Assembly (NCBI GenBank): GCA_949747775.1
Contig: CATKGX010000102.1
Location: 1-32,000, forward strand
Length of the DNA: 32,000 nucleotides
Origin: an uncultured Clostridia bacterium
Lineage (GTDB): Bacteria > Bacillota > Clostridia > TANB77 > CAG-508
Reading direction: 5' to 3'
Part shown: positions 1-32,000 of the stretch, one piece after another
How positions within the stretch are numbered: the first letter of the stretch is position 1
Layout: each line of letters begins with the position of its first letter
Made by a program: the position numbers and the translations under genes
Notes under the pieces: generated by a model
The model's database searches: none
Told to the model about the DNA's origin: nothing
Seen by the model: only the letters and a program-made list of their open reading frames with translations

Positions 1-1
1 A

Positions 2-145
2 GAAGTAGCATGGGGAAGAGGTCAAACAGAAACAGTAGAAAGTATTTTTGGATATACAGTATCTGCAGCAAAAGGAAAACCTACAAACAGCGAGTTTATT
101 GCAATGATAGCAGATAAATTAAGATTAGAATTAAAAAGTGCATAA
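2..145 (+). CDS. 3' end of an upstream gene (47 codons visible), product unknown
   Basis: Frame is open from the window edge to TAA at 143-145: ...[48 protein letters not shown] recognise no family by eye. Confidence 0.4.
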
Positions 146-358
146 GATATGCTATAATCAACCAATAGTAAGCAATACAACAATTACATAATCTGCATTA
201 CTACCAACTAATTATGATTTATTGGTAATAAATGTAGTAATAAATTGCTAGGAATGCAATAAACTAAAATAAATAAAAGCAATAAACTTCCAAAATTTAT
301 TGGATGAATTCTAAAAATGTTTAGAATGAAATTTAATAAAGATTGGAGGTTTTTTTGT

Positions 359-1357
359 ATGGAAAAAATTGATATGGAGGTGGACGATTTTCTTTCCTAT
401 TGTGATTATAAAGGACTAGCAACAAAGACAATTAGAAGTTATGACCAAACTTTAAAATTATTTTTGCAATATTTAAAAGATGAATGTAATATTAAAAATT
501 CTAATCAAGTAACAGAATCACATATAAAAAATTATATTGCAAATGTAAAAGAAAGAGGCAAATACACAGTGGTTAGTGATAGTCATAGTAAGAAACAAAA
601 TATTCCAGAGCATAGACGAGATTTTGGAAAAAAAGTGAGTATAGCTACTGTAAATAATTATACTAGAAATATAAGAGTCTATTTTAACTATATGTATGAG
701 AATAGATTAATAAAGATAAATCCTGTACAAAAAGTGAAAGTAATTAAGACACCAAGGAAAGTGAAAGGATATTTAGATGATAAAGAAATGAATAATTTAT
801 TTAAGTGCTTTGATTCTTCTAAATTTCATGAGTACAGAGATTATGTAATTACACAACTTATTTTTGATACTGGAATGCGTTGTGGAGAATGCCTTATGAT
901 AAGAGATGAAACAGATATTAACTTTAATGATAGGAGTATCTTTTTACCTGCTGAAAATACCAAAGGGAAGAAAGATAGATATGTTTTCTTTTCACAAAGT
1001 ATGGCAACTGAACTTAGAAGATGGTTACAGTATAGAGATAGGTATAAAGATAGTGAGTTTTGTTTTTGTACAACAAAAGGAAAAAATCTAGAGGTAAGAA
1101 GTTTTGAAAGTAATTTTACAAAGTATGGAGAAAGGATAGGGAATAAAGATATACATCCACATTTGTTAAGAAACAACTTGGCTAAAAGATTTTTAATGGA
1201 AGGTGGAGATATTTATACATTATCTCAAATATTAGGACATTCAAGTGTAAAAGTAACAGAGGAATCATATTTAGATTTAACGACAGAAAATTTAAGAACT
1301 AAGTATCAGAAATATTCTCCTCTTATGAATTTAAAGAAAGTAGGAGGAAAGAGATAA
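359..1357 (+). CDS. Tyrosine site-specific recombinase / phage-type integrase (XerC/D superfamily)
   Basis: ORF 317-1357. The N-terminal SAM-like core-binding domain begins FLSYCDYKGLATKTIRSYDQTL. Catalytic signature: R in DTGMRCGE, H-x-x-R in HPHLLRNNLAKRF, LGHSSVKVTEESY with the terminal Tyr. I prefer ATG 359 (MEKIDMEV) because GGAGG at 346-350 sits 8 nt upstream, and no RBS precedes 317. Confidence 0.88.
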   Translation: MEKIDMEVDDFLSYCDYKGLATKTIRSYDQTLKLFLQYLKDECNIKNSNQVTESHIKNYIANVKERGKYTVVSDSHSKKQNIPEHRRDFGKKVSIATVNNYTRNIRVYFNYMYENRLIKINPVQKVKVIKTPRKVKGYLDDKEMNNLFKCFDSSKFHEYRDYVITQLIFDTGMRCGECLMIRDETDINFNDRSIFLPAENTKGKKDRYVFFSQSMATELRRWLQYRDRYKDSEFCFCTTKGKNLEVRSFESNFTKYGERIGNKDIHPHLLRNNLAKRFLMEGGDIYTLSQILGHSSVKVTEESYLDLTTENLRTKYQKYSPLMNLKKVGGKR

Positions 1358-1635
1358 TGAAGAAAATATCAGAAGCGGAGTTAAGAGAGTTATTAAAGGA
1401 ATATAGGGAAAAAGAGTTAGAAATAAAATTGGAGGGAGTTATCAGTGGAAATATACATATTGATAAATTAGCATTTGTGATTACTTCTAATAAAATGATT
1501 TTTATAGATGAGAAAGAAGGTATTACAGAATTAAAAATAGAAACATTTATGGTTTACAGTATATTATTTAATGAAAAGAGAAAAACAATAGAAATAAAAT
1601 TAGATAATGATGAAAATATAAGGTTAGACTTGTAA
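1357..1635 (+). CDS. Hypothetical 92-aa protein, translationally coupled to the integrase
   Basis: ATG overlaps the integrase TAA by 1 nt (TAATG). AGGAGG lies about 10 nt upstream. No recognisable motif. Confidence 0.55.
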   Translation: MKKISEAELRELLKEYREKELEIKLEGVISGNIHIDKLAFVITSNKMIFIDEKEGITELKIETFMVYSILFNEKRKTIEIKLDNDENIRLDL

Positions 1636-1637
1636 TC

Positions 1638-1653
1638 ATTGGACTATTGGACT
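1638..1653 (+). repeat. Tandem 8-mer ATTGGACT x2; further TGGACT copies at 1690-1695 (inverted) and 2044-2049
   Basis: Read directly: cATTGGACTATTGGACTg. The inverted copy is cAGTCCAg at 1689-1696, and aacTGGACTc lies at 2041-2050. Confidence 0.6.
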
Positions 1654-1831
1654 GAAATGTAGAAGGTATTGATATACAGAGAAAAATGCAGTCCAGTATA
1701 ATTTCAAAGACCATACTAGAATTAATCCTAATAAAATTATAGAAATATGTTTATTTGCATTGTTTTTTACCCAAAAGTATTGTAAAATATTACCAACCTT
1801 TTTCTAAAAGGTAGAAAGGGGTGAGAACAGG

Positions 1832-1930
1832 ATGACAAACGCAGAACTTGTTTTGAAGTTAGTGGAAATGCTTTTGAAAGAAAAAGATGAAGCTATCAAG
1901 GCAAAACAACAAGACAAAACCGAAGACTAA
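1832..1930 (+). CDS. Possible 32-aa hydrophilic peptide (MTNAELVLKLVEMLLKEKDEAIKAKQQDKTED)
   Basis: ATG 1832 is preceded by AAAGGGGTGAG. A strong terminator follows 20 nt after the stop. Below the ORF-track length cut-off; no homology recognised. Confidence 0.3.
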   Translation: MTNAELVLKLVEMLLKEKDEAIKAKQQDKTED

Positions 1931-1950
1931 TGTATTTGTACATAAGTCAA

Positions 1951-1986
1951 AACAGAGTAGAAGTTGCAGTCTACTCTGTTTTTTTG
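1951..1986 (+). terminator. Rho-independent terminator (11-bp stem, loop AGTTGCAG, T-run)
   Basis: AACAGAGTAGA (1951-1961) pairs perfectly with TCTACTCTGTT (1970-1980), followed by TTTTT. Confidence 0.8.
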
Positions 1987-1995
1987 CACAAAAAA

Positions 1996-2020
1996 GTATG
2001 TGTAGTTGCAGTACACATAC
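1996..2020 (+). other. Second hairpin sharing the 9-mer AGTTGCAGT with the terminator hairpin
   Basis: GTATGTGTA (1996-2004) pairs with TACACATAC (2012-2020), loop GTTGCAG. No T-run follows. Confidence 0.55.
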
Positions 2021-2183
2021 AGAACGAATGACATCCGCAGAACTGGACTCATCCTAATGTAACTATATAATAGCACATATTCCATTATATGTCAAATATA
2101 AAACTTTAATTCTTTAGATTTTGGTTCAAATGCTAATGAAGTGTTTGTTCTACAGCAATTCGATTGGATGTTGCATAATGTAA

Positions 2184-2212
2184 TTGACAAAATTTATGTT
2201 AAGTGATACAAT
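2184..2212 (+). promoter_or_regulatory. Near-consensus sigma-A promoter with extended -10 for the AAA+/M41 gene
   Basis: TTGACA (2184-2189), 17-nt spacer, TACAAT (2207-2212), with TG at 2204-2205 giving TGnTACAAT. The GAGGAGG RBS lies before ATG 2263. Confidence 0.7.
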
Positions 2213-2262
2213 AAGGGCGTCGTATAATACATACATAAATATAACAAGAGGAGGACAGAAAA

Positions 2263-4242
2263 ATGACTGTTAAAGTTATGTATGATTTGAGGACGCTAGA
2301 GGTTTTTAAACGGGCGCAAAGGTTTTGCACAGAAAATGGTATGGAATCAATTGAGACTTTCGTTTTGTTTTGTGAAATGATGAAAGAGTCTGAATGCGAA
2401 TTTTATGAGTATCTTCAATGTGCAGTTGAGTATGGAAACGAGGATATTGAAGATAGCATGAGGTTTTGTCTAGAAGAACTTGTGGAAGAGAGGCAGAAGA
2501 ATCAAGAACAAGATGGTGATGAATTTTCTATTACAGTAGGTGAAGAAGTTTACAGTTATTGGGTAACCAAAGAATTGAAAGAAATTACAGAACTTGTGGT
2601 AGGAAGGCTCAATATGATGGCTCAACAACTAGAGGAAAATGCTTCGGCATTGGGATTTCCCGAAGATGCAAATGAATGTCATTTGGGTGTTAGTGTTGAT
2701 ACTTTTATGACATGTATTATTGCTATGATGCCAAATGAAGTGGCTAAATTTGTAAGAAGAATGGATCTTACAGTTTCTCAGGTGAAATCAGACTTTTTGT
2801 CGTACGAAGACGAGGAAGATGAAAAGGAAATTGAAGTGAAATTTGACGCTAAAGCAGGACTTCCAAAAGAACTACAGTCATTTCTTACTGTAATGGAAGG
2901 AAGGCCAAATGAAAAAAATCTAATTCTTGGTAGAGATAAAGAGACCAGACAACTTTGGAGCATTATTTCTAAAAGGAATAAGAGAAATGCAATTTTGGTT
3001 GGAGAACCTGGAGTAGGAAAAACTGCTTTGATTCGCAAATTGGCTCAAGATATTGCAAACGGTGATTGTCCAGAAAAATTTAAAGATTACAAAGTTATTT
3101 CTTTGGATATGACAGGAGCTGTAGCAGGAACTATGTATCGTGGGCAAGCTGAAGAGAGGTTTCAGCTGCTAACAAAGTTCTTGCAACAAAATGATAAAGT
3201 CATTTTGTTCATTGATGAAGTTCATACAATGCTAGGAGCGGGGTCGTCTAAAGAAGGAGAACTTGATTTGTCCAATGCGATGAAACCACTTTTGGCAAGT
3301 GACAAGGGAATTGTTATTGGTGCGACAACAACAAGAGAATATATTAGGTTCTTTTCAAAAGACGGAGCTCTGAAGCGTCGTTTTGAAAAGGTAGAAGTGA
3401 AAGAGCCTAGAGCGGAGCAAGTGTACGTAATGATTCGAAATCAAATTGAACGTTTGGAAGAGTACCATGAAGTAAAAATAGACAGAACGGTGGTAAACTT
3501 TATTATTTTTGCAGCTTCGTGCTTCCAGTATGAGACTAAAAATCCAGACAGAACATTGGATCTGATAGATAGGTCTATGGTGGTAGCAAAAGAAGCAGGG
3601 AGAGATACTGTAACCAAAAATGATGTCTTGGAGAACTTCGCGGTTAACTTCGAAAGCTTTAAGAAGATGGACCAAAAGTTTAAGAAATCTACAGCTTGCC
3701 ATGAAGCGGGACACTTTGTTGTTCACGAAATGAGTGGAAGGCTAGTAGACCGCCGTGTGACTGCTATTTCTATTTTGCCAGCAGACTCATATTTGGGAGT
3801 TAATGTATTCGAAAGGACAGACAAAGAAGTTTTTAAAACAATGGACTATTATATTGACTACTTGGCAGAATGCTTGGCGGGTAGAGAAGCAGAAATATTA
3901 ATGAATGTAGAAGCAAAAAATTCAGGTGTAGCAAGTGATTTGGATATGGCTACGAAGCAGGCCTATCAAATTATTACGGAATACGGAATGGTAGAAAACT
4001 ATAATATAGCTTATTTGAATGATGACGAAGTGAAGCTAATAAGCGACAAGACAGTAGAGAAAATTCAAAGTGCTGTTGAAGAGCTTTTAACTAAGGCGCG
4101 TGCAAGAGCTCAAAAGCTACTGTTTGATAACTATAGATTGCTTGAAGATGTTACCAGACAGCTTTTGAAGAAAAAGATGCTTTCCCAAAAAGACTTAGAC
4201 AAAATTGTACGTGATTATAAAAAAACTTGCATAAAAGCGTAA
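2263..4242 (+). CDS. Chimeric soluble protease: Clp_N-like N-terminus + ClpA/B/C-type AAA+ D1 module + FtsH-type peptidase M41 domain (659 aa)
   Basis: The D1 module aligns by eye to ClpB/ClpC D1: LILGRDKETRQLWSIISKRNKRNAILVGEPGVGKTAL (Walker A, 3001-3024). Pore loop is AGTMYRGQAEERF and Walker B is ILFIDEVH (3202-3225), followed by GATTTREY..FSKDGALKRRFEKVEV. C-terminal M41 motifs: HEAGH (3700-3714), LAGREAEIL (third zinc-ligand Glu region) and SGVASDLDMATKQAYQIITEYGM. No transmembrane segment. Confidence 0.85.
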   Translation: MTVKVMYDLRTLEVFKRAQRFCTENGMESIETFVLFCEMMKESECEFYEYLQCAVEYGNEDIEDSMRFCLEELVEERQKNQEQDGDEFSITVGEEVYSYWVTKELKEITELVVGRLNMMAQQLEENASALGFPEDANECHLGVSVDTFMTCIIAMMPNEVAKFVRRMDLTVSQVKSDFLSYEDEEDEKEIEVKFDAKAGLPKELQSFLTVMEGRPNEKNLILGRDKETRQLWSIISKRNKRNAILVGEPGVGKTALIRKLAQDIANGDCPEKFKDYKVISLDMTGAVAGTMYRGQAEERFQLLTKFLQQNDKVILFIDEVHTMLGAGSSKEGELDLSNAMKPLLASDKGIVIGATTTREYIRFFSKDGALKRRFEKVEVKEPRAEQVYVMIRNQIERLEEYHEVKIDRTVVNFIIFAASCFQYETKNPDRTLDLIDRSMVVAKEAGRDTVTKNDVLENFAVNFESFKKMDQKFKKSTACHEAGHFVVHEMSGRLVDRRVTAISILPADSYLGVNVFERTDKEVFKTMDYYIDYLAECLAGREAEILMNVEAKNSGVASDLDMATKQAYQIITEYGMVENYNIAYLNDDEVKLISDKTVEKIQSAVEELLTKARARAQKLLFDNYRLLEDVTRQLLKKKMLSQKDLDKIVRDYKKTCIKA

Positions 4243-4259
4243 CTCAATTATCCTCTTAT

Positions 4260-4293
4260 CCCCATGATGTTAGTTGTCATGGGGAGTTTTTTT
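4260..4293 (+). terminator. Rho-independent terminator of the AAA+/M41 gene
   Basis: CCCCATGA (4260-4267) pairs with TCATGGGG (4277-4284), then AGTTTTTTT. Confidence 0.8.
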
Positions 4294-4295
4294 GC

Positions 4296-4326
4296 TAAAA
4301 AAGCACTAAGTAAAAACTTAGTGCTT
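4296..4326 (-). terminator. Rho-independent terminator of glmS
   Basis: AAGCACTAAG (4301-4310) pairs with CTTAGTGCTT (4317-4326). On the minus strand the stem is followed by TTTTTTAG. Confidence 0.75.
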
Positions 4327-4333
4327 AATATTT

Positions 4334-6175
4334 TTATTCAACAGTTACAGATTTAGCAAGATTTCTTGGTTTATCTACATCCAATCCTTTGTTTTTTGAA
4401 ATATAGTATGAAAGTAATTGCAAAGGTACAACAGAAAGGATAGGAGAGATAAGAGGATTTGTTTCTGGTATTGTTACAACAAAGTCAAAATGAGCATTTG
4501 GTAATACTTGATTTGTAACAACCAATGTTTTAGCACCTCTTGTAATAACTTCTTGTAAATTGCTAATTGATTTTTCTACTAAACTTGAGTCTGTCATAAT
4601 ACCAATAACGGTTACGTCATTTTCAATTAAAGCAATTGGTCCATGTTTTAGTTCTCCTGCTGCATAGGCTTCTGAATGAATATATGAAATTTCTTTTAAT
4701 TTCAAAGAGCCTTCTAAAGCTACTGTTTGGTCAACACCACGTCCTAAAAAGAACATATCTTTTTGCGTATATACTTTTTTAGCAAATTCTTCAATTTCAG
4801 CTGTATTTTCTAAAATAGTTTCTATTTTGGTAGGCAAGTCTAAAATATCAGATTTTAACTTTTCTATTTCTTCAGGTGTAACACTATTTAATATTTCAGC
4901 AAAGTGCATTGCCAAAATAGAAAGTAGTACAACTTGCGAAGTATATGCTTTTGTAGAAGCTACTGCAATTTCAGGACCTGCATGTGTGTATATAGAATAA
5001 TCTGCTTCTCTTGTAATAGAACTTCCAATAACATTAGAAATAGCAAGTGTTTTAGCTCCTTTTGATTTTGCAAGCTTTAATGCTGCAATTGTATCTGCGG
5101 TTTCACCAGATTGGCTAATATAAATACAAAGTGTTTTATTATCTATTAATGGATCTCGATATCTAAACTCAGATGCAATATCTACTGTAACTGGTATTTT
5201 ACAAAGCTTTTCTAAAGCAATTTTTCCAACAAGTCCTGCGTGCATTGCAGTACCACAAGCAACAATATATATTTTATTAATCGTACTTAAATATTCTTTT
5301 GAAATTTCTAAGTCATCAAAACTACAAGGTTCTCCTAAACGGAATCTTGAGCCAATTGTTTCTCTAATAGAATTTGGTTGTTCAAAAATTTCTTTTAGCA
5401 TAAAATCTTCAAATCCATCTTTTCCAACAGATGCTGCATCCCATTCAATATTTTTAACTGGCTTGTTATGTTCAATTAGGCTATCATCAAAAAAGTGAAT
5501 AGCATCTTTGTAAATAACAGCAAATTCCTTATCATCTAATAAATAGAAATTTTTGGTATAGCTTAAGATAGCTGGAATATCAGAAGCAATAAAGTTTTCA
5601 CCTTCTGCTTTTCCAATAACAAGTGGACTATCTTTTCTAACTACAATAGCTTTATCAGGAAACATAGGAGAAATAACTTCTATGGCATAGCTTCCTTTTA
5701 GGTCGTCTGTAGCGGCTTTTACTGCGCTTAAAAATTTATCTTCATGAATGTGAACACCATTATGAAAATAGTAATGAATTAGATTAGGAATCACTTCTGT
5801 ATCTGTTTGAGATAAGAATGTATATCCTTTTTCCATTAAGAATTGTCTTAGTTCATTATAATTTTCAATAATACCATTATGTACAACAGCAAAATTTTCG
5901 CTATTATCCATATGAGGATGAGAATTTTCCTTTGAAGGTTTTCCATGAGTTGCCCATCTAGTATGAGCAATACCAATAGTTCCTTCTAAAGTATCAATCC
6001 CTTCTAAAGAATTTAAGTTGTTTACTCTTCCTTTATCTTTTTTTACAACAACTTTATTGTTTTCAAGAACAGCAATTCCTGCTGAATCATATCCTCTGTA
6101 TTCTAGGCATACTAGCCCATTTATTAAAATTGGGGTGGCTTTTTTGTTTCCTACATATCCAACAATTCCACACAT
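4334..6175 (-). CDS. glmS: Glutamine--fructose-6-phosphate aminotransferase (isomerizing)
   Basis: 613 aa. It starts MCGIVGY with the Cys2 nucleophile. Two SIS domains are present and it ends ...KPRNLAKSVTVE, the canonical GlmS C-terminus. GGAGG RBS. Confidence 0.97.
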   Translation of the reverse strand: MCGIVGYVGNKKATPILINGLVCLEYRGYDSAGIAVLENNKVVVKKDKGRVNNLNSLEGIDTLEGTIGIAHTRWATHGKPSKENSHPHMDNSENFAVVHNGIIENYNELRQFLMEKGYTFLSQTDTEVIPNLIHYYFHNGVHIHEDKFLSAVKAATDDLKGSYAIEVISPMFPDKAIVVRKDSPLVIGKAEGENFIASDIPAILSYTKNFYLLDDKEFAVIYKDAIHFFDDSLIEHNKPVKNIEWDAASVGKDGFEDFMLKEIFEQPNSIRETIGSRFRLGEPCSFDDLEISKEYLSTINKIYIVACGTAMHAGLVGKIALEKLCKIPVTVDIASEFRYRDPLIDNKTLCIYISQSGETADTIAALKLAKSKGAKTLAISNVIGSSITREADYSIYTHAGPEIAVASTKAYTSQVVLLSILAMHFAEILNSVTPEEIEKLKSDILDLPTKIETILENTAEIEEFAKKVYTQKDMFFLGRGVDQTVALEGSLKLKEISYIHSEAYAAGELKHGPIALIENDVTVIGIMTDSSLVEKSISNLQEVITRGAKTLVVTNQVLPNAHFDFVVTIPETNPLISPILSVVPLQLLSYYISKNKGLDVDKPRNLAKSVTVE

Positions 6176-6244
6176 AAAAAAATACCTCCTTAAAATGATA
6201 TTAGAGAGTGTCTCTAATATTTATTCTAAAAAAGCGTCACAAAT

Positions 6245-6394
6245 AAAAGGTACCCTATTAGATTTGTAAGCTGATATTACTATCAGGTTTTGACTAATAT
6301 TTATGGCAGTAACCTATGCCAAGAAACCATCCGCCGAATATTTCGATTAGTTTCTATCCTCGTCAACACTATTACTTAGTGTCCAGGCGCTTGT
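6245..6394 (-). promoter_or_regulatory. glmS ribozyme (GlcN6P-dependent self-cleaving 5'-UTR element)
   Basis: The minus strand reads caA/GCGCCUGGACACUAAGUAAUAGUGUUGACGAGGAUAGAAACUAAUCGAAAUAUUCGGCGGAUGGUUUCUUGGC... It matches the conserved AGCGCC cleavage site, the P1 hairpin, the GACGAGGA core and the CGGCGGAUG pseudoknot partner. It sits directly upstream of glmS. The 3' boundary is approximate. Confidence 0.9.
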
Positions 6395-6464
6395 AAATAT
6401 AAAATAAATACTCCTTTCTATATAAATTTATTATATTTGTAAAGTCTTTTTTAGTTACCGTATT

Positions 6465-6493
6465 ATATTACTATAAAAAAGAATATGTGTCAA
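6465..6493 (-). promoter_or_regulatory. Putative sigma-A promoter for the glmS leader
   Basis: Minus strand: TTGACA (6493-6488), 17-nt spacer, TAATAT (6470-6465). Confidence 0.5.
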
Positions 6494-6572
6494 ATAAACC
6501 TAAAGATTATATTAAACAGACTAATATTTATTCAGCTATTTTGATAAAAGGACAATAAATTTAACTCACACA

Positions 6573-6695
6573 GCTTTGGAAGTGTACGCATCTGAAGGAC
6601 GCGCGGGGTTTATGTTTTAAAGGAGTGAGCCTGCCGAACGGTTTAAAATATAAACCCCATATGCAGGACTTATCCCACCCCGATTCTTCCAAAGC
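6573..6695. ncRNA. Candidate structured RNA or palindromic element, class unknown
   Basis: A GC-rich block in AT-rich intergenic DNA. A perfect 10-bp outer helix pairs GCTTTGGAAG (6573-6582) with CTTCCAAAGC (6686-6695). A 14-bp inner helix pairs GGGGTTTATGTTTT (6605-6618) with AAAATATAAACCCC (6645-6658). A second C-tract, CCCACCCC (6674-6681), could pair with the same GGGG instead. Confidence 0.4.
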
Positions 6696-6755
6696 GTTAT
6701 ACAATGCTAAGCTTCTAACAAACGATTTTATTTTCAACGAAACAAGTAGGTATGC

Positions 6756-6784
6756 TTGAAAATGAATGGAAAAGATTATATAAT
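6756..6784 (+). promoter_or_regulatory. Putative sigma-A promoter for uvrC
   Basis: TTGAAA (6756-6761), 17-nt spacer, TATAAT (6779-6784), 36 nt before ATG 6820. Confidence 0.6.
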
Positions 6785-6819
6785 AAATAAGGTAGAAGTT
6801 TGAAAAATAGGGGATATAT

Positions 6820-8679
6820 ATGTTTGATATAGAAGCGGAACTTAAAAAATTGCCACATAAACCTGGTGTATATATTATGCATGATAAGAATGACAAAATT
6901 ATATATGTAGGAAAAGCAGTTTCATTAAGAAATAGAGTAAGGCAATATTTTAGGAAAAACAATAAAACAAAAAGAATAGAAAATATGGTTTCTTTAATAG
7001 ACCATTTTGAATATATTGTAACAGACAATGAGGCAGAAGCTTTAATTTTGGAATGTAATCTAATAAAAAAGAATATGCCTAAATTTAATGTGCTATTAAA
7101 AGATGACAAAACCTATCCATATATTAAAGTAAATGTAAAGTCTGACTATCCAGACGTATATATTACAAGAAGAATTTTAAATGATGGAGCAAAATACTTT
7201 GGACCTTATGCTTCTCCAGGAGCAGCAAAGGAAATGATTGATTTTATAAAAACAAAGTTTAAAGTAAGGCAATGTAAAACCTTTAAATATAAAGATAGAC
7301 CATGTTTAAATTACCATATAAAAAAATGCATGGGACCCTGTATGGGATATATTTCGAAAGAAGAATATAGAAAGCAAATTAACGAAATTATAGATTTACT
7401 AGATGGTAGAACCGATAAAATGTTAAAACAATTAACAGGGGAAATGAATGAAGCAGCCAAAAATATGGAATATGAAAAAGCAGCCTATTTAAGAGATAAA
7501 AAACTAGCAATAGAAAGAATTACCGAAAGACAAAAGGTTTCTAATATATCAGAAAATGATATTGATGTAATTGGACTAGCCAGAAATGAGCAGCAAGTTT
7601 GCATAGAAATTTTCTTTGTTAGAAAAAGCAAAATGATAGGAAGAGAACATTACTTTTTAAATCATTTAAGTGATGAAGAAGAAAGTGAAATTTTATCAAG
7701 TTTTATGAAACAATATTATATGAATAGACCACTTCTTCCTAATAAAATTATGATAAAGACAGAAATAGAAGATAAAGAATTGATAGAGCAATATTTAAGC
7801 AAAGTTGCAGGCAGGAAAGTAGAAATAAAAACACCACAAAAAGGAGAAAAGCTACGTTTAGTAGAAATGGCAGAAATGAATAGTAGAATTACATTAGAAA
7901 ATAAAGAAAAAGATAAAACTGCAATTTTAACACAGCTAAAAGAAGTATTACAAATGAATAAGATTCCAAGAAAAATTGAAACATATGATATCTCTAACAT
8001 ATCAGGTCAATTTATGGTTGCAGGAATGTGTGTAATGCAAGATGGTGTTATTAAAAAGAACTTATCAAGAAGATTTAAAATAAAAACAGTATTGGGGCAA
8101 GATGACCCAAAATGTATGCATGAAGTTATTACAAGAAGACTAAGACATTCAGTAGATATATTAAACACAAGTAAAACAACAGGATTTGGAAGCTTGCCAG
8201 ATGCCATTTTTGTAGATGGTGGTATTACACAAATAAGAGCAGCAAAAAAAGCCATAGATGATATAGGCAAAGAAATAAAAGAGGCAGAAAAAGCATTAGG
8301 GGTAAATGAGGGACGTAGTAAACCAGAAATTTTAGTTTTTGGAATGGTAAAAGATGATAAGCATACAACAAGAGCTTTAATTAATGAAGCAAGAGAGGAA
8401 ATACCATTACCACAAGATTTAATGAATTTAGTTACAAGATTTCAAGATACTGTTCATGATACAGCAATAGGATATCATAAAAAACTTCGTGATAAAGAAA
8501 TAACAAAATCAGCTTTAGATAATATTTTAGGAATTGGGGAAGTAAAGAAAAAAGAATTATTAAAGAAATTTGGAAGTGTAGAGCAAATTGCAAAAGCAGA
8601 AATTTCCGAGATAAGTAGTATTAACGGAATTACAGAGGAATTAGCAAGAAAAATAAAAGAAAACTTAAATAATTTGTAA
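6820..8679 (+). CDS. uvrC: Excinuclease ABC subunit C
   Basis: 619 aa. N-terminal GIY-YIG domain (PGVYIMHDKNDKIIYVGKA...NRVRQYF), a UVR domain, and a C-terminal RNase H-like and (HhH)2 region (LDNILGIGEVKKKELLKKFGSVEQI). Confidence 0.97.
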   Translation: MFDIEAELKKLPHKPGVYIMHDKNDKIIYVGKAVSLRNRVRQYFRKNNKTKRIENMVSLIDHFEYIVTDNEAEALILECNLIKKNMPKFNVLLKDDKTYPYIKVNVKSDYPDVYITRRILNDGAKYFGPYASPGAAKEMIDFIKTKFKVRQCKTFKYKDRPCLNYHIKKCMGPCMGYISKEEYRKQINEIIDLLDGRTDKMLKQLTGEMNEAAKNMEYEKAAYLRDKKLAIERITERQKVSNISENDIDVIGLARNEQQVCIEIFFVRKSKMIGREHYFLNHLSDEEESEILSSFMKQYYMNRPLLPNKIMIKTEIEDKELIEQYLSKVAGRKVEIKTPQKGEKLRLVEMAEMNSRITLENKEKDKTAILTQLKEVLQMNKIPRKIETYDISNISGQFMVAGMCVMQDGVIKKNLSRRFKIKTVLGQDDPKCMHEVITRRLRHSVDILNTSKTTGFGSLPDAIFVDGGITQIRAAKKAIDDIGKEIKEAEKALGVNEGRSKPEILVFGMVKDDKHTTRALINEAREEIPLPQDLMNLVTRFQDTVHDTAIGYHKKLRDKEITKSALDNILGIGEVKKKELLKKFGSVEQIAKAEISEISSINGITEELARKIKENLNNL

Positions 8680-8763
8680 AAATAATGCATACGAAAGTAG
8701 TCATATAAATTGAAACTTATGAATATATTTATTGTATAAAATATAAAATAGGGGGATTTTTAT

Positions 8764-8970
8764 ATGGAATACACAAAAGATTTAATTTTAAATGTAAATT
8801 ATGGACAAGCAGGTAAAACAAAAAAGGGAGGACTAACAATACTTGGAAAGGTAATAGAAAAAATAACAAAGCATAAAGCAATTAGTACCATTGTATCAAT
8901 TACGTTAATGCTGATGATTTTAGATATTATGCTAGTTTCAAGTTTTGTAGAAATTTTAAGTAGTATTTAA
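8764..8970 (+). CDS. Hypothetical small membrane protein (68 aa, C-terminal TM helix)
   Basis: GGGGGA RBS lies 7 nt upstream. The hydrophobic tail is AISTIVSITLMLMILDIMLVSSFV. Confidence 0.5.
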   Translation: MEYTKDLILNVNYGQAGKTKKGGLTILGKVIEKITKHKAISTIVSITLMLMILDIMLVSSFVEILSSI

Positions 8971-8992
8971 ATAAGAAGGGAAAAAGAAAAAA

Positions 8993-9874
8993 ATGAATGT
9001 GGCAAAAAATTGGGAAGATTACGAAATACTAGATATGGCAAATGGAGAAAAATTAGAAAGATGGAAAGATGTTATTTTAGCAAGACCAGATCCTCAAATT
9101 ATTTGGAGCAATAAGTCTTTTCCAGAAAAGTGGAAAAAAACGAATGCAAGATATATAAGAAGTACAGAAGGAGGAGGTCATTGGGAATATAACAAAAAAA
9201 TGCCAAATAGCTGGCAAGTAAAATACAAAGACTTAACTTTTAATATTAAACCAATGGGATTTAAGCATACAGGACTATTTCCAGAACAAGCAGTTAATTG
9301 GGACTGGATGATAGAAAAAATTCAAAATGCCAAAAGAGAAATAAGTGTATTAAATTTATTTGCTTATACAGGTGGAGCAACAGTAGCTTGTAGCTATGCA
9401 GGGGCAAAAGTTTGCCATGTAGATAGCTCAAAAGGAATGACAACTTGGGCAAAAGAAAATTTAGTATCATCAGGATTACAAAACAGACCAGTTCGCTTTA
9501 TTGTAGATGATGTTGTTAAATTTGTAAATCGTGAAATTCGTAGAGGAAACAAATACGATGCGATTATTATGGATCCACCATCATATGGAAGAGGAACAAA
9601 TGGCGAAGTGTGGAAATTCGAGGAAAATATTGCAGATTTAGTGGAGTTATGTAGTAAGGTTTTATCAGATAAACCATTATTTTTCTTAATTAATTCTTAT
9701 ACAACAGGCATATCAAGCACAGTATTACAAAATATTTTAAGAATGAATATTGGAAAAAAGCATAAAGGCAAACTAAGCTCAGGTGAAATAGGACTTCCTA
9801 TGGCGAATTCAGACTTAATACTTCCTTGTGGTATATTTGGTCGCTGGGAAAGTGAAAAAGGAGCAAATAGATGA
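8993..9874 (+). CDS. Class I SAM-dependent RNA methyltransferase (RlmI/RlmK-like, no PUA domain)
   Basis: FKHTGLFPEQ motif, SAM-binding LNLFAYTGGATVA, and catalytic-region IIMDPPSYGRG. Confidence 0.8.
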   Translation: MNVAKNWEDYEILDMANGEKLERWKDVILARPDPQIIWSNKSFPEKWKKTNARYIRSTEGGGHWEYNKKMPNSWQVKYKDLTFNIKPMGFKHTGLFPEQAVNWDWMIEKIQNAKREISVLNLFAYTGGATVACSYAGAKVCHVDSSKGMTTWAKENLVSSGLQNRPVRFIVDDVVKFVNREIRRGNKYDAIIMDPPSYGRGTNGEVWKFEENIADLVELCSKVLSDKPLFFLINSYTTGISSTVLQNILRMNIGKKHKGKLSSGEIGLPMANSDLILPCGIFGRWESEKGANR

Positions 9875-10558
9875 ACCAATTAAAAGTAATATATGAAGAC
9901 AATCATATCATAGTAGTAGAAAAACCAGTTAATATTCCTTCACAAGGCGACAAAACAGGTGATAAAGATATGCTAACAATAATAAAAGAGTATTTAAAAG
10001 AAAAGTATCATAAACCAGGCAATGTTTATTTAGGGTTAGTGCATCGTTTAGATAGACCTGTTGGAGGCGTTATGGTATTTGCCAAAACTTCTAAAGCAGC
10101 AGCTAGATTAAGTGAGCAAGTACGTGAAAAGGTATTTCAAAAAACATATTTGGTTATTTGCAATGGACAAATGGAAAGCGCGAAGCGGTACGTTAGAAGA
10201 TGATTTACTGAAAAATGAAAAAAGTAATATGAGTAGGGTTGTCAAAAAAGGAACTAAAAATAGCAAATATGCGAAATTAGAATATGAAGTTTTAAAGTAT
10301 GATAAAGAGTTAAATTTATCAGTTTTAAAAATATTATTACATACTGGGAGACATCATCAAATAAGAGTGCAACTATCTAGCCGTGGTCATAGTATTTATG
10401 GCGACCAGAAATATGGTGGAAGAGGGCATGGAAAACAAATTACACTATGGGCATATAAGTTAAAGATTGTTCACCCAGTCACAAAAGAAGAAATGGAGTT
10501 TAAAGCAGTTCCAGAAAAAACAGGAAGTTGGAAGATAATAGAAGATTTAAATGTATAA
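9871..10558 (+). CDS. RluA-family pseudouridine synthase, interrupted (ORFs 9871-10203 and 10112-10558; a +1 shift is needed at CGG 10186-10188)
   Basis: The first ORF carries the catalytic HRLDRPVGGVMVFAKT. The second carries GRHHQIRVQLS..GHSIYGDQKYG. Skipping C10186 joins ...NGQMESAK-GTLEDDLLKNEK into one roughly 228-aa protein. Confidence 0.85.
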
Positions 10559-10562
10559 ACAA

Positions 10563-10603
10563 AAAACACTTAATGCAATAAAAATTGCTTAAGTGTTTTT
10601 TGT
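10563..10603 (+). terminator. Rho-independent terminator
   Basis: AACACTTAA..GCAAT/AAAA/ATTGC..TTAAGTGTT extended stem, followed by TTTT. Confidence 0.8.
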
Positions 10604-10751
10604 TGTTTATGTAAATTTTACAAAAACACAAAATCTTATACGAAACTCAAAAAATCAATTTTTCATATAAGATTTTAAGACTTTCATAAACAAAATAAAA
10701 AAAGTAAAAAGAAAAAGAGTATGATGGAAATGAAGTAGGAGATGGATACAA

Positions 10752-11372
10752 ATGATAGATAAAATGTGCCAAAATATTGTAAAACAAATGCAGAAACAAA
10801 TGCCAGAAATAGATGATGAAAAAGCTGAAATTATATTATATGGAATACAATTATTGTTAGGAGAAGTTCCTAAAATGATAATATTATTTGCACTTGGTTT
10901 CGTACTAGGAATTGGGTGGTATACATTAATTGCATTTATAGCAATTATGCCATATAGAGCAGCATCAGGAGGATTTCATTTAAAATCACATTTGGGCTGT
11001 ATTTTAGGAACAAGTGCTTTTTATTATGGGAATGTTTATCTAAGTAAATTTATTTTACTTAGCAGTATTCAAAAATATAGTTTAATTATAGGAGCACTTA
11101 TATTAGGTATTATTATGGTTCATTTATATGCTCCAGCAGATACAGAAAGTGTACCGATTATTAGTAAAAACGAAAGAAGAAAGAAAAAAATATTATCATA
11201 TATTACATTAATCGTTACATTAATCGTTGCAACTATTATACAAGATAATATTATTTCCAATATATTTATTTTTGGAGTAATTATCCAAAGTACGATGATT
11301 AGCAAAATAGCATATAAAATTACAAAAAATGAATATGGATATGAAGTATATCAAAAACAAACTATTAATTAA
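10752..11372 (+). CDS. agrB: AgrB-family accessory gene regulator protein (AIP-processing membrane endopeptidase)
   Basis: 206-aa polytopic membrane protein with the family-typical MPYRAASGGFHLKSHLGCILGT block (conserved His/Cys). An AgrD-like peptide gene follows it. Confidence 0.85.
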   Translation: MIDKMCQNIVKQMQKQMPEIDDEKAEIILYGIQLLLGEVPKMIILFALGFVLGIGWYTLIAFIAIMPYRAASGGFHLKSHLGCILGTSAFYYGNVYLSKFILLSSIQKYSLIIGALILGIIMVHLYAPADTESVPIISKNERRKKKILSYITLIVTLIVATIIQDNIISNIFIFGVIIQSTMISKIAYKITKNEYGYEVYQKQTIN

Positions 11373-11435
11373 GTTAGTAATGCATTAGCCGGCAATGCTT
11401 TATTATATAAACCAAAATTATAGGAGGAAATTTTT

Positions 11436-11555
11436 ATGTTAAAAATGTTAGCAAAAGTAGCAGAAAAATATGCAAAGGCAACAAACACAACATGTTTGAT
11501 ATTCGGAATGTTACATCAACCAAAAATGCCTGCAACATTAGTAAAAAAGGATTAA
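11436..11555 (+). CDS. agrD: AgrD-like autoinducing peptide precursor (39 aa), not in the ORF track
   Basis: AGGAGG lies 7 nt upstream. The peptide is MLKMLAKVAEKYAKATNTTCLIFGMLHQPKMPATLVKKD. It has an amphipathic leader, a single Cys (11493-11495) and a charged HQPxxP tail like clostridial AgrD. It sits immediately downstream of agrB. Confidence 0.75.
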   Translation: MLKMLAKVAEKYAKATNTTCLIFGMLHQPKMPATLVKKD

Positions 11556-11642
11556 TGAAAAATAAATAAGTTATAAATTGAGTATATAAAACAATACGGA
11601 TAACAACGATTCTTACATAAAAAATAATAAAAACGACAAACT

Positions 11643-11677
11643 AAAAAACGATTTCCATTTGGGAAATCGTTTTTTTA
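11643..11677. terminator. Bidirectional terminator shared by convergent agrBD and the kinase gene
   Basis: ACGATTTCC (11648-11656) pairs with GGAAATCGT (11662-11670). An A-run lies upstream and a T-run downstream. Confidence 0.8.
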
Positions 11678-11682
11678 GTGGT

Positions 11683-13041
11683 TTAATAATATATTTCAAA
11701 TTGTTGTTTAAAATATTCTGGATTTTTACTAGTAAATAGATTCAAATTATTATTTCGTTTTAAAATTTCGCGAACTTTCCATAGTCCAAGACCACAGTTT
11801 TCTTTATTTTCCTTACTAGAAATACCTTTTTCAAATATTTTATCTGTATCTACATCTTTATTGGTATAGGTATTTTCAATAATAATAACAAGCCTATGTT
11901 TTGTTTCTTCTTTTCTAAAAGTAACATTAATTTTCTTGTCTTCACATTGTTTAGCAGCTTCAATACTATTGTCTAATAAAATACCTAAAATTCTGGTGAA
12001 TTCATAAATTTTCATATGATTTTCGATTTCATTTAAATCTAAAAAGATGTCTAAATGAATTAGAATATTTAATGCATCTGCATCATAATATTTTGCAGCT
12101 AATATATTGTAAATAGCAGGATGATTAATAACATCAGGACTTAGTGAATATAGATTATTTGTTTTATGACATTCTAGTAGTAATTGCTCGTAATATTTTG
12201 TTAATCCAGAAATATCTTCAGTTCTAACATATCCTCCAATACTATTAACCATATTGTCAAAATCATGTTTAAAGGTTCTAACTGTATCATGCAAAGCACG
12301 TAGTGACTGAATCGTTAAATGTGCACCTTCTAAATCTCGTTCTGTAATTTCTAACTTAGATATATTAATTACATTATATACACTAATAGAAAAATATGAA
12401 ATTAGTACTAAAATTCCTGCAAGTGTTATTAGAAATGGCATAGTATCACTATAAAATCTAACTAAATAAAATTGTAATGCAATAAATAAGATTAATAATA
12501 GTAAATTTGATATCAAGAGAGTCTTTGTTTTTATATTCATACTATCAATAACCTTTATATTTAATTTTAAGTATTTTATAGTTTTGGTAATTATAAATAT
12601 ACTAAAATAAATTCCTAGGATAGCAAGAATTCTATAAATAGGGATTGTCATTAACATAGAATAGTCTAAATGTAATATGTTAATAAAGACATTAGCTATT
12701 ATAAATTCAAGTATGGTAGTGGTTATTGTAGTAATTATTTCTGCAAGAATGCTCTTTAAAATAGTAGTCTTAAAAATAAAGAATATTGTTAAAGGAGCTA
12801 GTATAATATTAACAAAAATAGTATAAGAAACAGGAACAATAAAAGTAATAATATTTCCAAGGATACCATATGTTAATGTATAAATTAATTTTTGTTTTTT
12901 AGTACAAGGTATATTCAATATTGTTAGAAAAAAATGCATACATACATAAGTTTCTAAAAAGTGTAGTGGCATAGCTATTATTTTAAATAGTTCTTCATTC
13001 GGCGTTGTCAAAGCTGTCATAATTGTTTGTAAAATTTCCAT
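11683..13041 (-). CDS. agrC: AgrC-like sensor histidine kinase (HPK10 family, multi-pass membrane sensor + GHKL ATPase)
   Basis: About six N-terminal TM helices. H-box is VRTFKHDFDNMVNSI and the ATPase region contains LVIIIENT and ENCGLGLWKV. The ORF opens at 13098. ATG 13041 (MEILQTIM) has GGAGG 9 nt upstream and shortens the overlap with the regulator gene. Confidence 0.85.
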   Translation of the reverse strand: MEILQTIMTALTTPNEELFKIIAMPLHFLETYVCMHFFLTILNIPCTKKQKLIYTLTYGILGNIITFIVPVSYTIFVNIILAPLTIFFIFKTTILKSILAEIITTITTTILEFIIANVFINILHLDYSMLMTIPIYRILAILGIYFSIFIITKTIKYLKLNIKVIDSMNIKTKTLLISNLLLLILFIALQFYLVRFYSDTMPFLITLAGILVLISYFSISVYNVINISKLEITERDLEGAHLTIQSLRALHDTVRTFKHDFDNMVNSIGGYVRTEDISGLTKYYEQLLLECHKTNNLYSLSPDVINHPAIYNILAAKYYDADALNILIHLDIFLDLNEIENHMKIYEFTRILGILLDNSIEAAKQCEDKKINVTFRKEETKHRLVIIIENTYTNKDVDTDKIFEKGISSKENKENCGLGLWKVREILKRNNNLNLFTSKNPEYFKQQFEIYY

Positions 13042-13735
13042 GATTAAAAACCTCCATAAAATTATTTTTGTATTTTGGACCAATATAACATTTTTCATTT
13101 TTGGTAAATGAAATCATATTAGTAGAAAAATCAATGTCATTAATCTTGTCTAAATTAACAATATAAGACTTATGACATCGTACAAATTGTCTCGGTAATA
13201 TTGACTCAATCTTATTAAACGAATTATATACTTCGTAATTTCTGGTATCTGTTGTAAAAACTAACTTCATGCCATCTTTATGAATAAACTTGACAGAATT
13301 TTCAGGAATAATGGTTTTATTATTGTCAAGCCTTATATATTTGGGATTTCCATCAGAAACATCTTCAAATAACCTTAAAATTGTTTCTTCAAATCTTTTA
13401 GCAGTAAGTGGTTTGGGAATATAGTCAAAGGTTTTATACTTATATGCGACTAATCCAAATTCCAGATGACCAGTAATAAAAATAATGTAAGTGTTCTTAT
13501 CTTGTTTTCGAATAGATTCGGCAAGTTTTAGTCCATCGATTTCATTATTTAAGTCAATATCCAAAATAACAACATTAACAGGATTGGTTTTTACATATTT
13601 TAATAATTCAAAGGGATTTTTTGTAGAAAAAGTAATTTGTCCACTGAGTCTATTTTGAATGATGATAGAATCCAACATCTTTGACAATCTATCGATAGCG
13701 TCTTGACTATCATCACATAAAACAAAATTTAACAT
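12995..13735 (-). CDS. agrA: LytTR-family response regulator (AgrA-like)
   Basis: REC domain (FVLCDDS...VVILDIDL...IIFITGH) plus a LytTR DNA-binding domain (FVRCHKSYIVNLDKI). Confidence 0.88.
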   Translation of the reverse strand: MLNFVLCDDSQDAIDRLSKMLDSIIIQNRLSGQITFSTKNPFELLKYVKTNPVNVVILDIDLNNEIDGLKLAESIRKQDKNTYIIFITGHLEFGLVAYKYKTFDYIPKPLTAKRFEETILRLFEDVSDGNPKYIRLDNNKTIIPENSVKFIHKDGMKLVFTTDTRNYEVYNSFNKIESILPRQFVRCHKSYIVNLDKINDIDFSTNMISFTKNEKCYIGPKYKNNFMEVFNHGNFTNNYDSFDNAE

Positions 13736-13831
13736 ACCCCAATATCCCTCACATTATATAATATTGAACCAAAAGAAATGTAATTCGATAAGCTACGAAG
13801 TAATTACCTTAATTTTCCAGTTCCAAGTAAT

Positions 13832-13860
13832 AATATAATCTAAAAAAATTAGATTGTCAA
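13832..13860 (-). promoter_or_regulatory. Putative sigma-A promoter for the regulator-kinase operon
   Basis: Minus strand: TTGACA (13860-13855), 17-nt spacer that is itself palindromic (ATCTAAtttttTTAGAT), then TATATT (13837-13832). Confidence 0.5.
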
Positions 13861-14007
13861 TATTTTTTGAATAAAAGGAAAAAGAAAAGAAAAAAGTCGA
13901 AAAAATAGCGGGAAACTAAAAATATAATGAGAAAGTTGAAAAAAATTTTTTTATGTGGTATGATAAAAAACAATTACGAGTGTTATAAAAATATTAGGAG
14001 TGAAAAA

Positions 14008-14817
14008 GTGAAAAATTTAATCAAAATTATACAAGAACATATAGAGTACAAACAACAAATTTTTAAATTAGCAAAATCAGATTTAATAAAAACATATAGA
14101 GGAGCAGCACTTGGTTGGGCTTGGGCTATTATAAAGCCAACAGTAACTATTTTTGTTTATTGGTTTGCTTTTGAAATAGGAATTAGAAGTGGAAAGCCAG
14201 TTTCTAATTTTCCATATTTTTTATGGTTAATTGCAGGAGTTGTGCCTTGGTTTTATATTAGTGATATGTTAACATCTGGAACAGATACAATTAGAAGATA
14301 TAGTTACTTAGTAACAAAAATGAAGTTCCCAGTAGCTACAATTCCTACATTTGTTAGTATTTCAAAATTTATGGTACATTTAATATTAATGTCTATTGTT
14401 ATTGGAATATTTTGGGCCTTTGGATATCCACCTACATTATATATATTACAATTACCATTTTATATGATTCTTATGTTTATCTTTTGTACAATTTGGAGTT
14501 TATTTGCTTCATTACTATCATCTATGAGTAAGGATTTTGGAAATTTGGTAAAGTCAATGGTAACAGCAGTATTCTGGTTATCTGGAATTATGTGGAGTGT
14601 AGAAAGCATTCAAATTGGATGGTTAAAGAAATTGTTAATGCTAAACCCTGTAACATTTTTAGTAAATGGTTTTAGAAACTGTTTTATTAATCATACTTGG
14701 TTCTGGCAACAACCAAAAAGGCTGTTATATTTTGTTATTATTACATTTATTTTGCTAATAATTGCATTATGGACTTATAGAAAATTAAGAAAAGATATAC
14801 CAGATGTATTGGGATAA
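14008..14817 (+). CDS. ABC-2 type polymer-export permease (TagG/Wzm-like)
   Basis: Typical N-terminus ...LAKSDLIKTYRGAALGWAWAIIKP and six TM helices. The ORF opens at 13927, but GTG 14008 follows AGGAG by 6 nt and matches the family start. Confidence 0.85.
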   Translation: MKNLIKIIQEHIEYKQQIFKLAKSDLIKTYRGAALGWAWAIIKPTVTIFVYWFAFEIGIRSGKPVSNFPYFLWLIAGVVPWFYISDMLTSGTDTIRRYSYLVTKMKFPVATIPTFVSISKFMVHLILMSIVIGIFWAFGYPPTLYILQLPFYMILMFIFCTIWSLFASLLSSMSKDFGNLVKSMVTAVFWLSGIMWSVESIQIGWLKKLLMLNPVTFLVNGFRNCFINHTWFWQQPKRLLYFVIITFILLIIALWTYRKLRKDIPDVLG

Positions 14818-14828
14818 AGGAGAAATCA

Positions 14829-15557
14829 GTGAAAGAAAAAGATATTGTTATAAAATTTGATCATGTTACAAAATTGTACAAACTATTTAAAAGTGACAAA
14901 AAAAGATTATTATCAGCTTTTATAAAAGGGATAAAGTATCAAGAAAAAAGAGCTGTTAATGATGTCTCTTTTGAAATAGAACGTGGAGAGTCTGTTGCTC
15001 TTTTTGGAAGAAATGGAGCAGGAAAGTCAACTATTTTAAAAATGGTAACAAATGTATGCTTTCCAACAGAAGGGGAAATTACGGTTAATGGTAGAGTAAG
15101 TGCACTTTTAGAGTTAACTTCAGGATTTGACCCAGAGTTTACAGGAAGAGAAAACATTTACTTAAAAGGTCAACTTTTAGGATTAAAAGATAACGAAATA
15201 AAAGAACTAGAGCAGGAAATTATTGATTTTGCAGAAATTGCAGAATATATAGATCAACCAGTTAGAACATATTCTAGTGGTATGAAAGCAAGATTAGGAT
15301 TTTCGATTAATGTTAATATAAGACCAGAAATCTTAATTGTAGATGAAGCACTAAGTGTTGGTGACGAAAACTTTAGAAAAAAATGTAGCAGTAAAGTAGG
15401 CGAGATTATACAAAAAGATAATGTTACCTTATTATTTGTTACTCATTCACCAGCTTCAGCAGCAGAGTTTTGCAAAAGAGGTATGGTAATGAAAAATGGA
15501 AAAATTACATTTGATGGACCAATAGAAGAAGCAATTGAAAAATATAGAGAATGTTAA
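14829..15557 (+). CDS. ABC transporter ATP-binding protein (TagH/Wzt-like polymer export)
   Basis: GTG start after AAGGAG. Walker A GRNGAGKST, signature YSSGMKARL, Walker B ILIVDEALSVGD. Confidence 0.9.
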   Translation: MKEKDIVIKFDHVTKLYKLFKSDKKRLLSAFIKGIKYQEKRAVNDVSFEIERGESVALFGRNGAGKSTILKMVTNVCFPTEGEITVNGRVSALLELTSGFDPEFTGRENIYLKGQLLGLKDNEIKELEQEIIDFAEIAEYIDQPVRTYSSGMKARLGFSINVNIRPEILIVDEALSVGDENFRKKCSSKVGEIIQKDNVTLLFVTHSPASAAEFCKRGMVMKNGKITFDGPIEEAIEKYREC

Positions 15558-15571
15558 TAGTAGACACATAA

Positions 15572-15618
15572 AAAAGTCAAACAAATTTCAGAGTATGAAA
15601 TTTGTTTGACTTTTTTAT
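15572..15618 (+). terminator. Rho-independent terminator
   Basis: A stem of about 20 bp, AAAAAGTCAAACAAATTTCA / TGAAATTTGTTTGACTTTTT, with a T-run. Confidence 0.85.
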
Positions 15619-15674
15619 GTCATAATTTTGTATAAGTTTCATAAAATTATGAAAAAGAGGGGAGAAAACGGATT

Positions 15675-16503
15675 ATGAAAAAGATTTTAAATAAAGAATT
15701 TACTATTTCAAGTATATTTTTAGCGTGTATGCTAGTATTTTTATTTACATTTTCAGTTGTCCAGTCAAATGAAATGAAAAATGTTGTACAAACAAATACC
15801 TCGGGAACAGTTAGTAACAAAAAGATTGGTTGGGGAATTAAAAGAAATGATAATCATGAGCAACCAGATGTAGGTGCAGTAAATAAAAGTATTATAGAGA
15901 AATACAAAGGAATATGTATGGGAAATAAAGAAAAGAAATACATTTATCTTACATTTGATAATGGATATGAAGCAGGATATACAGAAAAGATTTTAGAGGT
16001 GTTAAAGCAAAACAATGTAAAAGCCACCTTTTTTATTACTGCACACTATGTAAATACTCAGCCAGAACTAGTGCAAAGGATGATAGATGAAGGACATATT
16101 ATTCGGAAATCATACCGTAAATCATAAATCTATGCCAGAAATTGATAATGAAACCATCAAAAAAGAAGTAATGGAATTGCATACATCAATTTATGAAAAA
16201 TTTGGTTATGAGATGAAATATATAAGACCTCCAAAAGGAGAATATAGTGAAAGAACAGTAGCTTATACAAATACATTAGAATATAAAACTGTTATGTGGT
16301 CATTTGCTTATGATGATTGGGATGAGTCAAAACAAGGCAGAGAGGCATATGGCAAAAAGAAGATTTTAGATAATTTGCATAATGGAGAGGTAATGTTATT
16401 GCATGGAACGTCAAAAGATAATAGTAATATTTTAGATGAATGTTTAAAAGAAATTAAAAAACAAGGATATGAAATTAAGTCATTAGATGAATTTGAGGGG
16501 TAA
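15675..16503 (+). CDS. pdaA: PdaA-like polysaccharide deacetylase (spore-cortex delta-lactam de-N-acetylase family), interrupted (ORFs 15675-16127 and 16087-16503; a +1 shift is needed at CGG 16104-16106)
   Basis: Signal/anchor sequence, then KKIGWGIKRNDNHEQPDVG and IYLTFDNGYEAGYT (NodB motif 1). Skipping C16104 gives MIDEGHII-GNHTVNHKSM (NodB His-His motif). Downstream blocks are YIRPPKGEYS and MLLHG. Confidence 0.85.
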
Positions 16504-16507
16504 GCGT

Positions 16508-16795
16508 ATGAGAAAGAAAAACAATAAAGTAAGTAGGCTAGAGCGAATTTTAGAAATTCCAGAAGAACTAAGTAGTAATCAACCCAAGGTTACTATTTTA
16601 GGATTTGAACAGTTACTTATTGAAAATCATAAAGGAATATTAGAATATCAAGACTATTTTATTAGATTAAATACATATATAGGAATAATTAATATTAATG
16701 GATTTAATTTAAAATTAGACGAAATGACGAATGAAGATATTTTAATAAAAGGAAAAATTGATAGTATTGACTTTGAAAATACACAAGAAACTTAA
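16508..16795 (+). CDS. yqfC: Sporulation protein YqfC (YabP/YqfC family)
   Basis: KVTILGFEQLLIENHKGILEYQDYFIRLNT is typical of the family. ATG 16508 follows GAGGGG. It lies directly upstream of yqfD, as in Bacillus and Clostridium. Confidence 0.85.
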   Translation: MRKKNNKVSRLERILEIPEELSSNQPKVTILGFEQLLIENHKGILEYQDYFIRLNTYIGIININGFNLKLDEMTNEDILIKGKIDSIDFENTQET

Positions 16796-16816
16796 AAAAG
16801 TAGAGGAGGAATCGTT

Positions 16817-18001
16817 TTGCAGTTCAAAATATTAATAAATTATATAAAAGGATTTGTAGATATTGTAGTGGAAGGATATTATATAGAGAGATTTATTAAT
16901 ATTTGTACTAGCAAAAATATATTTTTGTGGAATTTAAAAAGAGACAAATCTACAATTCTATATGCAAGGGTAAGTCGAAAAGATTTTAAAGAATTAAGAA
17001 GCGTATGTAAAAAGACAGGTTGTAAAATGAAAATTGTCCATAAAAAAGGTGTATTTTTTGTTTTAAACCAATATAAAAAAAGAAAAGTATTTGTAGTTTT
17101 GTTAATGCTAATTTTAGTTAGTATAATGGCCGTGTCAAATTTTATTTGGAATATAGAAATAGTAGGAAATGAGGCGATTGATAAAAATGAAATTTTAGAA
17201 GTTGCAAAACAAGAGGGGCTAACTGTTGGGAAATTTAAAAATAAAATTGATACGAAAAAGGTAATTAATCGTTTAAGATTAGAAAGAGAAGATATTGCTT
17301 GGATTGGAATTGAAATAAAAGGTACAAATATGATAATCAAAATAGTAGAAGCAGCACCAAAGCCAGAAATAATTAATGAAGAAGAATATTGCAATATTGT
17401 AGCAGACAAACCATGTATGATACTAAAGATAAGTGCTGTAAATGGTACACCCCTAATAAAGCCAGGAACAGTTGTAAAACAAGGAGATATTATTGTAGGC
17501 GGATGGTTAGAAGGAAAATATACAGGAACTCGATATGTGCATGCACAAGGCGAAGTACAAGCAAAAGTATGGTATACCAATAAACAAAGAGTATACTTAA
17601 AAGAAGTACAAAAAGAAGAAACAGGAAGGCTTGAAAACAAATATTCCGTAGACTTAAATAATTTTAAAATAAATTTGCATAAAAGGGTTTCAAAATTTGA
17701 AAATTATGATACAATAGAGGAAGTTAAAAAATTAAAATTATTTTCAGATTTTTATTTGCCAATTGCACTTGTGAAATATACCAATAAAGAATACAAAAAT
17801 GTAGAAACAATTCGAACAATAGAAGAGGCAAAACAAATTGGAATAGAAAGAGCAAAGCAAGAATTAAATGGCCAAATTGAAAATTTAGATAATATATTAG
17901 ATAGTCAAGTTACGACGTATGAAAATATAGAGTATGTTGAAGTTGAAGTTACATATGAAGTGCAAGAAAACATCGGAAGAAAAGAAAAAATAGTCTTTTA
18001 A
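16817..18001 (+). CDS. yqfD: Sporulation protein YqfD
   Basis: 394 aa with a TTG start after GAGGAGG. It has a single central TM helix (VFVVLLMLILVSIMAVSNFIWNIEIVG) and the conserved yqfC-yqfD gene order. Confidence 0.85.
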   Translation: MQFKILINYIKGFVDIVVEGYYIERFINICTSKNIFLWNLKRDKSTILYARVSRKDFKELRSVCKKTGCKMKIVHKKGVFFVLNQYKKRKVFVVLLMLILVSIMAVSNFIWNIEIVGNEAIDKNEILEVAKQEGLTVGKFKNKIDTKKVINRLRLEREDIAWIGIEIKGTNMIIKIVEAAPKPEIINEEEYCNIVADKPCMILKISAVNGTPLIKPGTVVKQGDIIVGGWLEGKYTGTRYVHAQGEVQAKVWYTNKQRVYLKEVQKEETGRLENKYSVDLNNFKINLHKRVSKFENYDTIEEVKKLKLFSDFYLPIALVKYTNKEYKNVETIRTIEEAKQIGIERAKQELNGQIENLDNILDSQVTTYENIEYVEVEVTYEVQENIGRKEKIVF

Positions 18002-18016
18002 AGGAGTTGTTTTATC

Positions 18017-19300
18017 GTGGCGAAGCATCTGCAACATAACAAAGGAAAAGAGAAAGTGGGGTTACATATGGAAGAAAGAAGTTTAAGAGTATATAATGGA
18101 GAGAAAACATTTTTTTCTAAAATTACTAGTACATTATCAAAGTTATTAATACCTACTAAAATAGGGTTTAATAGTATGCTTATTTTAATGAAAAGAAATA
18201 ATGTGTTAAAGGCATATGAAAATACTTTAACAATAGAAGACGCTAGCAGAAAAGAACAGGCTAGTAAAAAATTAGATGACACATATGCATTATATTTAGA
18301 ATCAATTGACAAATATATTATGGATTCAATTTATAAGAAAGTAAAAAATGATACTGCAACTGAATTTGAAAAAGATGCTTTAGCACAATATTATATGATT
18401 ACACATTTAAAAGAAACAGGATACACAGAGTACAAATATAAAAAGCAAATGTATTTAATGAGATTAGATTATGAAACAGTATCTGGCGAAAAGGAAAAGA
18501 TTTTTGATAGATATAAAAAGTTTTATAGCATGGAAATGGAAGTCTTATATAAAGGTCTTTTAAAACATTATTCTATTCGTTTAGCAGATAATTTATCAGA
18601 TGGAGAAAAACAAGAAATATATTACAAAATATTTAAAACACTTGAAGAATATATTTCAAATATTTTACCAATTAAATTAGAACTAGATGAAAACAATGCC
18701 TATAAAGAAATTATAGAATCATATAATAATTTTGAAAGATTTACAGTAGGAAAATTGGACCAAAATGATACAATTGAAAAAAATATGATTTTACTAGGAA
18801 TTAGTAGGAAATTGTTTACACATAGTTTACCACTAGTAGTAGCAGAACAATGTTATATGAAATTATTAGAAGACATTAGAAGTCTAATTGTAGATACTAA
18901 AGTAGCAAGAAAACAAGAAAAGGCATATTCTTTGCTAATTAACCTTATGGAAGAATATAATGTGAAATTACTAAGTACCAAAATTTATTGGGACAAACCA
19001 TCATTAAGAGATGAATATAAAACTTTTTGGGAAGAATATAAAAAGGTAGATTGTTTAAAAAATGCAAACTATGACGAATATATAAAAGAAAAAGAGATTT
19101 TATTTGTAAGAAGTGACTTAAAGAAAGTTTTTACAAATGAAAATAAGTATTACAGAATTATTAAATTTTATAAAAATAAATTAGTAGAATATGGCGCTAT
19201 GAGACAATTACAAAACTATAGTATTTCAGAAGGAACTTATACAAAAGGAGCCAAAAAAGCAAAAAAAAGAAAAACAAGAAAAGCAAAAGTAGCAGTATAG
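18017..19300 (+). CDS. Hypothetical 427-aa helical, Lys/Glu/Tyr-rich protein with a polybasic tail
   Basis: GTG start 10 nt after AAGGAG. No catalytic motif or TM segment recognised. The C-terminus is KGAKKAKKRKTRKAKVAV. Confidence 0.6.
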   Translation: MAKHLQHNKGKEKVGLHMEERSLRVYNGEKTFFSKITSTLSKLLIPTKIGFNSMLILMKRNNVLKAYENTLTIEDASRKEQASKKLDDTYALYLESIDKYIMDSIYKKVKNDTATEFEKDALAQYYMITHLKETGYTEYKYKKQMYLMRLDYETVSGEKEKIFDRYKKFYSMEMEVLYKGLLKHYSIRLADNLSDGEKQEIYYKIFKTLEEYISNILPIKLELDENNAYKEIIESYNNFERFTVGKLDQNDTIEKNMILLGISRKLFTHSLPLVVAEQCYMKLLEDIRSLIVDTKVARKQEKAYSLLINLMEEYNVKLLSTKIYWDKPSLRDEYKTFWEEYKKVDCLKNANYDEYIKEKEILFVRSDLKKVFTNENKYYRIIKFYKNKLVEYGAMRQLQNYSISEGTYTKGAKKAKKRKTRKAKVAV

Positions 19301-19315
19301 TAAGAAGGGTAGATA

Positions 19316-20575
19316 ATGAAAGAAAAAAGCGAAATTATATATAAGGGTATTGAAACAAATGAAGAATATGAAAAAACAATCAAAAAAGTGGTAGAACAAT
19401 GTTTTAAAGTAGAAAATTTGCAAAATACAAATTTATATATGAGCATTACTTTAACAGACCCAGAAGAAATTAAAAGAATAAATAGACAATTTCGAAATAT
19501 AGATAAAGCAACAGATGTCCTTTCTTTTCCTATGTTTGAAAAAGAAGAGATAGAAAAAATAAAAGAAGAGGAAGCACCAAAAAATACGCAAGTACAAGAT
19601 ATTCTAGGTGATATAGTAATTTCTATTCAAAAAGTAGAAGAACAGGCAAAAGAATATGGACATAGCTTTGAAAGAGAACTAGCTTATATGGTAGTACATG
19701 GATTTTATCATTTAATGGGATACGACCATATGATAGAAGAAGATAAAAAGGTCATGAGACAAAAAGAAGAAAATGTACTAGTAAAACTAAACATTGGTAG
19801 AAGTAATGAATTAAGAAAAACAACATCAGAGAAGGATGAAGAAAAAGGAAATCAAACAAAAAATAAGAATTTCCTAGATGCTTGGAAAAATGCAATTAAC
19901 GGAATTATTTATGCAGTAACAACACAAGGCAATGTAAAAAAACAATTAATCATTGCAGTTGCTGTAGTTATTATTAGTTTATTTTTTGAGTTGTCAAAAG
20001 CAGAGTTTCTAATTTTCATGTTCACAATTGTTTTAATTATTTTTGCTGAAATGGTGAACACTGCCATAGAGACAGTAGTAGACTTATATACAGATATATA
20101 TCATCCAAAGGCTAAAATAGCAAAAGATGTAGCAGCAGGTGGTGTAGTCATTACTACAATTAATGCAGTAATTGTTGCATACTTTTTGTTTTTTGATAAG
20201 GTAAGTAATATTGGGTTACAATTTATCAGAAATATAGCCAATTCACCAATCCATTTAGCTTTTGCAGCAGTTATTATAACAATTATAGGGATTCTTTCTC
20301 TAATTGCAATGGCAACAACAAACAAATATAAAGGATTAAATAAGAGCTTTATTCCAAGTGGACATGCAGCTTTAGCCTTTGCTGCAAATACAATTATTTG
20401 GCTAGTTACAGATAATATTGTTATTTTGACATTATCACTTGTGATTGCGCTACTAGCAGCAGAAAGTAGAATTGACTCAAAAATACATAAAACTTCGGAG
20501 GTAATTTTTAGTAGTTGTATTGGAATAATTATGGTACTTATTATTTATGGTTTAGGAACAGTAACACTATTATAA
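19316..20575 (+). CDS. Three-domain fusion: YbeY endoribonuclease + DgkA-type lipid kinase + truncated PAP2 phosphatase
   Basis: YbeY zinc motif HGFYHLMGYDH lies at 19697-19729. The DAGK_prokar region runs NFLDAWKNAINGIIYA...FAEMVNTAIETVVD...AKDVAAGGV. C-terminal PAP2 motifs are PSGH (20354-20365) and SRIDSKIHKTSE (SRxxxxxHxxx[D/E]). It is one uninterrupted 419-aa frame. Confidence 0.8.
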   Translation: MKEKSEIIYKGIETNEEYEKTIKKVVEQCFKVENLQNTNLYMSITLTDPEEIKRINRQFRNIDKATDVLSFPMFEKEEIEKIKEEEAPKNTQVQDILGDIVISIQKVEEQAKEYGHSFERELAYMVVHGFYHLMGYDHMIEEDKKVMRQKEENVLVKLNIGRSNELRKTTSEKDEEKGNQTKNKNFLDAWKNAINGIIYAVTTQGNVKKQLIIAVAVVIISLFFELSKAEFLIFMFTIVLIIFAEMVNTAIETVVDLYTDIYHPKAKIAKDVAAGGVVITTINAVIVAYFLFFDKVSNIGLQFIRNIANSPIHLAFAAVIITIIGILSLIAMATTNKYKGLNKSFIPSGHAALAFAANTIIWLVTDNIVILTLSLVIALLAAESRIDSKIHKTSEVIFSSCIGIIMVLIIYGLGTVTLL

Positions 20576-20594
20576 AATAGAGGAGATGGTTGAT

Positions 20595-21683
20595 ATGAGA
20601 GGTGCTAGAGTAAAAGAAAAAAAGAAAAGTAGTACAAGAATTTTTATTATTGTATTAATGATACTAATTATAATTGCAGGAGCTTTATTTGTGGTAAAAG
20701 TAATCAAAGATAAAAAAGATAGAGAAGCGGCGAATATAAATGAAAATGGGATAGACGAAATTGATACATTGGCAGTTATAGAAGAAAAAAAACAGCCAAA
20801 AACAATGGCAGGAACCACAAGACCAATTGCTTTTATGATAGATAACAATATTAATGCTATGCCACAAGCAGGATTAGAGCAAGCAGATTTGGTATATGAG
20901 TTAATTGTAGAAGGTGGAGAAACCCGTTTAATGATGGTAATGAAAGACAAAAAACTATCAAAAGTAGGGCCACTTAGAAGTTCAAGACATAATTTTTTAG
21001 ATTATGCATTAGAAAATGATGCTATTTATGTACATTATGGATGGAGTCCAAAAGCAAAGTCAGATATTTCAGCACTAGGGGTAAACAATATTAACGGTAT
21101 TTTTGAGAGTTCATCATCTTTTTGGAGAGACAATAATAGATATGCTCCGCATAATGCAGTTACGAGCACAGAAGATGTTTTAAAGATTGCAGAAAGAAAA
21201 GAATATAGAACAACAACGAAAAAAGATACCGTATTAAATTATGTAGTAGATGAAGTAAATTTAGAAAATGGGCAAGTAGCAGATACAGTTACAATACCAT
21301 ATTCAGACCATAATACAGTTAAATATACATATGATGCTGAAAAGAAAGTTTATACAAGATATTCAAGAGGAAAGAAGCAAACCGATTGGAATACTGAAAA
21401 GGCAGTAACAACCAAAAATATTATTATATCATTTGCTAAAAATACGTCATTAGATAGTAAAGATAGACAAAACATAGATAATATAAAAACACTAGATGGC
21501 TACTATATTACAAATGGAAAAGCAATCAAAATTAAATGCGAAAAAACTTCAAGAAGTGCACAAACAGTATATAAAGACTTAGAGGGAAATGAAATTAACG
21601 TAAATGATGGAAAAACATTTATCCAAATATGCCCATTAAATGCTAAAGTAGACATTAAAGCAAATGTGTCAGAAGCACAATAA
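20595..21683 (+). CDS. DUF3048 (YerB-like) secreted or membrane-anchored protein
   Basis: N-terminal anchor, then RPIAFMIDNNINAMPQAGLEQADLVYELIVEGGETRLMMV, which matches the DUF3048 signature. ATG 20595 is better spaced from GAGGAG than 20586. Confidence 0.75.
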   Translation: MRGARVKEKKKSSTRIFIIVLMILIIIAGALFVVKVIKDKKDREAANINENGIDEIDTLAVIEEKKQPKTMAGTTRPIAFMIDNNINAMPQAGLEQADLVYELIVEGGETRLMMVMKDKKLSKVGPLRSSRHNFLDYALENDAIYVHYGWSPKAKSDISALGVNNINGIFESSSSFWRDNNRYAPHNAVTSTEDVLKIAERKEYRTTTKKDTVLNYVVDEVNLENGQVADTVTIPYSDHNTVKYTYDAEKKVYTRYSRGKKQTDWNTEKAVTTKNIIISFAKNTSLDSKDRQNIDNIKTLDGYYITNGKAIKIKCEKTSRSAQTVYKDLEGNEINVNDGKTFIQICPLNAKVDIKANVSEAQ

Positions 21684-21696
21684 AAAGAATAAAAAA

Positions 21697-21739
21697 AGTA
21701 TATTGCAAAATAATTAAAAAGATGCAATATACTTTTTTA
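21697..21739 (+). terminator. Rho-independent terminator
   Basis: AGTATATTGCA (21697-21707) pairs with TGCAATATACT (21723-21733), then TTTTTAT. Confidence 0.75.
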
Positions 21740-21879
21740 TTACAGATATTACATTTATATTACAAAAAACGAATAACTATTGACTTTTTATGGAAATAGA
21801 TATATTTTTAGGGAAGAAAGTGATAGAGCAAAATAAAGGCCTATCATAATGTAAAAACAAAACAGAAAGGAGAATGAAT

Positions 21880-23250
21880 ATGACAAAAAAATTATTGTCA
21901 ATCGTAATGCTAGTGCTTGTTCTTTGTATGCTTATTGCATTAGGAAATTCAGTACAAGCAGCAAACTTAGAAGCAAAAACACCAACACAAGAAACTATTG
22001 ATGGAAAAGTTTTTGTATTTGCAAATGGTACACCAATCACAATCGAATCAAGAGCAGATGGTCAAGATGGTGCTACAATTAAATGGGGAGAAAATGGAAC
22101 AATGGATGTTCCTGCTGATGCCAATATTTTTGGTGGAGGTCACGAAGAAGATGGAGTTTACGCATCATCAAGTATCGTTATGAATGGAGGAACCGTTAAA
22201 ACTGTTTTTGCAGGAGGTCTTCATAAAAGCCACGTTGCAACAGGAAATATTGTTGTTAATAGTGGAACAATAAAAAATTATGTACAAGGAGGAGGAGCAT
22301 CATCTTTCTCAGGTACTACATGTCATAAACCATGGTATAAAGGAAATCAAGAAGGTGCTACTACTGTTGTAGATAATACTACTATAGTAATTAACGGAGG
22401 CAACATGTTTGGTGTATTTGGCGGAGGAGAAGGAATCGCAAGTACAAAAAATGTTGAAGTAACAGTTAATGGAGGTACAATTACTTACCTTTGTGCTGGA
22501 GGAACAAATGGATATACAAACAACGCTACAGTAAAAGTTACAGCTGGAGAAGTTAGAATTATGCAAGGTGTTAACCGTGGAAGCGTAGATTCTATAGAGG
22601 CAGAAGTAACAGGAGGAACAATTGAAAACTTATATGTTGTTGGAGATTCTAGTGATTCAACAGTAACAGGAACAGTTAGTAGTGTAAAAGTAGATGTTGC
22701 AGGTGATGCAATAGTTGAAAATCTATTACCAGGAACAAATGGTGGAACAGAAGTAACACCAGATACTACTGGAATAGAAACAGCAGTAAGCTACAATAAA
22801 GAAAATGTACAAAATATAGATACTTCAAAATTTGCACAAACTTCTCTTACAAAATATGTTAATGTAAAAATTAATAACAATACATATAGATTAGAAGAAG
22901 GAAAAACTTTAGAGGATTTAGATTTATCAGATGTTAAAGAGGTAGAAGGTAAAAACTTTGTGAAATTCGTAGTAGCAGGTACAACTACAGAATTTGATGA
23001 AACAAAAGCAATTACAGAAGATATAGCATTAAGTGCTGTATATGAAGATAAAGTAGTAACTCCAGAAGAAAAACCAGACAAAGAAGATACAAAAACAGAA
23101 GAACCTTCTAAAGAAACAGAAGAAAAAGAAGAAGCAGAAGAAAAAGATGATACACCAAAAACAGGTGTAATCGATGTTACAGTATACGCTGTATTAACTG
23201 CTACAATTGCTGGTGCAGGAATTGCAGTTGCTAGAAAAATGAAAAAATAA
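21880..23250 (+). CDS. Sortase-anchored surface protein with Gly-rich beta-helix-like repeats
   Basis: Signal peptide is MTKKLLSIVMLVLVLCMLIALGNSVQA. Repeated units look like xNGGTVxxVFAGG / VNGGTITYLCAGG / VTGGTIENLYVVG, followed by an acidic linker. The C-terminal sorting signal is TPKTG (23152-23166) plus a hydrophobic helix and RKMKK. ATG 21880 is 7 nt after AAGGAG. Confidence 0.8.
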   Translation: MTKKLLSIVMLVLVLCMLIALGNSVQAANLEAKTPTQETIDGKVFVFANGTPITIESRADGQDGATIKWGENGTMDVPADANIFGGGHEEDGVYASSSIVMNGGTVKTVFAGGLHKSHVATGNIVVNSGTIKNYVQGGGASSFSGTTCHKPWYKGNQEGATTVVDNTTIVINGGNMFGVFGGGEGIASTKNVEVTVNGGTITYLCAGGTNGYTNNATVKVTAGEVRIMQGVNRGSVDSIEAEVTGGTIENLYVVGDSSDSTVTGTVSSVKVDVAGDAIVENLLPGTNGGTEVTPDTTGIETAVSYNKENVQNIDTSKFAQTSLTKYVNVKINNNTYRLEEGKTLEDLDLSDVKEVEGKNFVKFVVAGTTTEFDETKAITEDIALSAVYEDKVVTPEEKPDKEDTKTEEPSKETEEKEEAEEKDDTPKTGVIDVTVYAVLTATIAGAGIAVARKMKK

Positions 23251-23268
23251 AAAATGTTTTTACATAGA

Positions 23269-23300
23269 AAAAGACGTTTCAATTAAGAAGCGTCTTTTTT
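23269..23300 (+). terminator. Rho-independent terminator
   Basis: AAAAGACGTTTC..GAAGCGTCTTTT stem followed by a T-run. Confidence 0.8.
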
Positions 23301-23381
23301 GTAGAAATTTGTTGTATAAAAATCTACTGTTTGATATAATGACAGCATAGAATGAAAATAGAGAATATGGAGGGAAGAGCA

Positions 23382-23864
23382 ATGTGCGAATGTATTGATA
23401 ATAGACTAAAAAAAGAGATGCAAGAAATTATGAAACAGTATAAAGTAGAAAAAGATAATTTAATTCCTATTTTAAATGAAGTGCAAGAAAAGTATGGATA
23501 TATTCCTAAAATAGCACAATTAGAAATTTCAAACTATTTAGGTATCCCAATGGCAGAGATTTATGGAGTTGTAACATTTTATTCAAGATTTACACTAGAA
23601 CCAAAAGGAAAATACAATATATCTGTATGCTTAGGAACAGCTTGTTTTGTTAAAGGTTCACAAAAAATATTAGATAGGTTAAAAGAAAGATTAAAAATAG
23701 AAGAAGGAAAAACGACAGACGATGGAAAGTTTTCGATTGACACAACAAGGTGTGTAGGAGCTTGCGGAATTGCACCAGTTTTTACAGTAAATGATGAAGT
23801 TTATGGAAAAGCTACTGTTAAAAAATTAGACGAAGTATTAGATAAATTAGAGCAAGAGGGATAA
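23382..23864 (+). CDS. hydC: [FeFe]-hydrogenase NuoE-like 2Fe-2S subunit (HydC/HndA type)
   Basis: Thioredoxin-like [2Fe-2S] pattern: ISVCLGTACFVKG...CVGACGIAPV. ATG 23382 is 7 nt after GGAGGG, although the ORF opens at 23352. Confidence 0.85.
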   Translation: MCECIDNRLKKEMQEIMKQYKVEKDNLIPILNEVQEKYGYIPKIAQLEISNYLGIPMAEIYGVVTFYSRFTLEPKGKYNISVCLGTACFVKGSQKILDRLKERLKIEEGKTTDDGKFSIDTTRCVGACGIAPVFTVNDEVYGKATVKKLDEVLDKLEQEG

Positions 23865-23873
23865 GGAGGTCAA

Positions 23874-25730
23874 ATGAAAAGTTTAGAAGAGTTAAGTAAA
23901 ATAAGAGAAGAAAAACGAAAAGAATTGGACTTAAGAAAAAATGTAAATGCAGATACACGTGAAAAGCATATTTTAGTATGTCAAGGAACAGGATGTACAT
24001 CTTCAAAATCTCCTAAAATATTAGAACGTTTTAAAACATTAATAGAAGAAAAGAAAATAGAAAATGTAAGAGTGATAAAGACTGGTTGTTTTGGTTTATG
24101 TGCAAAAGGGCCAATTGTTATTATAAGACCAGAAGATACTTTTTATGCAATGGTTACTCCAGAAGATGTAGATGAAATTATAGAAAAACACATTCTGCAA
24201 GGGCAAGTGGTAGAAAGACTATTATGTAAGGATATTGATGGCAGTAAAGTACAAAAATTAGATGACCTTACTTTTTATAAAAAGCAAAAAAGAATTGCAC
24301 TAAAAAATTGTGGTGTCATTAACCCAGAAAAGATTGATGAGTATATTGCATTTGATGGATACAAAGCCCTTGAAAAAGTACTAAAAGAGATGTCAGCAGA
24401 TGAAGTGATTGACACCATAGACCAATCTGGCTTAAGAGGTAGAGGGGGAGCAGGATTCCCAACAGGTAAAAAGTGGAGGCTTACCAAAGAGGTTGTAGGA
24501 GAGCAAAAATATGTAGTATGTAATGCAGATGAAGGAGACCCTGGTGCTTTTATGGATAGAAGTATTTTAGAAGGAGACCCTCATGCAGTACTTGAAGCAA
24601 TGGAAATTGCAGGGTATGCTATTGGAGCCAATAAAGGTTATATTTATGTAAGAGCAGAATATCCAATTGCTGTTAATAGATTACAAATTGCGATAGAACA
24701 AGCAAGAGACTATGGTATATTAGGGAACAATATTTTTGGGACAGATTTTAGTTTTGATATAGAAATAAGATTGGGTGCTGGTGCTTTTGTTTGTGGAGAA
24801 GAGACTGCGCTTTTAGAATCAATTGAAGGAAAAAGAGGCCAACCAAGAGTAAAACCACCTTATCCAGCAAATAGTGGATTATGGGGGAAACCAACATTAA
24901 TTAATAATGTTGAAACATATGCTAATATTGCTCAAATTATATTAAATGGGGCTGACTGGTATTCTAGTATTGGAACAGAACATTCTAAGGGAACAAAAGT
25001 ATTTGCACTTGGTGGAAATGTGAATAATGTAGGATTAGTAGAGGTTCCAATGGGAACAACACTTCGTGAAATTGTTTATGATATAGGTGGGGGAATTCCA
25101 AATGGTAGAGATTTTAAAGCAGCTCAAACAGGAGGGCCTTCAGGAGGCTGTATTCCAAAGGAACACTTAGATACACCAATTGATTATGAGTCATTAAAAG
25201 AGATTGGTTCTATGATGGGATCTGGTGGACTAATTGTCATGGATGATACAAAGTGTATGGTAAGTTTAGCTAAGTTTTATTTAGAGTTTACAGTAAGTGA
25301 AAGCTGTGGTAAATGTACTCCTTGTAGAATTGGTACAAAAAGAATGCTTGAAATATTAGAAAAGATTTGTAATGGAGAAGGTAGTGAAGTCGATATTTAT
25401 AAGATTGAAAAGTTGGCACACAATATTCAAAAAGCAAGTATTTGTGGACTAGGACAGAGTGCACCAAATCCAGTACTTAGTACTTTAAAATATTTTAGAG
25501 AAGAATATAAAGAGCATGTTGTTCAAAAAGAGTGTAGAGCAAAAGAGTGTAAGGCTATGGCTAAGATTGTGATTGATGAAGAGAAATGCAAAGGTTGTGG
25601 ATTATGCCAAAGAAATTGTCCAGTAGGGGCAATTAGTGGAGAAGCAAGAGAAAATAGAGTTATTGACCAAGAAAAATGTATTAAGTGTGGTACTTGTATT
25701 GCTGCTTGTCCATTCCATGCAATAGGTTAG
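23874..25730 (+). CDS. hydB: [FeFe]-hydrogenase NuoF-like flavoprotein subunit (HydB/HndC type)
   Basis: N-terminal extra 2Fe-2S domain (VCQGTGCTS...GCFGLCAKGP). NADH/FMN site is GLRGRGGAGFPTGKKW and VCNADEGDPGAF. The 4Fe-4S site is SCGKCTPCR. Two C-terminal ferredoxin CxxCxxCxxxCP motifs are present. Confidence 0.92.
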   Translation: MKSLEELSKIREEKRKELDLRKNVNADTREKHILVCQGTGCTSSKSPKILERFKTLIEEKKIENVRVIKTGCFGLCAKGPIVIIRPEDTFYAMVTPEDVDEIIEKHILQGQVVERLLCKDIDGSKVQKLDDLTFYKKQKRIALKNCGVINPEKIDEYIAFDGYKALEKVLKEMSADEVIDTIDQSGLRGRGGAGFPTGKKWRLTKEVVGEQKYVVCNADEGDPGAFMDRSILEGDPHAVLEAMEIAGYAIGANKGYIYVRAEYPIAVNRLQIAIEQARDYGILGNNIFGTDFSFDIEIRLGAGAFVCGEETALLESIEGKRGQPRVKPPYPANSGLWGKPTLINNVETYANIAQIILNGADWYSSIGTEHSKGTKVFALGGNVNNVGLVEVPMGTTLREIVYDIGGGIPNGRDFKAAQTGGPSGGCIPKEHLDTPIDYESLKEIGSMMGSGGLIVMDDTKCMVSLAKFYLEFTVSESCGKCTPCRIGTKRMLEILEKICNGEGSEVDIYKIEKLAHNIQKASICGLGQSAPNPVLSTLKYFREEYKEHVVQKECRAKECKAMAKIVIDEEKCKGCGLCQRNCPVGAISGEARENRVIDQEKCIKCGTCIAACPFHAIG

Positions 25731-25841
25731 ATAGGGAACGTTCAGGCTATCCAGAAAATTATATCATCAATGCTTAAGGCTATTGTATAGGAAGTGTTAA
25801 GCATTGTAATAGCAATATAACCATATAATTAGGAGGAAGAA

Positions 25842-32000: not shown

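Follow-up and report, generated by a model that had tools for sequence, protein, structure and literature searches.

A Clp/Hsp100 D1-type ATPase module fused to an M41 zinc protease domain in a putative soluble, ATP-dependent metalloprotease of gut Clostridia

Relation to described energy-dependent proteases

The usual list of bacterial energy-dependent proteases comprises ClpXP, ClpAP, ClpCP, HslUV, Lon, FtsH, and, in actinobacteria, the proteasome. Lon (LonA), a soluble homo-oligomer, combines a protease, a single AAA+ ring, and an N-terminal domain for recognition on one polypeptide. The window (the 32,000-nucleotide stretch of DNA analyzed here) contained a complete coding sequence (positions 2263 to 4242, forward strand, ATG start) for a soluble fusion of a Clp D1 module and an M41 protease domain (659 amino acids [aa], 75.8 kDa, pI 5.05), which resembled several of these systems in part. 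With FtsH, AFG3L2, and YME1 (TIGR01241), the fusion protein shared a single AAA+ ring, a C-terminally fused M41 domain with HExxH, GRxAE, a downstream Asp, and C-terminal helices, and a similar predicted arrangement of ATPase and protease (~490 aligned columns between the AAA+ plus M41 model and FtsH/AFG3L2, TMt up to 0.64); by this analogy, substrate handover from ring to chamber would be expected to be FtsH-like. FtsH, however, contains two transmembrane (TM) helices and an extracytoplasmic (periplasmic) domain, neither of which was present here (no FtsH_ext match), and has a classical-clade ATPase with AAA_lid_3, whereas the ATPase of the fusion protein belonged to the Clp/Hsp100 D1 clade, with AAA_lid_9. 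The fusion protein also differed from FtsH in its Clp_N-type N-domain and scored 89 bits against the FtsH_fam model, for which the cutoff is 600 bits.

The class I Clp/Hsp100 proteins (ClpA, ClpC, ClpE, and ClpB; TIGR02639 and TIGR03346) had in common with the fusion protein the N-domain fold and a D1 module with near-identical Walker A and B motifs, a KYRG-type pore loop, sensor-1, Arg fingers, and AAA_lid_9 (35 to 38% identity; 2.4 to 3.4 Å rmsd over ~260 residues when the D1 model was superposed on ClpA and ClpC D1). No Clp subfamily was favored by score (ClpC, 185 bits; ClpE, 178; ClpA, 177; ClpB, 177). Unlike these proteins, the fusion protein had no D2 ring (no AAA_2 or ClpB_D2-small match), with M41 occupying residues 469 to 659, and therefore no D2-borne ClpP-docking loop; its lid contained no M-domain insertion, and its protease was fused in cis. 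Lon follows the same design logic but has a Ser-Lys protease and an ATPase of another AAA+ clade, and LonB models matched the fusion protein only as generic AAA (E of ~1e-4 over ~70 residues). The ClpK/ClpG and FtsH gene pairs of heat-resistance plasmids and islands likewise bring an M41 protease and a Clp-type ATPase together in one locus, although there two genes encode separate proteins, a complete disaggregase with two rings and a membrane-bound FtsH, rather than a single fused soluble polypeptide. In a tblastn search against plasmids, adjacent genes named AAA family ATPase and ftsH were joined into one place, with 66 to 70% of the query covered.

Domain architecture and conservation of the family

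A fusion of Clp D1 and M41 had been proposed in a sequence-only reading of this DNA and was confirmed by profile searches. Pfam matches were obtained for AAA (aa 244 to 377, E = 4.8e-16), AAA_lid_9 (aa 385 to 475, 28.2 bits, cutoff 22.8), and Peptidase_M41 (aa 469 to 648, E = 1.8e-24, 87 bits, cutoff 29.9), the last spanning profile positions 3 to 191 of 191. Among NCBIfam models, the ATPase half scored as Clp D1 (ClpA, 218 bits over residues 171 to 454; ClpB, 212; ClpV1, 198 over residues 16 to 438), with the FtsH_fam score far under these values. Because all scores were far below each full-length cutoff (for example, 993 bits for ClpA), the protein is a member of no curated NCBIfam family.

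The N-domain (aa 1 to 185, positions 2263 to 2817, forward strand) was modeled as two diverged Clp_N-type helical repeats with long helices and an inserted beta-hairpin (aa 86 to 101). Pfam Clp_N (PF02861) was undetected in the window protein and was precomputed for six of its relatives. The N-domain model (pLDDT 88.7, pTM 0.85) retrieved almost exclusively Clp-type N-domains among its top 50 PDB matches (N-terminal domains of ClpC, ClpC1, and Hsp100, plus two SMAX1 entries), with TMt values of 0.54 to 0.68, ~15% identity, and E values from 3e-4 against stand-alone N-domain chains. The HMM alignment to ClpC started within N-repeat 2 of ClpC, and the alignment to ClpV1 started at residue 16. 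The Clp_N-like N-domain that had been read from the letters is thus diverged, and its double-repeat organization is supported at the level of the predicted fold.

An acidic, flexible linker and pre-D1 segment followed (aa 186 to 215, positions 2818 to 2907), with pLDDT below 50 for aa 185 to 197. The D1-type AAA+ large subdomain (aa 216 to 384, positions 2908 to 3414) contained Walker A (GEPGVGKT, aa 247 to 254), the pore loop (MYRG, aa 291 to 294, including Y292), Walker B (ILFIDE, aa 314 to 319, including D318 and E319), sensor-1 (IGATT, aa 352 to 356), and the Arg fingers (LKRRF, aa 370 to 374, including R372 and R373); across the family, these elements, sensor-1 included, showed little or no variation. 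The AAA_lid_9 small subdomain (aa 385 to 468, positions 3415 to 3666) was contiguous, without an M-domain coiled-coil insertion, and carried a family-specific motif, NPDRTLDLID. The M41 domain (aa 469 to 659, positions 3667 to 4239; all on the forward strand) contained HEAGH (aa 480 to 484), GREAE (aa 540 to 544), GVASDLDMATKQAY (aa 555 to 568, including D559), and EYGM (aa 573 to 576), followed by C-terminal helices. This domain aligned residue by residue with FtsH, the HEAGH and GRxAE motifs and the Asp of G-A-x-N/S-D included; we take this Asp, from FtsH crystal structures, to be the third zinc ligand. The alignment ran end to end with residues 285 to 467 of Thermus thermophilus FtsH. The Walker A and B, pore-loop, sensor, HEAGH, and EYGM elements described earlier were accordingly all located and intact. 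The absence of a membrane anchor was likewise borne out: no TM segment was found in the 659-aa protein (maximum Kyte-Doolittle 19-residue mean, 1.35) or in 27 aligned family members (all ≤1.56). The full-chain monomer model had a pTM of 0.59.

The protein had also been called an orphan, and this description did not hold, as the same architecture was found throughout 120 listed sequence matches. All 120 carried AAA and M41, nearly all also carried AAA_lid_9, and nearly all were 600 to 690 aa in length. With the lid and M41 half as the query, 105 clusters (50% identity) were recovered at an E value of ≤1e-30 and 364 at ≤1e-10, and hundreds of independent contigs, originating from many samples, showed this architecture. 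An exact-sequence look-up of the window protein and its GlmS returned no match, and near-identical cluster members and GlmS homologues were used as stand-ins. A profile search of genome contigs with full-length alignment yielded, among the matches listed, mostly ordinary ClpA/B/C D1 genes and one true family locus (L008, "uncultured Clostridia bacterium"). Sources that name the relatives call them "ClpA" or "DnaC." The view that no protein with this architecture has been characterized was upheld by the PDB, which contained no such entry, by the NCBIfam cutoffs, and by full-text literature, in which no description of the fusion was found, although absence there is not proof, with subscription journals largely outside the coverage. 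The fusion proteins make up a small family, not previously studied, that occurs in AT-rich Clostridia of the gut.

Residues G247, G250 to K253, D318, E319, R372, and R373 of the ATPase and H480, E481, H484, G540, R541, A543, E544, and D559 of M41 were invariant in the 27 members, which extended down to 37% identity with the window protein; pore-loop residues Y292, R293, and G294 were at least 90% conserved. Mean pairwise identity within the family was 63% for D1 versus 19% for the hypervariable N-domain.

Expression signals and chromosomal setting

The gene had been described as self-contained, with a near-consensus extended -10 promoter, a strong ribosome-binding site, and its own terminator, and each of these signals was located on the forward strand. 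The sigma-A-type promoter (positions 2184 to 2212) consisted of TTGACA (2184 to 2189), a 17-nt spacer, and an extended -10 element, TGnTACAAT (-10 hexamer at 2207 to 2212), with 11 of 12 positions agreeing with the consensus; its core and spacer were invariant across six orthologous loci, and the same sequence was visible in loci L007 and L097. The ribosome-binding site (GAGGAGG, positions 2248 to 2254) lay 8 nt 5' of the ATG. An intrinsic terminator (positions 4259 to 4295), composed of a hairpin (4259 to 4285; 11-bp stem with five G-C pairs) and a T-run, began 17 nt past the stop codon. No CtsR box was found upstream of the gene (matches were below chance), and no CIRCE element was present; because these operators are absent, nothing points to quality control of the classical heat-shock kind. 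In the window, a hairpin in the 5' UTR that encloses the Shine-Dalgarno sequence and AUG was significant (z = -3.7), but it was rejected as a family feature, since L007 showed it weakly and L097, L088, L091, and L105 lacked it.

The window begins inside spo0A (3' end, positions 1 to 145), and between spo0A and the promoter lies a strain-variable insertion (positions 146 to 2183) that does not belong to the gene unit. This insertion contained a tyrosine integrase gene (positions 317 to 1357), a 92-aa ORF (1357 to 1635), and a 32-aa ORF with its own terminator (1832 to 1930). The integrase had no close relative in IMG/VR, neither small ORF matched Pfam, PHROG, or PADLOC, and a search of the window for attachment-site repeats bounding the segment returned just short, chance-level repeats. 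In the remainder of the window, core genes were found, including yqfD, ybeY-dgkA, and a HydABC-type hydrogenase.

The earlier proposal that the gene is cargo in an integrase island was correct in that an integrase lies upstream, but the gene itself was present at a fixed glmS/uvrC site in sister loci that lack the integrase. Within one clade, all species sampled had the gene, with its invariant promoter, adjoining glmS and uvrC, directly after spo0A in most; among sister species, the gene directly followed spo0A in L007 (107-nt spacer), L108, and L109, with glmS (on the reverse strand) and uvrC always downstream. The glmS/uvrC adjacency held in six congeneric contexts, one of which was found by GlmS anchoring, independently of the gene. 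The integrase-carrying segment (~2 kb) was strain variable and lay upstream of the promoter conserved in the six loci; gene and promoter occurred without any integrase in five loci (L007, L097, L106, L108, and L109), and in L001 the integrase was truncated and other DNA was inserted, with the fusion gene intact. An ABC/FtsX transporter was present upstream in L097 and L106, where the spo0A adjacency was lost. The intergenic site adjoining the gene is an insertion hot spot. The fusion gene itself is a monocistronic resident of the chromosome and does not belong to the cargo of the neighboring integrase element. The syntenic copy in L096 was split into two ORFs, and the gene may thus be dispensable.

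Evolutionary divergence and probable function

The fusion gene was 48 to 65% identical between loci in which glmS was 84 to 95% and the flanks were 79 to 95% identical, and its dS was 3 to 4 times that of the flanks. Sharp mosaic recombination tracts (80 to 86% and 93 to 95% identity) were found inside genomes that were 97 to 100% identical elsewhere. GC3 was typically 1.3 to 3 times that of neighboring genes across lineages, ranking highest among neighbors in six of nine other-lineage loci, near the top in two more, and first of 25 genes in the window. Purifying selection acts on the gene (omega of ~0.1 overall; 0.04 to 0.09 per domain for the window-L107 pair), and no signal of positive selection was detected, with dN/dS below 1 in all domains; the lone value near 1 (M41 in L097-L106, 0.93) had few substitutions behind it. 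A plain housekeeping role fits poorly, because of the low identity relative to glmS, the mosaic tracts, and the family-wide GC3 excess. The fast divergence with its mosaic tracts and the GC3 excess would be compatible with a conflict-type role.

Such a role would make the protein a conflict or defense effector whose targets are proteins of phages or mobile elements or, in an abortive response, those of the host, with the hypervariable N-domain recognizing targets in an arms race and alleles being swapped at the fixed locus. We consider it unlikely, although the contrast in identity between N-domain and D1, the raised dS, the mosaic tracts, the GC3 excess, and the adjoining insertion hot spot all point in its direction, as does the precedent of IetAS, an ATPase-plus-protease defense pair. 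The similarity to IetA in PADLOC-DB 2.0 was weak (E = 7.8e-5) and, like those to mad8 (2.5e-7) and TRIP13 (3.4e-7), was generic AAA similarity, with no defense model matched in this database, which covers systems up to 2023. Searches of 50,697 phage records, 72,556 plasmids, 2.9 million viral contigs (IMG/VR), and BFVD recovered no fused relative, and a survey of homologues in nine lineages revealed ordinary chromosomal neighbors, with no system partners and no consistent defense or mobile genes (one dGTPase-type exception). These results argue against the stand-alone defense effector suggested by the sequence-only reading, as do the dN/dS values and the retention of the gene at a single locus by all sampled species of the clade, a pattern unlike that of typical accessory defense genes. 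The homologues thus proved largely to be conserved chromosomal genes without a mobile or defense link, although their unusual evolutionary dynamics may point to a conflict role. There is a small chance that the family represents a new class of AAA+ protease (Clp-clade motor plus M41 chamber, soluble and ClpP independent) that acts in a genetic conflict, with allelic exchange at its fixed locus maintaining the diversity of both recognition domain and protease core; if so, it might, for example, destroy proteins of phages or mobile elements or itself be targeted by inhibitors that these encode, and would constitute a core-genome, single-gene proteolytic immunity factor.

The position of the gene next to spo0A could instead reflect degradation of sporulation or transition-state regulators. 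Directly upstream spo0A genes in L007, L096, L108, and L109 and, if the insertion is disregarded, in the window species are consistent with this explanation, as are a Spo0A_C-domain gene that lies ~6 kb upstream in P0110, an unrelated context, and the yqfD gene in the window, which marks the host as a spore-former. A sporulation-linked regulatory protease nevertheless appears improbable: in addition to the loss of adjacency in L097 and L106, spo0A was not adjacent in the P0105, P0037, L102, L104, L105, and L008 contexts, a terminator and separate promoters divide the two genes, and the promoter is of the near-consensus sigma-A type rather than a sporulation-sigma type. The least credible alternative is a protein without proteolytic activity (a chaperone or a pseudo-protease) or a chimera that arose as an assembly artefact or by recent local fusion; this reading would accord with the scores far under every curated full-length cutoff and with the names ClpA and DnaC given to relatives. 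The shared architecture of the 120 listed matches, the 105 and 364 clusters, the independent contigs, and the invariance of the zinc ligands and catalytic Glu in 27 diverse members effectively refute it; omega indicates constraint, and because M41 was only ~23 to 26% identical to any FtsH, the fusion is ancient.

The gene product is probably a soluble, ClpP-independent, self-contained ATP-dependent zinc metalloprotease encoded by a resident chromosomal gene. In the proposed mechanism, the diverged Clp_N-type N-domain on its flexible acidic linker would choose substrates or adaptors, and the single D1-type AAA+ ring would unfold and thread the substrate by means of the Tyr292 pore loop, Walker A and B, and the Arg fingers. 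The threaded polypeptide would enter the covalently attached FtsH-type M41 chamber directly and be cleaved at a zinc ion whose presumed ligands are H480, H484, and D559, while E481 would act as the catalytic base. Degradation would thus require neither ClpP, a D2 ring, nor the membrane. Hexamer formation and coupling of the D1 and M41 rings are predicted from models at the monomer level, and the physiological substrates are most likely to be cytosolic proteins subject to regulated or quality-control proteolysis. Transcription would proceed from the conserved sigma-A-type promoter as a monocistronic unit in AT-rich, spo0A-carrying gut Clostridia.

The fusion protein is best read as an uncharacterized variant of the AAA+ proteases. 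The mosaic alleles, raised synonymous divergence, lineage-independent GC3 excess, fixed locus, and invariant promoter could be signs of a conflict-type function in Clostridia that are abundant in the gut. The human M41 homologues AFG3L2, SPG7, and YME1L1 are disease genes, and the protein may serve as a soluble, experimentally tractable representative of the M41 proteases. It also presents a natural experiment on whether a nonclassical AAA+ ring can drive an M41 ring and whether FtsH-type proteolysis requires a membrane. To the known energy-dependent proteases, the family adds a distinct architecture in which a motor of the Clp/Hsp100 clade and an M41 protease are united in a single soluble chain.

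Domain composition and predicted structure of the fusion protein

The protease ORF at 2263..4242 (+), predicted to encode a 659-aa protein, agreed exactly with the call in the sequence-only reading, and profile searches (Pfam and NCBIfam) supported both its Clp-D1 and its M41 assignment. Pfam domains were AAA (aa 244-377), AAA_lid_9 (aa 385-475), and Peptidase_M41 (aa 469-648; E = 1.8e-24, profile positions 3-191 of 191). The ATPase half scored as a Clp/Hsp100 D1 module, with NCBIfam scores of 218 bits for ClpA (residues 171-454), 212 bits for ClpB, and 198 bits for ClpV1 (across residues 16-438), and the FtsH family model reached merely 89 bits. All of these scores were far under the full-length family cutoffs, and the protein is thus a member of none of these families. 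Every motif named from the sequence was found intact at its position. The highest 19-residue Kyte-Doolittle mean was 1.35, so the protein contains no membrane segment, as had been proposed; transmembrane candidates were found in none of 27 aligned family members (0/27).

An AlphaFold2 model built from the 27-sequence alignment had a mean pLDDT of 83. The modeled D1 superposed on the D1 of ClpA, ClpC, and ClpC1 in the PDB (2.4-3.4 Å, ~260 residues, 35-38% identity), and the ATPase-plus-protease part matched FtsH and AFG3L2 over ~490 aligned columns (TMt up to 0.64; PDB search of the model). The M41 domain aligned residue by residue with Thermus thermophilus FtsH 285-467, through the C-terminal helices (TACHEAGH versus TAYHEAGH, LAGREAE versus LAGRAAE, and SGVASD versus TGAEND). 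The N-terminal 200 residues were not recognized in the Pfam search. Modeled separately (pLDDT 88.7, pTM 0.85), this region matched Clp-type N-domains in nearly all of its best 50 PDB hits, namely the NTDs of ClpC, ClpC1, and Hsp100 together with two SMAX1 entries; TMt values against stand-alone N-domain chains were 0.54 to 0.68, at ~15% identity. The model shows the double repeat of Clp_N, with a beta-hairpin inserted at aa 86-101 and with extended helices; an acidic linker of low confidence leads from there to D1. Because the lid is contiguous, there is no ClpB/ClpC-type M-domain, and the absence of a D2 ring means that there is no D2-borne ClpP-docking loop.

Family size, conservation, and relation to known proteases

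The description of the protein as an orphan did not hold. All 120 matches listed from a search of 5.8 billion proteins carried AAA and Peptidase_M41, nearly all with AAA_lid_9 and lengths of 600 to 690 aa. With the family-specific lid-plus-M41 half as the query against 1.84 billion cluster representatives, 105 clusters (50% identity) were found at E ≤ 1e-30 and 364 at E ≤ 1e-10; the match was C-terminal in nearly all full-length hits (proteins of ~600 to 710 aa). The fusion proteins make up a small family among AT-rich Clostridia of the gut; flanks of the family genes had GC3 values of 0.10 to 0.18, and spo0A was present. Among the 27 aligned members (down to 37% identity with the window protein), the Walker A Gly and Lys residues, D318/E319, R372/R373, H480/E481/H484, G540/R541/A543/E544, and D559 were invariant, and pore-loop residues Y292, R293, and G294 were at least 90% conserved. 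Variants included two proteins of 923 to 924 aa (P0017 and P0019) with tandem D1-type AAA+lid_9 modules followed by M41 and two of ~540 aa (P0276 and P0279) with only a short N-region, most of the N-domain being missing.

Public sources named relatives solely "ClpA" and "DnaC," neither of which is useful. Consistent with the earlier statement that no characterized protein has this architecture, the Clp-D1/M41 fusion was absent from PDB entries and was not found described in the literature searched; in PHROGs, the two halves matched two different phage families, with no fused family. The protein differs from FtsH in lacking a membrane anchor and in its AAA clade and from class I Clp proteins in lacking D2, and because these defining features are absent, it belongs to neither group. 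Judging from the searchable record, it is an uncharacterized AAA+ protease variant.

Genomic setting and expression signals

The window starts within the 3' end of spo0A (1-145). The proposal that the protease gene is integrase-island cargo was contradicted by related loci. In L007, from a sister species whose flanking proteins are 63-90% identical to those of the window, the homologue lies 107 nt after spo0A without an integrase and is followed, as in the window, by glmS (-), uvrC, a methyltransferase gene, and agrB. The order protease gene-glmS(-)-uvrC recurred in L096, L097/L106, and L108/L109, the last pair being an unbiased sample because it was reached via a GlmS homologue anchor rather than the protease gene. 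Around GlmS homologues of 82% and 80% identity, the neighborhood was arranged differently and the protease gene was absent. In a 99.4% identical strain of the window's own species (L001), the integrase was cut to 130 aa and the protease gene was intact; window positions 673-1739 were missing, and ~1.7 kb of other, unrelated DNA was inserted, flanked by two copies of a segment matching window 1981-2117. This variable segment sits upstream of the promoter, which, with its internal spacer (AATTGACA....TTATGTnAAGTGATAnAAT), was invariant across six orthologous loci. Together, the integrase-less sister locus, the variability in L001, and the invariant promoter indicate that ~146-2183 was inserted between spo0A and the protease gene, which is a resident neighbor of this integrase segment and not its cargo. 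The spacer between spo0A and the protease gene (window 146-2183; L001 7670-9850) was a strain-level insertion hot spot: in the window, it holds an intact tyrosine integrase gene plus ORFs of 92 and 32 aa, and in the sister species, it has no insertion whatever. In the metagenome contig L096, the syntenic copy (1273-3290) was broken into two ORFs that overlap (1273-2148 and 2082-3290), which points to a frameshifted pseudogene or else to an error in the assembly.

The self-contained expression signals noted earlier were confirmed: a vegetative sigma-A-type promoter (TTGACA-17-TGnTACAAT, 2184-2212), an RBS (GAGGAGG, 2248-2254), and a terminator (4259-4285, followed by a T-run). No CtsR or CIRCE operator linking the gene to heat shock regulons was found. 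A TTATGC-n4-GCATAA palindrome immediately after the -10 element was common to L007, L097, L106, and L108. A hairpin in the 5' untranslated region (2219-2300; arms 2230-2246 and 2268-2284) enclosed the SD and start codon (MFE, -16.7 kcal/mol; z = -3.7 versus shuffles); it was weak in L007 and absent from more distant orthologues. A second hairpin with a T-run (4301-4326) separates the protease terminator from the 3' end of glmS, which converges on the protease gene; this hairpin is probably the terminator of glmS, seen here on the opposite strand.

The remaining window was core chromosome, including glmS with its ribozyme, uvrC, yqfD, ybeY-dgkA, and a HydABC-type hydrogenase. The canonical glmS ribozyme (Rfam RF00234, 87 bits; 6246-6402 [-], upstream of glmS) was the sole Rfam match in the window. 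In all sampled members of the window's clade, a pseudouridine synthase (PseudoU_synth_2) gene was broken into two ORFs that adjoin or overlap (window 9871-10558; L001 17609-18296; L007 17539-18229; L108 324-1011), and in L110 and L111, the domain lay in one ORF of at least 229 aa; the split may be a conserved (programmed?) frameshift or an old pseudogene. At 19316-20575 (+), one 419-aa ORF joined YbeY endoribonuclease, diacylglycerol kinase, and PAP2 phosphatase domains, which are usually encoded by separate adjacent genes.

Divergence of the protease gene and its possible roles

Across four congeneric syntenic species, GlmS and UvrC were 84-95% and 79-91% identical, respectively, and the protease was merely 48-65% identical (N-half, 30-41%). 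Synonymous divergence of the protease gene was 3 to 4 times that of its flanks (L007-L096: dS, 2.0 versus 0.5 to 0.7) and varied ~8-fold along the gene (window-L107: N, 2.7; D1, 1.5; lid, 0.5; M41, 0.3), the larger dS values being saturated and hence qualitative only. Because omega was ~0.1 (window-L107) while dS was elevated to this extent, the fast divergence is not simply relaxed constraint; the gene is under purifying selection. Between L097 and L106, whose flanks were 97-100% identical, two sharp divergence tracts lay within the gene (L097 6982-7381 and 8182-8581), one in the N-domain with 80-86% identity and one in the M41 core with 93-95%, separated by 98.5-100% blocks. This pattern bears the mark of imports from diverged alleles and points to intragenic recombination. 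The protease gene also had the highest GC3 of 25 window genes (0.317 versus a median of 0.171). Among nine loci in other lineages, its GC3 exceeded that of all neighbors in six and came close to the top in another two (L088, 0.341 versus 0.102, and L097, 0.387 versus 0.147, are examples). The excess was typically 1.3- to 3-fold (window, L007, L088, L091, L094, L097, L102, L104, and L105), L008 being the sole locus without it. The excess could stem from the throttling of a dangerous enzyme by rare codons, from GC-biased gene conversion in a gene prone to recombination, or from recurrent foreign input.

This evolutionary signature is what a role in conflict or defense, as suggested in the sequence-only reading, has in its favor; the genomic context gave it no support, and we consider such a role unlikely. 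PADLOC returned only weak generic AAA matches to the protein. In tblastn searches of 50,697 phage and 72,556 plasmid records, no match covered at least 80% of the protein, the matches being separate Clp or FtsH genes. Family-specific peptide patterns identified no relative among 2.9 million viral contigs, and BFVD held no fused counterpart. The survey of homologues likewise revealed no consistent mobile or defense association: in nine other lineage contexts, the gene stood alone between ordinary genes (flavodiiron protein, ThiF, CopA, NUDIX, UDG, P-type ATPase, BrkB, and RNase J-like), and the sole strong PADLOC match among neighbors was a dGTPase-type HD hydrolase at one locus. In two unrelated contexts (L091 and L102), NUDIX genes immediately preceded the protease gene. 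In L091 (P0110 lineage), a 902-aa DEAD/Helicase_C protein (9057-11765) with only weak Cas3-like PADLOC matches was encoded on the same strand, 166 nt after the protease gene, and a variable integrase plus Mob_Pre element lay past it. A sporulation-linked role, suggested by the adjacency to spo0A, appears more doubtful still, as that adjacency is limited to one clade and the promoter is of the vegetative type. A pseudo-enzyme or artifact was effectively excluded.

The product is instead likely to be a soluble, ClpP-independent, self-compartmentalizing ATP-dependent zinc protease. The Clp_N-type N-domain would pick substrates or adaptors, a single D1 ring would thread the substrates, and the fused M41 ring would degrade them. 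Such a working mode would be like that of FtsH or Lon, but with a motor from the Clp clade. The mosaic and GC3 behavior is odd, and the more exciting defense interpretation is unsupported by context; the architecture fills a genuine gap among the known proteolytic machines of bacteria and lends itself to experiment.
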